From contig JAHPZA010000010.1 in NCBI GenBank assembly GCA_019058445.1, forward strand, positions 64,001 through 128,000: a DNA stretch of 64,000 nt. The letters are read 5' to 3'. Source of the DNA: Promethearchaeota archaeon. Its GTDB lineage: Archaea; Asgardarchaeota; Lokiarchaeia; Sigyniarchaeales; SOKP01. How positions within the stretch are numbered: the stretch's first letter is position 1; each line of letters opens with the position of its first letter. The position numbers and the translations under genes were made by a program. This document shows, one piece after another, positions 1 to 64,000 of this stretch. The notes beneath the pieces are model-generated. The model saw nothing but the letters and a program-made list of their open reading frames with translations. It was not told the origin of the DNA and searched no databases.

Positions 1-307
1 CTTCAATAACAAAAGATCGAGCTCGCTTTACGTGGCGCACCATTTTTAATTGTTTTTCAAAGGAACAATTTCGATGTAAAACACCTAATCCTCCAAAAAG
101 TGCCATTTTAATTGCCATTTCTTCTTCTGTGACGGTGTCCATTGCTGCTGACATTATTGGTAAATTAAATTTATACTTTTCTCCTAATTTAGTAGAAATA
201 TCGACTTCACTTGGTCCAAAGCTAGTATATCCCGGAAGGAGAAGAACATCATCAAAAGTTGTGATTAACTCATTTGTATGGGCTTTTTTACGGAAATAAT
301 CTGACAT
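1..307 (-). CDS. guaB: IMP dehydrogenase, N-terminal part (runs off the window start)
   Basis: Manual translation from ATG at 307: MSDYFRKKAHTNELITTFDDVLLLPGYT...LPIMSAAMDTVTEEEMAIKMALFGGLGVLHRN. The TFDDVLLLP, SAAMDTVTE and GGLGVLH motifs are typical of IMPDH. Not in the ORF track. Confidence 0.92.
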   Translation of the reverse strand, partial: MSDYFRKKAHTNELITTFDDVLLLPGYTSFGPSEVDISTKLGEKYKFNLPIMSAAMDTVTEEEMAIKMALFGGLGVLHRNCSFEKQLKMVRHVKRARSFVIE

Positions 308-496
308 TTTAAATTCACTTATTTGTAATATTTTCTTCAAATATTAATTATAAAGCGATTACTAGGTTATAAATCTTTATCACGAACAATAATATAAAAA
401 GGAAAGCTCTGAACAGAATTTTCTTGTTTTTATTAATAATTTAATAAAACATGATTAGGGAAATTGAAGGATTAGCTATCTAAGTCTAAACTGATA

Positions 497-1660
497 TTAA
501 GATATTTTTACTCTGACATTAATTCCTCGTTTTGCTAATTCCTCAACAAAATAATCTCCAGGGATTGCTAATTCGACGGGAATAGCCCCTTTTTGAACTT
601 TTTCCTGAGCCATCATGATTGCTACAATTGAAGCATCCCAACCTGTTGTTCTCTCCATCGCTGTAAATTCTGTGCTTTCATCGTAATAGTCAATTAAATC
701 TAAAACAACTTCCGCTTCCTTTCCATCTTTCAACCCTAAGCATTTAATTTTAATAACTACTAAATCTTTATCTCCCGGTATAACGACTTTTGGTTCTAAA
801 AGAGCATGAAGTACTTCCCGAGGAACAATCTTTTTATTATTTATTATTAAAGGCTTTAAATCAAATAATCCTAAATCCCACCATGCTCTTAATTGTGTAA
901 AATGTCCAGGATAACGAACCGTTTTATTTTGGTATGTCTTAAGCTTTCCTTCGAATGTCCAAGGTGCTGTCGATGTACCTCCTCCAGTTGTGAAGGCTTC
1001 TAAACGACCTACGGGGGGAGAAAAATCTATTTCCTCTAGCTCTTCTAATGGTTGAATCTCAGTAAGTTTCCCCTCTCTTAAAAATAGGGTGGGTTCAGCA
1101 TATTCATTTGTTAATCCTTCAACATTAAAAGTCAAAAGATAATTAAAAGGCGGTCGGGGATTCTGAGGTAGACCACCATCCCACATGAGAACATCGCGTG
1201 GTTCATCTAATAGACTCATGGCATATACACATAATGTTGTTCCCATTCCTGGTACTTGCCCACAATCAGGAACAATGCTTATACCTGCTTCTATAGCCTG
1301 AAAATTGAGTTTCAATTGCTCTTTAACAAGGTCGGTATTTCCCCCCAAATCACACATACTTGCTTTTACTTCTATAGCTGCTTTAGTAATATCTAGATTA
1401 TAATAATAAGGTACAGAACTAAGAAAAGCATCAACTCCATTAAGAAAATCAATCAGAGAGGAATGATCCTTTACATCAACTTGCTTGGCTTCTGCTATTT
1501 TTATATTGAGTAGGCTATTAACTCTTTTAGCAGCTTTTTCAGCATTTGCAATAGATATATCACCCAATAAGACTTTTTCAGCATCGCCATGTTTTGCCAT
1601 ATCATATGCGGCAGCTGTTCCTTGTCTCCCTGCACCAAGAACAGCATAATTATAACCCAT
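497..1660 (-). CDS. Saccharopine dehydrogenase / lysine 6-dehydrogenase family oxidoreductase
   Basis: Rossmann motif VLGAGRQG, CDLGGN, DCGQVPGM, GGLPQNP, C-terminal TAMERTTG. Confidence 0.85.
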   Translation of the reverse strand: MGYNYAVLGAGRQGTAAAYDMAKHGDAEKVLLGDISIANAEKAAKRVNSLLNIKIAEAKQVDVKDHSSLIDFLNGVDAFLSSVPYYYNLDITKAAIEVKASMCDLGGNTDLVKEQLKLNFQAIEAGISIVPDCGQVPGMGTTLCVYAMSLLDEPRDVLMWDGGLPQNPRPPFNYLLTFNVEGLTNEYAEPTLFLREGKLTEIQPLEELEEIDFSPPVGRLEAFTTGGGTSTAPWTFEGKLKTYQNKTVRYPGHFTQLRAWWDLGLFDLKPLIINNKKIVPREVLHALLEPKVVIPGDKDLVVIKIKCLGLKDGKEAEVVLDLIDYYDESTEFTAMERTTGWDASIVAIMMAQEKVQKGAIPVELAIPGDYFVEELAKRGINVRVKIS

Positions 1661-1725
1661 ATCTTATCCCAATTAAATTAGTTCAATTCTAATATATTAA
1701 TAAATGAAATTTAATACGCTAAAAA

Positions 1726-2637
1726 TTACATGCGAGTTAAATTTTTTCTTTGCATATTCTGAATTCTTGGATCATTTATGAATGCATCTAAGGTTTCAAT
1801 AAATTTCTCCCTATCTTCTTTGATATTTGATGATTCTATTGCACAATAATTCGATACGTGATCATTAAACACTTGTGAAGTGACATTTTCACCCAGATTT
1901 GCGATGATGTCTCTCTCTTCTTTTAAACATTCAATAGGTTTCAATAATTTAAATTCCCCAGATTTCCATTCTTTCCAGAGGGGAGTATTGGGCATAATAT
2001 TTAGGGTTCTGAACCGAAATATAGTGGGATTTATCGCTGTTAACACTCTTGCTGTCTCTTTAACATGTTCTTCAGAATATTTATAACTGCCTAATCCGAG
2101 AATAATATATAAACTTAGCTTAATTCCAGCGTTTAATACTTTTTTACCTGCTTTTATCATTGATTTCGCATTTGTACCTTTTTTCATAATTCTTAATATC
2201 TCACTAGAGCCACTTTCTAAACCCATGTAAACGATATCTAAGCCTGCTGCAGCTAATCGTTTTAAATCTTCATTACTTTTTCGTAAAATATCCAAAGCCT
2301 TAGCGTAGCTACTCACTCGAGGCACATTTTTTAGTCTTAATCTCACATATTTAATAATCTCAACAAGATAATCGGTTGGAGCTGAAGTGGGATTACCTCC
2401 CGCTAAAAAGACTGGAAATCCGTGATAATTCATTTCTACTTTTTGATCAATATCTCTCAAAACATCTTCTAATGGTCTTATAGTATAATCTTGACCCCCG
2501 CCATAAATCCCCTTATAAGTCCCGCAAAACCTGCATTGATTCCACGAACAGCCTCCTGTAACAGCAATCAAAACAGAATAAGCTTCAACCGGTGGTCTAA
2601 TAATTATTTGTTCAGGAGGAAGTTTTTTGCTCATCAA
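1726..2637 (-). CDS. Radical SAM protein
   Basis: CxxxCxxC motif (CSWNQCRFC variant) after RPPVEAYS, plus YMGLESG. Paralog of 10953..11870. Confidence 0.85.
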   Translation of the reverse strand: MMSKKLPPEQIIIRPPVEAYSVLIAVTGGCSWNQCRFCGTYKGIYGGGQDYTIRPLEDVLRDIDQKVEMNYHGFPVFLAGGNPTSAPTDYLVEIIKYVRLRLKNVPRVSSYAKALDILRKSNEDLKRLAAAGLDIVYMGLESGSSEILRIMKKGTNAKSMIKAGKKVLNAGIKLSLYIILGLGSYKYSEEHVKETARVLTAINPTIFRFRTLNIMPNTPLWKEWKSGEFKLLKPIECLKEERDIIANLGENVTSQVFNDHVSNYCAIESSNIKEDREKFIETLDAFINDPRIQNMQRKNLTRM

Positions 2638-2810
2638 TTTTTATCAAATGTTTTTTATTAGTAAGATCATATATAGATAAAATATTCGCTAATTTAGATT
2701 TTTACATTATAAAATAATATAGATTTCGATTATTTTTTTTGGCAAGCACAATTTAATATTTATAAATAAGAAAATAATCATCTCCAACATTTTTTGGAAC
2801 TCAAGTATGT

Positions 2811-3404
2811 ATGATAATTCCAGAAGAAAATATTAGTTATGCTTTTAAGATAGTATTAATCGGTGCTCCAGGGGTTGGAAAAACATGTTTATTTAACAGA
2901 TATTGTTTTAATTCATTTGATATAAATACAAAAATGACATTAGGAATAAGTTTTCATTCTACTTATTTAAGAATCAAATTTCCAAAGATTAAGAGTAAGA
3001 AGGAGCAATACGCAGTCAATTCGATCTTCGACTTTGGAGGTCAAGAACGATTTCGACCTATGCTACCAAAATTTTTAGAGGGAGCAAACGGGGCATTATT
3101 GGTTTTTGATTTAGTTAATTTTTCATCATTTGAGCAATTAGATTATTGGCATAATATGCTTGTTAACCATACAGGAAGCTTAAATATTCCAATCTTATTA
3201 ATTGGGAGTAAAAGTGATTTATTAGATAAAACTTCAGAAACTGAAAGGGTTAATGATGAACTTATCATGGATTTTATTAAAATGAAAGACCTAGATGGGT
3301 ATTACAAAACAAGTGCGTTAGAAAATTATAACATTTTAGATGTTTTTAAGAATTTAACTAATTTAATGTTAAAAATCCATAATTCAGGAGCCGTTGTCAT
3401 CTAA
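2811..3404 (+). CDS. Rab-like small GTPase (Ras superfamily)
   Basis: G1 GAPGVGKT, G3 DFGGQERF, G4 variant SKSD, G5 TSA. No C-terminal prenylation Cys. Confidence 0.9.
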   Translation: MIIPEENISYAFKIVLIGAPGVGKTCLFNRYCFNSFDINTKMTLGISFHSTYLRIKFPKIKSKKEQYAVNSIFDFGGQERFRPMLPKFLEGANGALLVFDLVNFSSFEQLDYWHNMLVNHTGSLNIPILLIGSKSDLLDKTSETERVNDELIMDFIKMKDLDGYYKTSALENYNILDVFKNLTNLMLKIHNSGAVVI

Positions 3405-3430
3405 TTTAAGCCATTGAGAAAATTCTTTTC

Positions 3431-4510
3431 TTAAAATTCACGTAAATAAATGAAATCGCTAAATTCATTAAAAAATTCTTTTTGTTCTCTATTGAGGTCA
3501 GGATAAATTTCTCTCAAATGCTCTTTAGCTTCCTGTACTAAATTTTTACTAAAATGTTCCGCTATTATTATTGCGTTAGTTTCAGCAAAAATTTTCATAA
3601 CTTCATTAACGTCACTTTTAGTTGTATCAGGTTTGCGATAAATCTCATTCAACTTCTTTGACTGTACTTCATCAGTATTTTGCACAGCTAAAATATAAAG
3701 AAATTTCTTCTTTCTATCTTTAATATCAGACTCAACATCTAATATATCATCTCGAATAGCATGGGCCTGACCTATTCTTAACATGGCTTCGGATAAGGGT
3801 TTTATCTGATAGTGGATATTTCCTCTTGCAAGGATGGCCCCTATTTTAGCAGATTTCTCTAATACTCTTGCCCTTTGCATCTCAGCTATGTTAAGATATT
3901 GTTCTAGAGTCATTGTAATATTATGATACTCCATGTATTCTTCTATAATCATACCTTTCATTAAATAGTCCATTGCTTCAGAATATTCATTAATAGCTAA
4001 TAATTTTAGCTGATCAGGAAATTTAGAAAAACGAATTATATCCAATCCTGTAATATAACCAAGAGATCCTCCAAGAATACTTAAATCTCTCCCATATAAT
4101 TCGATTAATTTATCCTTCTCAGATATATCGACTGATTTATAGACATTATTAATTTCGTTTTGTAATTGCTTATGAAAAGCCGGTTCACCCCTTCTCATAT
4201 CATCATTATCAATTAAATCGTCATGAATTAAATGCCCACTGTGAAGAAACTCTACCGCCATTGCTACTTTTCTGATTTCCCCTAAATTATCTTCTAAATA
4301 CATTGGATTAATAATTCCATTAAAAGCAGCAATCAAGAGAATAGGATGAATTCGTTTAGCCTTGCTCTTCTCCGGTATGATGAAGTTTCTCATTTTGCTA
4401 TTAAAATCTGCAAAAAGTAGCTCTTTTTCTTTTTTATTAAGTTTATTGAAAAATTTTTCTAATTCTAGATTAATAGCCTCTCTTTCAGATTTAAAGAATT
4501 CTTCAATCAT
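3431..4510 (-). CDS. Trans-isoprenyl diphosphate synthase (polyprenyl synthetase) family protein, divergent
   Basis: KRIHP, first aspartate-rich motif IHDDLIDNDDMRRG, second motif IRDDILD. Confidence 0.8.
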   Translation of the reverse strand: MIEEFFKSEREAINLELEKFFNKLNKKEKELLFADFNSKMRNFIIPEKSKAKRIHPILLIAAFNGIINPMYLEDNLGEIRKVAMAVEFLHSGHLIHDDLIDNDDMRRGEPAFHKQLQNEINNVYKSVDISEKDKLIELYGRDLSILGGSLGYITGLDIIRFSKFPDQLKLLAINEYSEAMDYLMKGMIIEEYMEYHNITMTLEQYLNIAEMQRARVLEKSAKIGAILARGNIHYQIKPLSEAMLRIGQAHAIRDDILDVESDIKDRKKKFLYILAVQNTDEVQSKKLNEIYRKPDTTKSDVNEVMKIFAETNAIIIAEHFSKNLVQEAKEHLREIYPDLNREQKEFFNEFSDFIYLREF

Positions 4511-4696
4511 CTAAGACCAACTAATTTTATTAAAGGCAATAATTTAATAAAATAAATATCATAATTATTTATCTTTTTTTTGTAAAAGTAAATTTTAATT
4601 ATGAACATAAGTAATTTGGTCTAAAAAATTAAAAAAAAATGTATAAATCGACACTCCGTTCTGAATAAATCTGCTTTCATTTATCTAATACATAAT

Positions 4697-6025
4697 ATGC
4701 TTTTAACTCATAAGATTCGCATCTTTCCTACTCACGATCAAGAAATTGTTTTAAGGGATCTAGCAGAAAAATGCAGATTAATTTATAACTTTGCGTTAGA
4801 GGAAAGAATAGAGGATTGGAAGCAGAATAAAAAAAGAAGTAAAGAAGAGAGGCTTTATATCAGCTATACAGAGCAACAAAATAACTTGCCACATCTAAAA
4901 AAAAAATATCCAGAATATAAATGGGTATATTCGAAAGTTCTCCAAATGACATTGAGAAAACTTGACGAGGCTTACAAATCTTTTTTTACTAAATGGAAAA
5001 AAGGAGATACTACAACCCGTCCCCCGAAATTTAAAGGAAAAAAATATTTTACAACGTTATGTTATAATCAAAGTGGATTTAAAATCGAAAAAGATAAGAT
5101 TGAGTTTTCCCATAAGCATCCCTCGAAAACATTATTAAATTTTAGTCTCAAATATCCATTTCATTATGAAAACAATGAAATTAAACAAGTAGAACTTTTT
5201 CTAGATTCACAAAATCGTTGGTTTATTTCAATTAATTATGAACATTTAATCCCTAAATATAGAGATAACGGACTATATCAGGCGATTGATTTGGGAATAT
5301 CTAATCTCGTTTCCGCCGTAAACTTAGATTTCAAGTTCGTTCAAGTCAAAAACAGAAGGGCGGACCTTTATTGGAGGAAAAAAATCGAGGAAGTCCAATC
5401 AAAACGAGACCATTGTAAAAAATATAGCCATAGATGGTATAGATATACCACAAAACTCAACAAAATGAAGCGAAAATGTGCACATCAAATGCGTGATTAT
5501 CAGCATAAAATTTCCAAGAAAATTGTTTCAAATACAAAAGCAAATACTATCATCATTGGAGATTTAGATGTGAAAAAAATGGCTAAAAGGAAAAAGGGAA
5601 CGGGAAGCTCGTTAAAAAATAAAATGAATAAAACATTAAACCACTCCATACAAAATACTGGGTCTTTAGGACGATTTGCCGAGTTCTTAACCTATAAAGC
5701 CAAGCTTGTAGGTAAAAGAGTAATAAGAACTGACGAGTCGTACACCTCCCAAGACTGTTGCTTGTGTGGAAAACGGGTCAAAAGAAAAATATCCGAAAGG
5801 ACTATCAATTGCGATTGTGGAAATCGTATGGACAGAGACCTTAATTCTGCTGTAAATATTATGGTAAACCTCTTACATAATAAGCATGAATATGATTTCC
5901 TATTGCATCAACCCTCTTTGAACGAGGAATCCTTCCTTACTCGGTTGGATTTGCTACGAAACACAGCCCTATCGCCGTTATTTACGGGAGATAGAGGACT
6001 CGTAGTGAAGGCGAAAAATCTATAA
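4697..6025 (+). mobile_element. tnpB: IS200/IS605-family TnpB RNA-guided endonuclease, no tnpA nearby (IS1341-like)
   Basis: N-terminal HKIRIFPT...CRLIYNFAL, RuvC-I AIDLGISNL, IIIGDL, DESYTSQ, Zn finger CCLC...CDC, RuvC-III DRDLNSAVNI. Confidence 0.92.
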
Positions 6026-6062
6026 ATTTTTAGATATTTTTACCTATGTTCAATTATTGAAC
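5870..6062 (+). ncRNA. Putative TnpB omega-RNA (reRNA) and element right end
   Basis: Structured tract overlapping the tnpB 3' end: CTACGA(5954-5959)/TCGTAG(6000-6005) enclosing CCCTATC-GCCGT/ACGG-GATAG-AGG, then GAAGGC and a terminal hairpin AAAAATCTA/TAGATATTTTT (6014-6041). Boundaries are approximate. Confidence 0.55.
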
Positions 6063-6104
6063 TATCTTAATCTAATTCATCAAAATAAAATAAATGATTG
6101 AAAA

Positions 6105-6611
6105 ATGAAGTTAGCAGTTATTTCAGACACACACGATCATAAGGACAATATTTTAAAAGCAGTTTCCATAATGAACGAAAGAAATGTTGATGCCTTAATA
6201 CACTGTGGCGATTATGTGGCCCCTTTTGTAAAGAGATGGTTTGATGGATTGAAAAACAGTATAAAAAAGAATTTCTATGGAGTTTGGGGTAACAATGATG
6301 GAGAGAGAGTGTTTTTAAAGCAAAATCTTGGACAAATTTGCAATATTGTGGGTATGGAAATTAATAAAGAATTTGATGGTAAGAAAGTTTTTGCTGCTCA
6401 CATGCCAACACAAGAAACAATAGACGCCTTAGCAAATTCCAACAAATACGACATTATTTTAACTGGTCATACCCATGCTGTAGTAAATGAAAAGTATGAA
6501 AACGGAGTATTAGTTGTAAATCCCGGAGAGGCTTGTGGATATTTATCTGGAAAAGCAACATTTGCTATAATCGACCTCGATAAATTGATAGCTGAAATAA
6601 TAGAATTATAA
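6105..6611 (+). CDS. Metallophosphoesterase, YfcE/MJ0936 family
   Basis: SDTHD, HCGD, GNND, GHTH and NPGE motifs. Confidence 0.9.
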   Translation: MKLAVISDTHDHKDNILKAVSIMNERNVDALIHCGDYVAPFVKRWFDGLKNSIKKNFYGVWGNNDGERVFLKQNLGQICNIVGMEINKEFDGKKVFAAHMPTQETIDALANSNKYDIILTGHTHAVVNEKYENGVLVVNPGEACGYLSGKATFAIIDLDKLIAEIIEL

Positions 6612-6671
6612 ATTTTATTACTTCTTTTTCTTTTTTCAAAACCTTTTATTTAGGAAATCATAATCTTTATT

Positions 6672-7886
6672 ATGCTACCTTTAGAGGATATTACAGTTTT
6701 AGATCTCACAAGAATGCTGCCAGGCCCCTACTGTACAATGATTTTAGGGGACTTGGGAGCAAATATTATTCGTGTTGAAGATCCAAATTACCCATACGCA
6801 AATCCCCCTCCTTTCTTTCAAAAAGGGAGATATCGTGAAAGTGCGTTCAATTCTATTATTATGAGAAATAAAAAATCTATAACTCTTAATCTGAAAAAAG
6901 AGAAAGCAAGAGGAGTCTTCTATGAGTTAGTAAAACATGCAGATGTAGTTTTAGACACTTATCGTCCTAAAGTTATGGATAAATTAAAGATTGATTATGA
7001 AACTCTTTCTTCAATAAATCCTTCAATTATATGTTGTTCTCTGACAGGATATGGTCAATATGGCCCCTATGAACAAATAGCGGGGCATGATCTGAATTAT
7101 ATCGGTATTTGTGGAATATTAGATTTAAATAGACAAAGAGCTATTTTTGGTCAAGAAAATCAAGAAAGACCCCCTATAGTTCCCGGACTTCAAGCGGCAG
7201 ATGTTGGAGGGGGGTTAGTTACAACTATAGGGATACTTGGAGCACTTATGGAAAGAGAGAGGAATCCTGAAAAGAGGGGGCAGTATCTAGACATTGCAAT
7301 GACAGATTGTGTTTTCTCTTTTATGCCTATGGCCGCTGCATATCATTTCTCTAAAGATTTAAATGATGGAAAGATAACACCTATAAATCCTTTACATGGA
7401 GAACTTCCCCTTTATGCGGTTTTTAAAACAAAAGATAATAATTATCTATCTGTAGGAGCCATTGAGTTAAAATTTCGGCGAGAAGTATTTTTAGGGATTG
7501 GTCGTGAAGATTTAATATTAAAAGGAAATCCTGTGGGTGAAGAGAAAGAATATGTTTATGAAGAAATGCAAAAAGAATTCTTAAAGAAAACTCAAAAAGA
7601 ATGGATGGAAATATTTATCAATAAGGATGCTTGTGTTATGCCAGTTAATTCATTTGAGGAAGCATGTGAAGATCCTCAAATTAAAGCTCGTAATATGGTT
7701 GTGAAGCTTGAACATCCTAAATTTGGGGAAGTTCAAAATATTGCTTCGCCAATTAAAATGTCGAGAACTCCATTGAAAACTAGGAGTTTAGCCCCAAAAG
7801 TAGGACAACATACAAAGGAAATATTAAGGAATCTCAACTATTCTGATGAAGATATTCGGGACCTAAAAAGAAATGGGATTATCTAA
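6672..7886 (+). CDS. CoA-transferase family III (CaiB/BaiF)
   Basis: VLDLTRMLPGPYCTMILGDLGA, RNKKSITLNLK, GYGQYGPY, GHDLNY, APKVGQHT. Confidence 0.92.
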   Translation: MLPLEDITVLDLTRMLPGPYCTMILGDLGANIIRVEDPNYPYANPPPFFQKGRYRESAFNSIIMRNKKSITLNLKKEKARGVFYELVKHADVVLDTYRPKVMDKLKIDYETLSSINPSIICCSLTGYGQYGPYEQIAGHDLNYIGICGILDLNRQRAIFGQENQERPPIVPGLQAADVGGGLVTTIGILGALMERERNPEKRGQYLDIAMTDCVFSFMPMAAAYHFSKDLNDGKITPINPLHGELPLYAVFKTKDNNYLSVGAIELKFRREVFLGIGREDLILKGNPVGEEKEYVYEEMQKEFLKKTQKEWMEIFINKDACVMPVNSFEEACEDPQIKARNMVVKLEHPKFGEVQNIASPIKMSRTPLKTRSLAPKVGQHTKEILRNLNYSDEDIRDLKRNGII

Positions 7887-7928
7887 AACCTCAGCATTTA
7901 TATGAATACGTAATCAGACAGATATAAT

Positions 7929-8465
7929 ATGCTTATGAAAGAAGAAATTGAATCACTGAAAGAACTTTTAGAAGTAAATCCAGATAACATTAATGCGTGG
8001 ATGAATCTTGCTCAAATCTACTATGATACAGGAGATTTTGAAAATGCTATAGAAACTTTTAAGCAAGCTTTAAAAATTGAATCAGATAATGCTTTAATAT
8101 GGCAGAATTTGGGATACCTTTACAATGAAAAAGGTTTATATCATGATGCTATAGAAAGTTTAAGAAAGGCTCTGGAGATTAACCCAAATTTATCGGTCGC
8201 TTGGACAGAATTAAGTTTTTCATATATAGAATTAGCTGATTATGATAAAACGATTGATGCATGCAAGCAAGCATTAAAAATAGATGAGAATGATGAAACT
8301 GCTTGGACAAATCTCGGTTCTGCCTATTATAACAAAAAACAATATAAGAAAGCAATTGAAGCCGTGAGAAAAGCTTTAAGGATTATTCCTAATTTAGAAT
8401 TCGCACAGACGGTTTTAGAATTAGCAGAAAAAGCGAATAAAGAAAATAGAAGATTGGAAACTTAA
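7929..8465 (+). CDS. Tetratricopeptide repeat protein
   Basis: Four 34-aa TPR units (AWMNLAQIYY, IWQNLGYLY, AWTELSFSY, AWTNLGSAYY). Confidence 0.9.
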   Translation: MLMKEEIESLKELLEVNPDNINAWMNLAQIYYDTGDFENAIETFKQALKIESDNALIWQNLGYLYNEKGLYHDAIESLRKALEINPNLSVAWTELSFSYIELADYDKTIDACKQALKIDENDETAWTNLGSAYYNKKQYKKAIEAVRKALRIIPNLEFAQTVLELAEKANKENRRLET

Positions 8466-8544
8466 TAACATTTATTTAAGATTTCTTTTATATATTTTAA
8501 AGAATACTAAATTTTCTAATTGAAATTATTATTCCATATTTAAA

Positions 8545-10095
8545 ATGTCAGAAGAATCCAACAAGAAGGAAAGAAAAGAGGGAAAAAAAGCTAACGATCA
8601 AGAATCACAACATAATGAAGGACAACCAATAAAAGAAAACCATGAAAACCTAATTGAAAAACCTGTGATTATTAAAGCTGAAGCCTATAAAACAATTATA
8701 TTATATGCCAGTCGATATGCTAATAAATCTATTCCACAAGAAGAATGGAAAGAAATCTATGGAATTTTAATTGGATACTCTGACAATGATTTTATATATG
8801 TTGAAAAAGCTGAAGCAATGACGTTTGGTCATAAATATGATGTAGAACTAAATGTAAAACATTTAGGTTTTATTGAAGAAATTGAATTAAAGTATCAAAA
8901 CGAGGGTAAATATATGATTGGATGGTTTCACTCCCATCCTAGTTTCGGGCTATTCTTCTCAGTTATCGACCTTATAAATCAATATAAATTTCAGCAAGTG
9001 AATAATGATTTCTGTGGGTTAGTATTCGATCATACTCTTCTTGGGCAAAAGAAAGAAGAAAAAATAGAAGCCGAAGATGGAACTAAGCATAAAATAGCAA
9101 AATATGACACAGGATTTGAAATTTATCGTTTATCAGATATTAAAATGAATATAGACGATCCTCAATTTGAAAAAAATTATCATAAAGTAGACTATATTGT
9201 TGAAGGACTCAATAAATTCTTTTTTGCTAACGTTTTAACTGAACTTTCTGCCTTAGTCTCTGCTGGAAAACCATTACAAGAGGCGTATGGTGAACATTAT
9301 GAACTTGAATCTTCTGAAAAAAAGGAGGAGATAAGAAAAGAAAGTTTGGTTAAAATCCCTATTTCAGATGATATTGAGTTTGATGTGGACGATTTTTTTT
9401 ATGGAGATCTTAGTAAAAAAGAAAAAAAAAAAACACAATTATGTGAGGAGGCTGAACAACTTATCTATGAGGGAAACCAAGCTTTTGAAGAAAGAAATGC
9501 ATTTATGGGTGTTGAAAAATACCAGCAAGGTATAGAACGATATAAGAAAATCAATGATAGAGAACGAGTCTTTGCCTTACTAAGGAATTTAGCAGAGCAT
9601 TGTATTGCTTCAAATCATCAAGTACTAGCGAAAAAATTTGCCGAGGAATTATTCAGTTTATCTGAGAAATATAACAACCTATTTTACAGAGCTGAAGCGA
9701 ATTATTTAGTAGGATACCTTTCTCTGAAAGAAGGAGAAAATGAAGATTTAGAATCAGCATTAAGACAAATCCAAAAAGCTTCAATTGATTATGAAAATGC
9801 AGGAGATTTTGCTGGCGCTGGCAAATGTTATCATAAAATTGGAACAATTTATCAATCTCGTTTAATGAGACCTTATAATGCCTGTCTTTTCTATGAACAG
9901 GCTTTAAGAAGTTTCAATCAAGCATTACTTAAAGGACATCCTTTACGTACTTCGATATGGAGTAAAGCAGAATTATTATCCCAAAAAATAATAGAACTAA
10001 AAGATCTAGTTGAGGAACTAATTCCAAAAATCGAAAACACAGAAGAAAGAAAAAAAATTATAGAAGATCTTAATTCAATTAATACTACTTTTTAG
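8545..10095 (+). CDS. MPN+/JAMM metalloprotease domain fused to C-terminal TPR/SNAP-like helical repeats
   Basis: KEIYGILIG plus GWFHSHPSFGLFFSVID gives an intact E...HxH-x7-S-x2-D JAMM motif. The C-terminal half has helical repeats (AGKCYHKIGTIY). Confidence 0.85.
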   Translation: MSEESNKKERKEGKKANDQESQHNEGQPIKENHENLIEKPVIIKAEAYKTIILYASRYANKSIPQEEWKEIYGILIGYSDNDFIYVEKAEAMTFGHKYDVELNVKHLGFIEEIELKYQNEGKYMIGWFHSHPSFGLFFSVIDLINQYKFQQVNNDFCGLVFDHTLLGQKKEEKIEAEDGTKHKIAKYDTGFEIYRLSDIKMNIDDPQFEKNYHKVDYIVEGLNKFFFANVLTELSALVSAGKPLQEAYGEHYELESSEKKEEIRKESLVKIPISDDIEFDVDDFFYGDLSKKEKKKTQLCEEAEQLIYEGNQAFEERNAFMGVEKYQQGIERYKKINDRERVFALLRNLAEHCIASNHQVLAKKFAEELFSLSEKYNNLFYRAEANYLVGYLSLKEGENEDLESALRQIQKASIDYENAGDFAGAGKCYHKIGTIYQSRLMRPYNACLFYEQALRSFNQALLKGHPLRTSIWSKAELLSQKIIELKDLVEELIPKIENTEERKKIIEDLNSINTTF

Positions 10096-10173
10096 ATTTC
10101 ATAACTATAGGTTTGAATTAAAAAATCAAAAAAAATATATTTTGTGAAATATTATTTTATTTACTCTTTTTAG

Positions 10174-10920
10174 GTGAGAAAAAAAATTCCACGAAGAAAA
10201 CAAAAAGTTAAATATTCTCGTAAACTTGCGTGTCAACATCTTGAACCTATAGGTGATATTTCTAATAGTTTACAACCTTTATGCTATTGCCCTGAGAGGG
10301 ATCTGGTACTTGGAACTAGAGCGTATGTATGCCAAGTATGTTCTCTCTATAACCCTCGTTCAAATATCTCGATATCGGAAATTTATGCTGAAAGTAAAAA
10401 AATTGCAGAAAAACAAATAAAAGAGAAAAAATTGGAATTATCTGAAGTTGACATTGAGGATATAGAATTAGAAGAAGATGTTGACTTATCCATTGACGAA
10501 TTTGAGGAAGAAGAAGAAATTCAATTAAAATTTGAAAAAAGAAAAGCCGGGAAAGCCGATGTTGAGGATAGTGATGATGAATTTGCTGAAGTTGAATGTC
10601 CGTTCTGTGGTGAATTATTTGATGATCTCGCATCACATATTCGAGAATGTGAATTTGCGCCTGAAGATGTTAGCATAGAAGAATATTTACCCTCGAAACC
10701 CAAAAAAAAAAGAAAAAAGAAAAAAGGGCCTGCTAAAGCTGCAAAAGAAAAAGATGGTAAAGCTGCGGGAAAGGCATCAAAAGATAAAAAAGCTTGTCCC
10801 TACTGTGGAAAGGAATTTGTTAGATTGGGACGCCATTTAAAATCTTGTTCCAAAAGACCTGAGGATGCTGATGAAGAAAAAGAAACAAAATTCTTAAATG
10901 GAGAGCTTGATTCACTCTAA
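10174..10920 (+). CDS. Zinc-finger protein with acidic and Lys-rich low-complexity linkers
   Basis: N-terminal Cys cluster and two C2HC fingers (CPFC-x9-H-x3-C, CPYC-x9-H-x3-C). Confidence 0.7.
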   Translation: MRKKIPRRKQKVKYSRKLACQHLEPIGDISNSLQPLCYCPERDLVLGTRAYVCQVCSLYNPRSNISISEIYAESKKIAEKQIKEKKLELSEVDIEDIELEEDVDLSIDEFEEEEEIQLKFEKRKAGKADVEDSDDEFAEVECPFCGELFDDLASHIRECEFAPEDVSIEEYLPSKPKKKRKKKKGPAKAAKEKDGKAAGKASKDKKACPYCGKEFVRLGRHLKSCSKRPEDADEEKETKFLNGELDSL

Positions 10921-10952
10921 GAAATATTTATTTATTATTTTACAATTAATAT

Positions 10953-11870
10953 ATGACAGAAAAGATTAATTATTGCGAGCCAGTTTTTAGACCCCCAAGT
11001 GAAGCTTATTCTTTATTAATTCAACTTACTGAAGGCTGCACTTTCAAATGCGACTTTTGTATGTCAAATCTTCGAAAACATTTTCTTGTTAGAGAAGTTG
11101 AAGATGTGAAAAAGGATCTTAATATTGCTAAAAAGTTATATGCTAATAGGATTAAAAAGATTTTTTTTCTAGATGGTAATGCAATGGTGACTCCCGCTGA
11201 GAAGTTGCTTGAAGTAGTAAAATACGCGAAAGAATTATTTCCAAATTTAGAAAGATGTGCGGTCTATGCTCATGCAAAAGATATCCTCAAAAAGTCTGAT
11301 GAGCAGTTAAGAGAATTATCAGATTCAGGATTAAAAATGGCTTATGTGGGATTTGAATCAGGGTATAATAAACTTTTAAAAGCGGTCAATAAGCATGCAA
11401 CTAAAGAAGAGTTTATTGCTGCTTCAAAAAAGCTTTTCAAGGCGGATATCACCCTTTCAGCAACGTTGATTAACGGACTTGGAGGTGCAGGCAATTTAGA
11501 ACTATCAGAGATGCATGCAAAAGAGTCTGCAGATCTAGTCAATAAAATATGTCCTCTTGATGATAGATTATGGTATATAGCATTTCTTACATTAATGGTG
11601 CCTCAAGGGACGGAGATTTATAAGGAAAAAGCAAGAGGAAAATTCAAGGAAATGGATCAATTTGAAATATTACACGAATTAAAAATATTTATGCAAAATA
11701 TCAAATTTGCAAATAAAAATGCGAACTGTATTTTTCGCTCTAATCATGCTTCGAACTACTTACCTATTAAAGGAATTTTAGATAGAGATAAAGATAAGAT
11801 TATATCCACTCTCAACTATGGATTGAATCATCCAGAAGTAATGAGACCCGAATTTTATAGGGGATTGTAA
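10953..11870 (+). CDS. Radical SAM protein
   Basis: RPPSEAYSL, CTFKCDFC, YVGFESG, FRSNHASNY. Confidence 0.88.
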   Translation: MTEKINYCEPVFRPPSEAYSLLIQLTEGCTFKCDFCMSNLRKHFLVREVEDVKKDLNIAKKLYANRIKKIFFLDGNAMVTPAEKLLEVVKYAKELFPNLERCAVYAHAKDILKKSDEQLRELSDSGLKMAYVGFESGYNKLLKAVNKHATKEEFIAASKKLFKADITLSATLINGLGGAGNLELSEMHAKESADLVNKICPLDDRLWYIAFLTLMVPQGTEIYKEKARGKFKEMDQFEILHELKIFMQNIKFANKNANCIFRSNHASNYLPIKGILDRDKDKIISTLNYGLNHPEVMRPEFYRGL

Positions 11871-11956
11871 TTTACATCCTTTTTCATTCTCTAAAATAAT
11901 TATGCTATGGAAATAAAACTTGGTAAATTTTTATAATTTTATACATTAATTTTTTC

Positions 11957-12580
11957 ATGAAAATTGCTTTAATTGTTGGATCTCCAAGAAAAAATAGAAG
12001 TTGTAATTTTTTAATTGATAAGGCAATTGAAGGGATTAAATCTGTAGGCGAAGAGTTTGAAATAAAAAAGGTCCAAATTGCTGATTATCAAATATCTCCC
12101 TGCAATGGTTGTGATCAATGTTTAAGACCTCCTAACGATTGTCCTTTGGCAGAAAACGATGATACGAAAAAATTAGAAGAACAAATATTAGGTTCATCAG
12201 CATTGTTTATAGCTGCTCCAAATTACTTTGGATCGGTAAGTTCTCAAATCAAAGTATTAATTGACCGCTCAAGACCATGGAAAATGAAGAATTATTTACT
12301 TAAAGATGTTATTTTTGCTCCTATGGCTTCTACTGGTCTCAGAAATGGCGGAGGAGGAGTTATCTCTGACTTGATCAATTTTGCTCTAATTCAGGGTATG
12401 ATTCTTGTTGGAAATACAGGTGGAAGTCCTGTATTGGAAGGTAACATACCTATTACAAGTCTTCAGAAATTCGCCCTTAAAGAATTTGTAGGTAAAGGAG
12501 AGACAGATGAATTAGCAGGAAAAATCTCATTTGATTTAGGGAAAAGAGTTGCTGAACTTATAAAAAAAATGAACAAGTAA
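11957..12580 (+). CDS. Iron-sulfur flavoprotein / NADPH-dependent FMN reductase (flavodoxin-like)
   Basis: GSPRKN, CNGCDQC...C, APNYFGSVSSQIKVLIDR. Confidence 0.88.
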   Translation: MKIALIVGSPRKNRSCNFLIDKAIEGIKSVGEEFEIKKVQIADYQISPCNGCDQCLRPPNDCPLAENDDTKKLEEQILGSSALFIAAPNYFGSVSSQIKVLIDRSRPWKMKNYLLKDVIFAPMASTGLRNGGGGVISDLINFALIQGMILVGNTGGSPVLEGNIPITSLQKFALKEFVGKGETDELAGKISFDLGKRVAELIKKMNK

Positions 12581-12632
12581 GAATTAATAAGAAAAAATAG
12601 TTTTAAATAAAATTTTTTATTATTTTTAGATT

Positions 12633-12950
12633 TTAATCTTCGTCATAGAATTCAATACTACTATTTTGTTCTTCTGTATCCCTTTCTGATTCTTCCTTGG
12701 TATAAACACCTATATATTTTTCTCCGGGCCATTTTGTATTTATAATAATACCGGATATAATTAAAATAGCAAAGATCACGTAATAGGGGACTAAACTACC
12801 AGTAGGGAAAAATCTTAGCAGGACGTCAACCCAAGATACCATCCAGGCACCAATAGGTGTAACAAAAGGTTTTAAAACGCCTAAAATCAACGCGATAATA
12901 TCTGCTATTATTTGCAAAAATTCAATCCTTTCATATTCTTGGAACCACAT
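12633..12950 (-). CDS. Hypothetical membrane protein
   Basis: Hydrophobic segments and an acidic tail. GGAGG-type RBS upstream. Last gene of a tight three-gene operon. Confidence 0.65.
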   Translation of the reverse strand: MWFQEYERIEFLQIIADIIALILGVLKPFVTPIGAWMVSWVDVLLRFFPTGSLVPYYVIFAILIISGIIINTKWPGEKYIGVYTKEESERDTEEQNSSIEFYDED

Positions 12951-12968
12951 GTTGGTATTTACCTCCTT

Positions 12969-13487
12969 TTACTTTTTCCCTCTCTCGTATTTAATTTTTT
13001 CTCTATTTACCACAAAATCCAAAAGATCATATGCTTTTAAAATCACAGTTAGAAAATAGATTCCCATGTACAGCAGTATCATTTGCTGCAAATTCACTGT
13101 GACAATACCAAAATCCACTAGATCGAATTCTATTTCAAGGGCTCCAGAAAATTTGTAGCTCCATAGATATAAACAATTTAGAATAATCTGGATTAACGCA
13201 AAGGCACCACGTCTAATAGACTGCTTAGGTGCTGAGTAGGCAAAGAATGCTGTTCCAGAGATAATAAGCCCAAAAGCCCAAACATAGAATAGAATTTGAT
13301 TTACTTGCTGTTTATAAGCTTGTAATTCAACACCCTCGACATTAATCGTTTTTATCCAACTAAAAGTCCAAAAAGGGATAAGCACAGTACTAATAAAATA
13401 TATAGCGGCGATTATGGTTCCTCTGAGAATATTTTTAATTTTCGCATTTTCTAATTGCTTTGTAACTCTATCCTTATAAAAACTCAT
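12969..13487 (-). CDS. Hypothetical membrane protein (about 4 TM)
   Basis: Four hydrophobic helices. Starts 3 nt after the upstream stop codon. Confidence 0.7.
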   Translation of the reverse strand: MSFYKDRVTKQLENAKIKNILRGTIIAAIYFISTVLIPFWTFSWIKTINVEGVELQAYKQQVNQILFYVWAFGLIISGTAFFAYSAPKQSIRRGAFALIQIILNCLYLWSYKFSGALEIEFDLVDFGIVTVNLQQMILLYMGIYFLTVILKAYDLLDFVVNREKIKYERGKK

Positions 13488-13490
13488 TTT

Positions 13491-14054
13491 TTACACCTTC
13501 TCCTCAAATCCTCCTAAATCCATATCCTCTATATCTGCTTCAAATGAAATTAGTCCCAAGGAATATTTTGCCGAAATTTTTAATTCTTCTGCTACAAAAT
13601 CAAATATCGGATCTCTTGTTAAATCAGCATTCAGGGCAATATCAGTAAAATTTACATAGTCTATATCTTCATAATCAATACCAATTTTAAATTTCTTTTT
13701 CTCCCCGGCAGGAATGGTTGCAAATGATTTCTCATCTTCATAGAGTTTTACTTCTGTTGTAACATTGCCACTAACAGTAACTCTATCGTACACTAGATTT
13801 AACAACATCTCTACTTCCAGATCTTCTAAATCAAAATACCCCAAGTTATTAATTTCAAATTCAATATCAATTTCAAAGCTATTTGGATCAATAAATGGGT
13901 TGCCATCATAAGATACGTCAATATCGATATTTTCTTCATTAGTTAATATGAGTGCCGCAGAATACCCCCCTAGAAATGACACTAAAGACATTGAGGAAGC
14001 TAATATAAAGAGGAAGATTCGAACAATTAATCGAAAAATTCTTTCTGGTCTCAT
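13491..14054 (-). CDS. Membrane-anchored protein with an acidic beta-rich (LEA_2/WHy-like?) domain
   Basis: N-terminal TM helix, then alternating beta pattern (IEFEINNLGYFDLEDLEVE). The fold call is tentative. Confidence 0.6.
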   Translation of the reverse strand: MRPERIFRLIVRIFLFILASSMSLVSFLGGYSAALILTNEENIDIDVSYDGNPFIDPNSFEIDIEFEINNLGYFDLEDLEVEMLLNLVYDRVTVSGNVTTEVKLYEDEKSFATIPAGEKKKFKIGIDYEDIDYVNFTDIALNADLTRDPIFDFVAEELKISAKYSLGLISFEADIEDMDLGGFEEKV

Positions 14055-14269
14055 AATTGTTCTCCTATATTCTTTTTATTATTTTCATTTCTTTTTGTTC
14101 AATTTTATAGGTAAATTGTGACTAATTAAAATTATAAAGTTCCATCTATTAAAATTTATATATTTTTCTATAGGAGAAAAATCATTATTTTACTTCTTTA
14201 CTTTAGAAATTTCAGATAAAATTGAAAGGTAAAAAAAAAAAGATGCTAATTAAAAAACCGGTCGCAACC

Positions 14270-14314
14270 GTAAATCGCTAATCTTCTAACATTTATCAAG
14301 ATTAGTTCATTTTT
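14270..14314 (-). promoter_or_regulatory. Eukaryote-type SECIS element 1 (3' UTR of 14324..14686)
   Basis: Minus strand AUGAA-CUAAUCUU-GAUAAAUGUUAG-AAGAUUAG-CGAU. It has an AUGA/GA kink-turn core, an 8-bp stem and AAA 11 nt after AUGAN. AUGA lies 13 nt after the stop codon. Confidence 0.85.
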
Positions 14315-14323
14315 TTAAAAGAA

Positions 14324-14686
14324 TTAAATATGTTCTATTTCCAATGAAAACGAGCCTCTGTATTTACCAAAAAGTTTCCATGTATGTGCATCGATTTTAA
14401 TTGTTTTTGAGTTACTTTTTAATTCATTTTTCAGGTATTTATCAATATAAATATCAAATCCACCATTATCAACTTCAATTTGATTCCATTTTTCAAAATG
14501 AGGATTATTAGCAACTTTATGTTTCTCAACTAATTGAACAACATCACTGCAAAATGTTCCGGATCAAGATCTGGTAAAGTATCTATAAATAGCAAAAACT
14601 AAATCATTTAACTTATTTTGTTTAACGATTTTATTATGCTTTTCCTGTAAAAGTGTTAAGGCTCTTTCTGATATTTCTAAATTCAT
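14324..14686 (-). CDS. Putative selenoprotein, HesB/IscA-like (CC/Se-motif-like) fold, 120 aa, Sec41 (UGA at 14564-14566)
   Basis: MNLEISERALTLLQEKHNKIVKQNKLNDLVFAIYRYFTRS-U-SGTFCSDVVQLVEKHKV...GGFDIYIDK...KTIKIDAHTWKLFGKYRGSFSLEIEHI*. GGAG RBS. Homologous on both sides of the UGA to the two neighbouring genes. SECIS downstream. Absent from the ORF track. Confidence 0.85.
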
Positions 14687-14809
14687 CAATATACTCCTAA
14701 TCTTTGCTCAAAACTTTTTATTATTTATTTCTTTATAAATGAAAAAAGCTGAGAACTAAAAATAATATGGTTTATAATTTAAAATTTTAAGAATAATTTT
14801 AGTTATAAA

Positions 14810-15154
14810 TTATTTTTTATCTTCCTTTAAAATGAGAGATACAAATTCATCTTCAAATTTCTCAGTTTTCTGTATGTCTATTAATATTTTTCCTATCTCT
14901 GGAAAATCTTTTAATATCCTTCTTTCAATATAAATAAGAACAGTATTACCATAACCATCATCAACTTCTTCATATTTTTCGTATAGATCTATCTCAATTT
15001 TCGCCTCAGTAAAATTTAATTCAAGATAATAATCTAAATATGACCCCGCACAAGCCTGTTTGCTAATTTGATATATGAGAATTACAGGTTTTACATTTCT
15101 GCCTTCTTTTCGTGCCTGAATATATTCAATTGTGTCTTTTGTTAAAGAAAACAT
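14810..15154 (-). CDS. Cys-containing paralog of the flanking selenoproteins (HesB/IscA-like fold)
   Basis: MFSLTKDTIEYI...VILIYQISKQA-C-AGSYL...VLIYIE...KILIDI. The Cys aligns with the UGA of the neighbours. No SECIS in its 3' UTR. Confidence 0.75.
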   Translation of the reverse strand: MFSLTKDTIEYIQARKEGRNVKPVILIYQISKQACAGSYLDYYLELNFTEAKIEIDLYEKYEEVDDGYGNTVLIYIERRILKDFPEIGKILIDIQKTEKFEDEFVSLILKEDKK

Positions 15155-15259
15155 TTTTAAATTCCTTTATTAAAACTTATTATGTTTATTAATTATCATT
15201 TTTACCTCATTTTACGTTCTCATTATTCTATTTTCATATATGGAACGGGTGCATAACCG

Positions 15260-15300
15260 CAAATCATTTTTCTTCTAACATTTTAAAGAAAAACTCATAT
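15260..15300 (-). promoter_or_regulatory. Eukaryote-type SECIS element 2 (3' UTR of 15302..15682)
   Basis: Minus strand AUGAG-UUUUUCUU-UAAAAUGUUAG-AAGAAAAA-UGAU. Same architecture and the same AAAUGUUAGAAGA as SECIS 1, with compensatory stem changes. Confidence 0.85.
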
Positions 15301-15301
15301 T

Positions 15302-15682
15302 TTAACCATATACATCTTTTTGTTTCTTAAGAAATAATAAACCCATTTGCTCACCATTCAATTCACCAAGTGCCACATCAATTAGTACTATAGTTTTTTG
15401 TGTTAATTCTTGGATCAAATCATTTTCAATATAAACTTCAATATTAGGGTCATCTATTATCTCATTCCATTGAATAAAATTTTCCTTTTCATCAAGAACC
15501 TTATGCTTTTCGACTAATTCGATGACATTACCACAGAAGGCCATTGTTCAACTCCCCCCAGAATAATAGAAAATCACCAGAACATATTTATTTAGCTCGT
15601 TCAATATTTCATTCTGTTCAAATGGTTTATTCTTATTGTAAATAAAATCCAATGCTTTTTTAGAGATTTGTATTTTAAACAA
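15302..15682 (-). CDS. Putative selenoprotein, HesB/IscA-like fold, 126 aa, Sec45 (UGA at 15548-15550)
   Basis: TTG start after an AGGTGG RBS: MFKIQISKKALDFIYNKNKPFEQNEILNELNKYVLVIFYYSGGS-U-TMAFCGNVIELVEKHKV... The ORF track reports only the part after the UGA (15302..15544). Confidence 0.85.
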
Positions 15683-15908
15683 AAACCACCTACTTTAATT
15701 CTTGATTAATTAATATTTATGAAATAAATAGTTAAAATTTATCAAAAAGCTTTGGATTTCTCGATCCTTAAGCATTGATTTCAAAAGCCAGAATGGTTTT
15801 TTTATGATAATTAATTAACCAAAACCAATAAGTAGAAATATCATTATTTCTACATTTTTTTTAACCATTTAACAACTAACTCTTAAATAGAAAATAAAAT
15901 GAATTAGA

Positions 15909-18776
15909 GTGGAAATAATGGAAATAAATGCACATTCATTAGAAGTTCAAGAAGTAGTTAATAAAATGAATACTTCATTGGACACAGGATTATCTGAAAA
16001 AGAGGTAAATAAAAGAATTGAGGAGTATGGTTTAAACGAATTACGAGAAACTAAAAAAATTTCAGCATGGCAAATCTTTTTAAGTCAGTTTAAGGATTTT
16101 CTGGTTTACTTATTATTATTTGCAATTGCTATATCCCTTATCGTTGGATTTTATGAACTCTCTGTTGGGGAGGAACCTTCTGAATTCTTAGATGCTTTAG
16201 TAATATTTATAATATTAATTATTAACGCGGTTTTAGGATTTTATCAAGAGTATAAAGCAGAACAGGCATTAGAAAGCTTAAAAAGGATGGCCCCCCATAA
16301 TGCTAAAGTTAAAAGGGATGGGATGGTAAAAGAAATTGAGGTAAAATATGTAGTACCTGGAGATATCTTGCAATTAGATGAGGGTGATAAATTACCTGCT
16401 GATGCAAGGTTAATCCAAGCATATTCTTTATATATTGATGAAGCGATTCTTACTGGTGAATCTCAACCTGTCGAAAAAAATCTTAAATTAGTTGAAGAAA
16501 AGACAATTCTTGCAGATCGTAAAAATATGGTGTATAGCAATACAATAATAACTCGAGGTAATGGAGTAGCAATTGCTGTAGCAACCGGAATGCAGACAGA
16601 GATTGGAAAAATTGCTGAAAAAATTCAAGCAGAAGAACCTGAACCAAGTCCATTTCAAATTGAAGTTGACCGTTTTGGAAAATCTTTAGGGAAAATTATA
16701 TTGATTGTATGTTTTTTGGTTTTCTTAATAGAATTCTTTATAATCATATTAACTGAGGGTTTAGAATTTGGAAGGGAAGAAGTAGGCCATATAGTTGCCG
16801 CTTTAACTATAGCTATAAGTCTAGCAGTTTCCGCTGTACCAGAAGGATTAATAGTGGTAATAACAGTAGTTATGAGTATAGGAATGAGAAAGATGGCAGA
16901 TAGAAATGCATTGGTGAAGACTCTTACTGCTGTTGAAACTTTAGGACGGGTAAATATAATATGCTCAGATAAAACTGGCACACTTACTAAAAATGAGATG
17001 ACTATTGTAAAACTATTTCTTGGAGGAAATGAATATAATGTAGAGGGCGTGGGTTATAATGTTGAGGGAAAAATTTTAAATGAATCCGGGAATGCTGTGT
17101 CATTGGACTTATCGTATTTAAAGAGATTTTTAGAAGTAGGAAATTTTTGTAATAATTCTAGTGTAATTATTAATGAGGATGGAGTAAGTACTGATGTTGT
17201 GGGAGACCCGACTGAGATCTGCTTTAAAATTTTAGCATTGAAAATGAGTCTTGATACTAAAGCTGAGAAACTTAATGAAATCCCCTTTAGCTCTGATAGA
17301 AAAATGATGTCTGTTGCCATAAAAATCGATAATAAAATATATTCTTTTCTTAAAGGAGCACCTGATGTTTTATTAAAAAATGCAGCAAAAGGATTTTATA
17401 ATGGAGAAGAAAAACCGATTAATGAGATTAAAGACACCTTTCTTAATAAAAATGAAGAATTTGGTAAAAATGCTTTAAGAGTCTTAGGATTGGCATATAA
17501 ACCACTACATGAAGGTTATAATGAAGAGGATATGGAAAAAGATTACGTATATCTCGGACTTGTAGGTATTATAGATCCTGCTCGAGATGAGGTTAAAAAA
17601 TCAATAGTTCAGGCAAGAATGGCAGGAATTCGAACTATTATGATCACAGGAGATCATAAAATTACCGCAATTGCGATTGCTAAAGAGATTGGTTTAACTG
17701 ATAACGATGATGCTATAACTGGTGCGGAGTTAGAGGAGATATCGGATGAAAATTTAGCAAATCGGCTTCAAAATATAGATGTATTTGCAAGAGTCACATC
17801 GGAACATAAATTACGTATCCTTAAAATCTTAAAGACTCAAGGAAATGTTGTTTCGATGACCGGTGATGGAGTAAACGATGCTCCTGCTGTAAAAGGGGCG
17901 AATGTTGGAGTTGCTATGGGCTTAAAAGGAACTGAAGTCACGCAAGAAGCTTCGGATATGATCCTTATTGATGATAATTATGCCACTATTGTAAATGCGA
18001 TCGAAGAAGGAAGGGGTATTTTTGAAACTACTAAATGTTTCTTTAGATATATGCTAAGCGCAAATTTTGATGAAATAATCCTAATCTTAACAGCCTGGAT
18101 TCTTATGAAGCTTTTCGTTAATGTTTATCTCGCTATACCCCTTGAACCTATACAAATATTATGGTTAAATATTGCCACTGATGGTATTCCGGCGATGGTC
18201 TTAGGTTTAACTCCTACTGATCCTGATGTGATGAATTTTAAACCGCGTAAAGGTTTTAATATGATTGCTGATATCAAGAAAGCCATAATATTTGTGGCCA
18301 TTTTTGCAGCAATCACTGATGTGGCATTATATGTAGTTTGTTGGTCAATTTTAATTCCTGCTTGGAGTGATCCAAATTCACCTTGGTATGATCCCCGTTT
18401 AGTCAATGGAACTACGATTTGGGGCGTGAAATATTCAGCAGAGGAGTATCAAATTGGTGTAGTACAAACTATTGTTTTTACTAATGTAGTCTTTTTCGAA
18501 TTATTCTTTGTATTCTCATGTACTTCTGAATATAAACCAATGTGGGAATTTCCAAACAAACATTTATTCTGGGCGACAGCAGTATCATTTGGATTACACT
18601 TGGCAATTTTATTTACACCACTTTGCATCGCATTCCATGCAGTACCGATGGATCGATGGTTTTACTGGCTAGCAATTTTTTTGGGTTCAATTTTTATTAT
18701 ACCTGCTGAAGAAACAAGAAAATACTTAAAAAGAAGAAATTTTCAAAAAAGTCCACAAAATTTTGAAATCTCATAA
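15909..18776 (+). CDS. P-type ATPase, P2A (SERCA-like Ca2+-transporting)
   Basis: TGES, PEGL, DKTGT phosphorylation site, KGAP, TGDGVNDAPA. TM motifs SANFDE, NIATDG and FFEL. Confidence 0.93.
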   Translation: MEIMEINAHSLEVQEVVNKMNTSLDTGLSEKEVNKRIEEYGLNELRETKKISAWQIFLSQFKDFLVYLLLFAIAISLIVGFYELSVGEEPSEFLDALVIFIILIINAVLGFYQEYKAEQALESLKRMAPHNAKVKRDGMVKEIEVKYVVPGDILQLDEGDKLPADARLIQAYSLYIDEAILTGESQPVEKNLKLVEEKTILADRKNMVYSNTIITRGNGVAIAVATGMQTEIGKIAEKIQAEEPEPSPFQIEVDRFGKSLGKIILIVCFLVFLIEFFIIILTEGLEFGREEVGHIVAALTIAISLAVSAVPEGLIVVITVVMSIGMRKMADRNALVKTLTAVETLGRVNIICSDKTGTLTKNEMTIVKLFLGGNEYNVEGVGYNVEGKILNESGNAVSLDLSYLKRFLEVGNFCNNSSVIINEDGVSTDVVGDPTEICFKILALKMSLDTKAEKLNEIPFSSDRKMMSVAIKIDNKIYSFLKGAPDVLLKNAAKGFYNGEEKPINEIKDTFLNKNEEFGKNALRVLGLAYKPLHEGYNEEDMEKDYVYLGLVGIIDPARDEVKKSIVQARMAGIRTIMITGDHKITAIAIAKEIGLTDNDDAITGAELEEISDENLANRLQNIDVFARVTSEHKLRILKILKTQGNVVSMTGDGVNDAPAVKGANVGVAMGLKGTEVTQEASDMILIDDNYATIVNAIEEGRGIFETTKCFFRYMLSANFDEIILILTAWILMKLFVNVYLAIPLEPIQILWLNIATDGIPAMVLGLTPTDPDVMNFKPRKGFNMIADIKKAIIFVAIFAAITDVALYVVCWSILIPAWSDPNSPWYDPRLVNGTTIWGVKYSAEEYQIGVVQTIVFTNVVFFELFFVFSCTSEYKPMWEFPNKHLFWATAVSFGLHLAILFTPLCIAFHAVPMDRWFYWLAIFLGSIFIIPAEETRKYLKRRNFQKSPQNFEIS

Positions 18777-18975
18777 AAATTGATTAGATTACACAATTTA
18801 AAACCTTTTTTTTTATGTTCATTTTCAGTATACATCTAAATATTTTAAAAATTTAAATATCCAGAATAAAGAATATGAATCTTTTATTCTATCGGTTATC
18901 TTTTTAAATCTTATTTATTTTTTAATTTCATATTATATTTATTTTTTAATCATTTATTGAAAATGCGGATCAAAT

Positions 18976-21831
18976 ATGACGATTAAAGAAGTATATCCTC
19001 ATGCAATGAGTATTGATGAAGTTACAAAATCACTGGACACGTCACTCAGCACGGGAATATCGGAACAAGAAGCTAATAAACGATTAGATGAATATGGTTT
19101 AAATGAATTAATCCAAAGAAAAAAAATCTCTCCATTTACTATTTTTATTGGACAATTTAAAGATTTTCTCGTTTATTTACTATTTTTTGCAATAAGTATT
19201 TCGATAATAGTAGGCTTTTATGAGCTTTCCAGGGGTGAAAATCCCTCAGAATTCTTAGATGCCTTAGTTATTTTCATTATTTTAATTTTGAATGCAATTT
19301 TGGGATTTTATCAAGAATATAAGGCGGAAAAATCATTAGAAAGTTTGAAAAGGTTAGCACCTCATTACGCTAAGGTTAAAAGAGATGGTAAAATTAGACA
19401 AATCAGTGTTAAAGATGTAGTGCCTGGAGATGTTATTCAATTAGACGAGGGTGAAAAATTACCTGCTGACGCCCGGTTAACAAAAGCTTTCTCGTTATAT
19501 GTCGATGAAGCTATTCTTACTGGAGAGTCAAAACCAGTTCATAAAAATTTGGATTTATTGGACACAAAAACGATGTTAGCAGATAGAAAGAATTGTATTT
19601 ACAGCAATACAATAATAACAAGGGGTAATGGAGAGGCAATTGTAATCGCTACAGGGATGCAAACTGAAATTGGAAAAATTGCAGAAAAAATTCAAGAAGA
19701 GGAGCCAGAACCAAGTCCTTTCCAGCAAGAAGTTGATCGATTCGGGAAAATGCTTGGAAAAATGATTATGATTGTATGTTTTCTAGTATTTGCTATAGAA
19801 TTGGTAATTATCATAGCTTTTTCTGGAATTGGATTTCAGCAGGAAGAAACAGAAGAGATTATAAATGCATTAACAATTGCAATAAGCCTTGCAGTTTCTG
19901 CCGTACCAGAAGGATTGGTTGTAGTTATTACGGTTGTAATGAGTTTAGGAATGAGACGAATGGCTGATAAAAATGCCTTGGTAAAAACACTTACTGCTGT
20001 TGAGACTTTAGGACGTGTAAACGTCATATGCTCAGATAAAACAGGAACCTTAACTAAAAATGAAATGACAGTTGTAAGGACTTTTATAAATGATAAAGTC
20101 TATAAAGTAGATGGAGTGGGATATAATATAATCGGGACAATCCTTGATGAAAACAATAATGTCATTCAAGAAAATCTTAATCTACTACGTTTTTTAGAAG
20201 TTTGTATGTTCTGTAATAATTCAAGTGTAAATATCATTAATGATGAGGGAGATACGGAAGTTGTGGGTGATCCCACAGAAATTTCACTAAAAGTTTTAGC
20301 AATGAAAATGAATTTACCAACGAAAATAGAAAAAATCGATGAAATACCATTTAATTCAGATAGAAAAATGATGACTGTAATCGCAAGAATTAATGGAGAA
20401 TTATTTGCACTTATAAAAGGAGCACCAGATGTCTTGTTGAAAAAAGCAAGCAAGGTTTTACACCAAGATCAGGATGTACCAATAGAGAAAGCTGAAAAAA
20501 TTATTTTGGAGCAAAATGAATATTTTGCAAAAGAAGCCTTACGAGTGTTGGGAATAGCCTATAAACCTCTAATTGAAGGATATAATGAGGAAAAGGTTGA
20601 AGAAGATTTTATATTCTTAGGTTTAGTAGGAATCATCGATCCCGCTAGGGATGAAGTGAAAAGTTCTATTGAGGAAGCTAGGAATGCGGGTATCAGAACA
20701 ATAATGATAACTGGTGATCACAAAAGTACTGCGATTGCCATAGCAAAACAAATTGGATTAACAGATAATGAAAATGCGATTACTGGAGCAGAATTGGAAG
20801 AAATGTCTGATAATGAATTAGCACAAAGAGTAAAAACTACTGATGTTTTTGCGAGGGTAACTTCAGAACATAAACTTCGCATTCTAAACTCGTTAAAAGC
20901 TGAACAAGACATTGTTTCCATGACCGGAGATGGAGTAAATGATGCACCTGCAGTAAAAGGTGCTAATGTCGGAGTCGCGATGGGGCTAAAAGGAACTGAA
21001 GTTACCCAAGAGGCAGCAGATATGATCCTTATCGATGATAATTACACAACGATCGTTAATGCTATTGAAGAAGGACGTGGTATTTTCGCAACTACAAAGA
21101 GTTTTTTTAGGTATATGTTAAGCTGTAATTTTGATGAAATTTTCATGATTTTAACTGCTTGGATTTTAATGAAAATCTTTATTAATGTTTATTTAGCTCA
21201 ACCACTTGAAGCTATACAAATATTATGGCTAAATGTTGCAACTGATGGAATTCCAGCAATGGTACTTGGATTAACTCCAACAGAACCCGACGTTATGGGA
21301 TATAAACCTCGTAAAGGCTTTAATATGATCTCAGACATCAAAAAAGCAATCATATTTGCAGCAGTTTTTGCGGCAATAACTGATGTAGGATTATATGTAA
21401 TAGTATGGTGGCTAATTAGGGGCCCTACTGGAGATGGAGGAATTTGGATGAATTTAGATCCTCGATTAGTTAATGGAACAACTATTTGGGGGATTCACTA
21501 TTCAGCAGAAGAATATCAAATTGCTGTAGCACAATCAATTGTATTTACCAATGTAGTGTTTTTTGAATTATTTTTTGTATTTTCATGTACCTCTGAAACC
21601 AGACCTGTTTGGGAATTTCGAAATAAACATCTATTTTGGGCAACCGGACTTTCATTCACTTTACATTTAGTAATTCTATTTACGCCATTAGCAATTGCAT
21701 TTCATACAGTTCCAATGGATCGATGGTATCATTGGTTAGCTATCTTTTTAGGCTCTGTGTTTATCATTCCGGCTGAAGAAATGAGAAAATATTTAATTAG
21801 ACGAAAAAAGGCTACAGAAATAATATATTAA
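18976..21831 (+). CDS. P-type ATPase, P2A (SERCA-like Ca2+-transporting), tandem paralog
   Basis: Same motifs (TGES, PEGL, DKTGT, GDGVND, SCNFDE, NVATDG). Colinear with 15909..18776. Confidence 0.93.
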   Translation: MTIKEVYPHAMSIDEVTKSLDTSLSTGISEQEANKRLDEYGLNELIQRKKISPFTIFIGQFKDFLVYLLFFAISISIIVGFYELSRGENPSEFLDALVIFIILILNAILGFYQEYKAEKSLESLKRLAPHYAKVKRDGKIRQISVKDVVPGDVIQLDEGEKLPADARLTKAFSLYVDEAILTGESKPVHKNLDLLDTKTMLADRKNCIYSNTIITRGNGEAIVIATGMQTEIGKIAEKIQEEEPEPSPFQQEVDRFGKMLGKMIMIVCFLVFAIELVIIIAFSGIGFQQEETEEIINALTIAISLAVSAVPEGLVVVITVVMSLGMRRMADKNALVKTLTAVETLGRVNVICSDKTGTLTKNEMTVVRTFINDKVYKVDGVGYNIIGTILDENNNVIQENLNLLRFLEVCMFCNNSSVNIINDEGDTEVVGDPTEISLKVLAMKMNLPTKIEKIDEIPFNSDRKMMTVIARINGELFALIKGAPDVLLKKASKVLHQDQDVPIEKAEKIILEQNEYFAKEALRVLGIAYKPLIEGYNEEKVEEDFIFLGLVGIIDPARDEVKSSIEEARNAGIRTIMITGDHKSTAIAIAKQIGLTDNENAITGAELEEMSDNELAQRVKTTDVFARVTSEHKLRILNSLKAEQDIVSMTGDGVNDAPAVKGANVGVAMGLKGTEVTQEAADMILIDDNYTTIVNAIEEGRGIFATTKSFFRYMLSCNFDEIFMILTAWILMKIFINVYLAQPLEAIQILWLNVATDGIPAMVLGLTPTEPDVMGYKPRKGFNMISDIKKAIIFAAVFAAITDVGLYVIVWWLIRGPTGDGGIWMNLDPRLVNGTTIWGIHYSAEEYQIAVAQSIVFTNVVFFELFFVFSCTSETRPVWEFRNKHLFWATGLSFTLHLVILFTPLAIAFHTVPMDRWYHWLAIFLGSVFIIPAEEMRKYLIRRKKATEIIY

Positions 21832-21940
21832 TTTTTTTTTACTTATAAAATCCTTATTTAGTTAAAATTTTTTAAAAAAAATTACTTCACTTTATTTAAT
21901 AAATAATTATTCAAAATTAAAAGTTTAAGCTGAAATCAAA

Positions 21941-22954
21941 ATGAGTAGAGATATATCTGACGGTATTGAAGAGGGTAATATTGTAATAAAAGTCTTAACA
22001 TGTAATACAACAAGCATAACATTATTGACAGATAAAAAATTTGCTGGTAAAGTAATCCAACCTGATGTAAAAGCAAACAGAGCCGTAGCTGAACACGGTT
22101 TAGCAATGAGTATTAGAATAACAACAAATGATTCCAGTCATCATATTCTATTAGATACGGGAGGTTTAAATGGAACCTTTATGAAAAATTCTGAAAATTT
22201 AAAAGTAGATTTGAGCGATATAGAGAAGGTTATTTTGAGTCATGGTCATTTTGATCATTTCGGAGGATTAATGGATCTTATTCCTAAATTGAAATCAGGT
22301 GCTGAAATATATCTAAATCCAATTTGTTTTGAACCAAATCAAGTTGTACTTACTGCTGAAGGGGTTGAAATTCCTGCTGAAGAATTAGGACCAAATCTGA
22401 GAAAATTGGAAAAAGAAGGTAAAGTATTACGAACTGCTAAATTGCCCTCCCTTAATAAAAACTTAATTTTAGATCTTGCCAATCAGCATAACATAAAAAT
22501 TATTGAAACAAATAAACCTGAAAAATTATATGATGGGATAATTACGAGTGGTGAAATTGAGATTTTTGATGATGCTGAAGTTACTAAAGGTATTTATTTA
22601 GTTAAAAGTAGAAAAGAGCTTGAAGAGCATACTTTTAGGGATGAAACATCATTATATATTAATGTGAAAAATAAAGGATTAATTGTTCTTACTGGATGTG
22701 CCCATTCAGGTCTTCTTAATACTATAAAACACGGTCAAAAGTTAACAGGCATCGAAAAAGTATATGCAATAATAGGGGGCTTACATAAAGAATATGAAAG
22801 TGATGAAAATATTGAGAAAGCAGTAGAATTTATAGAAAAAATAAATCCAGAGGTAACATGTGGAATGCATTGCACAGGTTTTCGTTTTAATGCAGTAATG
22901 AAGCGACATCATTCTCATACTTTAGGAATTGTCGGAACTGAATTTCATTTATAG
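21941..22954 (+). CDS. MBL-fold metallo-hydrolase (AEHG/LDTG/SHGHxDH/GCAH family)
   Basis: AEHGLAM, LLDTG, LSHGHFDHFGG, TGCAHSG, GGLH, HCTG. Confidence 0.88.
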   Translation: MSRDISDGIEEGNIVIKVLTCNTTSITLLTDKKFAGKVIQPDVKANRAVAEHGLAMSIRITTNDSSHHILLDTGGLNGTFMKNSENLKVDLSDIEKVILSHGHFDHFGGLMDLIPKLKSGAEIYLNPICFEPNQVVLTAEGVEIPAEELGPNLRKLEKEGKVLRTAKLPSLNKNLILDLANQHNIKIIETNKPEKLYDGIITSGEIEIFDDAEVTKGIYLVKSRKELEEHTFRDETSLYINVKNKGLIVLTGCAHSGLLNTIKHGQKLTGIEKVYAIIGGLHKEYESDENIEKAVEFIEKINPEVTCGMHCTGFRFNAVMKRHHSHTLGIVGTEFHL

Positions 22955-23232
22955 CTCAATTATTCTTTTTTTCGTTTTCCTTTTTAATTCTTATCACATA
23001 TTCTATATAATATACTCTTTAAACAAGAATTCTATACTTATAGTAGAATTCTTTTTATGTGTAATATCATAAACCATAAAAACAACATTTTTAACTCTAC
23101 ATATAGGTATGCCTAACTAATTTGGACTATTTAAATTTGGGGATTGATGATAACCAAAGTTTTTTAACAAAAGTAACTTCACAAAATTTAATTAATAATT
23201 ATTCAAAATTAAAAGCTAAAGTTGAAATCAAA

Positions 23233-24249
23233 TTGAGTGTAGATATATCAGATGGTATTGAAAGTGGAAATGTAGAAATTAAGGTCTTGACAACGAACAC
23301 GGTAATATCAACTTTATTAACCGAAGAGAAGTTTCAGGGAAAAGTAATACAACCTCAAACTAATGGCAGTAAAATGATTGCAGAACATGGGCTCGCTATG
23401 AGTATAGAGATAACCGAAGGAGATACTAAAAAAATGTTTTTATTGGACACAGGAGGTCCAAAGAACACAGTGATTGAGAATGCTCAGTCGATGGGTATTG
23501 ATTTTAGCCAATACGACAAGCTTATTCTTAGCCATGGACACACGGATCATTATGGTGGAATGTTAAATGTTTTACCGAAATTAAAGGAGGGTTGTGAAAT
23601 AATTTTAACTCCTAACTCATATAATCAGCATATAATTTTAGTACCAAAGCTTGGAGATCCAATTTATACTCCCGAGCAATTAAACGAGAACTTTCGTGAT
23701 TTACAAAAACAAAATGCATTTAGGTTTAATTTCAAGCTCCCGCAATTAAAAAAATCGATGATCGATAATTTGGCAAACCAACACAAATTAAAATTAATTG
23801 AAACAACCGAACCGATAAAACTAGCAAAGGGGATAACAACCAGCGGAGAAATCGAAATATTTGATGAGAATGAAATTACAAAAGGAATGTATTTAATGGT
23901 AGGTAGAAAAGAATTCGCAAAAAACACATTTAGGGACGAGATTTCAATTTATATCAACGTAAAAGACAAGGGACTCGTAGTTATAACTGGTTGTGGTCAT
24001 ACAGGGGTAGTGAACACGATAAAACACGGACAAAAACTTACAGGCATAGAAAAAGTATATGCCGTTATTGGGGGATTTCATAAAGAATGGGAAACAACCG
24101 AAGATATTGAAGAATCTGTAAAATTTATTGAAAATTTAAATCCAGAGGTTACTTGTGGAATGCATTGCACGGGTTTTGAATTTAATAAGATTATGTCTAG
24201 GCACCCTTCCCATACGTTCGGAATAGCAGGTACCGTATTTCATTTATAA
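23233..24249 (+). CDS. MBL-fold metallo-hydrolase, tandem paralog (start revised to TTG 23233)
   Basis: Same motifs (SHGHTDH, GCGHTG, HCTG). TTG-SVDISDGIE aligns with ATG-SRDISDGIE of the paralog, and both follow TGAAATCAAA. Confidence 0.85.
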   Translation: MSVDISDGIESGNVEIKVLTTNTVISTLLTEEKFQGKVIQPQTNGSKMIAEHGLAMSIEITEGDTKKMFLLDTGGPKNTVIENAQSMGIDFSQYDKLILSHGHTDHYGGMLNVLPKLKEGCEIILTPNSYNQHIILVPKLGDPIYTPEQLNENFRDLQKQNAFRFNFKLPQLKKSMIDNLANQHKLKLIETTEPIKLAKGITTSGEIEIFDENEITKGMYLMVGRKEFAKNTFRDEISIYINVKDKGLVVITGCGHTGVVNTIKHGQKLTGIEKVYAVIGGFHKEWETTEDIEESVKFIENLNPEVTCGMHCTGFEFNKIMSRHPSHTFGIAGTVFHL

Positions 24250-24272
24250 TTAAAATATATTTTATTTTTTTA

Positions 24273-25361
24273 TTATTCTTCTTTAATTTCTCCAAAAGTT
24301 TTAAAAAAAAGTCCTATACCTATTAACTTAAAGGTATCTTGGACATTTATATTATTTAAGGCAGATGTTTCTATAAAAAAAGAGTTTAATTCTTCAGCTT
24401 TATTCATACCTTCTTCTTTAGAAACCTGCCTTTGCTCTTCTAAATCGATTTTATTACCAATTAGCACAAATGGAATGTTCCCTAATTCTTGTCGAGCATC
24501 CTTATGCCAGAAATCTATAGCCTCGTTAAATGTCTCTCTTCGAGTAATATCATATACTACAAAAACACACTTCGCTCCGGTATAATATTTATGCCTGATT
24601 AATTTAAAATATTCTTGACCTGCAAGATCATAAATCAGGAATTTAATTAAGTTATTTTTAAATCCTTGAAGATAATAGTGTTGAGTAGATATTGAGATTC
24701 CTAAAGTAGGTCGATAGTCTACAACTTGCTTTTTTTGAAGAAAACTATTAACTAAAGTTGTTTTACCTACCGCAGCAGAACCTAAAATTATGAGCTTAAA
24801 AGCATGCTTTCTTGGTTTATCGCTGCTGATATGATGTACTAATTTAACTTTTGAATCCATTGATGTTGATGAATCAACAGCGTGACGATTTAATTCTAAA
24901 GAGAAATCATCGCTAATATTTAAATCGGGAATTTCTAAACTACTATATTTAGGATCGAAACTATTTTCAAAGATCTGAGCAAGTTTCTCTACCACAAGAT
25001 AAGCAATTGGATAAAATTTATCTAAATCGATATTTGAAGCACAGACGCATAGTAAAATTGCTTCAGGTCCAGCTTCAAGATAAACAATCTGATTATTTTG
25101 AGCTTCAAATGAACCAGTACCAAAATGACCAATTTGATATTCTAATGGGATCTTGTTTAGTAATTCCTCTATAATTTCTGAAATCTCATGATTGTGCTGT
25201 TTTATTTCTTTTTCATCTGCTGCATCATCTAACTTCAAATCACCATACTTAGCAATTAAGAGACCTTGTCTAGAATAGAGAAATGCAATCTCAAGATCGT
25301 CTCGCGAAGTAATAAAATTCTTTAATACTTGAGAAATGCTTTCTTGTTTTCTTATTGCCAT
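24273..25361 (-). CDS. Roadblock/LC7-like domain fused to a Rab-like small GTPase
   Basis: N-terminal AFLYSRQGLLIA...QIVYLEAGPEAILLCV (roadblock pattern). C-terminal GSAAVGKT, YRPTLG, DLAGQE, NKID, ETSA. Confidence 0.85.
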   Translation of the reverse strand: MAIRKQESISQVLKNFITSRDDLEIAFLYSRQGLLIAKYGDLKLDDAADEKEIKQHNHEISEIIEELLNKIPLEYQIGHFGTGSFEAQNNQIVYLEAGPEAILLCVCASNIDLDKFYPIAYLVVEKLAQIFENSFDPKYSSLEIPDLNISDDFSLELNRHAVDSSTSMDSKVKLVHHISSDKPRKHAFKLIILGSAAVGKTTLVNSFLQKKQVVDYRPTLGISISTQHYYLQGFKNNLIKFLIYDLAGQEYFKLIRHKYYTGAKCVFVVYDITRRETFNEAIDFWHKDARQELGNIPFVLIGNKIDLEEQRQVSKEEGMNKAEELNSFFIETSALNNINVQDTFKLIGIGLFFKTFGEIKEE

Positions 25362-25526
25362 TTATCTCCCTAATAAGGGATAGTTTATCATAAAAAAAAA
25401 TCTTCTATTGTATTTCAGTCTTAAAATTAAATGTTTTCAATAATTTTAAATCTTTTTTAAAATTTAATTTATTAATAATTTAGACATATTAAAAGATAAT
25501 TCTATATAAGTAACGAGAGAATAAGA

Positions 25527-26216
25527 ATGAATATTGCTGAAGTTTTAAAGAATAAAATCGAGGCCGGTCAAAATGTTCTTACTGAATTTGAATCTAAAGA
25601 GCTTCTTGAAGAAATCGGTATAAAAATTCCTGCTCAGAATCTGACCAAAACTAAGGATGAAACTATAGCTGCCGCTGAAAAAATAGGTTTTCCCGTTGTA
25701 TTAAAACTTATGGCAGAAGATGTTGTTCATAAATCAGATACCGGAGCAGTGAAGCTAAATATTAAAAACAAAGAAGAAGTTGGAAGTGCCTATGACGATT
25801 TAATGAAAATTGAATCACAATCGGAAAAGCAAATATCAGTTCAAAAAATGGCCGATGAACCTATAACTGAATTGATTATTGGTATGACGACAGATGCCCA
25901 GTTCGGCCCAGCTTTAATGTTTGGGATAGGAGGTATTTTAGTGGAGCTTTTGGAAGATGTCAGTTTTAGAATCGCCCCTATTACCGAATATGATGCAAAA
26001 GAGATGATTCATGAAATCAAAGGCTTTCCCATTTTAGATGGATATCGAGGCAAGCCTAAAGCAGATATCAATGCAATTGTGGATACTTTGTTAAAAATAT
26101 CTGACCTCGTGGTAAAAAATGAGGAAATTTTTGAAATGGATTTAAATCCCGTATTTATTTACGAAAATGGATTACTCTGCGTTGATGCGAGGATTATCCT
26201 AAAAAAGAAAGAATAA
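25527..26216 (+). CDS. acdB: ADP-forming acetate/acyl-CoA ligase beta subunit (ATP-grasp)
   Basis: LTEFESKELL, IGFPVVLK, HKSDTGAV, FGPALMFGIGG, DLNPV, VDARI. Confidence 0.88.
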   Translation: MNIAEVLKNKIEAGQNVLTEFESKELLEEIGIKIPAQNLTKTKDETIAAAEKIGFPVVLKLMAEDVVHKSDTGAVKLNIKNKEEVGSAYDDLMKIESQSEKQISVQKMADEPITELIIGMTTDAQFGPALMFGIGGILVELLEDVSFRIAPITEYDAKEMIHEIKGFPILDGYRGKPKADINAIVDTLLKISDLVVKNEEIFEMDLNPVFIYENGLLCVDARIILKKKE

Positions 26217-26221
26217 TTCAA

Positions 26222-27133
26222 TTATATTTTTCTTCTATTTTTAAGAAATAATAGATCTAAAATCTCTTTATAACGTTTACATAGAGTTATATTTGTAATT
26301 CCTGCTACTTTAGCTATTTCTTTTTGGCTAATTTTTATATTTATATTTATCATTTTACAAACCAGATACAATGCGCTAGCAGCAATAACTCTTGGATCTT
26401 GACCAGTTGAGCAAGATCTTGATGTAAATGCTCTGATTATTTTTATTGTGGGAGATTCCACTTTTATATCTAAATGCAAATCCGAAATTAATCGTGGAAT
26501 GAATGATATTGGATCTGGAGGGGGTGGTTTTAAATTTAATTCTTTAATAAGAGCCTTATAGCAATGATATACTTTTTTTGAATTTTCATGCTTTAAGTCT
26601 GTTTTATTTGAAATCTCTTTTAATGATCTTGAAATTTGATTTACTCTACAAACGTAAAATATACAAGCAGCAACCATTCCATTAATACTTCTCCCGCTTA
26701 GTATATTATTTTTAAGATATCTTTTATATAATGCCATTGCCATATCTTTAACATAATTTGGTAATCTCAAACCTGCTGTAATTCGTTTTATTTCATTACC
26801 AGCAATAATTATATTTTTTTCATGCCATTCAATCAATTTATCCTTTTTTGCTGCTCTTTTCAAATCTGGATTTCTAATTTTATTAGTTTTTATAATTGTG
26901 CTATGGTTAAGATTTGAGAAAATGGTTTGAGGGGGTCCTGTTATAATTTTTTTTTCCATTTCTTCTGAAGTAAAAAATCTCGTGCCAAAGCTGAAATTTA
27001 CAATATTTCTTTCACTTATTATCAATCCACAATTATTACAGACAATTTCTCCTTTTTCTTTTATAAAAGTATCTTTGCCACCGCATTCGAGACATTCTGA
27101 TTTCTCTATAGTTGGAGGAGAGTCTGCTTCCAT
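26222..27133 (-). CDS. tfb: Transcription initiation factor IIB (TFB) paralog
   Basis: Zn ribbon CLECG...CNNCG and two cyclin repeats (GRSINGMVAACIF, GQDPRVIAASALY, SQKEIAKVAGIT). Confidence 0.85.
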   Translation of the reverse strand: MEADSPPTIEKSECLECGGKDTFIKEKGEIVCNNCGLIISERNIVNFSFGTRFFTSEEMEKKIITGPPQTIFSNLNHSTIIKTNKIRNPDLKRAAKKDKLIEWHEKNIIIAGNEIKRITAGLRLPNYVKDMAMALYKRYLKNNILSGRSINGMVAACIFYVCRVNQISRSLKEISNKTDLKHENSKKVYHCYKALIKELNLKPPPPDPISFIPRLISDLHLDIKVESPTIKIIRAFTSRSCSTGQDPRVIAASALYLVCKMININIKISQKEIAKVAGITNITLCKRYKEILDLLFLKNRRKI

Positions 27134-27461
27134 ACGAAAGGCCTTTTGATTTTATTTTAAAAAAAGAGTTGAATTAAATTTTTAAGAGAAGTCTATAATG
27201 TATATAAAAAATATTATATATAAACTCACTTTAGTATTAAGCAAAATAATTTTTGATTCGCTTAAAACTAATAAATTTTTCAAATGAGTTCAAAAAAATT
27301 TTTAACAAATTTTTATTGTAGAATTAATCATTTATATAGCTAAATTTTAAAATAATATTTAATCCTATAGTTTACTATATTTTGTAAACTATTTTTCAAA
27401 AGGAATAAAAACTTAAATAAAATAAATCTAAAAATAAAAACCTTCGGGGATTAAAATTTAT

Positions 27462-30400
27462 ATATCAAATACAAAAAAAAATAAAAGAAGACTTGTAGTT
27501 TTATTTTTTCTCCTCGGATTAGCTTATGCAAACTTTGCTACTATTAACTTACTTAATTATTCAGGTATCTCAACAACTGAAAGCGGTTTAGACAATGATA
27601 TCTCTCCTTTAGACGAGAAAATAATTGAATCAGCCTCTTACTCTGACACTATTGAACAGGCTGGAGATAATATTCTGATCACCCAGCACCAATCAATCAA
27701 TAATACCGGGGATCCTCTCTATGAGATAACAGATTTTGACAGCACTCAAAATCGATCCTTTGAAGTGGATGCTCCTGCTGATGCTGATTTTAACTCATTA
27801 TATGCAGAGATAAAAGTGGAAGATATTTATGCTCCCAATAAAATTTTTATAGTCGAGAACGCTGGTTCTGGTAGAGAAAATACCAATAATATTGTTTTTG
27901 CTGGTTTTAGGGTGGGTAGTGATTGTACTCTATCAAATCTCTCAATAGAAGTAAGAAATAACGCCGGAACACAAGAACGATTTGATGTAAATATATATAA
28001 TGCAACATGGGATAATGGATATAATAGACCAGATACGGATCTAAATGGCATATTTACTGATGTCGATCAAATTCTTGTAAATCCTACGGGTTCATCAAAT
28101 GTATGGGTAATGTCTTCTATATTTAATTTTCCCTTAGATATTAGTAATACAGCCAATAATAGTTTCTTTGTTTCAGTCTCATCCATTCCAGGAAATGGTC
28201 AATGGGTATATGATGGAGATCCGGATGATAATTCAGATACCTTCTTAGGGGTAAGTGAGACTTGGACTGATCAAGATCAACATCTAATCTTGAATTTTAC
28301 TTTAGCTGACAACACCCCCACACCTGAAGCCATAAATATGAAGATAAATGGAACTGCAGTTGTTAATGGAGTTGGTAATGCTGGAACATGGACAAATAAT
28401 ACAGCCTTGCCAAGCAAAAATAATCAATTGAATTTCACGCTTGATGCTGGGTGGTGGGATGTCCAATGTAATATTACCAAGATTCAAGTTAATTATACTA
28501 AGACTAGCATATATGGAATTGCCAATTTTACAGCATCTACCACTGAGGATACGGTCTATTGGAATGTAACGATGAGCGATCTTATTAATGACTTTGAAGG
28601 AACATTTGAAAATCCCTACATAAATTTCACGATACCGTCTCACTGGCAAGATGTTCAAGTGTGGAATGGCGGTACGCAAAAAACTATTCTTATAACAAGA
28701 GAATTAGGCACAGGATACAATGAGACACAAGTTATTAATGCTGATAACGGTAACTTTTGGTTCTTGAACGCGACATCCTCAAATCTAATATCTGATACTC
28801 AGGGGATTCGGACATATGTGAATGATAATAATCTTGATACAATAGATTATACTAAAGAAATAGAAATTAATGCTACTTTTTCACAAAGTATAATAGATAA
28901 CAATGGAGAATTTAATCTAAGCATATATAACCATGATTTACCAAGAAATTTAAACCATAGTTTTGATCTTTCTATTTTTACAGGAGGAACAGAAATATAT
29001 ATTCAAAATTGGACTATTAGGGATAATGTAACTTTATATGAAAAGCTTAGAGTTCAAGTGTTATGGAGTAATGGGACTGATGTTGGGTTTCGAGAAAAAA
29101 TAATTACTATATTAGGAGAGACCGAAATTCAATCTTCCATACCAGTTGGAAAGACTACTTTCGACTCTGATGAACATTTTAATATCACAGTACTTTACAA
29201 CGATACCGGAAAGGAAGAGGGAATTTTTACCAATATGCTGAACTATAGTATAGAAGGAAATACATTCCGCAGTGATAGGATTAAATACATCGGTAATGGT
29301 GAATATAACATTACTATATACTGCAATGATAATGAATTTGGAGGATATGGACAGAAAAGCATAGTAATTCATGCAAATAAGACTTATTATCACAATCAAA
29401 CTGATACAGTCGATATTGAAATATTAGCAGATACCAGCTTCCAAATTTTAGCGGGAGCAGGACCTTCAAATTATGATTCAAATGAAATCTTCAATATTAC
29501 AATTGAATATAATGATACGGTGTTAGATCAAGGAATTGTTACAAATCAAATTAATTATAGTATTGATGGAAACGCATTTCGAGGAGATAATGTAGAATAT
29601 ATAGGTGATGGGCAATATAATATTACTATATATTGTAATGACACAGAGTTTGGAGATTACGGTCTAAAAACCATTTTAATCCATGCAAATAAAACTAGTT
29701 ATCACAATCGTACCGATACAGTTGATATTACAATTACAGGAGTCACAGAGTTGATTATTGAGAATCCTTCTCCAGATTCGTTGTATTATTCTACTGACAC
29801 GTTTAATATTACAGTTTACTATAGGGACATTTCAAGAGACCAAGGGATTTTTAGTGCCTCTAATCGAGAATATAAACTTAATGATACTGCTAATTATCGT
29901 TCAGATAACTGGAATGAACTCGAAAATGGTAGGTATAATATCACTATTAATTGTAATACTGTGGAATTTTATCCATATGGACAATATACTATTACTATTA
30001 ATCTCAGTAAAGGAAATTATTATGAAGCGAGTAAAACTCTTGATGTGATTTTAATAGGAAATACCTCTTTAGATATAATTAATCCAACAGGAACTCCTAC
30101 ATATCTTCCCGACGAAATATTTAATATTACAGTAAGTTTCGATGATGTTGTTAGAACTGAAGGTATAGGTAATGCTATGCTAAATTATTCTATAGATAAT
30201 GGGAACAATTATATTTGGGATAATATCACTTATATCGGAAATGGAAATTATAATTTGACAGTCTATTCAAGTGCATTTGGTAGTAACTATGGATTATTAA
30301 AAATCATAGTAAACACCTCTAAGGATTATTACATCAATAGGTCAGTTGAACTTGAGTTAAATAGGGTTATTGGAACTGAAATTATTCCATTTAATAATAT

Positions 30401-32468
30401 CGGAACAACTACTAGAGAACTTAATATAAGCTTTACATTTAATTATACTGATGTAAATGGGAATGTAGTTGATAATGCCAAATGGCTCGTTCCTGGGGCT
30501 GATTATGGTTTTGTGGGATCATTATCTCAGCAGGGTAATGGTAATTACACAATTGAGCTAAATACTAGCAATGTGGTTGCAAGTGAAACAGCTTACTCCT
30601 TTGTTTTTAGAATTTATGCTGATGGAAATTTATCTCAAGATATAACACTGATAATTACAGTGCTATTACCAAGAACAGAATTTGTAAATTTTACAAATAA
30701 TATCATTGGTGGAATAGTTCCTGCAGGATTCAATTTAACAATCACGTTCTACTTCAATGACACTCTTAAGAATAAACCAATAATAGGATTGGATTATAGA
30801 AACGTTTCTGTATGGGACTTAGAATATGATGTAAATTGGACAAGAGGATTTGGTTATATACTTTGGAATCATGGTAACGGGAACTATACTTTGAATATTA
30901 GTACTTCTGGGTTAACTGCTGGTAACCTATATAGAATCAGGATAACTCTTTCTTATACATCTCCTAATCCAGGACCATATAATGATACAATTAGAATCGT
31001 ACAATTTTATTATGCGAGCAGTACTACAATAACACCTTCTGATGGAGGAGGTGGTGGAGGTGGCGGAGGTGGCGGTACAACAGTGACAGGAATAGCTGCC
31101 GAAACACTTATGTTCTACATTATAATTATCGCTGCCGTAGTTGGGCTTGTAGCTGCTATCGTAGGTGTACAAAAAGGTGTAATTGCTCCAAAGAAGCGTG
31201 AAAAAGAAAGAATTCTACGAGAAGTAACAACGGTATTCGACGATGCCATTAATATGGAGCATCTACTTGTCATCTTTAAAGGTACTGGTACCTGTATATT
31301 CTTTAAATCCTATGGAATGGAGGAAATTGACCCTGAATTAATTAGCGGTTTCTTAACAGCCGTGTCTTCGTTTGGAAGAGAAATGGATTCTCAAGAAGCA
31401 TTAAATGAAATTAAATATGGCGATAAAATGCTTTTGTTAGCTGATGGACTATTTATCAGAGTCGCATTAGTATTAGAGAAAAGCGCTTCTATCATACTAC
31501 GTCAACACTTAAAAGATTTCATTGAGGCGTTTGAAATTGCCTACACTGATGAATTACCGAAATGGAAAGGGCAAATCAATGTTTTTAGAGATGCGGGAGA
31601 TCTCGTTGATGAAAAACTGCATACATCAATTATTTTACCTCATGAAATTAAATATGATTTAGGAAAAGTCAAGGCATTAAAAAATCCTCACTCTAAAGTC
31701 GTTTTAAAAGTCGCAAATAGTTTAGTCGATGAATCAGATCGGAAATTCTTCTTTATAGCCACCCTTTTAATTGAAGCTGTTGATAAAACCGGGAAAGATA
31801 AAGCAGAAATCTTTATGGGTATTAAGGAATTAAGAGACTCTGGATTATTATCAGCGATTCAATTAACAACTATCGAGGAACAACCGGTTTCTCAGCAGGA
31901 ATTGAATTTAATTAGCCAGAAACTTCAAGAAATACCAGACTTAACAGATGGAGAACGTCAGAAACTGGTAAATGATGTGGCAAAAATGAGTCCTGCGGAG
32001 AGAGAGGCATATATCTCAAGTTTAGCCGAGAAAAAGGAGATCGTATCTGCTCCTATTAAATCGAAAGCGGGGACTGTGGTAATAGATAATATCAAATCAG
32101 CAAAGAAAGAAGTTTCCAATCTTGTAAAGAAAGCGAAGTCAGAAATTAAAAAGAAAAACATTCAAAAAAGTATTGAAACATATCGAGAAGCTGCAGTTAT
32201 TGCGACAAATTGGGATTTAACCAAAGAATTTGAAGCTATTGAAGATAAAATTAGAATAATAACAATTAGCGATTTAAGGTCAAAAATGAAAGTTTTCGAA
32301 GCGGATGCTAAATTAGCAGCAAAAGCCGGAGATTATGCTGAAGCAGCTGAAAAATACAGTTTTGCATCTGATGCCGCATCAGAAATATTCAAGTTAGGAA
32401 TTACAGAAATGACCAAAGAAGTAAAACGTTTAACAAATAAATCCAAGGAATTTGAAAGACTAAGTTAA
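27462..32468 (+). CDS. Large single-pass cell-surface glycoprotein with Ig-like repeats and a cytoplasmic longin-like domain (start probably at 27450-27462, upstream of the track's GTG 27765)
   Basis: The frame is open back to 27438 and encodes a signal peptide (KKNKRRLVVLFFLLGLAYA). Many NxS/T sequons, roughly 104-aa repeats, a Gly11 linker, a TM helix (FYIIIIAAVVGLVAAIVGV), then a DPELISGFLTAVSSFG module and a helical C-terminus. Confidence 0.8.
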   Translation: MSNTKKNKRRLVVLFFLLGLAYANFATINLLNYSGISTTESGLDNDISPLDEKIIESASYSDTIEQAGDNILITQHQSINNTGDPLYEITDFDSTQNRSFEVDAPADADFNSLYAEIKVEDIYAPNKIFIVENAGSGRENTNNIVFAGFRVGSDCTLSNLSIEVRNNAGTQERFDVNIYNATWDNGYNRPDTDLNGIFTDVDQILVNPTGSSNVWVMSSIFNFPLDISNTANNSFFVSVSSIPGNGQWVYDGDPDDNSDTFLGVSETWTDQDQHLILNFTLADNTPTPEAINMKINGTAVVNGVGNAGTWTNNTALPSKNNQLNFTLDAGWWDVQCNITKIQVNYTKTSIYGIANFTASTTEDTVYWNVTMSDLINDFEGTFENPYINFTIPSHWQDVQVWNGGTQKTILITRELGTGYNETQVINADNGNFWFLNATSSNLISDTQGIRTYVNDNNLDTIDYTKEIEINATFSQSIIDNNGEFNLSIYNHDLPRNLNHSFDLSIFTGGTEIYIQNWTIRDNVTLYEKLRVQVLWSNGTDVGFREKIITILGETEIQSSIPVGKTTFDSDEHFNITVLYNDTGKEEGIFTNMLNYSIEGNTFRSDRIKYIGNGEYNITIYCNDNEFGGYGQKSIVIHANKTYYHNQTDTVDIEILADTSFQILAGAGPSNYDSNEIFNITIEYNDTVLDQGIVTNQINYSIDGNAFRGDNVEYIGDGQYNITIYCNDTEFGDYGLKTILIHANKTSYHNRTDTVDITITGVTELIIENPSPDSLYYSTDTFNITVYYRDISRDQGIFSASNREYKLNDTANYRSDNWNELENGRYNITINCNTVEFYPYGQYTITINLSKGNYYEASKTLDVILIGNTSLDIINPTGTPTYLPDEIFNITVSFDDVVRTEGIGNAMLNYSIDNGNNYIWDNITYIGNGNYNLTVYSSAFGSNYGLLKIIVNTSKDYYINRSVELELNRVIGTEIIPFNNIGTTTRELNISFTFNYTDVNGNVVDNAKWLVPGADYGFVGSLSQQGNGNYTIELNTSNVVASETAYSFVFRIYADGNLSQDITLIITVLLPRTEFVNFTNNIIGGIVPAGFNLTITFYFNDTLKNKPIIGLDYRNVSVWDLEYDVNWTRGFGYILWNHGNGNYTLNISTSGLTAGNLYRIRITLSYTSPNPGPYNDTIRIVQFYYASSTTITPSDGGGGGGGGGGGTTVTGIAAETLMFYIIIIAAVVGLVAAIVGVQKGVIAPKKREKERILREVTTVFDDAINMEHLLVIFKGTGTCIFFKSYGMEEIDPELISGFLTAVSSFGREMDSQEALNEIKYGDKMLLLADGLFIRVALVLEKSASIILRQHLKDFIEAFEIAYTDELPKWKGQINVFRDAGDLVDEKLHTSIILPHEIKYDLGKVKALKNPHSKVVLKVANSLVDESDRKFFFIATLLIEAVDKTGKDKAEIFMGIKELRDSGLLSAIQLTTIEEQPVSQQELNLISQKLQEIPDLTDGERQKLVNDVAKMSPAEREAYISSLAEKKEIVSAPIKSKAGTVVIDNIKSAKKEVSNLVKKAKSEIKKKNIQKSIETYREAAVIATNWDLTKEFEAIEDKIRIITISDLRSKMKVFEADAKLAAKAGDYAEAAEKYSFASDAASEIFKLGITEMTKEVKRLTNKSKEFERLS
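29110..31010 (+). repeat. About six tandem, roughly 104-aa beta-sandwich (Ig-like) repeats within the surface protein
   Basis: Recurring FNITVxYxD...GI...xGNGxYNITI motif. Repeats 1 and 2 are close (YNITIYCND-EFG-YG-K-I-IHANKT-YHN-TDTVDI). Confidence 0.75.
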
Positions 32469-32657
32469 TTTTTTTTTAAATCTATTTTTTATTTTAATTT
32501 TTTTCCTATTTTTGATTCTAATACTACTAATTTATTCTTGATTTCTATAAATCTTCGACTTCTAAGTAAAAAAACTTGAATCCAACTTTTATTGAAATTT
32601 TAAATACGATAATTGATTATGTGAATGTAATAAATTTCTTTTTTTAAGGGAGAAAAA

Positions 32658-32891
32658 TTGGAAATTCCAGCAGAAATTATAGATAATATTGAACGAATTG
32701 TATTGAAAATCTTATATGATGAAAAAGCGATCAAATCTACCAATTTATTAATTGATCGGGTATTGGAGATAACTTTTGAAGAAAAAGTTACTATATCTGA
32801 AAAAAATATAAAATTCATAATAAATAAAATGGACAAAGAAGATAAAATTCAATTTACGCAATCTAAAGGTGGATGGAGAATAAAAATTTAA
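32658..32891 (+). CDS. Small hypothetical protein, possibly winged-helix
   Basis: GGGAG RBS and TTG start. Helix-helix-helix-beta hairpin pattern ending in IQFTQSKGGWRI. Confidence 0.55.
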   Translation: MEIPAEIIDNIERIVLKILYDEKAIKSTNLLIDRVLEITFEEKVTISEKNIKFIINKMDKEDKIQFTQSKGGWRIKI

Positions 32892-32914
32892 TTCTCCTTC
32901 AATAAAAATTCAGA

Positions 32915-34243
32915 TTAAGGTTCCCCGATTCCTCCCTCGGTAATTGTAAACACTGCTTCACTTTCAGGTAGATTTGGAGCATCAACAACCTTAGCAATTC
33001 TCTGTTCTCCTTTCCCTTTTCTAAGGAAAATCCTAATTGTAGTTCCATGAGCAACAACATGCCCCCCTGTATGAGTTGTAGGGTTACCATAAAAAACATC
33101 TGGTTTAGATGATACTTGATTCGTGACCACTACTGCGAGATCGCTATGAATATCGCATAATCTTAACAGATCATGGATATGCTGATTGATAAGCTGTTGC
33201 CGGCTAGCTAGTGTACCTCTACCAACGTATTCAGATCGAAAATGACCGATAAGTGAGTCAACTATAATCAATTTTATATTCTTTTCTTTAATAAGATTTG
33301 CGGAATCTTTAACTAGGAGTATCTGATGATCACTATTATAGGCACGGCCAAAGATGATATTTTTTAGAATTTTTTTATAATCTAAATCTAAAGCTTCTGC
33401 CATTTGAATTATTCTTTCTGGTCGAAAAGTTCCTTCTGTATCAATATATAATGCATTGCCTTCAAGACCTCCTTGTTCTTTTGGAAGTTGAACATTTACA
33501 CAGAGCTGATGCATGATCTGAGTTTTTCCTGTTCTAAACTCACCAAAAAACTCAGTCACACTACCAGTTTCTATTCCACCACCAAGTAGATCATCAAATT
33601 CTTTATTATTTGTTGTAACTCGTGCAATATTTTTCCGATGCTCCCATATTTCCTCTCCTGATTTAAATCCAATCCCTAATTTATCCATACTAGCTTTAAT
33701 CAGCTTAGCTGTAGATTTTTCCCCTAACCCACTATCTTCCTGAATTATCTTTGGAGGAGTATATGCGATTGCTTCCAAGGAGTTAAAGCCTGCTTTTATG
33801 AGTTTGTTCAGAGTGGCTTCTCCTACACCAGGTAATGCTTTCACAGCTTTTATACATTCATCTAAACTATTTATTGACGAGTCTTTAATACTAACTGCTT
33901 TATTATCTTCAACATCTGACTCATCCTCGTCAATAAACACATCTTCGAAGTCTTCTCCATCTTCTAATTCCTCTTCGTATTCTAATTCTTCAAATGCTTC
34001 AATTAATTCCTTTTCATCGTCATATTCCTCATGATCAGCATCTGAATTCGCACTTGGAGTTTCACTCTCAGTACCTTCATTCTCTTTAATTAATTTAATG
34101 ATATCTTTCTTTCGTGCCTTTGATGGAAGATCAATATTTTTTTCTGCAGCATAACTTTTTAAATCTTTCACAGTTAGTGCATCAAGATCTATCATATTAT
34201 CTTCATTTTCTCTATTATTTTTTGTTTCTACTGCTTTTGCCAT
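32915..34243 (-). CDS. radA: DNA repair and recombination protein RadA with an N-terminal extension
   Basis: HhH (LPGVGEAT), Walker A GEFRTGKTQ, YIDTEGTFRPER, Walker B LIIVDS, GRGTLASRQQ, VVVTNQV. Confidence 0.95.
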   Translation of the reverse strand: MAKAVETKNNRENEDNMIDLDALTVKDLKSYAAEKNIDLPSKARKKDIIKLIKENEGTESETPSANSDADHEEYDDEKELIEAFEELEYEEELEDGEDFEDVFIDEDESDVEDNKAVSIKDSSINSLDECIKAVKALPGVGEATLNKLIKAGFNSLEAIAYTPPKIIQEDSGLGEKSTAKLIKASMDKLGIGFKSGEEIWEHRKNIARVTTNNKEFDDLLGGGIETGSVTEFFGEFRTGKTQIMHQLCVNVQLPKEQGGLEGNALYIDTEGTFRPERIIQMAEALDLDYKKILKNIIFGRAYNSDHQILLVKDSANLIKEKNIKLIIVDSLIGHFRSEYVGRGTLASRQQLINQHIHDLLRLCDIHSDLAVVVTNQVSSKPDVFYGNPTTHTGGHVVAHGTTIRIFLRKGKGEQRIAKVVDAPNLPESEAVFTITEGGIGEP

Positions 34244-34444
34244 AATTTTTCACGTATTATATAAATTTTTAGAGTAGTTTTTATATTTGTTTCTAATTAT
34301 GTTCTATCTGTAATTACGCTTATTTTAAAGAAAATAGACCATTAATTTTCAAATTTGTATTGAAAATAAATAATCTTAAAAACACAAAAAAGAAAAAGCT
34401 GACTAAATCTGAGTTTCTATTAACCAGAAATATAAAAAGAATTT

Positions 34445-34807
34445 CTAAGTAATATTCTTTATTTGTTCCGCGGTCTTTCTAAGCTCTATAAATGCAGTGT
34501 CCATACGAGCATCAACGTCTAAGCACACAGCAACTATTAACTCCTCATTACAGGCCATTACTATGAAGTTTCCTTGATTACCCTGAAGTATACACAAATC
34601 AAGCACTCCCGATTTTAATTCGAGGAGGACTCGCTCTGCAACACTCAATATGGTAGCCGTCATCGCAGCTAGTTTAATATCGGAGATACCTTCTTCTAAA
34701 ATTGATTGAACGATAAGACCTTCGGCAGAAACTACCGCAGAAGATTTGATACCATCGATATTTTCGTGAAGCGTTTGCAAGAGAAAAAGTAACTGTTCAT
34801 CTGACAT
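34445..34807 (-). CDS. Roadblock/LC7 (MglB-like) domain protein
   Basis: SAVVSAEGLIVQS...KLAAMTATILSVAERVLLEL...ILQGNQGNFIVM. Confidence 0.9.
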   Translation of the reverse strand: MSDEQLLFLLQTLHENIDGIKSSAVVSAEGLIVQSILEEGISDIKLAAMTATILSVAERVLLELKSGVLDLCILQGNQGNFIVMACNEELIVAVCLDVDARMDTAFIELRKTAEQIKNIT

Positions 34808-34980
34808 AGGTAAGCATTAGTTGAAATTTAAATTAATTAATTAATAATATTATTCTAATTTTAATGTTTTTATTTGGAAATTTTGGTTTATGTAAATTAA
34901 AGTTTATATTAATAAAAATAAAAACATTATAAAAATATAGCTAAATCGAAAAAAAGATATTTTCTATTTGTGAGATTCAT

Positions 34981-36219
34981 ATGAGGTTTGGTATAAATTG
35001 TGAATATTATCCAAATATAACAAGTGAGATACTCGAAAATGGCCTAAAATTAGTTAGGAAAAATAAAATAAAGTGGGATGAACCATTTTTTAAGGACACA
35101 AAATCATATTTAAATTTAAAGGAGATTAAACAAGTTTCACACTCATTTTTAAATGAAAAATTAAAAAATATAATTGTTTTAGGAACAGGAGGCTCAATAC
35201 AAACACTATTAGCGTTAGAGCATTTATCCCAGAAAAAAATTTATCCAATATCAAGTTCACGGCCGTTAGAGTTAGAAAATTGTTTAAATAATACAAATAT
35301 AGAAGATTCTGTGGTTATTCCAATATCAAGAGGAGGAGAAACTTTAGATATAAATTCCACAATTGGAATATTTGTAAAAAAGGGTTATAAATTTCTGGGA
35401 TTATCTTCAAAAGGCACCATGAATGAGATTTTAAAGAAATTAGGCTGCCCTATTTTAAATGTTCCTGATCTTTCAGGACGGTTTGCAGGTTCTATTTCAA
35501 ATGTTGGAATTGTTCCTGCTTATTTCTCTGGAATTAATATAGAAGATTTTTTAATTGGATTGGAACAAGGATATAAGATTTTCATGAATTTTGATTTTAA
35601 TCCTGCATTAGAATTTGCGATCTTTTTATATGAGTTATATAAAAAAGAATATAAAGTAGTTTTTTCTATGCCCTATTCAAGAAATCTTGAGGGTAGCGTT
35701 GGATTATTTGTGCAAGAAATTTCAGAAAGTACTGGAAAGGAGGGAAAAGGATTAATGGGGGCTTATCAATCTGCACCTATATGTCAGCACTCTGTTTTGG
35801 AATACTTGTTGGGGGGTACTAAAGGATCTGTTATTCCAATTTTATGGGTTATCGAAAATGAAATTCCAGACATCAGCCTTGAATCTTCAATTGATTATGT
35901 TAACAAACATTCAGCCCAAACTATTATAAATTATCAAGCAGATGCCACTATTCAAGCTTTACTTGAACAGGGAGTTCCATCTGCTAAGATATCACTTAAC
36001 TCTCCAAGCGAGGCTAATATGGGACATTTAATTTCATTCATCCAGTCTACAATTTATTATTTATGTATATTGTTGGATGTTGATTGGGCTTCTAATCCAA
36101 AAGTCGTCATTGGAAAGAAGATTTGTAATGAGGCTTTAAAAAATAAAGCGTCCACAGAACAAAGAAGAAGAGAACGAGAAAATGTTGCGGAAAGTAGCTT
36201 TCAAAATTTTTTTGGTTAA
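34981..36219 (+). CDS. Glucose-6-phosphate isomerase-like (SIS domain) protein
   Basis: VLGTGGS, ISRGGETLD, LSGRF, QEISESTGKEGKG, NPKVVIGK. Confidence 0.72.
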   Translation: MRFGINCEYYPNITSEILENGLKLVRKNKIKWDEPFFKDTKSYLNLKEIKQVSHSFLNEKLKNIIVLGTGGSIQTLLALEHLSQKKIYPISSSRPLELENCLNNTNIEDSVVIPISRGGETLDINSTIGIFVKKGYKFLGLSSKGTMNEILKKLGCPILNVPDLSGRFAGSISNVGIVPAYFSGINIEDFLIGLEQGYKIFMNFDFNPALEFAIFLYELYKKEYKVVFSMPYSRNLEGSVGLFVQEISESTGKEGKGLMGAYQSAPICQHSVLEYLLGGTKGSVIPILWVIENEIPDISLESSIDYVNKHSAQTIINYQADATIQALLEQGVPSAKISLNSPSEANMGHLISFIQSTIYYLCILLDVDWASNPKVVIGKKICNEALKNKASTEQRRRERENVAESSFQNFFG

Positions 36220-36225
36220 TTTTAC

Positions 36226-37668
36226 CTAACTTTGATTAATAAATGCGTCATATAGCACATTAACTGCTTTCCTACAATCCTTCCTCTCTACAATTATAGT
36301 AATATTTAATTCAGAAGATCCTTGAGCTATTGCTCTCACGTTGATATTATTATTACCGAGTGTAGTGAAAACTTTTCCTGCGATACCTGGTGTATGTAGC
36401 ATGCCGGCACCAATCACTGCTATTAAGGAAATATCATGATCAATTTTAATGTTGAACCATTGTTTTCCAAATAAATCTGAATTTCTAAGTAAAAAGCTTA
36501 CTTTCATTGCATCTTCAATATCTATTCCAAAAGTGATATTATTTTCTGAAGAACTCTGAGATATAAACTTGATATTGATATTATCATTACCTAATAATGA
36601 AAATAGTTTAGATACTGTTCCAGGCAAGGATATCATTGTACCGCTTTCGATGGTTACCATTGAAAGTCTTTCTATTGAAGTTATTGCTTTAATTATTTTT
36701 TCATCTCTAATAACTTCTTTTGTAATAGTAGTAAATTCTTCCGATTCAGGATTTTCAAAAGTTCTAATCTCTGATGGAATGCTTCTTTTTTCATTTACAT
36801 CAAGACAAACAGGATGAAGTACTTTCGATCCGAAAAAGGCAAGTTCCTTAGCTTCGATATATGATATATTCTTCAATAATGCTGTTTTTTTTGAGATTCG
36901 AGGATCAGCATTTAAAAATCCTCTCACATCTTTCCAATATATAACTTTTACATTATATTTGGACTTTAAGCAATATGCTACGATAGCTGCGGTTAAATCC
37001 GTCCCACCTCTTCCAAGTGTAGTAATTTTTTTATCTTTTGTTGAGCCATAAAAACCTGTAATACATATCAAATCGATAGCATCTGATTCTAAAATAGGAA
37101 TTACATTTTTTATAAATAATTCTTCAGTCTCATCTAATAAAGGAAGCGCTCTCCCAAAATTATCATCAGTTATAATAAACTCATCAGAAGAGATAAATTG
37201 TGATTTTATCCCACACTCTTGAGAATTAATATATTGAGAAACAATAAAAGTACTTAATTTTTCTCCATACGATACAATAATATCTTGAATATCCATACTA
37301 GGTCGAAGCAATCTAACAATTCGCCCTAATTGACTCAATTCTTCAATATTATCATCTAAAAAATCTAATGAATCATTATATTCTGGTTTGTTTTCATTAA
37401 AGATTTCATCTATTGTATTTTTATGCATATTATAAATATTTTCAAGTAGATATTCACATTCAGTAGCTTCATCACATGACTTTTTATAGAAGTTTATGAG
37501 TTTATCCGTTATCCCCTTTAAAGCAGATGTAACAATTATCAATTTAGATTCTTTTATATACATTTGAATTATTTTCATTGTTTGATTGAAAGATTTAGCA
37601 TCTTGTAAGCATGAACCGCCAAATTTCATAACAATTAAATTTCCATTATAGTGAGACATCACAATCAC
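36226..37668 (-). CDS. lysC: Aspartate kinase with two ACT domains
   Basis: MKFGGS, SYGEKLS, TTLGRGGTD, EAKELAFFGSKVLHP, IAQGSSELNI. Confidence 0.93.
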   Translation of the reverse strand: MIVMSHYNGNLIVMKFGGSCLQDAKSFNQTMKIIQMYIKESKLIIVTSALKGITDKLINFYKKSCDEATECEYLLENIYNMHKNTIDEIFNENKPEYNDSLDFLDDNIEELSQLGRIVRLLRPSMDIQDIIVSYGEKLSTFIVSQYINSQECGIKSQFISSDEFIITDDNFGRALPLLDETEELFIKNVIPILESDAIDLICITGFYGSTKDKKITTLGRGGTDLTAAIVAYCLKSKYNVKVIYWKDVRGFLNADPRISKKTALLKNISYIEAKELAFFGSKVLHPVCLDVNEKRSIPSEIRTFENPESEEFTTITKEVIRDEKIIKAITSIERLSMVTIESGTMISLPGTVSKLFSLLGNDNINIKFISQSSSENNITFGIDIEDAMKVSFLLRNSDLFGKQWFNIKIDHDISLIAVIGAGMLHTPGIAGKVFTTLGNNNINVRAIAQGSSELNITIIVERKDCRKAVNVLYDAFINQS

Positions 37669-37933
37669 AATATGTATTTCTATAATCTTCTCTATTAAAA
37701 AGAATTGACAAAGACTATTAGATTTTATGTTTGAGTTACAATAAAAGAAAAAAGAATTTTAAAGGATTATAAAATTAAATTCATTCTAAAAATTATTATT
37801 CCTTCTTTTATGATTATTGTTCCTACATATTTGTAAGTTGGATAAAATAAAAAAACCTATAAGTTATTTTTAAGGTATATATCCTATTAATTAATCAGAT
37901 CTATATTTGCAAATTAAAAATAATTGATTAATT

Positions 37934-38698
37934 TTGAAACTGAGTATTCTTATTCCATGTTATAATGAGGAAAAAACACTAAAGCCATTATTAAAAACTA
38001 TTTTTAATATTATATTTCCAATAGAATACGAAATTATTATTATAGACGATGGTTCTGATATCAATCATAGAGCCCTTATTGAAGAAGAGATTAAAGCTAA
38101 AAAAGTTAAATTCATAAGATTGCACCAAAATCAAGGAAAAGGTGTAGCTATAAGAGTAGGTTTAAAATATGCCACTGGAGATATTTTTGTAATTCAAGAT
38201 GCTGATTTAGAATATTTCCCTTTGGATTTAATTAATCTAATAACTCCAATCTTAAAAGGAAAAACAGATGTTGTGTATGGAACGAGATTTGCTGAAAAAC
38301 CTAAAGAAATGGCTAAGGCTCATTATATCGCTAATAGGTTTTTAACAAAAGCTACAAATTTCCTTTATCATGTGAATCTTTCAGATATAGAAACAGGATA
38401 TAAGCTATTTACTAGAAAAATTTTAGAAAAAATTGAGCTTAATGCCCGAGAATTTGAATTTGAGCCAGAAATCACCGCTAAAATTATATTAAATGGATAT
38501 CTTATAAAAGAATTACCAATAATCTATCATACTCGCAGAAAAGGCTCTGCTAAAATAAATATTTTTGATGGAATAGAGAGCTTATTAATATTATTTAAAA
38601 TCAGATATTTTAACAAGTCAAAAATTTTTAATATATTTTATAGGATTTTTAAGTTTCATTTCAAAAAAATAGGATTTAAAATTACCAAATTTTTCTGA
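37934..38698 (+). CDS. GT2 glycosyltransferase, dolichol-phosphate hexose synthase-like
   Basis: LIPCYNEE, IDDGS, NQGKG, QDADLEY, DIETGYK, FEFEPEIT. Confidence 0.9.
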   Translation: MKLSILIPCYNEEKTLKPLLKTIFNIIFPIEYEIIIIDDGSDINHRALIEEEIKAKKVKFIRLHQNQGKGVAIRVGLKYATGDIFVIQDADLEYFPLDLINLITPILKGKTDVVYGTRFAEKPKEMAKAHYIANRFLTKATNFLYHVNLSDIETGYKLFTRKILEKIELNAREFEFEPEITAKIILNGYLIKELPIIYHTRRKGSAKINIFDGIESLLILFKIRYFNKSKIFNIFYRIFKFHFKKIGFKITKFF

Positions 38699-38826
38699 AC
38701 ATGTAATATAAGTTATATATAGATAAACCTAAAAAATCTTGGTTAATATTCCAAAATTTTAAATAATAATACCTTTAATATTATTTATTTAAAATTCTCA
38801 GCCATGATACTAATTTAATAACCCTA

Positions 38827-39897
38827 ATGTATATGATGAATGTAAAAGCAAAAAGAATAGTCATTGGAATATCAACAATAATTTTAATCATAATAATGAT
38901 CATTTTAATTGATATTCGCATAATATTAGAATACTTAATGAAAATTTCATTTTACGGCTTGATTTTATTTTTTTTAATATATACCATAGCTTTTATTTTT
39001 CGGACATATAGATTAAAAATGATTTTTCAAGGATTAAACCTTGATTCGTCATTCCTCACGTTATATTGTGCATTTGGTATTGGGTGGAGCATCAATGAAA
39101 TAACACCGAGTAAGCTAGGAGATCTAGTCAGAATAGAATTTATTAATGAAAAGGAAAAAAATATCGGATTGAGCAATAGTATATGTGGAATAGCAATCGA
39201 AAGATTTATTGATCTAATAATTTTAATGATTATTACTTGTTTTGCATTGCTTTATCTGTATATTAGTAATATTGGCGGAAACACAATTTTAAATTTACAC
39301 TTTTATGTAATCCTTGGCATCATTTTAGTTATTGGAGGACTAATTGCCTTAATATTTCTTGTTTTTAAAACAGATCTGATTTTGACTATTTTAGGAAAGA
39401 TTTCACTAAACTTAAGAAATAAAGCAGAGAGTTTTATTATGCAATTTTTAGGAGGCTTAAAAAAATTTCGAAGAAATAAGAAAAAAATGATCTATGTATT
39501 TATTTTAAGTATTTTAACTTGGTTTTTTGAAACACTGACATTAGTGATTCTTTTCTATTTCACGGGTTATGAAATAAATATCTTTATTATAATCTTTGCT
39601 CAAATTGTAATTTTTTTTACTAAGACTTTTCCCATTACTCCTGGAGGATGGATTATTTCAGAAAATGTTGGAGCGCTGTTAATTTTGTTATTTTATCCGT
39701 CAATTAAGTATAACAGTATTTTAGCCATATTTTTCCTTGATCATCTATTAAGATTGTTGTACGTTTTAGTTTATGGAATAATTTCTGCTATATCATTTAA
39801 TTTTAAAATCAAGGAAATGAAACTTAAATATATTAAGGATTTTGAAATTGATGAATATAATGAAGTTACATCAGAGACGGAGCCCTTAAAAAAGTAA
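38827..39897 (+). CDS. Lysylphosphatidylglycerol synthase TM / flippase-like protein (UPF0104, AglD2-like)
   Basis: ITPSKLGDLVR, IERFID, PITPGG motifs. Multi-TM and next to the GT2 gene. Confidence 0.85.
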   Translation: MYMMNVKAKRIVIGISTIILIIIMIILIDIRIILEYLMKISFYGLILFFLIYTIAFIFRTYRLKMIFQGLNLDSSFLTLYCAFGIGWSINEITPSKLGDLVRIEFINEKEKNIGLSNSICGIAIERFIDLIILMIITCFALLYLYISNIGGNTILNLHFYVILGIILVIGGLIALIFLVFKTDLILTILGKISLNLRNKAESFIMQFLGGLKKFRRNKKKMIYVFILSILTWFFETLTLVILFYFTGYEINIFIIIFAQIVIFFTKTFPITPGGWIISENVGALLILLFYPSIKYNSILAIFFLDHLLRLLYVLVYGIISAISFNFKIKEMKLKYIKDFEIDEYNEVTSETEPLKK

Positions 39898-40984
39898 TTA
39901 AATAAATATATGATAGTATAACACTGATAAATGATAAAAATATCGTTAAAACATGATTATTTACGTGTATTTCTTTCTGTATAATTCCTAACTTCAAATT
40001 GAAAGTAAAGAATTCTTTTTCCTTTAAAATGCCATATAATATTAGAGATTGAAACCATCTTAGATATTGAAAACTAAAAAAGATAAGTGTACCAACAGCT
40101 ATAATTGATACTATTGAAGTTTCAAAATGATCGGTTTTTTTTAATCTAAATAGAACGAAAAAGAATATTATTAGGGTCATTGGAATAAATCTCACATAAA
40201 TGGGGCCATCAAAACCGTGTTGAAGATAATCATAAGACTCATAAGAGTACCAACTCAAGAAAATATAGGGAATAATAATTAAAAAAAATAATAACGGAAA
40301 TATACATAATATAAAAACTTTCATCTCTTTCCAGTCTTTTTCGATCAAGTACTTTAAGAAAAATATTGGTACAGTTAATAATGTATAATATTTTATACAC
40401 ATTGACAATCCTAAAAAGAGATAAAATAGATATTTTGTATAATTTTCTTTTTTCGGATAATAAATTAGGGCCAAGAAAAAAAAGAAAAAAAAGAGAGCAT
40501 CAGTAATATGATAACCACAATTTGTTAAACTGAAAGAATTATTTAAGATCCAAAATGGATTAATTAAAAACAAACCAAACACAAAATTTCTGTTTTGAAT
40601 ATTAAAACTTTTTAAGACAAAATAAAACGTAATACTAGATAATAAATCCCAAAGAAAAGCATAGAAAGCGAAAATTTCAATATATCCAAATGATAAAAAA
40701 ATTAGAATATACAAAAAAGCAGTAGTTAATACGGGATAAAATACCGGTCGTGCGAAATTTAAACCCACATCCCCCCATGATCTAGAGGGATCTAATATAT
40801 GAATATAATAACAATAAAATAATATAAACACCCTTACTCCAATACCTACGAAAATTAAAATTTCCGAACTATTTTCAAATATCCAATCAAAAAAAGATTT
40901 CTTTTTATTATTTTCAGAAAGATCTTCCGAATTTGTAGACATATTTAGATGTGGTTTTATTTGAATAGAGGTAATTTCAAGCAA
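39866..40984 (-). CDS. Multi-pass membrane protein, probable GT-C fold glycosyltransferase
   Basis: About 10 TM helices, FYPVLT after TM1, LSMCIKYY. The start may be the internal Met (MSTNSE). Confidence 0.55.
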   Translation of the reverse strand: MLEITSIQIKPHLNMSTNSEDLSENNKKKSFFDWIFENSSEILIFVGIGVRVFILFYCYYIHILDPSRSWGDVGLNFARPVFYPVLTTAFLYILIFLSFGYIEIFAFYAFLWDLLSSITFYFVLKSFNIQNRNFVFGLFLINPFWILNNSFSLTNCGYHITDALFFFFFFLALIYYPKKENYTKYLFYLFLGLSMCIKYYTLLTVPIFFLKYLIEKDWKEMKVFILCIFPLLFFLIIIPYIFLSWYSYESYDYLQHGFDGPIYVRFIPMTLIIFFFVLFRLKKTDHFETSIVSIIAVGTLIFFSFQYLRWFQSLILYGILKEKEFFTFNLKLGIIQKEIHVNNHVLTIFLSFISVILSYIYLITFLRAPSLM

Positions 40985-41067
40985 TATTAACGAAATTTAA
41001 TTTAATTTAGTTTTCTTTAATTATATGAAAATTTATAAAAAATTAAAAATGTTAATTTTTTTAAAAA

Positions 41068-42330
41068 ATGAATAAAGTAGAACTTCTAGTTCCTGCTAAA
41101 AATTTTAAGGCAATAAAAGCTGCTTCGGAATATGCCGATTCAATATATTTTGGAATTGAAAAATTTAATATGAGGATGCGTTCCGAAAATTTTTCTTTAG
41201 AAGATTTAACTAAAGTCGTAAATTATTGCCAAAAGAAGGAATTGAAAACTTATTTGACAACAAACATATTGGTGTATGATCATGAAGTTAATGAAATCCG
41301 CACTATTATAGAAAAAGCTAAAACTTCCGGAATTGATGCTATAATTGTTCATGATTTAGCCGTTATCCAGATTGCAAAGGAATATAATATGCCTTTTCAT
41401 ATATCTACACAATGTAATGTATCCAATTCTTTATCTGCCAAATTTTATGAGGCCTTTGGAGCGAAAAGAATAATATTGGCAAGAGAATTATCTTTAGAAA
41501 AAATTAAGGAAATCAAAAGAAATTTGGCAACTGCAGAAATAGAAACTTTTATTCATGGAGCTATGTGTACTTCAGTAAGCGGAAGGTGTTATTTTTCACA
41601 AGATATCTGTGGAACTGAAGAAAAATCAGCCAATCGAGGAAGCTGTATACAACCATGCCGGAGAAGATGGTGGATGCGTGAAGAATCTGGGGCAGAATAT
41701 ATATATGACGGAGTCAGATTCTTAAATTCAAGAGATTTATGCACAATAGCATATATCCCAGAGTTAATAGAAGCCAATATTGATGCCTTTAAAATCGAGG
41801 GTCGTATGAGGCATCCTCATTATGTAGAAATTGTGAGTAAGACATATCGAGAAGCCATTGAAGCATATTACAATGGAACCTTTACAAAGAAAAAAGCAGG
41901 TAAATGGGTTACTGAGTTGAAAAAGGTTTACAATAGGGGTTTTACCACTGGTTTCTATTTTAAAAGAGCTACTGAAGATGACCATCAACATAAATCTCCA
42001 ACAAATTTATCTCATTACAGATATATTAGAGTAGGTCAGATTGAAAAGTATCATAAAGATGATAGTATTGCTATTGTTTCTCTAGACAATGGTTATTTAT
42101 CGAAAGATGATGATATTATTATCATGGGAGTAGATACCGATACTTATATTCATCAGAGAGCAAATTGGATAAGGCATAACAGAAATCTTCTTAATAAATC
42201 ACCACGAGGAACAAAATTTGATAAAATATTCATAGAATTGAAAATTGAGGGTTCTGCTATTGGCAACGGAAAGGATAAATTATATATTTTCACAGATAAA
42301 ACTTATAAGAAGAAGTCTTATTCATTGTAA
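41068..42330 (+). CDS. Peptidase U32 family Fe-S protein (TrhP/RlhA-like hydroxylation factor)
   Basis: ELLVPA, HISTQ, LAREL, ETFIHGAMC...SGRC, NRGSCIQPCR, KIEGRM. Confidence 0.9.
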   Translation: MNKVELLVPAKNFKAIKAASEYADSIYFGIEKFNMRMRSENFSLEDLTKVVNYCQKKELKTYLTTNILVYDHEVNEIRTIIEKAKTSGIDAIIVHDLAVIQIAKEYNMPFHISTQCNVSNSLSAKFYEAFGAKRIILARELSLEKIKEIKRNLATAEIETFIHGAMCTSVSGRCYFSQDICGTEEKSANRGSCIQPCRRRWWMREESGAEYIYDGVRFLNSRDLCTIAYIPELIEANIDAFKIEGRMRHPHYVEIVSKTYREAIEAYYNGTFTKKKAGKWVTELKKVYNRGFTTGFYFKRATEDDHQHKSPTNLSHYRYIRVGQIEKYHKDDSIAIVSLDNGYLSKDDDIIIMGVDTDTYIHQRANWIRHNRNLLNKSPRGTKFDKIFIELKIEGSAIGNGKDKLYIFTDKTYKKKSYSL

Positions 42331-42365
42331 AAATTAGATTAATTCAAAAAATAAAAAAAAGAAGA

Positions 42366-44201
42366 TTAGAGAGTATCTAGACCTAATTCTTTTAATTTTT
42401 CTGGAGATGGTTTGCCAGTTTCAAGATTAAATGTTCTATATTTGTAATATGCTTCTTTTAATTTCTGAAAATTAGGTGTTTTTCCAGCTGAACCTCCCTC
42501 ATTCAGAGGTTTGAGTAAGATCTGAGGTAATCTATCATCTGCGGGGCTAATTCCCATTTTTAGATTGAACATTCTTTTCATCATATAAATTCTTTCAGCT
42601 AAAAGTTTTAATTTTTCAACATCACATTCTATTCCTAATGCCCCTTGAATCAGTTCTGACGTCATCGAAGGAGGAGGATTACAAAATCCACATAATATTA
42701 ATGAATTATTCAATGCTCGATAATTTTGAGCAATAGCGCTTACAATAGCCATATCTTCGCCATCTGAATACCAATCAATCAATTCAATTCCAAGCTCTTC
42801 AAAAGGAAGTCCCAATAAAATTAAAAAGACATCGCAAGAGCAATGACAGGGACCTCGTGGAGTAGCTACTCCATAACCGATTGCCATTCCAAAGCATCGT
42901 CTTAAATCATGATACGGTACTTCCATTCCGTAAACTGTTGCAATTTCATCTTGAGGAATATTAAATTTTTTTCCTACAGCATCGGAGCCCTCCGCCATAA
43001 CATCGCCAATTCCTTCTCTTAGCGATATTTTTTTTATAAGTTCTAGTGCTGGTTTTACATCACCCCATACTGGCTCTAACCCGTCAATATCTTCGGTTTT
43101 TATTTTTCCGTTATTGAATAAGTAATAAATAAATGCAATTGTACTGCTCCCACTAATAGTATCTATTCCATAATCATTACATAACACATTCGCTCTAACA
43201 ATTGATTCAAGATTATCGTTTAAAATTAATGATCCAAAACCAACAATAGTTTCATATTCTGGCGCCTCTACTTCACCATCAGTTTTATATTCCCCCTCGA
43301 TTACCTCCGCTTTTTTAGCACAGCCTATTGAACAAGCAAAACAAGGGTAATTTCTTTTAAAGATTTTTTCTGAAGCTGTTGCCCCTGATATATTAAATGC
43401 CTCATCCCAGGTACCTAATGTCCAATATTTTATTGGTAGTTCTCCTTCCGAATTGTATTTATCTACGGCTCCAGCAGTACCAAGAATACCCATCATCTGC
43501 GATGCAAACGAAGCAGATACATTTTCTCTAATGTTTTCAGCAGCAGCTTTAAAACCGTCTGGGTCAGCGGGTTCATATGCTCTTTTTTTGGCTCGTACTG
43601 TAATAGCCTTCAACTTTTTAGATCCCATAACTGCGCCCATTCCCGTTCTTCCTGCTGCTTTTTCTTCTGAAGCAACAGTAGCAAATCTAACTAAATTCTC
43701 TCCAGCTTGACCTATGCACGCAACTCTAGTAAGGTCTGAACCAGATTGTTCTTTAAGAATTTTTGAAGTTTCATTTATACCTTTGCCCCAAAGTGATGAT
43801 GCATCTTTTATTTCAGCACCATTCTCAGTTATTTCTAGGTACACAGGATTATCAGAAGTTCCTCTAATGATTATTCCGTCATATCCTGCTTTTTTCAATT
43901 CTGGCCCGAAAAATCCGCCACAGATGGCCTCTCCCCAAATACCAGTTAACGGTGATTTTGCGCATACTGCAAATCTGCCACTGGTGAGTGCATTAGAACC
44001 ACATAATAGCCCTGGCATAAACATCAGTACATTTCCCGGAGATAATGGGTCCGTATCCTTATCAATAATTTCATATAAGTATCTGCAAGCATAACCAGTG
44101 CCACCAAGAAAATTTTTTGCTATATCTTCATTAATTGGCTCATCGCTTATTTCTTTAGTACTTAGGTCAACTTTTAACAGATTTCCAATAAATCCTTTCA
44201 T
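42366..44201 (-). CDS. aor: Aldehyde:ferredoxin oxidoreductase (tungstopterin) family
   Basis: KSPLTG, AGRTGMGAVMGSKKLKA, CxxCxxxC (CFACSIGC), PEYET, DYGIDTIS, DDRLP. Confidence 0.92.
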   Translation of the reverse strand: MKGFIGNLLKVDLSTKEISDEPINEDIAKNFLGGTGYACRYLYEIIDKDTDPLSPGNVLMFMPGLLCGSNALTSGRFAVCAKSPLTGIWGEAICGGFFGPELKKAGYDGIIIRGTSDNPVYLEITENGAEIKDASSLWGKGINETSKILKEQSGSDLTRVACIGQAGENLVRFATVASEEKAAGRTGMGAVMGSKKLKAITVRAKKRAYEPADPDGFKAAAENIRENVSASFASQMMGILGTAGAVDKYNSEGELPIKYWTLGTWDEAFNISGATASEKIFKRNYPCFACSIGCAKKAEVIEGEYKTDGEVEAPEYETIVGFGSLILNDNLESIVRANVLCNDYGIDTISGSSTIAFIYYLFNNGKIKTEDIDGLEPVWGDVKPALELIKKISLREGIGDVMAEGSDAVGKKFNIPQDEIATVYGMEVPYHDLRRCFGMAIGYGVATPRGPCHCSCDVFLILLGLPFEELGIELIDWYSDGEDMAIVSAIAQNYRALNNSLILCGFCNPPPSMTSELIQGALGIECDVEKLKLLAERIYMMKRMFNLKMGISPADDRLPQILLKPLNEGGSAGKTPNFQKLKEAYYKYRTFNLETGKPSPEKLKELGLDTL

Positions 44202-44360
44202 TTATTTTCGCTCCAAAATTTCCATTTTGTAAAATTAAAGTTTTTACATAATAATTATTTTTATTTCAATTTAAAATATCTTTTCTTCTGGAATTTATTA
44301 TATAATTTTATCAGAATATAGGAGAGAAAATATTCATATTATTATAGAAATTAAAGCCGA

Positions 44361-46100
44361 CTATTTGAAGATTTTCACACCAAGCTTTTCTAACTCCATC
44401 AAAGAATCCGTATACCAATTGAATTTGTTTTTTTCTAAATTTAAATACTTTAGTTTTCTAATTGATTTAAGTGTTTTAATGGGTTCCACATTTGTCAATT
44501 GGTTACTTCTTAAAAATAAGTATTTAAGTGATTTTAACATTCCAATCGATTCAGGAATTCTTTTTAATCTATTATTTCCTAAATATAAGTATTTTAAAGC
44601 CGATAATTTACCAATAGATTCCGGAATTTCTTTAAGCTCATTATAATATAAATACAAATACTTAAGAGATTTTAACGAACCTGTTGAATCAGGAATTTCT
44701 AATAGATGATTTTTACCTAAATCTAAAGTTTCTAATGTAGTAAGTAAACCAATTGTATGAGGAATTGTCTTTAATTGGTTAAATCCTAAAATCAAATTAT
44801 GTATTAATAGTAAATTTCCAATAGTATTAGGAAGAGAAATTAATTTATTATTAGATAAATCTAACTCTCTTAGCGAAGATAAGTTGCCTATTGATTTTGG
44901 CAACAATTTAATAATGTTTTTACTTAAATCTAAAATTTCAAGTGAAGTCAGAGAACCAATTGATTCGGGTAAATATTCTAATGCATTATCATATAAATCT
45001 AATTCTTTTAATGAAATCAATGAACTGATGGACTCTGGTAAAATTTGAAGCTTATTGAGAGCTACTTTTAAATTTTCTAGTTTTGTTAATTCTCCAATCG
45101 ATTCAGGAAGTTTAGTTAATTCATTTCGTTCTAAGCGTAGAATTCTTAGATTTGTAAGTCCTCCAATTGATTCTGGAAGTTCTTTCAATTTATTTTCCCG
45201 AATAGTAAGCCTCATGAGAGATTTCAATGAGCCTAATGAATTAGGGAGCTTAGTTATACTATTAGAGGATAAACTTAAATTTTCTAAAGAGATGAGTGAA
45301 CCCAATGTCTCAGGTAATGAAGTTAAATTATTTTCTTTTAGACCTAAATATTTAAGATTTTTAAGACCTCTAATAGAATCTGGTAACGACTCAATCTTGT
45401 TTCCTTTTAAAAAAAGAGAATTTAAAGAAGCCAAATCGCCTATTGAATCAACTAATGTCACTAAATTATTGTTTCTCACATTCAGTTTTTTGAGAGATGA
45501 AAATGAGCCAATTGAATCAGGTAATGCTTTAATATCGTTATTTCCTAAATATAATATTTCTAAAGAGGTAATAGAATTAAATTTCTCATTAAAAGTACTT
45601 AACTTATTTCCACTTAAATCAAGGGTTTTTATCTTTTTTAAATTATTCAAGGAATCCGGTAAATCCTTTAAGCTATTTTCACTTAAATCTAAAAACTCCA
45701 GATTGTTTAGAGATCCTATTGATTCAGGTAAAGTTTTTAGATTATTTGATTCTAAATGCAATTCTTTGAGGGATTTCAGGTGATAGATCGACTCAGGAAG
45801 TTTTTCCAATTTATTTTCACTCAAATCTAATATCTCAATAGTGGAAAGTGAACAAAACTCATCTGAAATTTTATTTAATTGATTCCCCCTTAAATAGATC
45901 TTTTTAAGATTTTTCAACGATGTTATAAGATTTGGAATAGTTGTTAGACCGCAGGAAAATAAACCTAATCCTGCTATATGTTCATTTTTTACCATATAAC
46001 CAAAAATATAATATTCTATTTCTTCAACTTCAGGTATCGGTCCGCCTATTTCGCTTTCAAGCTTTTCCAAAACTTTATGTTCTTGTACTGGAATTCCCAT
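44361..46100 (-). CDS. Leucine-rich repeat protein (about 22 repeats of 23 aa)
   Basis: Consensus LxxLPESIGxLxxLxxLxLxxNx throughout. Confidence 0.95.
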   Translation of the reverse strand: MGIPVQEHKVLEKLESEIGGPIPEVEEIEYYIFGYMVKNEHIAGLGLFSCGLTTIPNLITSLKNLKKIYLRGNQLNKISDEFCSLSTIEILDLSENKLEKLPESIYHLKSLKELHLESNNLKTLPESIGSLNNLEFLDLSENSLKDLPDSLNNLKKIKTLDLSGNKLSTFNEKFNSITSLEILYLGNNDIKALPDSIGSFSSLKKLNVRNNNLVTLVDSIGDLASLNSLFLKGNKIESLPDSIRGLKNLKYLGLKENNLTSLPETLGSLISLENLSLSSNSITKLPNSLGSLKSLMRLTIRENKLKELPESIGGLTNLRILRLERNELTKLPESIGELTKLENLKVALNKLQILPESISSLISLKELDLYDNALEYLPESIGSLTSLEILDLSKNIIKLLPKSIGNLSSLRELDLSNNKLISLPNTIGNLLLIHNLILGFNQLKTIPHTIGLLTTLETLDLGKNHLLEIPDSTGSLKSLKYLYLYYNELKEIPESIGKLSALKYLYLGNNRLKRIPESIGMLKSLKYLFLRSNQLTNVEPIKTLKSIRKLKYLNLEKNKFNWYTDSLMELEKLGVKIFK

Positions 46101-46266
46101 TAGATTTGATTTCGAGGTATTATATTATTTCCCAAATAATTTCATAACTCTATTAAAAAATAATAAAATAGGGTACTATTTATTTTTAACACATAAAAAA
46201 CGCAGAAATAAGAATTAAAATCAAGAAAAATGAAATTAAAAAAAATAAGAGAAAGAAAACTACATA

Positions 46267-47466
46267 TTAAAAATCAATATCTTTTCCTTCATAAACATAT
46301 GTAAAAATTTTATTGTAATCCTCTGTATTTGGAGATCTTGGGCTCATTACGCTGCTAGAGCTTTGAAAGCAGAGGTTTACTAACATTTTCAAATTTTTAT
46401 CAAAATCATCTCTGGATATCCCTAAATCTTTGAGATTCATTGGTAAATTCACTTGTTTCATAAGTTCTTTAATTTTATCAACTATGATAAAAGCAGCTTT
46501 CCGATTATCATCAGCCCATTTGGCCCAACCTAGTTTTTTTGCACTTCTTCCTAGAATTTCAGTAGAGATATCGCTTTCATCAGGATTATTAAGACAATAT
46601 TGGGTGACATACGGAAGAAATAATCCTACAGCTCTTCCATGAGGTGTATGAAAAACAGCACCCCAACTATGACCCATTGAATGACCCAAATGGGCTTGTC
46701 CATTACCAAATCCCAATCCTGCGATAGTTGCAGCTTGATGTAAGTAATCTCGTGCTTCCATATTATTGCCATCTTTATATGCAATAGGTAAATATTTGAA
46801 TACAAGCTCAATAGCCTTAATACATAAAGCATCGCTAAACTCATTCCTCCAAACTGAAACTAGACCTTCTACAGAATGAGCAAGACTATCGAAGGCAGTA
46901 TCTCGAGTGAGCTCAGGCGGCATTCCTGCTGGAAAAATCGGGTCCACAATCGCATAGGTTGGGATTAAACCTTTATGGGCCTGTTCTAATTTTTTCCATA
47001 CCTCTTCTTCATACCTAGAAATTACTACTGCCCATGTTGTCTCTGCACCTGTACCTGATGTGGTTGGTATAGCAATCATCTTTGCTTTCTTACCTAAATT
47101 ATACAACTCCATATTAAACGGATGCAAATCATCCACACCAAATTCAGGATATTCATATAATGCCCAACCTGCTTTAGCAGTATCCATAACTGATCCTCCT
47201 CCTAATGCGATTATAATATCAGGCTTATATGAGATTAAGAGTTCTTTAGTTTTAAGCACTCCCTCCTCTGTAGGATCAGGTCTTACATCTGTATAGACTT
47301 CGTAATTCTTTCCATAACTGTCTAATTTATCGGTAAGGATTTTTAAATAACCAAGCTCTTCCAAGATTTTGTCAGTAACAATAAAACATTTCTGCCCAGC
47401 TATATTTTGCAAGAAATCAATAGCATCTTCTCCATAGATTATTCCTGGGCTAAAAAAATACCACAT
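46267..47466 (-). CDS. Iron-containing alcohol dehydrogenase
   Basis: GGGSVMDTAK, IPTTSGTGAE, DSLAHSVE, HSMGH, HGRA. Confidence 0.92.
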   Translation of the reverse strand: MWYFFSPGIIYGEDAIDFLQNIAGQKCFIVTDKILEELGYLKILTDKLDSYGKNYEVYTDVRPDPTEEGVLKTKELLISYKPDIIIALGGGSVMDTAKAGWALYEYPEFGVDDLHPFNMELYNLGKKAKMIAIPTTSGTGAETTWAVVISRYEEEVWKKLEQAHKGLIPTYAIVDPIFPAGMPPELTRDTAFDSLAHSVEGLVSVWRNEFSDALCIKAIELVFKYLPIAYKDGNNMEARDYLHQAATIAGLGFGNGQAHLGHSMGHSWGAVFHTPHGRAVGLFLPYVTQYCLNNPDESDISTEILGRSAKKLGWAKWADDNRKAAFIIVDKIKELMKQVNLPMNLKDLGISRDDFDKNLKMLVNLCFQSSSSVMSPRSPNTEDYNKIFTYVYEGKDIDF

Positions 47467-47626
47467 ATATGGTTTCCACCTAATTTTTTTATTATGGATT
47501 TATTTTATATTAATTTTAAATTTAAGATTTAAAGCTTAAATTCTAAATTACAATGATTAATTATTAAAATTTTCGGTAACAATTTTCTTAGTAATCTTTA
47601 AATAAATTCAAAGCGAGAAATGAATT

Positions 47627-48052
47627 ATGGAAGAATCTGAAAAAGAAAATCTATATTTAACTTTTAAAGGAGCCATCGCGAGTATCATCCAAGATAAGCT
47701 AAAAAATCCTAAAAATATAAAACTGATAAACGAATTTAACGCAAAGTTCAACCTCGGATTACAGATTGAAGAAGATTATTATTTCTGGTTGAACATTATT
47801 GCTGAAAATGGAAATTACAAATTAGAACGAGGAAAATTAGAAGAATTTGATTTAGTTGTATTAGTAGAACCCATAGATTTATTATATTGGCTAAACCGAC
47901 AAAATTCAACTGTTCATATGGTAACCATAAAAAATAAGTTTGGATATAAGAAATTTCGGTTTGAAAAAGGTTCTGATGGAAAACGCAATCTTGGGATTTT
48001 ATTAAAACTTCCTAAAGTTCTAGTTCTCGATAAAGTAAAGAAACAGAAATAG
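47627..48052 (+). CDS. Hypothetical protein, SCP2 sterol/lipid-binding-like fold
   Basis: Pattern WLNIIAENGNYKLERGKLEEFDLVV resembles SCP2. Divergent from the ADH gene. Confidence 0.55.
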   Translation: MEESEKENLYLTFKGAIASIIQDKLKNPKNIKLINEFNAKFNLGLQIEEDYYFWLNIIAENGNYKLERGKLEEFDLVVLVEPIDLLYWLNRQNSTVHMVTIKNKFGYKKFRFEKGSDGKRNLGILLKLPKVLVLDKVKKQK

Positions 48053-48085
48053 TTTTTTTTCTTTTTTTTTTAGATTTTGCAGTTT

Positions 48086-49216
48086 TTATCTTCCCAAGTT
48101 TTTTAATCTTAGTTCAGAAATAATATCCGTTAATACTTCTAACATTTCCTCCAGATTCTTGAGAGTTATTTCACCCATATGCCCAATTCGAAATGTTTTA
48201 TTTTTTAGAGTTCCATAACCATTGCCAATTCGATACCCTTTTAAAAGCATTTGGTTAACCATTTTAGAATAATCGATATTAAAAGAATTTTTTATTGTAG
48301 AAACCGTATCAGACTCATACCCTTTTTCCGGGAACATTTCTAAATTTGCATCTCGAGCCCACATTCTGGTCCGCATTCCAAGCTGTTTATGTCTTTGAAA
48401 TCTTTTTTCTAATCCTTCACTATTTAAAATGTAATCCAATTGTGCCACTAAAGCCCTAATTTGCGGGATAGGAGGTGTATTTGGAGTTTGATGTACTTCA
48501 TTTTTCTTTTTTAAAGTAAGGAAATCAAGATATATTCCTCTATTTTTAACTTCACCTGATTTTTGAATTGCATCTTCCGAAATTGAACAAACGGCCAATC
48601 CAGGAGGCAGCGCAAAACATTTTTGAACAGATGCCAAACATACATCTATCCCTAATTTATCCACCTCTAATTTGACGCCAGCCATTGATGAAGTCGCATC
48701 AATACACACTAATGCACCTGAGTCTTTAATAATCGGAACGACCTCATCAATAGGATTATACACTCCGGTTGAGGTTTCATTCGATTGAAGGCAAACAACA
48801 GAGTATTTTTCCTTAGAAAGTGCCTTCTCTGCAAATTCGGGTGTTATTGCCTTACCCCATTCTACTTCTTCTTTTCTAACATCTTTTCCATTAGTTAAAG
48901 CAGTATCATACCATCTATTACCAAAAGCTCCCACAGATAAAACTAATGCTTTCTCATCTTGTTTAATAAGATTTCTCATGCACGCTTCCATAATCCCAGT
49001 GGCTGAGGATGTGAAGATTAAACAATCATTTTTAGTATACAATAGCTTCTTAAGACCCTCTATAGCAAGTTGATGCATTTCTGAATACGGTGTAGATCTA
49101 TGTGTGTCATTTGGCTTCGCTAACTCTTTCAGAATTCTTTCTGGCACATACACTGGTCCAGGAGTAAATAATTTGAGTTTTGAGCCTTCCTTCTTATTAA
49201 AATGTACATCAGACAT
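48086..49216 (-). CDS. PLP-dependent class V aminotransferase (serine-pyruvate / alanine-glyoxylate type)
   Basis: LFTPGP, NETSTGV, DATSS, SVQKCFALPPGL (PLP Lys), FRIGHMG. Confidence 0.92.
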   Translation of the reverse strand: MSDVHFNKKEGSKLKLFTPGPVYVPERILKELAKPNDTHRSTPYSEMHQLAIEGLKKLLYTKNDCLIFTSSATGIMEACMRNLIKQDEKALVLSVGAFGNRWYDTALTNGKDVRKEEVEWGKAITPEFAEKALSKEKYSVVCLQSNETSTGVYNPIDEVVPIIKDSGALVCIDATSSMAGVKLEVDKLGIDVCLASVQKCFALPPGLAVCSISEDAIQKSGEVKNRGIYLDFLTLKKKNEVHQTPNTPPIPQIRALVAQLDYILNSEGLEKRFQRHKQLGMRTRMWARDANLEMFPEKGYESDTVSTIKNSFNIDYSKMVNQMLLKGYRIGNGYGTLKNKTFRIGHMGEITLKNLEEMLEVLTDIISELRLKNLGR

Positions 49217-49363
49217 AATATCTCAGAACTGTTAAATTGTTAACATTTTAAAAGCACCAAAGAATAAATAGTTTTTTGAAACGGTTTAACTTGATACGTT
49301 AAAATATATGAATTTAATCATTGGATAAGGATCTCAATTCATTACTTTATTATAAAATTGGGT

Positions 49364-49741
49364 TTATTTAAAGTAGATATCTTCAACACCTTCAAATAAT
49401 TTAGAGATTGTTTGCAATACTAAAGGTGAAGTTTCATGATGGAGTGCCCATTTTAGAGGGTTTACACCCATTTTTGGAAAATGTAGTGCTATAATTTTAG
49501 CAGCTGTGACCCGGACAAACTCATTATCATCTGAAATTAAACAATTTTCCAGCAAATTAAAAACCTTATCGTTAATTATAGGTATTTTATTAATAATTTC
49601 CAAACATCTTATTCGAATATTCGCATCAGTGCTTTCTTCCACTAAAGAGATTAAATACGCTAAAGCCTCATTTTTATTTATAATATCACTAATTAACTTA
49701 GAATATATCTCGTCAGGATTTAATGAAGGAAAAGTGCCCAT
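49364..49741 (-). CDS. HEAT-repeat protein
   Basis: LISLVEESTDANIRIRCLEII and LENCLISDDNEFVRVTAAKII. Confidence 0.75.
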   Translation of the reverse strand: MGTFPSLNPDEIYSKLISDIINKNEALAYLISLVEESTDANIRIRCLEIINKIPIINDKVFNLLENCLISDDNEFVRVTAAKIIALHFPKMGVNPLKWALHHETSPLVLQTISKLFEGVEDIYFK

Positions 49742-49768
49742 TAATCTCTCATTTTTTATAATATTTTT

Positions 49769-50401
49769 TTAATATCGATAATGAATAACATTATTTTCAA
49801 ATCTAAAATAGGATTTTAATTCATCGAATTTTTTAGATGATTTTTCTAATTGAAATAATGTTATTTCAATATTTTTGGTGTCTTCATCAATTTGAAGAAG
49901 AATAAATGAGGGAATGCCACTAGCAATAAAAGACCATGCTCCTGTAACACTACCAGGATTTAATAGTAAAATTCCTTTTTGAGTAAGAAATATTTCTTCT
50001 TTATGAGTATGTCCAGAAATCAAAATGTTATAACTTTTTTCATTTATCGCTAAATATTCTAATTGTGAATGATCACCTCTTGGCTCAATTTGATGACCAT
50101 GTGTCATTCCTATAGTTAATTTATCACTGTCAGCAAGTTTTATATCTAAGCTTTGATAAAGCGGTGCACTTCTGTTTCCACCATAATAATCCATATTTCC
50201 TATAACTGTAAAAACATCATTATTTGTTTTTAAACTTAAAAAATCGATAAAGTCAAATGCAGTTATCAAATCCCCTGTAAAAAAAGTGTAGTCAAAGGGT
50301 TTAGGATCAGTTAATTCATTTAGTTTATTTAAAATTTCATCTGGTACGCTTTTGGCTCTTCTTGGAATATGCGCATCTCCAATTATTAAACATCTTACCA
50401 T
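49769..50401 (-). CDS. Vps29-like metallophosphoesterase
   Basis: IIGDAHIPRR, GNMD, THGHQIEPRGD, ILISGHTH, NPGSVTGAWS, PSFILL. Colinear with the eukaryotic Vps29 motifs. Confidence 0.85.
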   Translation of the reverse strand: MVRCLIIGDAHIPRRAKSVPDEILNKLNELTDPKPFDYTFFTGDLITAFDFIDFLSLKTNNDVFTVIGNMDYYGGNRSAPLYQSLDIKLADSDKLTIGMTHGHQIEPRGDHSQLEYLAINEKSYNILISGHTHKEEIFLTQKGILLLNPGSVTGAWSFIASGIPSFILLQIDEDTKNIEITLFQLEKSSKKFDELKSYFRFENNVIHYRY

Positions 50402-50418
50402 AATAAACTTAAGAGAAT

Positions 50419-51522
50419 TTATTTAGATTTCATTTTTTTATATTCCTTTTGCACAAATAAAGCCAGTTCTTTAGCTTCCTTATCTTTTTCAAAATGCTCT
50501 CGTATGGGTTCAAGAAATTGATTTAAATAGGTGATAACTGCAGGTTTTAAATCTGGAGGGTTTAATTTACCTTCAGCGTAATCTTTTTCGAGATCATCAA
50601 ATGATTTATATTCTACATTCCCTCCATATTTTTCAGGTCTTTCAACTTTAAATACATCCACTTTTTCAAATATGATATACTTACAGTATTCTAAAACAGG
50701 GTTTTCTGAAGTTTGTGTGGGAGGACAATAAGCTTTATTTATTTTACGTTTAATGTCTTTCAAAGAATCTAACATAAATATAGCATTATCGGGATCTGAC
50801 TTTGACATTTTAAGTTCTATAGTTCTATCGATTCCATTTAATTCGCTTGCAGGTGGTTTGGTCAACGCCATTAGCATATGATGGCTTATAGAAATTGGTT
50901 TAGGTCGGTTAAATATTTTTGCGACCTCCCTTGCTAACATATTAACTTTTCTTTGGTCTAATCCCAACTGACAAATATCTACATTCATATAAAAAATATC
51001 AGCACACTGCATTAATGGATAAAGAATTTGTGAAGCATATAATTTATCAGCTTCGCTTCGTCCCATAATTTGAGTACAACGTTGAATTCGACTTAATGTA
51101 CTATTAATGGAGATTTTTAAAACCATTTCCCAATATTTTGGATCTTTTACTAAATCAGAAGCATATTTAAATTCTACATTACTCAAGTCCATTCCACATA
51201 CTTTCCAAAGCTCTTTAAAGAAATCCCCAACTTTTTTTATTACATCTAAATTGCCTCCAAATTTTTGGTTTGCAGCGGCATGCCAATCAGCAATAAGGAA
51301 AATAAATTTAATCCCACATTGTGTAATTTTATTTACATTTATTGCTCTTAACAACCCTTGAGCAATGTGAATATTACCAGATGGTTCAAAACCATCATAA
51401 GCAATTATTTCCTTTCCATGATCTAATTTCCATTGTAACATTTCTGGTAATTCTTTCAAGTCAATAATCTCTTCTCCGACTTCTTGTAGTAAAGAGATTT
51501 TTTCATCTAAAGATAAGTTCAT
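50419..51522 (-). CDS. tyrS: Tyrosine--tRNA ligase (archaeal/eukaryotic type)
   Basis: YDGFEPSG, HIAQ (HIGH-like), YPLMQCAD, GLDQRK, KMSKS. Confidence 0.95.
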   Translation of the reverse strand: MNLSLDEKISLLQEVGEEIIDLKELPEMLQWKLDHGKEIIAYDGFEPSGNIHIAQGLLRAINVNKITQCGIKFIFLIADWHAAANQKFGGNLDVIKKVGDFFKELWKVCGMDLSNVEFKYASDLVKDPKYWEMVLKISINSTLSRIQRCTQIMGRSEADKLYASQILYPLMQCADIFYMNVDICQLGLDQRKVNMLAREVAKIFNRPKPISISHHMLMALTKPPASELNGIDRTIELKMSKSDPDNAIFMLDSLKDIKRKINKAYCPPTQTSENPVLEYCKYIIFEKVDVFKVERPEKYGGNVEYKSFDDLEKDYAEGKLNPPDLKPAVITYLNQFLEPIREHFEKDKEAKELALFVQKEYKKMKSK

Positions 51523-51673
51523 CTGATCACTCTCTCAATTAATTATAGATTTGTAAATAATCTAATTGATAAAATCTTTTTGGATCTTAAATTGCCTTGA
51601 GAAATAAATTACATTAGGATTTGATTGTCAAATTCTAAAAAAATAAGAAAGAAAATGGTTAAACTAAATTAGA

Positions 51674-54379
51674 TTAGTCACTATTATTATCCATAATAGC
51701 CGCTTGAGCTGCAGCTAATCTTGCAATTGGGATTCTGAATGGAGAGCATGACACATAATCTAATCCTATAGAATGGGCAAATCCAATTGATTTTGGTTCC
51801 CCCCCATGTTCTCCGCAAATGCCACACTTCAGATTAGGTCGAGTTTTTCTTCCCAACTCTATCCCCATTTTCATTAATTCTCCAACACCTTTCTGGTCGA
51901 TTGTTTCAAAAGGATTTTCAGTCAAAATCTCCTTATTTAAATAGATAGGTAAAAATTTACTTTCAGCATCATCTCTGGAAAAACCAAATGTCATCTGAGT
52001 TAAGTCATTTGTTCCAAACGAAAAAAATTCCGCTTCCGTCGCGATTTCATCAGCTGTTAGTGCAGCTCGAGGTATTTCTATCATAGTACCAAATTTATAA
52101 TTGAGCTCTACACCATATCTCTCAATTATTTCTTTTGCAATTTTAACTAAATCATTTTTGACAAATTTTAGTTCGGAAATCATCCCTACTAAAGGAATCA
52201 TAACCTCAGGAATAACATCAATACCTTCCTCTTTAAGCTGACACGCAGCTTCGAATATCGCTTTTACTTGCATTTCAATAATTTCGGGCCACACAATTCC
52301 CAAACGACATCCTCGTAAGCCCATCATGGGATTTTCTTCAGATAAGGATCTTATTAAACTAATTACTTTATTTTTCGTAGTTATTTCCTTATCTAAAGGA
52401 TTTATATTTAGAAGTGAATTTGATAACGCATTTGTCATTTTTAATTCTTGATTCTCTAACAAAACGGTAGATAATTCAGGTAAAAACTCATGTAGAGGAG
52501 GGTCTAATAATCGTATTGTGACTGGTTTTCCTTCCATTATTTTAAATATCTCGTAGAAATCACTTTGTTGCATTGGTAAAATTTTATTTAAATAATCTTG
52601 GCGATCCTCTTTCGTTCTTGACATTATCATGGATTGCACAACAGGTAATCTTTCCTGTGCCATAAACATATGTTCGGTTCTGCAGAGTCCAATACCTTCT
52701 GCTCCAAATTCTAGTGCCTTTTGAGCATCTACTGGTGTGTCTGCATTAGCTCGAACTCCTAATTTTCTTACCTCATCGGCCATTTTTAATAATTCTAAAA
52801 ATTCTCCTTTAATTTCTGGTTCAACAAGAGGGACTTTTCCTTCGATAACTCTACCTGTTGATCCATCAATTGTTATATAACTACCCTCTTTTATAACCGT
52901 ATCCGCAACTTTAAGTTCTCTATTTTCCTCATCAATCTCGATATCTTGTGCCCCTACAACTGCAGGCTTTCCCATACCTCTTGCAACAACCGCAGCATGG
53001 GAAGTTTTTCCTCCAAATTGAGTTAATACTCCACTTGCCGCGTAAAGTCCATGAATATCATCAGGCTTTGTTTGAGGCCGAACTAAAATTATTTCTTTTT
53101 GACCCTCATTTGCTAATTCTTCAGCAGTGTCAGCATCAAATATTGCAATGCCTGATACGGCACCCGGAGAAGCACTGATACCCTTCGCTAACACACGGAT
53201 TATTCCTTTCTCATCAATACTCTTAAACATTAATTTAGTGATTTTTTTGGGATCATTCCTCATTAATGCCTCTTCTTTAGAAATCAATCCTTCGTGATAC
53301 ATCTCAACTGCAATTTTAACGCCTGCAGAGGGAGTTCGTTTACCATTTCTAGTTTGGAGTATATATAATATCCCATTTTCAATCGTAAATTCAATGTCTT
53401 GCATATCTCTATAGTGATTTTCTAAATTTTCCATTGTATTCAATAATTCTTCATAAATTTCGGGGAATTCATTTTTCATCTCTTTAATCTTTTTAGGAGT
53501 TCTTATGCCAGCAACGACATCTTCTCCTTGAGCGTTTGTTAAATATTCTCCAAATCTTCTTCGTTCTCCTGTGGAAGGATCTCTTGAAAATGCTACGCCA
53601 GTCGCAGAATTCCACCCTTTATTTCCAAATACCATTGCTTGTATATTTACTGCAGTACCAAAATTAGGGATATTGTTGATTTTTCGATATGTAATGGCCC
53701 TTTTATTATTCCATGATTTGAAAACTGCTTCTATTGCTAAAAATAGTTGTTTAAACGGATCTTGAGGGAATGATTCTCCAATTTCCTTTTCATATAACGA
53801 TTTATAGTCAGCAATTATTTTCTGTAGATCACTAACTTGCAAATCCGTATCTTGGGCATTTCTACTTAGCAATCTTTTATATTTACTTAGAATTCTCTCA
53901 AAATGTTCATCGCCAATACCCATTACAACGTCTCCAAACATCTGTATGAATCTACGATAGGAATCATAGGCAAATCGAGGATTATCGGTTTGTGTTGCTA
54001 AACCTATGACACTCTCATCATTTAATCCTAAATTAAGAACCGTGTCCATCATTCCCGGCATAGACATTGGAGCTCCAGACCTCACACTTACCAACAATGG
54101 ATTCTTTTCATCTCCAAATTTTTTACCTGTAATAGCTTCTAAGTTCTTTAGTTTCTCCAATACGTTAGGTTTAAGCTCTTCCATAATTTCTTGAGACCTC
54201 TCGAAATATGCTAAACATACCTCAGTAGTGATTGTAAAACCTTGCGGAATGTTTAATCCTAAATTTGTCATCTCTGCGAGATTAGCTCCCTTTCCACCAA
54301 GTATGTTCTTAAGATCTCTATTACCCTCTTTAAATTCAAATACTTGTTTATTTTTGCTGCCGATTGTCATACTATCCAA
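51674..54379 (-). CDS. ppdK: Pyruvate, phosphate dikinase
   Basis: LGGKGANLAEM, SVRSGA, SMPGMMDT, GGKTSHAAVVARG (phospho-His), GLCRTEHMF, SFGTNDLTQ, GICGEHGG. Confidence 0.97.
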   Translation of the reverse strand: MDSMTIGSKNKQVFEFKEGNRDLKNILGGKGANLAEMTNLGLNIPQGFTITTEVCLAYFERSQEIMEELKPNVLEKLKNLEAITGKKFGDEKNPLLVSVRSGAPMSMPGMMDTVLNLGLNDESVIGLATQTDNPRFAYDSYRRFIQMFGDVVMGIGDEHFERILSKYKRLLSRNAQDTDLQVSDLQKIIADYKSLYEKEIGESFPQDPFKQLFLAIEAVFKSWNNKRAITYRKINNIPNFGTAVNIQAMVFGNKGWNSATGVAFSRDPSTGERRRFGEYLTNAQGEDVVAGIRTPKKIKEMKNEFPEIYEELLNTMENLENHYRDMQDIEFTIENGILYILQTRNGKRTPSAGVKIAVEMYHEGLISKEEALMRNDPKKITKLMFKSIDEKGIIRVLAKGISASPGAVSGIAIFDADTAEELANEGQKEIILVRPQTKPDDIHGLYAASGVLTQFGGKTSHAAVVARGMGKPAVVGAQDIEIDEENRELKVADTVIKEGSYITIDGSTGRVIEGKVPLVEPEIKGEFLELLKMADEVRKLGVRANADTPVDAQKALEFGAEGIGLCRTEHMFMAQERLPVVQSMIMSRTKEDRQDYLNKILPMQQSDFYEIFKIMEGKPVTIRLLDPPLHEFLPELSTVLLENQELKMTNALSNSLLNINPLDKEITTKNKVISLIRSLSEENPMMGLRGCRLGIVWPEIIEMQVKAIFEAACQLKEEGIDVIPEVMIPLVGMISELKFVKNDLVKIAKEIIERYGVELNYKFGTMIEIPRAALTADEIATEAEFFSFGTNDLTQMTFGFSRDDAESKFLPIYLNKEILTENPFETIDQKGVGELMKMGIELGRKTRPNLKCGICGEHGGEPKSIGFAHSIGLDYVSCSPFRIPIARLAAAQAAIMDNNSD

Positions 54380-54656
54380 ACAACTCTTATTTCTTCAAAT
54401 TCTTATTAAAATAAAAACAAGACCATTAATTTTTATATTTTACGCAAATAGGATATATATTGCTTTGTTCTTGTACTTTTTGATTGAAACGAATTTTTTT
54501 TTTAAAAATTTTGAAATGACGTTTATGCGGAAGATGGTCCTTTTAATTTAGCCCCAATTAGTTATATAATCTAAAATTATTTAAAATTTCTCTATTAAAA
54601 TTAATATATTTCAAAAATAAAAAAAAAGTAATAATTTAATTGACGGGTTTATTCAA

Positions 54657-55115
54657 TTAATAAAATTCCGTCTCCACTTTGGTAGTACTATTTACCAGCT
54701 CCTGTGCTGCCTTCGTAGCTCTCATTACTTTGGCCATATTCCCCACTAGTTTGAATTTCCCTGCCATTAAGCCTTGGATTGGGTCAAGCTCTTTTTTCAA
54801 AACCTTTACCCAGTTATCATAAGTTCCAGAGAAAACGAATTCAGCACCTACCTTTTCTCCTTCTTTTATTGGTCTTGGAGGTGAATTTGGGGGTAAAACA
54901 TCATATTCCTCTCCCGGAGCTAATGTTTTAGTGCCAGTACAATCTCCTTTAAGTAGTCCTACAAACATTTTTATCTCGTGATCCAAATTACCACTAGGCT
55001 CAATGACAAATACAAAATCTCCTTCCCACCAGGAAGCCGCCTCTCTATAATTTTGATTGTTATTTATTGCTTTGCAAAATTCATTTGCCCATTCATCGGT
55101 TGCAAATTTTGGCAT
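54657..55115 (-). CDS. SCP2 sterol-binding domain protein
   Basis: FATDEWA...WEGDF...GTYDNWVKVL...LDPIQGLMAGKFKLVGNM. Confidence 0.85.
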   Translation of the reverse strand: MPKFATDEWANEFCKAINNNQNYREAASWWEGDFVFVIEPSGNLDHEIKMFVGLLKGDCTGTKTLAPGEEYDVLPPNSPPRPIKEGEKVGAEFVFSGTYDNWVKVLKKELDPIQGLMAGKFKLVGNMAKVMRATKAAQELVNSTTKVETEFY

Positions 55116-55344
55116 ATTTTTCGCCTCTAAATTTTGTTTTTAGAAATTAATTTTTTTGTATTTTTTATTTATTAAATTAAGAAAGAATAGTAAGCAAAGA
55201 ATTTTAAAAGTTTTCTAAGATCTCATTGAAATTGAATATTAATTATTACACAATTAAAGAGAGATAGTTTACTTACTAAATAGGAATATAAAAAATTGAA
55301 AGAAATATTTATAAAAAAGAGTAAAAAAGAAAATTTTCTTTTCT

Positions 55345-56496
55345 TTACACGCCAATTCCAATTGTATTTCCAATTCCCGCAATAATGATTTTTGTGTTTT
55401 TTTCAGTTCGTTTTCTAATTGCCATTTTAATTTTCTCGACAATCAATGGAACAGATTGAGTAATAGGACGCTTCATAGTTGTAATTGCGTCTTCTAAAGA
55501 TTGTTTACATATTAGGGCATCAATAGGAATATTTTTTCCTGTAGAGGATTCTTCAATAAAAGATTTCTCGACACCAATACCACCGATAGCTGCTCCGACA
55601 CCAATTGCTATCGAACCGGTCTTATCACCTGAAAGTTTCAAACCAGCATCTATCATAATTATGCGTGAAATTGAATCAGGATTTTCCTCAATTAATTTTT
55701 TTATAGCTTTTCCAGGTTTTCCAACAGTTCCTCCGGGACCTTTCGCTCTGACAACATAAACAATTCTATCTTCAAAATTTACTTCTTGAACAATAGTATC
55801 TTTAGATATCTCTACAGCTTCAACTTCGCCATTATTAGATACATCTCTTACAAACTTACCAGCCACCATTGGACCAAGAGCATCACCTATTGGACTTCCC
55901 TCAGCAAATGCTTTAGTTGCGTAATAAAAAGATTTTGCCATTGCCATTATTAATGCCATCTGCATAGAAATTTGTAATAGTAGGATCATCGATTTACTTT
56001 TTTTACCTAGAATTAAATAATGTTTAATTAAACGATAAATGAAATCTACAGCCATAGATGCCTCCAATAAGTTTTCTAAGGACTGCCTTTTTGAGTCAAT
56101 AGCATGAGGCGCTAACATCGCTACTTCTTCACTAAATCTAAAATCTCTAACATCAATGATATGGTCTATCTTAGGAATTATGCCATAAGGATCAAGTGTC
56201 ACAGGTAAGATTGCTATAAATGTCATGAAATCTTCAAGTTTAATAGCAAGATCCTTATCGGTTTCTGTCTTCTCGGCAAATTTTTTAAATTCAGTAAGAA
56301 GTATTTCCTTGCACTCATCATCCCATTTTTTTAATTTCTCCAGTCCAGTTTGAATCTCTTTCGCAGCTTTCCAAGCTTGAATTCGTTGTCCATAAAACAT
56401 ACTAACAAAGATTAGCAAGAAAAATAATAAGTTAAGGATTAATGATAGCGGATCACTTGTTCTCTCCGCACCTAGTTGCAAAATAATGTTTAACAT
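55345..56496 (-). CDS. DUF1512 family membrane-anchored protein
   Basis: N-terminal TM, PVTLDPYGII, PIGDALGP, AKGPGGTVG, IDAGLKLSG, GIGNTIGI. Confidence 0.8.
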   Translation of the reverse strand: MLNIILQLGAERTSDPLSLILNLLFFLLIFVSMFYGQRIQAWKAAKEIQTGLEKLKKWDDECKEILLTEFKKFAEKTETDKDLAIKLEDFMTFIAILPVTLDPYGIIPKIDHIIDVRDFRFSEEVAMLAPHAIDSKRQSLENLLEASMAVDFIYRLIKHYLILGKKSKSMILLLQISMQMALIMAMAKSFYYATKAFAEGSPIGDALGPMVAGKFVRDVSNNGEVEAVEISKDTIVQEVNFEDRIVYVVRAKGPGGTVGKPGKAIKKLIEENPDSISRIIMIDAGLKLSGDKTGSIAIGVGAAIGGIGVEKSFIEESSTGKNIPIDALICKQSLEDAITTMKRPITQSVPLIVEKIKMAIRKRTEKNTKIIIAGIGNTIGIGV

Positions 56497-56630
56497 TTTT
56501 TTTTTCCAAAAATTAAGTATTTTAATTGATTTTTTATCTAAATTTGATAATAATAAAATTTATTTATTCTTTTCTATTATAAAGAATAGTACATTTAATT
56601 ATTAGAAAAAAAAAACTTTTCTGCTTTTCT

Positions 56631-57065
56631 ATGATTGATGAAGAAGACGATGATGAGGAGATTTTAAAGAAGGGAATTACATTAAAAAGCGCATTGAAAA
56701 ATCTTGTTGTGATTTTTTTCATTTTATTAGGCGCTATGTTTATATATTTTGGATATGGTCCTGATCAATGGTCAAACTTATTTATTGGATTTTTCCTTAT
56801 TTGTATTGGTACTACCATTATGCAAGTTCAAAAACATACGCCAGACCCGATAAGACAGACTTTAACCATCTTAGTGTGTGGATTATGTGGGCTAACTAAA
56901 GTCAGAAATTATGAACAAGGAGATTTTGTGTTTCAGATGATTGATACGTGTAATAAATGTAATAAACCAATGGAAATTAAACAGATTTATTCGGTAAAAT
57001 TGAAAAAGCCGACAGAATCAAAAAAAAAAGAAAATTTGAAACTAAAGCAAAATAGTAAAACTTAA
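56631..57065 (+). CDS. Two-TM membrane protein with a C-terminal Zn ribbon
   Basis: Two hydrophobic helices, then CGLC...RNYEQGDFVF...CNKC. Confidence 0.7.
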   Translation: MIDEEDDDEEILKKGITLKSALKNLVVIFFILLGAMFIYFGYGPDQWSNLFIGFFLICIGTTIMQVQKHTPDPIRQTLTILVCGLCGLTKVRNYEQGDFVFQMIDTCNKCNKPMEIKQIYSVKLKKPTESKKKENLKLKQNSKT

Positions 57066-57445
57066 ATGTTTCAAAATTGGCTTAAAAACGAATTTTCGTA
57101 AAATTTTTTAGTAATGCTTATTTTACCATATTAAAATCGTTATAATGCTTGAGTAGAAACAAATATGAATGTAGATTTCAATATTACTAGCTTCACAAAC
57201 AAGCATCAACACGATTTCAATTTCTTTATTCTGCCAAGAGAGTAGTATATCAATTAGTATTCTCTTGGCTGCTGATATTTTTATTTTGCAATATTCAATT
57301 ATTTAAAATTTCACTAATAAAAATAAAGATCTTCTATTTAATTTAAGATAGGGCAATTTCAAGCAATATAATTGCCAAAAAATTTAAATACATTAAATAT
57401 TTAGAAAAACTATAACGAAGAGAATAATAAATAGGATTTTATATC

Positions 57446-58981
57446 ATGGTTATTAAGCTTAAAAAGAAAGTTATTGAAATTTTTAATGTTCTTAAAGAAA
57501 AGAATGCTGATTATGAAGCTTCAGAGCTCACAAAAGAATTGAGTATTGATTATATAGTTCTAATGTCAGCTATAAATGATTTAATAGATGTAAATTTGGG
57601 TAAGTTTGAAGAAGATGAAATATTTCAATTATCTTTAAATGAGGAAGGCATTTCATACTTAAAAAATGGGCTTCCAGAGCGTCAATTACTGAATATTTTC
57701 CTTAAACGTAATATTAAAGAAATTGAAATAGAAGAATTATTAAAAACTTCTAACCTTGAGAGTAATATTTTTTATATTGGACTTTCTAATATGAAGAAAA
57801 ATAGATGGATTGCTCAAAGTAAAGCAACAGGGGAAACCAAAATATTCCTTGTAGCAGAAAAGTTTCCTGAAACGGAACTTGAGAAGTTTCTAAAACGATT
57901 TGAAAAAAAAGAAAGAATTAACTATTCAAATTTAACTAAGAAAGAGATAAACCAATACAATATATTGAATAAAAGAAAGTTAATTACAAAAACAAAAGGA
58001 ACACAGAGAATTATTTCCTTAACTGAGAAAGGAAAAGCAATAAAACCATCTGAAATTGAAGAATTAAAGCAGGTAAGTAAAATCACTTCAGAAATGCTAA
58101 GTTCAGGAACTTGGAAAGATTATCAATTAAAACCATTTGATGTAACTAAACCTGGACCATTACTAAAAGCCGGAAAATTACATCCTATGGTTAAATTAAT
58201 CAATGAAATTAGAGAAATATTTATTTCTTTAGGCTTTACTGAAATCAGAGGTCCAATTGTCGAAAGTGCCTTTTTTAATTTCGATGCATTATTTCAACCC
58301 CAAGACCACCCTGCCAGAGAAATGCATGACACATTCTATTTAAATAATCCCAAAACAGCAAAATTACCAGAAAAGGATAGAGTGAAAGCTGTTAAAGAAA
58401 CCCATGAAAATGGAGGAGATTCTGGCTCTTTAGGATGGGGATATTCATGGGATGAAAAAATCGCCAAGAAAACTCTCTTACGAACTCATACAACCGCTAC
58501 TACTATAAGAAGACTAGCTCAATATTATAGAAATAATGACGTGCCACCAATTAAAGTATTTTCAATAGATCGAGTATTTAGGAATGAAAAACTTGATAAA
58601 TCTCATTTAGCAGAATTTACTCAAATAGAAGGAATAGTTATTGGAGAGAGAGTTACACTATGTGATTTAATCGGTGTAATTAAAGAGTTCTATAATAAAA
58701 TCGGATTTGAAAAAGTAATTACTAGACCAGGATTTTTCCCGTATACAGAACCAAGTATGGAAATAGCCGTTTATTACGACAAATTAGGAGAATGGCTAGA
58801 AATGGGAGGGTCGGGTATTTTTAGACCAGAAGTAACCTATCCTTGGGGAATAAAAAATCCTACTCGAGTACTGGCGTGGGGTTTAGGGCTTGAACGATTA
58901 GCGATGTTAAAATATGAGCGTAAAGATATTCGTGATTTGTATATTAATCCAATTAAATGGTTAAGGCAAGAATCATACTAA
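57446..58981 (+). CDS. pheS: Phenylalanine--tRNA ligase alpha subunit
   Basis: FNFDALFQPQDHPAREMHDTF, LRTHTT, FRNE, FFPYTEPS, WGLGLERL. Confidence 0.97.
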   Translation: MVIKLKKKVIEIFNVLKEKNADYEASELTKELSIDYIVLMSAINDLIDVNLGKFEEDEIFQLSLNEEGISYLKNGLPERQLLNIFLKRNIKEIEIEELLKTSNLESNIFYIGLSNMKKNRWIAQSKATGETKIFLVAEKFPETELEKFLKRFEKKERINYSNLTKKEINQYNILNKRKLITKTKGTQRIISLTEKGKAIKPSEIEELKQVSKITSEMLSSGTWKDYQLKPFDVTKPGPLLKAGKLHPMVKLINEIREIFISLGFTEIRGPIVESAFFNFDALFQPQDHPAREMHDTFYLNNPKTAKLPEKDRVKAVKETHENGGDSGSLGWGYSWDEKIAKKTLLRTHTTATTIRRLAQYYRNNDVPPIKVFSIDRVFRNEKLDKSHLAEFTQIEGIVIGERVTLCDLIGVIKEFYNKIGFEKVITRPGFFPYTEPSMEIAVYYDKLGEWLEMGGSGIFRPEVTYPWGIKNPTRVLAWGLGLERLAMLKYERKDIRDLYINPIKWLRQESY

Positions 58982-58993
58982 AAGGTGTAAAAA

Positions 58994-60673
58994 ATGCCAA
59001 CATTAGAATTAAAAATTGAAAGATTAGAAAGATTAATTGGACGTAAGTTAGATATAAATGAATTAGAATATGATTTACAGTGGATTAGTTTAGATTTAGA
59101 GGATGTGAATGAAGAGGAACAAAAGATTAAAGTGGAATATAATCCAAATAGACCAGATTTTTCTAGCCCTGAAGGAATTGCAAGAGCACTTAAAGGATAT
59201 TATGAAGTCGAATTAGGATTACCATCATATACCATTATTCCCGGAGATGTTGAGATGAATGTGGATCCCAGTGTTAATAAAGTTAGACCATATATAGTTT
59301 GTGGGGTAATTCGGGATATTGATCTTGATGAGGATGAAGTTGCTACTTTAATGAATATCCAAGAACAACTACATTGGGCTGTTGGGAGGGATAGAAAAAA
59401 AGTAGCTATTGGTGTACATGATTTAGATAAGATAAGCCCACCATATAGATATCTTGCAGTAAAGCCAGACTCAATCAGTTTTGTTCCACTGCATGGTGAC
59501 GGTTACCCTATGAATTTAGAAGAAATACTTCTTTTACATGAAAAAGGAATTGAATATGCCCATATCCTAGAAGGTAAAGAAGTATACCCTCTTCTATTAG
59601 ATAGCAATGATGAGGTTATCTCTTTTCCGCCGATTATTAATGGAATTCTTACAACTGTTACTGATGATACAAAAAATCTATTTTTAGATTTAACAGGTAC
59701 AGATTACAAAGCAATTAATCTAGCATTAAATATTTTATCTACTATGCTGGCAGATACAGGGGCTAAAATTGAAAGTGTAAAGGTGAATTATCAAGGAGAT
59801 ATGGGGCAAATCATTACACCTAATCTAGATCCTATAAAATGGGAAGTAAATACTGATTATATTAATGATTATGTTGGATTAAATTTATCAGATTCAGAAA
59901 TGATAAAATGTTTTAGAAAAGTTAGAATGGATGCAAAAAAATCAAAAAAAAAAGGATATTTAGATATTTGGATCCCTGCTTTTCGAGGCGATATAATACA
60001 CCCTGTAGATTTTACGGAAGAATGTGCTATTGGATATGGATATTTCAATTTACCTTTAACAATTAGAGAAGGATGTATTGGACAATATCATCCAATCGAA
60101 TCTTTTGCAAACAAAATAAGAACTATTATGATTGGGGCAGGATATCTCGAGGTCTTAAATTTTATGCTGACAAATACAGTAAAAAATTATGACTATATGA
60201 GAAAAAAATTTAAAAAGTCTGAGATTTTACAAATCGCAAATCCAGTATCAAAAGAATTTGACACTGCAAGAACAGCTTTATTACCTAAATTAATGGAAAC
60301 TCTACTTTTTAATAGATCAGAAGAAAAACCGATAAGAATTTTCGAAGTTGGTGATGTTATTCAATTAAGACCTAAAGAAGAAACCGGAGCAATAAGAGAA
60401 TTACATCTGTCAGCTGTATCATATTATGAAAACTCCGATTTTACTGAAATTAGATCAACTTTAGATTTTATTATGAGTTCACTTGGTTATTTAGAGAAAT
60501 TTGAAATTAAACCTGGAAAAAACACAACTTATATAGATGGCCGTTATGGAGAGATTTATATGAACGGTAAAAAAATTGGCGAAATTGGTGAGATTCATCC
60601 TGAAGTTCTATTAAATTTCAAATTAGAATTTCCTGTAGCCGCTCTAGAATTAAATTTAGGTTCTTTGATTTAA
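58994..60673 (+). CDS. pheT: Phenylalanine--tRNA ligase beta subunit (archaeal type)
   Basis: NRPD, RKKVAIGVHD, SFPPIIN, RGDIIHPVD, IFEVG, GEIHPEVL. Confidence 0.96.
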   Translation: MPTLELKIERLERLIGRKLDINELEYDLQWISLDLEDVNEEEQKIKVEYNPNRPDFSSPEGIARALKGYYEVELGLPSYTIIPGDVEMNVDPSVNKVRPYIVCGVIRDIDLDEDEVATLMNIQEQLHWAVGRDRKKVAIGVHDLDKISPPYRYLAVKPDSISFVPLHGDGYPMNLEEILLLHEKGIEYAHILEGKEVYPLLLDSNDEVISFPPIINGILTTVTDDTKNLFLDLTGTDYKAINLALNILSTMLADTGAKIESVKVNYQGDMGQIITPNLDPIKWEVNTDYINDYVGLNLSDSEMIKCFRKVRMDAKKSKKKGYLDIWIPAFRGDIIHPVDFTEECAIGYGYFNLPLTIREGCIGQYHPIESFANKIRTIMIGAGYLEVLNFMLTNTVKNYDYMRKKFKKSEILQIANPVSKEFDTARTALLPKLMETLLFNRSEEKPIRIFEVGDVIQLRPKEETGAIRELHLSAVSYYENSDFTEIRSTLDFIMSSLGYLEKFEIKPGKNTTYIDGRYGEIYMNGKKIGEIGEIHPEVLLNFKLEFPVAALELNLGSLI

Positions 60674-60782
60674 AATAATATATTCTTAAATTTGTTTTAA
60701 TCTGCTCTCTTTTATCCTCTTTTAATCAATCTCATTAAATAACAAATCTTATTTAGTAATAAATTATTTTATAGAGAATAAT

Positions 60783-62024
60783 ATGTTTCTAAGAAAAATC
60801 TACAACCAGACATATTTAATTATCCCCATAATTTGTATTAACTTTTATGCCTTAATTTGTCTATTTTTTGTTTCAAACAAGTTTTATTACGATTTTGAAG
60901 TTTTTTATAATGCTGGCAGGCAAGTTTTCTTAGATCCAGCTCATCTTTATGATGTTATTGGTTTTTATTATATGCCCAATTTTGCGATTTTATTTGCTGT
61001 TTCTTTCTCTTTAATGCCATTTATTGTATCATATTACCTCTGGTTTTTTGTTAATTACATTTCAGCAATTTTTTTCATTATAGAATTTAATAAAGTTTTA
61101 AATTTGATGGATATTAAAAAAAAATCACATAGATTTCTGTTTCTGATAATAATTTCAAATGGAATGCTTGTGTATCATAATTTCTTTTTTAATCAATCAA
61201 AATATCTTGTGGGTTTAATACTTCTTGTTATAGTAAGAAGAGAACTTGTCTATAAAGAAACAAATGGGGAATTTACAAAGGATATTAAGTATTTTATGAT
61301 AAACTATGGCTTGTTTATTTTTATACTCGGTTTAGCCCCCTATTTTATTTTTCTCTTAATAATTTATTTTATTTATGATATCAGAAACAAAGAAGAACTT
61401 AAAAATAAAAATTTAATAGTAGTTTCAATCATTGTATTTATGTTTATATTTCAAAATTTTTTATTTATAATATATCCTTCATTAATTTTCGAATTCATTA
61501 ATGGGTTTTTCTTCCCAGTTGAACGAGAAACTTTAATGATTTTTTATTTACAAGAATTTATATCTGTTTCCAGTACAATAATTTTTTTGTTTACCATTAT
61601 AATAATCATTATCTTATCAGTAATCACTTTACTGTTGGTTTTAAATAAAAGTTTAGAGATCCATGAGAAGTTTAGTTATTTTTCTTTGGGGTACTTATTT
61701 TTTGGTATGTTTAGCACTTATGGCCATGGAGTGATTTTATTAGCCTTTATTCTTTTACTATTTACTCCACACATGGACCAAAAAGCAAAAGCTACTGAAT
61801 TTATTAAGAGCAATAAAATTTTTTTGATTGGATTAATTTCAATTGCTGGACTCTTTTTCGTGCCGTTCAGTTATACGGCCTATAGGCATTTTCCGCTGTT
61901 AAAAGTATATCCATTTTCTCTATTTTTCTTATTAAGATGGATATTTTTTCTTAGCATAATGACGATTTCTTTAATTGTTTTGAAATTGTCAGATAGGAGC
62001 AAAGAGTCTTTATTAAATGAATAG
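60783..62024 (+). CDS. Multi-pass membrane protein, GT87/GT-C-like glycosyltransferase
   Basis: DFEVFYNAG...LY...FYYMPNFAILF N-terminal signature, then many TM helices. Confidence 0.65.
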   Translation: MFLRKIYNQTYLIIPIICINFYALICLFFVSNKFYYDFEVFYNAGRQVFLDPAHLYDVIGFYYMPNFAILFAVSFSLMPFIVSYYLWFFVNYISAIFFIIEFNKVLNLMDIKKKSHRFLFLIIISNGMLVYHNFFFNQSKYLVGLILLVIVRRELVYKETNGEFTKDIKYFMINYGLFIFILGLAPYFIFLLIIYFIYDIRNKEELKNKNLIVVSIIVFMFIFQNFLFIIYPSLIFEFINGFFFPVERETLMIFYLQEFISVSSTIIFLFTIIIIIILSVITLLLVLNKSLEIHEKFSYFSLGYLFFGMFSTYGHGVILLAFILLLFTPHMDQKAKATEFIKSNKIFLIGLISIAGLFFVPFSYTAYRHFPLLKVYPFSLFFLLRWIFFLSIMTISLIVLKLSDRSKESLLNE

Positions 62025-62099
62025 TAGTTTTATTAAAGGAATTATTTAAAACCTATTACGATTTTCTAAAAAAAATTTTTATAATTTATTTAAATCATA

Positions 62100-62855
62100 T
62101 TAAAGCTTACGAATTATAACTGTACCTAATACATCAGGTATTTCTAGTATTTTTTCCGGTTTATCTCTCATAAATTCATTTACAGCTCTGAAGACTCCTG
62201 CTTTTGATTCTTGTGGATTATGATAATCATGAATAAAAATATAACCTCCTTTAGAAACTCGTGGATAAAAAAATTCCAATCCTTTAAGAGTTGATAAGTA
62301 TAAATCAGCATCTAGATAAATAAATGAAAAAATTTCTGATTCTAAACCTCTTGAAGTTTCAGGGAATATTCCTTTTCTTATTTTAATGTTATGTAAATTT
62401 CCTATATTTTTTTTGACAATATCCAATCGAGTGTCTTTAAATCTAGTTATATCTTTTTTATTTTCTAAATAATCAATAGGAAAACCTTCAAAAGTATCAA
62501 ATAGATACAGAATTCTTTCAGGAGCTAATTTATGTATGATTTTACTTGACTCACCTCTAAACACGCCTAATTCTGCGAAATGTCCTTTAATATTCTCATT
62601 TTTAATTGTTTGTATAGCTAAAGCAATAGTTGCATATCTAATTGGATCCCATGAGGAGGAGATTAATTGATTATGTAAGAAAAAATTGTACGGAGGATTG
62701 TTAATCAAGATTTTTTTTGCTATTTCTGCTTTAAAGCCATAATAGAGAAAATTAAGATATCGATTTTGTTTTATTAATTTACTTAGAAAACTTGTTTTTG
62801 AATTTTTAAATAAATAATTAATTCGTGAATTTATTACTTCAAAGATGTCTCTCAT
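62100..62855 (-). CDS. TylF/MycF (macrocin O-methyltransferase) family methyltransferase
   Basis: AELGVFRGES, LFDTFEGFP, KGIFPET, LDADLY, GGYIFIHDY. Confidence 0.88.
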   Translation of the reverse strand: MRDIFEVINSRINYLFKNSKTSFLSKLIKQNRYLNFLYYGFKAEIAKKILINNPPYNFFLHNQLISSSWDPIRYATIALAIQTIKNENIKGHFAELGVFRGESSKIIHKLAPERILYLFDTFEGFPIDYLENKKDITRFKDTRLDIVKKNIGNLHNIKIRKGIFPETSRGLESEIFSFIYLDADLYLSTLKGLEFFYPRVSKGGYIFIHDYHNPQESKAGVFRAVNEFMRDKPEKILEIPDVLGTVIIRKL

Positions 62856-62858
62856 TTT

Positions 62859-64000
62859 TTATATTATATCAATGTTGTTTGTAATTTCTTTTCTTTGGTT
62901 TTCTCTTTTATGCAATAGTATAATGCATATGACAATTATTAAATATAAAAAGATATATCTCAAAAACAATAGAGCTATTGGAATATAAATTATGATTGGA
63001 AATACTCTTATTATATAATGGATGGGAGGCATAAAATAAATAATCATAATAGAACAAAGAGGAATTAATATTAAATAGTTCTCTTTGATAAAAATGACTA
63101 TCTTTTTACTTTCTACTATTTCATAATCGAGAAATAATAATGCTATTAATGGAAGTAACCCAACAAAATAGCGATCTTGAGTAAATGTAAAAAAGAATAA
63201 TGATAATAATGCCCAGTAGGCAAATTTTTGCTCAATTGTTAAATTCCCTCGAGAATGGATTATTATTGTAATAATACTCATTAAGACCATCGAGAGTAGT
63301 AAGATATTAATATATAAAGCGGAGAGATCGAAATAAATGGACAGTACTAAAATCAAAATAGTTAAACCATCTACAGAATCCCTTGGACGATTTTCTTCAT
63401 GATAAGAATAAGTTAATCTTGATCGAGGTATTGAAAGTATACGCTCACCACGGTATGATCCACCAAGAAGATTAAGGATTGCTGTGGGATTTATTATGAA
63501 AATTATTATTATCATGAAATTTAAAATGAAAAATGAAGCAGTTATTAAAAGATATCTTTTAGCCTGAGCTTTGTTAAAAATTTCGTTAAACTTTACATTA
63601 TGAAAAAGATATAGAAGTACTAAGAAAAAATATTGAGGTGTCATCCCTATAGAAAATACTAAAATCAGCATTTGAGTAAAAATGAATGAAGTTTTATTTG
63701 TATCTTTATTTAATTTTCTATATTTTATTTCTCTTTTTAAGAACCACAATAAACCGAAAGCTGTAAATATTCTTCCAGTTAAATTATCGAACATTTGAAC
63801 GAAAGTTATTCCATTACTCAAAGTGAGTAAAATTAAAAACCTATGAAATCTATTAGATATATCCTTTAGAATGAGAATTTGATTAAATATAATAAGGCAG
63901 AGTTCTGTAAAAATAATTATTAAAAAGAAATAAAACCAATGAGCTTGCTCAAAAGTCAATAATCCCATTGGGGCTAGTACAGTAGCAAAAAAAGGAGTAT
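62859..64000 (-). CDS. Multi-pass membrane protein, GT87/GT-C-like, paralog of 60783..62024 (5' end beyond the window)
   Basis: The frame stays open upstream of Met 63968 (TPFFATVLAPMG, matching MPNFAILFA of the paralog). Shared HRFL...SNG and EQKFAY/HEKFSY motifs. Confidence 0.6.
   Translation of the reverse strand, partial: TPFFATVLAPMGLLTFEQAHWFYFFLIIIFTELCLIIFNQILILKDISNRFHRFLILLTLSNGITFVQMFDNLTGRIFTAFGLLWFLKREIKYRKLNKDTNKTSFIFTQMLILVFSIGMTPQYFFLVLLYLFHNVKFNEIFNKAQAKRYLLITASFFILNFMIIIIFIINPTAILNLLGGSYRGERILSIPRSRLTYSYHEENRPRDSVDGLTILILVLSIYFDLSALYINILLLSMVLMSIITIIIHSRGNLTIEQKFAYWALLSLFFFTFTQDRYFVGLLPLIALLFLDYEIVESKKIVIFIKENYLILIPLCSIMIIYFMPPIHYIIRVFPIIIYIPIALLFLRYIFLYLIIVICIILLHKRENQRKEITNNIDII

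Follow-up and report, generated by a model that had tools for sequence, protein, structure and literature searches.

Two small genes of an Asgard archaeon (Promethearchaeota), here called A and C, are very probably genuine selenoprotein genes; from the comparative sequence evidence we put the probability at about 0.9. They lie on the minus strand on either side of a Cys-containing paralog, gene B, within a window of 64,000 nucleotides, the whole stretch of DNA that was analysed. In both genes a 3' SECIS element would direct EFSec and Sec-tRNA to recode an in-frame UGA as selenocysteine (Sec), and the resulting Sec/Cys pair (U-x4-C) would form the active centre of the A and C proteins. We favor recoding because the UGA is under selection and occupies an invariant column, the SECIS elements covary and the genome encodes a complete archaeal/eukaryal Sec pathway.

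Translation of the region with table 11 gives fragments that end at TGA 14564-14566 and TGA 15548-15550. When TGA is read as U, three minus-strand open reading frames of 121 aa (14324-14689), 114 aa (14810-15154) and 126 aa (15302-15682) emerge. The 121-aa frame begins at an alternative TTG at 14689; the start of gene A is most likely the ATG at 14684-14686, which matches the starts of its orthologs, so that the gene (14324-14686, stop TAA 14324-14326) would encode a predicted selenoprotein of 120 aa, type A. Gene C (15302-15682, stop TAA 15302-15304) encodes a predicted 126-aa selenoprotein, type C, and begins with a TTG, where its orthologs have ATG or TTG. The putative Sec codons lie at 14564-14566 in gene A, in the motif RS-U-SGTFC.DVVQL, and at 15548-15550 in gene C (residue 45), in the motif S-U-TMAFCGNV; the C-terminus of the gene C protein reads ...KKxxDVYG. 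The 114-aa product of gene B (14810-15154, minus strand) carries Cys in the motif KQA-C-AGSYLDYY, and gene B lacks both a second Cys at +5 and a SECIS element. All three proteins can be aligned with one another, and the TGA/Cys column is invariant among them. Two further genes of 187 aa and 172 aa, without an assigned family, lie downstream on the same strand (12969-14054), a neighborhood kept in five genera only.

A preliminary description of this DNA had read the locus as three small minus-strand paralogs in a row with the order Sec/Cys/Sec, and we found the TGAs and the gene B Cys where it had placed them. The peptides that it quoted around these three sites match the sequence exactly, and the homology between A and C that it saw beyond the TGA is present as FC..V..LVEKHKV in both. 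It had also stated that ordinary gene calling drops one of the TGA genes and truncates the other; translation with table 11 gives fragments. In public databases, genes of the A and C types are present only as hypothetical fragments of about 40 aa and 80 aa, or with W in place of Sec.

Such fragments are also what would be seen if the TGAs were true stops in split genes, pseudogenes or pairs of tiny reading frames, or were read through without Sec. Conservation makes this reading very improbable. TGA stands at the same alignment column in about 92 of 101 matches, found in 76 of 400 genomes of the phylum, and 22 of 25 homologs in relatives have exactly one TGA. It was present in all 8 type A and all 14 type C orthologs that were compared. 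The Sec/Cys column is the sole invariant column in an alignment of 25 sequences, and Cys-type homologs have Cys there, as anticipated in the preliminary description; TGA itself is kept across dozens of independent assemblies and many genera. Coding conservation continues 3' of the TGA, and within genera dN/dS was well below 1 on each side of it (0.08-0.28 upstream; 0.17-0.26 downstream, in close pairs), as expected for purifying selection on both halves. The motif of A and C can be written U-[ST]-[GM]-x-F-C, and the second Cys of U-x4-C is kept in 41 of 42 Sec forms. In addition, covarying SECIS elements lie only past the genes that contain TGA. The family occurs in 53 of 134 genomes of its own taxonomic family, in 11 of 14 of a sister family and in scattered others. 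Because the TGA is conserved in more than 70 independent assemblies, we rejected sequencing error as untenable.

The genome contains tRNA-Sec, PSTK, SepSecS, EFSec and a Sec-containing SelD, the set of components whose presence the preliminary description had left to be checked. SepSecS and EFSec were matched at 477 and 242 bits; the PSTK-like match is full length at 149 bits, under the curated cut-off, and the SelD gene has an in-frame TGA. tRNA-Sec was detected by ARAGORN with introns allowed, and the locus is also recognized by the general tRNA model; the Rfam tRNA-Sec model gave no match in the whole genome. Of 135 genomes of the taxonomic family, 130 have SepSecS. The presence of W at the Sec column in several database representatives might instead mean that this organism has reassigned TGA, to Trp for instance. 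We consider this scarcely credible: TGA otherwise serves as an ordinary stop, terminating 250 of the 1984 long open reading frames of the genome, some orthologs within the family themselves end at TGA, and both Sec machinery and SECIS elements are present. Gene calling with code 4 on short contigs is the best explanation for the W calls.

A hairpin with the features of a lokiSECIS element follows each of the two TGA genes. That of gene C (15264-15298, minus strand) starts 3 nt past the stop codon and consists of AUGA, a 9-bp stem, an 11-nt apical loop UAAAAUGUUAG and GA. The gene A element (14275-14310, minus strand) starts 13 nt past the stop and has AUGA, a 9-position stem, a 12-nt loop GAUAAAUGUUAG and GA; eight stem positions are paired and one, next to the core, is an A-C mismatch. 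Both loops end in AG. The preliminary description had correctly reported AUGA...GA hairpins past both TGA genes and none past the Cys gene; as a small correction, the apical loop of gene A counts 12 nt rather than 11. A strict form of the hairpin pattern occurs only 20 times on both strands of the 4.6 Mb searched, so that the placement of these elements is not a matter of chance (about 3e-4 hits expected in the 120 nt past the two stops). Two of the 20 occurrences lie directly past A and C, and one past a 2-Sec Prx-like gene.

Comparison among orthologs carries the evidence for these elements. The strict form is found past 28 of 40 Sec orthologs and none of three Cys genes, and the remaining 12 Sec orthologs have bulged or core-variant elements; variants include a 1-nt bulge, an ACGA or AUGU core, and use of the UGA of the AUGA core as the stop codon. 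Across 17 orthologs, compensatory changes occur in seven of the nine stem pairs, and 0 of 500 shuffles matched the observed covariation score. Stem cells are paired in 95.4% of cases, compared to 47-58% when the partners are slid. The core 5' of the stem is AUGA in 16 of the 17 aligned elements and GUGA in one, and the GA 3' of the stem is invariant. Further 3', a short GC-rich hairpin (GCGG...CCGU; 15245-15260, minus strand) begins 3 nt past the GA of the gene C element; its CGG/CCG core is present in 15 of 17 orthologs, with 82% of cells paired and little covariation. Gene A has a similar hairpin past its SECIS (CGGU...ACCG; 14259-14270, minus strand), followed by U runs. An Rfam search of region 13000-17000 at E values up to 10 returned no SECIS family and two chance matches only, as expected, since lokiSECIS also escaped existing SECIS models in the study of Mariotti et al. 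2016 (PMC4989117). Single-sequence minimum free energy folding of the UTRs did not differ significantly from shuffled sequences.

The AF2 model of the gene C protein has a pLDDT of 90.2, and its top 12 Foldseek matches are all IscA, SufA or HesB proteins. Structural comparison gave a VIA Z of 8.1 with 97 residues aligned. The predicted fold is thus of the IscA/SufA/HesB type put forward in the preliminary description, with Sec modeled in a hairpin loop at the position of the first ligand Cys. hhalign likewise placed Sec on the Cys of the IscA GGC motif, with a probability of 18.5%, and a profile search of PDB sequences returned no hits. At the sequence level, gene A matched Pfam Fe-S_biosyn at E 0.071; window protein P0001 scored 13.8 bits with PF01521, below the gathering score of 26.3 bits, and 3 of 25 family members matched this model (best E 8.4e-5). 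The C-terminal CxC ligand motif is absent in every aligned family member, and we found no canonical PF01521 protein in the 26 relatives searched. Neither a signal peptide nor a membrane segment was seen in the sequences or the model. Homodimer prediction with the unaltered Cys paralog B scored 0.01, a 'no answer' that counts neither way.

Gene C stands head-to-head with a P2A-type (PMR1/SERCA-like) cation ATPase on the plus strand (15909-18776; Pfam and NCBIfam), across a divergent spacer of 226 bp. This neighborhood recurs in 29 of 33 genomes from 10 genera, and 46 of 47 loci are divergent, with 86-340 nt between the starts. Because all of the linked genomes belong to one taxonomic family, shared ancestry contributes to the synteny. 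The pairing suggests that the two genes are regulated together or that type C is functionally tied to cation pumping. We rejected the idea that the selenoproteins act as chaperones for the pump's own substrate: the ATPase is of the P2A type, not a heavy-metal P1B pump, and such a role is unlikely because neither Sec nor Cys coordinates Ca2+ or Mn2+ well.

What the proteins do can be proposed only tentatively. They quite possibly bind iron, an Fe-S cluster or a different soft metal at a selenolate/thiolate site, perhaps completed across a dimer. It is conceivable, with somewhat less confidence, that Sec and Cys instead form a redox center (selenenylsulfide/selenol), in which case the proteins would work as small oxidoreductases or sense redox state, with the neighboring ATPase as a possible target. 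Selenoproteins that have a Cys close to Sec are mostly redox enzymes (PMC13188914). The C-terminal ligand cysteines of IscA have been lost, and the ATPase looks like a Ca2+/Mn2+ pump, whose ions Sec and Cys would not bind. The adjacent U-C and C-C residues of divergent relatives, which we take to resemble vicinal redox pairs, would also fit a redox role. By contrast, the fold and the position of Sec correspond to an Fe/Fe-S ligand site, the U-x4-C spacing is not known as a redox motif, and any thioredoxin-like feature is absent, all of which speak against a redox role. More specific roles, as a prokaryotic counterpart of the control of SERCA by animal selenoproteins or as a selenium-based stand-in for the A-type Fe-S carrier that the search of these genomes did not recover, seem improbable.

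Two catalogued selenoprotein families lie close enough that A and C might be divergent members of one of them, the CC/Se-motif family (NF041239, PF28096; NF041239 cut-off 40 bits) or the HesB-like family (TIGR01911; cut-off 66.35 bits), and so real selenoproteins of the same kind. Sub-threshold matches to NF041239 were found for 6 of 25 family members and to TIGR01911 for 2 of 25, the best relative scoring 22 bits with the latter. A divergent relative of the U-C-G type from another genome, L027, reaches 37.5 bits with NF041239; the U-C-G type also occurs in three closed genomes of the same order, each a single contig. On the Cys side, the type B relative P0092 has a precomputed PF28096 match, the relative P0011 matches TIGR01911 at E 1.8e-4, and PF01521 and PF28096 clusters are among the protein-atlas neighbors of gene B, where all atlas leads score below 0.9. 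Neither Sec protein of the window reaches either model, however: with NF041239, P0003 scored 12 bits over 17 N-terminal residues and P0001 had no match, and with TIGR01911 neither was matched, nor did anything in the genome fall below E 1.5. The motifs also argue against membership. HesB-like selenoproteins have UxGP (PMC13188914), whereas the corresponding residues are U-S-G-T in gene A, U-T-M-A in gene C and U-S-G-P in one ortholog. The CC/Se motif is tabulated as CxxU (PMC13188914), and an adjacent Cys-Cys or Cys-Sec pair, our own reading of the family's name, is absent in A, B and C, adjacent U-C or C-C residues occurring only in divergent relatives. Moreover, Asgard surveys that used known families did not recover the A/C family. 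We therefore regard membership in either catalogued family as rather unlikely.

Huang et al. 2024 (PMC11227280) give seven selenoprotein families for Asgard archaea, and the A/C family is neither one of these nor part of the Asgard list of a 2026 review (PMC13188914). The suggestion of a possibly undescribed family thus holds with respect to both published lists and has to be qualified in kind: judged by its profile matches, the family is a remote relative of the CC/Se-motif (NF041239/PF28096) and HesB-like (TIGR01911) selenoproteins, and so not wholly undescribed. The preliminary description had further suggested that gene B could be a selenium-independent backup. This is weakened by its lack of the second Cys of U-x4-C, and we rejected gene B as a straightforward selenium-free substitute; it appears to be a Cys-type relative nearer to classical HesB.

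Real selenoprotein genes at A and C would add a widespread family to the small list known from Asgard archaea. It escaped three published surveys (2016, 2021, 2024) because their homology searches started from families already known. The orthologs also bring over 28 additional covarying lokiSECIS elements, among them some with bulges or variant cores and some in which the AUGA core doubles as the stop; these should be useful for models of the transition from archaeal to eukaryotic SECIS. The head-to-head link with a P2A ATPase offers a functional lead for the HesB-like and CC/Se selenoproteins, a class of unassigned function. Separately, the same simple SECIS scan yielded a second unlisted candidate family, with a C-U-U motif; Asgard selenoproteomes are therefore probably under-counted.

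The elements past A and C share with described lokiSECIS, the eukaryote-like SECIS of type I in Asgard archaea (PMC4989117, PMC11227280), the AUGA, the 9-bp stem, the GA and the placement just 3' of the stop codon, as well as the architecture of an 11-nt apical loop with an A-rich start and an AG end. The SECIS of the Prx-like selenoprotein gene in the same genome has an architecture equal to theirs. They differ in belonging to genes of a family for which such elements are not listed, in the conserved small GC hairpin directly after them, in the 12-nt loop and A-C mismatch of gene A, and in the bulges or core variants of some orthologs.

Among proteins, IscA and SufA (PF01521; PDB 1s98, 1r94, 2d2a, 1x0g) have the same fold as the model (Z 7.1-8.1, nearly the whole target aligned), and their conserved first ligand position is here Sec or Cys; unlike them, the A/C family lacks the C-terminal CxC, and sequence similarity is marginal. 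The HesB-like selenoproteins of TIGR01911, from bacteria and Methanococcus maripaludis, have in common with the predicted proteins the HesB/IscA-type fold, the small size and Sec at the first Cys, whereas A and C are not matched by that model and have U-[ST]-[GM]-x-F-C instead of UxGP. The CC/Se-motif family (NF041239, PF28096), first predicted in Moorella thermoacetica, likewise consists of small proteins (about 90-125 aa) that carry a single Sec or Cys in the corresponding hairpin. For 6 of 25 members no curated model is closer in sequence, and Asgard relatives of the U-C-G type are nearly at its cut-off. The proteins of genes A, B and C either score under the threshold or are not matched; none has a CC/CU pair, and the second Cys stands at +5 (in A and C). 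The genes described here are archaeal, with 3' eukaryote-like SECIS elements, whereas those of the CC/Se-motif family are bacterial, with in-frame SECIS elements.

Under the standard code, two of three neighbouring minus-strand genes are fragmented. In the gene A region (14324-14686) a 41-aa ORF is terminated by the TGA at 14564-14566, and in the gene C region (15302-15682) a 44-aa ORF stops at the TGA at 15548-15550, the next ORF, of 80 aa, beginning two codons on; between them, gene B (14810-15154) is an intact 114-aa gene. With TGA translated as selenocysteine (Sec, U), the minus strand yielded three ORFs (121, 114 and 126 aa), whose products could be aligned over their full length with an invariant TGA/Cys position in the three-sequence alignment. 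The peptides and coordinates quoted in the preliminary description proved exact on re-reading of the sequence, and the tandem Sec/Cys/Sec paralog cluster that it proposed was confirmed. Ortholog comparison indicates that the most likely start codon of gene A is the ATG at 14684-14686; the TTG start of gene C aligned to ATG or TTG in orthologs.

To follow the family beyond the window, we searched with a profile built from proteins A, B and C; of 24 genomes from the window's taxonomic family, 14 had homologs. Exactly one in-frame TGA was present in 22 of 25 full-length homologs (the window's own three counted), and the Sec/Cys column was the sole invariant column of the 25-sequence alignment. 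Across the phylum, 76 of 400 genomes carried the family (53/134 in the window's own taxonomic family, 11/14 in a sister family and a few in six others); a single TGA was kept in about 92 of 101 matches, with Cys at the same column in Cys forms. For within-genus pairs, dN/dS (Nei-Gojobori) was below 1 on both flanks of the TGA: 0.08-0.28 on the upstream side and 0.17-0.26 on the downstream side. The matches fall into four types: type C, with the motif S-U-TMAFCGNV.ELVEK and a C-terminus ending in NVYG; type A, with RS-U-SG.FC.DVVQL; type B, the Cys form, with C-AGSYLDYY; and a shorter divergent type with G-U-C-G or G-C-C-G, found in other taxonomic families. Genes of types C and A lie side by side in many genomes and apart in others. 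Type B was confined to the window's genus among the genomes searched, always positioned between C and A, and more distant Cys relatives are present in metagenomes. A Cys at +5 occurs in 41 of 42 Sec forms and is absent from type B.

The SECIS element of Lokiarchaeota has been defined as a 9-bp stem that is preceded by AUGA, followed by GA and placed near the stop codon, with an 11-nt loop that is A-rich at its start and has G after A as its final base (Mariotti et al. 2016, PMC4989117). Gene C is followed 3 nt past its stop by an exact match to this definition (15264-15298, minus strand), and gene A by the same element 13 nt past its stop (14275-14310, minus strand), where the loop has 12 nt and the stem a single A-C mismatch. 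The preliminary claim of a SECIS after each Sec gene stands. The strict pattern had 20 matches genome-wide (9.2 Mb, both strands), one of them 58 nt downstream of a two-Sec Prx-like gene; Prx-like proteins are a known Asgard selenoprotein family (Huang et al. 2024, PMC11227280). Contig C3 holds two strict elements about 700 nt apart (about 331300-332100, minus strand), and the element at C3:331308 has upstream of it a Prx-like ORF with two Sec codons (G-G-W-U-V-Y-U). Among the 40 Sec orthologs having sufficient downstream sequence, 28 carry a strict element, as do none of three Cys genes. The other 12, as judged by eye, have the same hairpin and loop motif, each with one change: a bulge of one base, a core reading ACGA or AUGU, or a stop codon supplied by the UGA of the AUGA core. 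In another genome (locus L026), both family genes have an extended frame stopping at the UGA within the AUGA core, so the SECIS starts inside the coding sequence. In 17 aligned elements, stem cells were paired in 95.4% of cases, versus 47-58% with slid partners; compensatory changes occurred at seven of nine stem pairs, and the observed covariation was reached by none of 500 shuffles.

Nearly all family SECIS elements are followed, 3 nt past the GA, by a short GC-rich hairpin with a conserved CGG/CCG core and thin covariation (window 14259-14270 and 15245-15260, minus strand, for genes A and C). Every lokiSECIS seen in the window's genome had such a hairpin about 3 nt past the GA, including those at C3:331308, C3:332034, C6:634054 and C3:242273, and in the selenoprotein family U runs often come next. 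This hairpin could belong to the SECIS structure or could serve as a terminator.

The Sec genes are matched by a full Sec pathway in the window's genome (4.6 Mb, 31% G+C, 92.6% complete; the window lies on its contig C10). ARAGORN placed a tRNA-Sec gene at C1:27020-27126 on the plus strand, with a 6-bp anticodon stem, a long variable arm and a 17-nt intron set beside the anticodon, whereas published Lokiarchaeota tRNA-Sec has a 31-nt T-loop intron (PMC4989117); a whole-genome search with the Rfam tRNA-Sec model missed the gene. SepSecS (477 bits) lies about 7 kb away from EFSec (242 bits), the PSTK-like kinase is full-length (149 bits, under the curated cut-off), and the SelD gene itself has a single in-frame TGA. 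Of 135 genomes in the window's taxonomic family, 130 encode SepSecS. TGA is also an ordinary stop in this genome, because it terminates 250 of 1984 long reading frames. The predicted decoding of genes A and C through 3' lokiSECIS elements has the strongest support that sequence analysis can give.

Searched with the profile, a library of 1.84 billion representatives yielded only 78 proteins, mostly fragments (about 40 aa or 65-87 aa long) cut exactly at the TGA; the remainder are Cys forms or "full-length" entries printing W at the Sec site. The W, seen in many public "full-length" versions (database proteins P0004-P0010 and others), apparently reflects a TGA=Trp code chosen by gene callers for short Asgard contigs. 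NCBI names the pieces hypothetical proteins. Seven Asgard selenoprotein families have been listed, namely SelD, FrhA/VhuU, HdrA, FrhD/VhuD, Prx-like, AhpF-N and DsbA-like (Huang et al. 2024, PMC11227280); HdrA, Prx and MvhD were reported by Sun et al. (2021), and a 2026 review (PMC13188914) repeated the same families. None of the three mentions the present family in Asgard archaea, in keeping with the earlier suggestion that it was possibly undescribed. Outside the window, an ORF of 156 aa carries two in-frame TGAs side by side (motif G-C-U-U; C6:633575-634042, plus strand; locus L095:1076-1543); it has a strict lokiSECIS 8 nt past its stop (C6:634054-634088) and matched nothing in Pfam. Of 41 relatives, 31 (20/23 genera) have homologs, nearly all with 2-3 in-frame TGAs, and the ORF may represent a second Asgard selenoprotein family absent from the published lists.

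Type C lies head-to-head with a P-type ATPase gene. On the plus strand, two long ORFs lie in tandem at 15909-18776 (955 aa) and 18976-21831 (951 aa); the first encodes a P2A-type PMR1/SERCA-like ATPase, the divergent neighbour of gene C that is conserved. This ATPase scored best against models of PMR1-type (607 bits) and SERCA-type (592 bits) Ca2+ pumps, both scores falling under the equivalog cut-offs. In 29 of 33 genomes, spanning 10 genera, an ATPase homolog adjoins the family, and the two genes are divergent at 46 of 47 loci, with 86-340 nt between starts; the two genes downstream, which match no protein family, were kept as neighbours in 5 genera only. Any meaning attached to the ATPase link of type C stays conjectural.

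AlphaFold2 with the family alignment gave a confident model (pLDDT 90.2, pTM 0.81) with Sec45 in the turn joining two long strands. As expected from the HesB/IscA-like fold originally proposed, the best 12 PDB matches in Foldseek were all IscA, SufA or HesB-type (1r94_A, E 4.6e-4), and VIA-align superposed E. coli IscA with Z 8.1 and rmsd 4.1 Å over 97/97 residues. Support is good for an IscA-like fold in which Sec occupies the ligand position. Sequence signals are weak and point in the same direction: Pfam Fe-S_biosyn matched 3 of 25 members (best E 8.4e-5), sub-threshold NCBIfam matches were to the CC/Se motif family (6/25), HesB_rel_seleno (2/25), SufA (1) and IscA_HesB_Se (1), and hhalign against a canonical Asgard IscA alignment aligned the Sec column with the cysteine of the GGC in IscA (E 0.0013, probability 18.5%). 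Proteins A and C reached no curated family model. The Sec site may act in metal or Fe-S ligation or, alternatively, in a Se-S redox pair. Canonical IscA/HesB (PF01521) was not found in 26 related genomes, nor elsewhere in the window's family or order among the genomes searched; in a 251-genome phylum sample it occurred mainly in one other taxonomic family (10/10 genomes positive). HesB-like (TIGR01911, UxGP) and CC/Se motif (NF041239) proteins are families without known function (2026 review, PMC13188914). Unlike IscA, the family lacks the C-terminal CxC, and a divergent U-C-G relative nearly reached the CC/Se family, with 37.5 bits against a 40-bit cut-off. Within an already known kind of selenoprotein, the family forms a new branch specific to Asgard archaea.

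Follow-up and report, generated by a model that had tools for sequence, protein, structure and literature searches.

The two hairpins on the minus strand of the window, which is the whole stretch of 64,000 nucleotides analyzed here, are with a probability of roughly 0.9 functional 3'-UTR SECIS elements of the Loki (eukaryote-like) type, and from the comparative sequence evidence they would serve two paralogous genes coding for IscA/HesB-like selenoproteins. The source genome is a Lokiarchaeial sediment MAG of 4.6 Mb with a GC content of ~31%. A chance origin of the hairpins is excluded by the recovery of five sites with a strict descriptor against none in random genomes, by the association of these sites with UGA-containing ORFs, and by the covariation observed in 30 homologous UTRs. 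In the proposed mechanism, each SECIS would bring Sec-tRNA(Sec), with the elongation factor specific for Sec, to the UGA of its own mRNA, ~250 nt upstream, and this single in-frame UGA would presumably be decoded as selenocysteine, giving two paralogous proteins of ~120 residues with a predicted IscA/HesB-like fold. The core-binding protein, SBP2 not being known from archaea, any role of the mini-hairpin or the lower stem described below, and the biochemical role of the proteins are parts of this model that we infer.

The locus contains three paralogs:

15302..15682, minus strand: selenoprotein gene A (type A), 126 aa, running from a TTG start to a TAA stop at 15304-15302
15550-15548, minus strand: Sec codon UGA of gene A, residue 45, in the motif GGS-U-TMAF-C
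14810..15154, minus strand: Cys paralog, 114 aa, with QA-C-AGSY, between the two Sec genes
14324..14689, minus strand: selenoprotein gene B (type B), 121 aa, with its start at 14689 (TTG) or 14686 (ATG) and a TAA stop at 14326-14324
14566-14564, minus strand: Sec codon UGA of gene B, residue 42, in the motif RS-U-SGTF-C

Genes A and B are paralogous, each with a single in-frame UGA, and the Cys of the middle paralog aligns with the Sec of both neighbors. This middle gene has no in-frame UGA, and no SECIS is found downstream of it. The order of the three genes is kept in other genomes, and divergent P2-type ATPases are conserved neighbors of the locus, whose natural Sec/Cys/Sec set of paralogs lends itself to functional study. 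Nothing found here points to a functional link between these ATPases and the trio. Also, the three downstream genes, which code for small membrane proteins, are assigned to no family by Pfam or NCBIfam, so the neighborhood offers no functional clue.

Behind the stop codons of genes A and B lie the two core hairpins:

15264..15298, minus strand: SECIS A core hairpin, composed of AUGA (15298-15295), the 5' strand of a 9-bp stem (15294-15286), an 11-nt loop (15285-15275), the 3' strand (15274-15266) and GA (15265-15264)
14275..14310, minus strand: SECIS B core hairpin, composed of AUGA (14310-14307), the 5' strand (14306-14298) of a stem with 8 bp plus a core-proximal A.C, a 12-nt loop (14297-14286), the 3' strand (14285-14277) and GA (14276-14275)

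A sequence-only reading of this DNA had already placed both hairpins on the minus strand to within ~4 nt, and the three compensatory pairs that it described between them (C-G to U-A, and A-U to U-A twice) are present in the sequence, as is the shared AAAUGUUAGAAGA. The apical loop of SECIS A is UAAAAUGUUAG and its stem opens with a G.U pair, the element starting 3 nt past the stop and 250 nt past the UGA; that of SECIS B is GAUAAAUGUUAG, with the element starting 13 nt past the stop and 254 nt past the UGA, both distances to the stop being those given in that reading. SECIS A matches exactly the 9-bp stem and 11-nt loop criterion of the lokiSECIS, and SECIS B departs slightly from this canon because of the A.C at its first stem position and its 12-nt loop. 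The classification as eukaryote-type SECIS is borne out, as the elements agree in core, geometry, loop features and location with the lokiSECIS that Mariotti et al. 2016 described; the separation from the GAA/A SECIS of methanogens also holds, and neither sequence nor folds show such a bulge in the core hairpins.

The folding check proposed in the same reading gives a mixed result: the hairpins are indeed the minimum-energy structure in RNAfold, yet such an energy is ordinary for AT-rich sequence (z about -0.7), so energy alone is no proof. A reading in which these are ordinary AT-rich intergenic hairpins of a terminator-like or repeat kind, unrelated to the UGA, and in which the genes are just short ORFs, or pseudogenes interrupted by a stop codon, would agree with a folding energy no better than that of shuffled sequence, with the GC content of ~31%, with the run of U after the mini-hairpin of copy B, and with the result of searching for geometry only, which finds 9 hairpins in the genome when ~6 are expected by chance. 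However, the full motif behaves differently. The strict descriptor (AUGA, a 9-bp stem, an 11-12-nt loop with an A-rich start and an AG end, then GA) retrieves 5 sites from the 4.6-Mb genome and 0 from each of six dinucleotide-matched random genomes, and the five sites lie directly behind ORFs with an in-frame UGA, these being VhuU, a Prx-like protein, a Cys-Sec-Sec protein and the window genes A and B. The expectation that such hairpins sit behind UGA-containing genes thus agrees with the genome-wide distribution, where the motif occurs solely behind ORFs of this kind (5/5).

The covariance-model scan that had been suggested for this purpose was less informative. The family model (R1) matched only the two window copies, and the SECIS elements of the Prx-like and VhuU genes, as well as others, were not detected by it in the whole genome. 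Being too sequence-specific, it could not test the association with other selenoprotein genes, and the association came from the structural descriptor used in its place. Moreover, no SECIS or other relevant Rfam family reaches its gathering score in the whole window, and no SECIS family appears at E<=10 in 14000-15800, chance snoRNA/sRNA matches being all that these scans returned. Standard tools likewise miss Loki SECIS (Mariotti et al. 2016, PMC4989117).

A profile of the three window paralogs, searched against 301 genomes sampled from the phylum, detects homologs in 26 of them (25 besides the source), including 24 of the 68 genomes of its own family. Exactly one TGA is present in 31 of the 35 profile matches (one of these also has a TAA), and the four matches without TGA are two Cys paralogs and two fragments. 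Type A and type B orthologs have one TGA at the same column, and the Sec/Cys position is the sole invariant column in an alignment of 34 sequences. Values of dN/dS are 0.12-0.35 before and after the UGA, being 0.12-0.19 on either side for gene A (compared with the L016 and L018 orthologs) and 0.18-0.22 for gene B; judged from these ratios, purifying selection acts on the two halves of either gene.

The RNA element follows the same pattern. All of the 30 homologous 3' UTRs carry a SECIS with compensatory changes, the stem being 93% paired across them versus ~48% when the partner columns are slid. Changes on both sides occur at 8 of the 9 stem pairs, and none of 500 shuffles reaches the observed scores. 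In this alignment the core is AUGA in 25 sequences, GUGA in 2 and AUGU in 3, with an invariant GA; AAA and the terminal G of the loop are also invariant, and the loop consensus of the family is N-AAAU-NN-UAG. One ortholog has an insertion of ~38 nt in the loop, and, together with the AUGU cores, this means either that the motif tolerates variation or that some copies are decaying. Outside its seed, the family model matches behind Sec-type genes only (L060, L025, L017, L022 and L068), and no SECIS was found behind Cys-type genes in any locus examined. The reading of the hairpins as ordinary intergenic structures fails against these comparative data and is extremely improbable: the full motif is absent from the six random genomes and its five real copies all follow UGA ORFs, UGA and hairpin occur together in ~30 homologs while the Cys paralogs lack the hairpin, selection acts on both gene halves, and the UGA aligns with a Cys of the paralog.

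Most of the Sec machinery is present in the source genome:

Source genome: SepSecS, 478 bits
Source genome: EFSec, 242 bits, 7 kb from SepSecS
Source genome: PSTK-like gene, 149 bits
Source genome: SelD, with a single in-frame TGA
Between SepSecS and EFSec: weak tRNA(UCA) candidate whose acceptor stem has 9 bp, scoring 28 bits (cut-off 47) and apparently interrupted by intron(s)

The Rfam tRNA-Sec model has no match in the genome at E<=0.001. What ARAGORN calls a "tRNA-SeC" (C1:27020-27126) is in fact tRNA-Ser(UGA), interrupted by a canonical intron. The sequencing runs listed as containing DNA of the locus are sediment metagenome DNA runs, with no RNA run among them. Public gene calls of the homologs are either cut at the UGA, leaving 80-aa fragments, or have W at this position, TGA being read as Trp.

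The Trp given by some public pipelines, along with a tRNA-Sec that does not exceed the Rfam threshold, would suit a scenario in which the UGA is read through as an amino acid other than Sec, by a near-cognate tRNA or after reassignment to Trp or Cys, the hairpin being a kink-turn-like L7Ae site with another role such as mRNA stability or translational control. Nonetheless, UGA is the true stop of several orthologs of the same family and hence is not reassigned. Also, the in-frame UGA is restricted to one column at which the paralogs have Cys, a classic signature of Sec/Cys homologs. In the source genome the known selenoprotein genes VhuU and Prx-like are followed by the same RNA motif, and SepSecS, EFSec, the PSTK-like gene and SelD are all there. 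Readthrough without selenocysteine is thus very improbable.

On the other hand, the SECIS could be real and one or both genes could be decaying, with redundant paralogs of which the Cys copy works, and with the deviations of copy B marking lost function. The departure of SECIS B from the 9-bp/11-nt canon, the position of the Cys paralog between the Sec genes, and the truncated C-termini or altered cores of some orthologs are all compatible with this. However, the type-B orthologs with an otherwise intact stem share the 12-nt loop (L018, and L016 by alignment), so that, in terms of sequence, this length looks like a trait of the type-B subfamily, and the pair that is A.C in the window copy is a regular A-U in the L018 ortholog. 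The dN/dS of gene B is ~0.2 on either side of the UGA, and the three-gene order is conserved elsewhere, which makes decay highly unlikely.

The RNA element at work probably extends beyond the hairpin, taking in a GC mini-hairpin and, in many copies, a lower stem. In the window, its parts would be the following:

15235..15314, minus strand: full proposed SECIS A, a three-way junction, from the MFE fold and comparative counts
15314-15306 with 15243-15235, minus strand: helix I of SECIS A, proposed with moderate strength, its 5' side being Val-Tyr-Gly codons
15259-15257 (CGG) with 15248-15246 (CCG), minus strand: GC mini-hairpin of SECIS A, inside helix I and beside the core hairpin
14250..14318, minus strand: full proposed SECIS B, from the MFE fold, with helix I enclosing core and mini-hairpin
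14318-14311 with 14257-14250, minus strand: helix I of SECIS B, A/U only and of low complexity, without statistical support of its own
14270-14267 (CGGU) with 14262-14259 (ACCG), minus strand: GC mini-hairpin of SECIS B, with the loop UGCG

The mini-hairpin, which has a G-C-containing loop and is located 1-6 nt 3' of the GA, is 93% paired in the family by comparative counts. A run of U follows it in copy B. Helix I is 73% paired, with a change from U-A to C-G in 3 sequences, and in the new family this lower stem is built partly from the last sense codons (Val-Tyr-Gly). When the lower stem is folded in single sequences, enclosing pairs are often just as numerous after the 5' flank has been shuffled, so the argument for this stem is the comparative one. 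The three-way layout is compatible with the six SECIS regions examined in the source genome (6/6), and the 30 new-family elements fit it too, as do 33 Prx-like SECIS from related genomes. That the functional SECIS of Lokiarchaeia is in general a three-way junction, formed by the lower stem, the kink-turn-like AUGA/GA core with its 9-bp helix, and the conserved GC mini-hairpin, and not a simple hairpin, is a tentative proposal with slightly less than even odds. If the mini-hairpin and the closing stem were required, the modeling and searching of Asgard SECIS and their comparison with those of eukaryotes would change, and both would suggest specific mutants for the UGA reporter that exists in Methanococcus maripaludis (Peiter and Rother, PMC9622424, PMC11881835). 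Moreover, if the mini-hairpin were a second protein site (e.g., for EFSec, while the core is bound by an L7Ae-type protein), eukaryote-like and prokaryote-like recognition would be combined in one element.

Regarding the proteins, which have ~120 aa and the motif S-U-x3-[FY]-C, with Sec five residues ahead of a conserved Cys, the AlphaFold2 model has a pLDDT of 88. In a Foldseek search against the PDB, the first 8 hits, and 11 of the first 12, belong to IscA/SufA/HesB-type proteins of Fe-S biosynthesis (best E 4.5e-4, TM 0.45-0.59), and the Sec models as part of a beta-hairpin loop of the IscA/HesB-like fold. By sequence, 5 of the 34 members match PF01521 (best E 8e-5), P0001 reaching 13.8 bits against a gathering threshold of 26.3, and a profile search of PDB sequences gives nothing meaningful. 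A C-terminal CxC is the motif of IscA, and it is absent from the family alignment. TIGR01911 matches 2 of the 34 members at E 0.05, its cut-off of 66 bits not being reached, and the model has no match in the source genome. The best curated score is that of NF041239, which matches 8 of the 34 members weakly, all below its 40-bit cut-off; the most divergent homolog (L043) attains 22.8 bits over nearly its full length, and the window proteins attain 12 bits or less. A protein-atlas search also puts the family near CC/Se. As a guess, the U-x4-C pair on an IscA-like scaffold might have a redox or a metal/metalloid-handling role.

The family is absent from the accessible published lists of archaeal selenoproteins, with no Asgard listing in the searchable papers, and with their IscA fold and U-x4-C pair these proteins would represent a new family among archaeal selenoproteins. 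Published Asgard selenoproteomes came from searches with known families, whereas the search outward from the SECIS used here finds families that those lists miss. The HesB-like selenoprotein of Methanococcales and anaerobic bacteria (TIGR01911) resembles the window proteins in its small IscA/HesB-type fold, its Sec in place of Cys and its anaerobic Sec-using host, but its motif is UxGP instead of S-U-x3-[FY]-C and the score of its model is not reached. The CC/Se family (NF041239, Pfam CC_Se_fam; Moorella-type) is bacterial and has a CxxU motif, whereas the window family has another motif and scores below the cut-off.

With respect to the RNA, the euryarchaeal SECIS (Methanococcus/Methanopyrus) has in common with the window elements an archaeal 3' UTR and a short GC-only helix. 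However, its defining asymmetric bulge (GAA_A), which separates a GC-rich lower stem of 10 bp from a 3-bp GC stem, is absent here, as is that lower stem, the core being AUGA/GA. A closer likeness exists with the eukaryotic type I SECIS, a kink-turn bound by SBP2, in the AUGA...GA quartet, the unpaired A's of the loop ~10 nt from the core, and the 3'-UTR site acting at a distance on an upstream UGA. The upper helix of eukaryotic SECIS has ~12-14 bp; that of the window elements is shorter (9 bp), the stop is only 3-13 nt away, an extra mini-hairpin is present on the 3' side, and the window hairpins do not match the Rfam eukaryotic SECIS models.

The hairpin type itself is not new, having already been described for Lokiarchaeia and other Asgard archaea, whose SECIS are a proposed link from archaeal to eukaryotic selenocysteine encoding; the present locus adds ~30 aligned, covarying examples. 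The lokiSECIS of Asgard archaea, for which the name eSECIS-like type I is also in use (Mariotti et al. 2016, PMC4989117; Huang et al. 2024, PMC11227280), has AUGA, a 9-bp stem, an 11-nt loop with an A-rich start and an AG end, and GA (or AA) as hallmarks; its published models consist of core, upper stem and apical loop only, and no SBP2 is known in Asgard archaea (PMC4989117; PMC11227280). The window elements have all the published features, a position from a few to tens of nt past the stop of a UGA gene, and a Lokiarchaeial host with archaeal Sec machinery. Nonetheless, they differ in serving a family outside the seven Asgard families listed (PMC4989117; PMC11227280), in a loop of the form N-AAAU-NN-UAG instead of an AAAAA start, with 12 nt in copy B, and in two additional parts, the closing lower stem and the conserved GC mini-hairpin on the 3' side of the GA.

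The minus strand of positions 14200-15700 carries three tandem genes, listed here with the two outer, UGA-containing ones read through.

Tandem genes of the locus
15682-15302, minus strand: gene A, 126 residues with read-through, single in-frame TGA at 15550-15548
15154-14810, minus strand: middle gene, without TGA
14689-14324, minus strand: gene B, 121 residues with read-through, single in-frame TGA at 14566-14564

Proteins A and B share 36% identity and the middle protein is 21% identical to B and ~19% to A, its cysteine aligning with the Sec positions of both. In other assemblies the gene order is kept as ATPase, Sec-A, Cys, Sec-B, three small membrane proteins, FMN reductase and radical-SAM. 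Here, two tandem paralogous P2-type (PMR1/SERCA-like) cation ATPases (15909-18776 and 18976-21831, plus strand) lie divergent from gene A, an adjacency also seen in other assemblies. Downstream of gene B, three small membrane-protein-like genes (12633-14054, minus strand; 187, 172, and 105 aa) keep synteny with the trio, and no family was found for them in Pfam or NCBIfam.

A hairpin starts 3 nt past the stop codon of gene A and 13 nt past that of gene B. The sequences and positions proposed for both in the sequence-only reading are borne out, with coordinates agreeing within about 4 nt, as are the loop motif common to both and the compensatory changes at three base pairs. Both hairpins are the minimum-energy fold in RNAfold, with a folding energy that is ordinary for AT-rich DNA (z about -0.7), and therefore the case must rest on other evidence. 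The lokiSECIS, the eukaryote-like SECIS published for Lokiarchaeia, is defined by AUGA, a 9-bp stem, an 11-nt loop and GA close behind the stop, the loop having A-rich first bases and, as its last base, an ultraconserved G, usually after A (Mariotti et al. 2016, PMC4989117). Copy A fits this definition exactly; in copy B, the core-proximal pair is A.C and the loop has 12 nt. No Rfam model recognises either hairpin, and standard tools likewise fail on Loki SECIS (Mariotti et al. 2016, PMC4989117). The eukaryote-type interpretation made earlier is thus supported by the lokiSECIS features, but this type of SECIS was already known, with 85% of 1439 Asgard selenoprotein genes followed by eSECIS-like elements (Huang et al. 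2024, PMC11227280). Both hairpins are assigned as Loki-type SECIS elements, and selenium incorporation itself is a prediction.

Six-frame searches of 301 sampled genomes of the phylum, made with a profile of the paralog trio, gave matches in 26 genomes (24/68 in the organism's own family and 1/233 elsewhere). Exactly one TGA is present in 31 of the 35 matches (one of these also has a TAA), and the four without TGA are two Cys paralogs and two fragments. The sole invariant column of a 34-sequence alignment is the Sec/Cys position, and S-U-x3-[FY]-C is common to the Sec forms. Moreover, dN/dS is low on both sides of the UGA (0.12-0.35 for the codons before it and 0.14-0.19 after), and therefore both parts are translated in one frame. 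The SECIS aligns in 30/30 homologous 3' UTRs, where its stem is 93% paired vs about 48% with slid partners, with changes on both sides at 8/9 pairs and none of 500 shuffles reaching the observed values. Also, the family covariance model matches sequences outside its seed (L060, L025, L017, L022, and L068), always behind a Sec-type gene, and has no match behind any Cys-type gene.

UGA is also the terminating stop of several orthologs, and therefore it is not reassigned; in two of them, it sits inside the AUGA core. In one genome, both Sec paralogs (L037:1875-1940 and L037:2445-2510) have a stop UGA that belongs to the AUGA core, so that a single mRNA has UGA as Sec and also as stop. Among the 3' UTRs of the gene A orthologs L022:1846-1967, L024, L025, and L028, one has an insertion of roughly 38 nt inside the apical loop, and in three closely related orthologs AUGU replaces AUGA and the stem's 3' strand has a bulge of one base. 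Such variation is either tolerated or a mark of weakened copies.

The conserved element probably extends beyond the hairpin. Each copy has a small GC hairpin (CGG...CCG) 4-5 nt past the GA, and this mini-hairpin is kept across the trio family (93% paired in both alignments). A lower stem would close both hairpins. In gene A orthologs, the last sense codons GUAUAUGG (Val-Tyr-Gly) are complementary, in about 11 of 18 genomes, to the conserved non-coding box CCAUAUAU/C directly past the mini-hairpin; at one pair, three sequences have C-G in place of U-A, and a subgroup with shorter C-termini has another sequence pair (ACAUGA/UCAUGU) in the same place. The lower stem of copy B is A/U-only, and equally many enclosing pairs often arise when the 5' flank is shuffled in single sequences. 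In two orthologs (L032:371-470 and L034:1846-1945), an earlier stop removes the C-terminal ...NVYG residues, and the former codons (GUAUACGG / GUAUAUGG) are still retained upstream of the SECIS, those of L032 being complementary to the box past the mini-hairpin. This suggests selection at the RNA level.

The minimum-energy folds give the same three-way junction in 4/5 SECIS regions of this genome, the fifth, that of the Prx-like gene, being compatible with it; by reading of the sequence, the SelD 3' UTR also has such a mini-hairpin. An independent test was performed with 33 SECIS elements adjoining Prx-like genes in own-family genomes, this genome included. Here, the upper helix is 91% paired with changes on both sides at 9/9 pairs, the mini-hairpin 86.5% with 4/5, and the lower stem 66% with 6/6, vs 28-49% paired in slid controls, and none of 500 shuffles reaches the observed scores; the alignments behind these helix counts, as for the trio family, were made by sequence and are not structure-fitted. 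A mini-hairpin with at least two GC pairs lies behind 33/33 of these elements vs 20% of random positions.

A strict descriptor built from the lokiSECIS features gives five matches in the real genome, and six random genomes matched in dinucleotides have none; geometry alone gives nine vs about six expected. All five strict sites lie behind ORFs with in-frame UGA, so the association with UGA-containing genes that the sequence-only reading proposed to check holds at 5/5 sites.

Genes preceding the strict descriptor sites
Site 1: VhuU-type peptide (DC-U-LSCAAH), with its stop UGA inside the AUGA core of its own SECIS
Site 2: Prx-like protein (W-U-VY-U)
Site 3: 156-residue protein with Cys-Sec-Sec
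Sites 4 and 5: genes A and B

The VhuU-type gene (L011:2852-3004, G000:C3, plus strand; SECIS at C3:242273) is unannotated, has 50 codons with RCFD-C-U-LSCAAH, and adjoins hdrB/hdrC-like genes. The Cys-Sec-Sec ORF (L014:2522-2992, G000:C6:633575-634045, plus strand; 156 residues) has two adjacent in-frame UGAs (VG-C-U-U-E) and a canonical lokiSECIS at C6:634054, beginning 8 nt past the stop, and matches no Pfam family. A second lokiSECIS lies ~730 nt downstream of the SECIS of the Prx-like gene on the same strand (L070:2101-2179, minus strand, G000:C3; matching site L071:2102-2180), which suggests another selenoprotein gene adjoining it.

The window belongs to an assembly of 4.6 Mb in 10 contigs (roughly 31% GC), and its DNA is present in sediment metagenomes. 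The organism is taken to be a selenocysteine user, its genome encoding SepSecS at 478 bits, a kinase resembling PSTK at 149 bits (under the curated cut-off), SelD with one in-frame TGA, and EFSec (242 bits, just above the cut-off), 7 kb from SepSecS, which together make up most of the Sec machinery. The ARAGORN "tRNA-SeC"(tca) at L015:221-326 (G000:C1:27020-27126) reads instead as tRNA-Ser(UGA): its variable arm is long, and a canonical intron follows position 37. A better candidate for tRNA-Sec is located at L065:1440-1620, minus strand (G000:C6, about 1059740-1059920), between SepSecS and EFSec, with a score of only 28 bits under the Rfam model for tRNA-Sec. Its sequence reads as an acceptor stem of 9 bp, an anticodon loop CUUCAAA that contains UCA, a long variable arm, an interrupted T-arm and apparent intron(s); a T-loop intron and a position near EFSec are reported for the Loki tRNA-Sec (Mariotti et al. 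2016, PMC4989117).

Regarding the proteins, Pfam and NCBIfam searches with 34 family members give sub-threshold matches throughout: PF01521 (IscA/HesB) in 5/34 (best E 8e-5), TIGR01911 (HesB-like selenoprotein) in 2/34 (E 0.05), and NF041239 (CC/Se motif family) in 8/34 (best 22.8 bits vs a cut-off of 40). By these scores, the trio family belongs to neither curated selenoprotein family (TIGR01911, NF041239). In a Foldseek search of the PDB with an AlphaFold2 model of protein A, obtained from the family alignment (pLDDT 88), the top 8 matches and 11 of the top 12 are Fe-S biosynthesis proteins of HesB type, IscA and SufA included (best E 4.5e-4, TM 0.45-0.59); a language-model search with the Cys paralog gives PF01521 and CC_Se_fam clusters as neighbours, at lead-only scores. 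The modelled fold is IscA/HesB-like, with the Sec in a loop joining two long strands.

The family is small, with only 67 clusters at 50% identity (E<=0.001) among 1.84 billion proteins, many of which begin exactly past the UGA. Among the public entries P0021-P0035, nearly all inspected full-length Sec forms show W at the Sec position, in P0021, the one checked, because the pipeline translated TGA as Trp; other entries are 80-aa fragments beginning at the Met after the UGA.

The trio family is absent from the seven Asgard selenoprotein families SelD, FrhA/VhuU, HdrA, FrhD/VhuD, Prx-like, AhpF-N, and DsbA-like (Huang et al. 2024, PMC11227280), from Mariotti 2016 (PMC4989117) and Sun 2021, and from the 11 archaeal families of a 2026 review, which gives HesB-like (motif UxGP) for methanogens only; a search of open-access literature for novel Asgard selenoproteins turned up nothing more. 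These surveys missed the family because they looked for homologs of known ones. As for the RNA, the published Asgard SECIS model comprises core, upper stem and apical loop only. Huang et al. 2024 (PMC11227280) mention lower stems, and rare "eaSECIS-like" structures downstream of eSECIS-like ones, judged probably non-functional; no description of a conserved mini-hairpin was found in the available literature texts on Asgard SECIS. The comparative evidence for a conserved mini-hairpin and closing stem in Loki SECIS elements is likely to be new, and so, probably, is an unlisted Lokiarchaeial family of predicted selenoproteins with an IscA-like fold, U-x4-C and a Sec/Cys/Sec tandem. Finally, IscA has a C-terminal Cys pair, whereas the trio family lacks one; the presence of Sec and Cys as a pair on an IscA-like scaffold points to a putative function of these proteins in redox or metal/metalloid handling.
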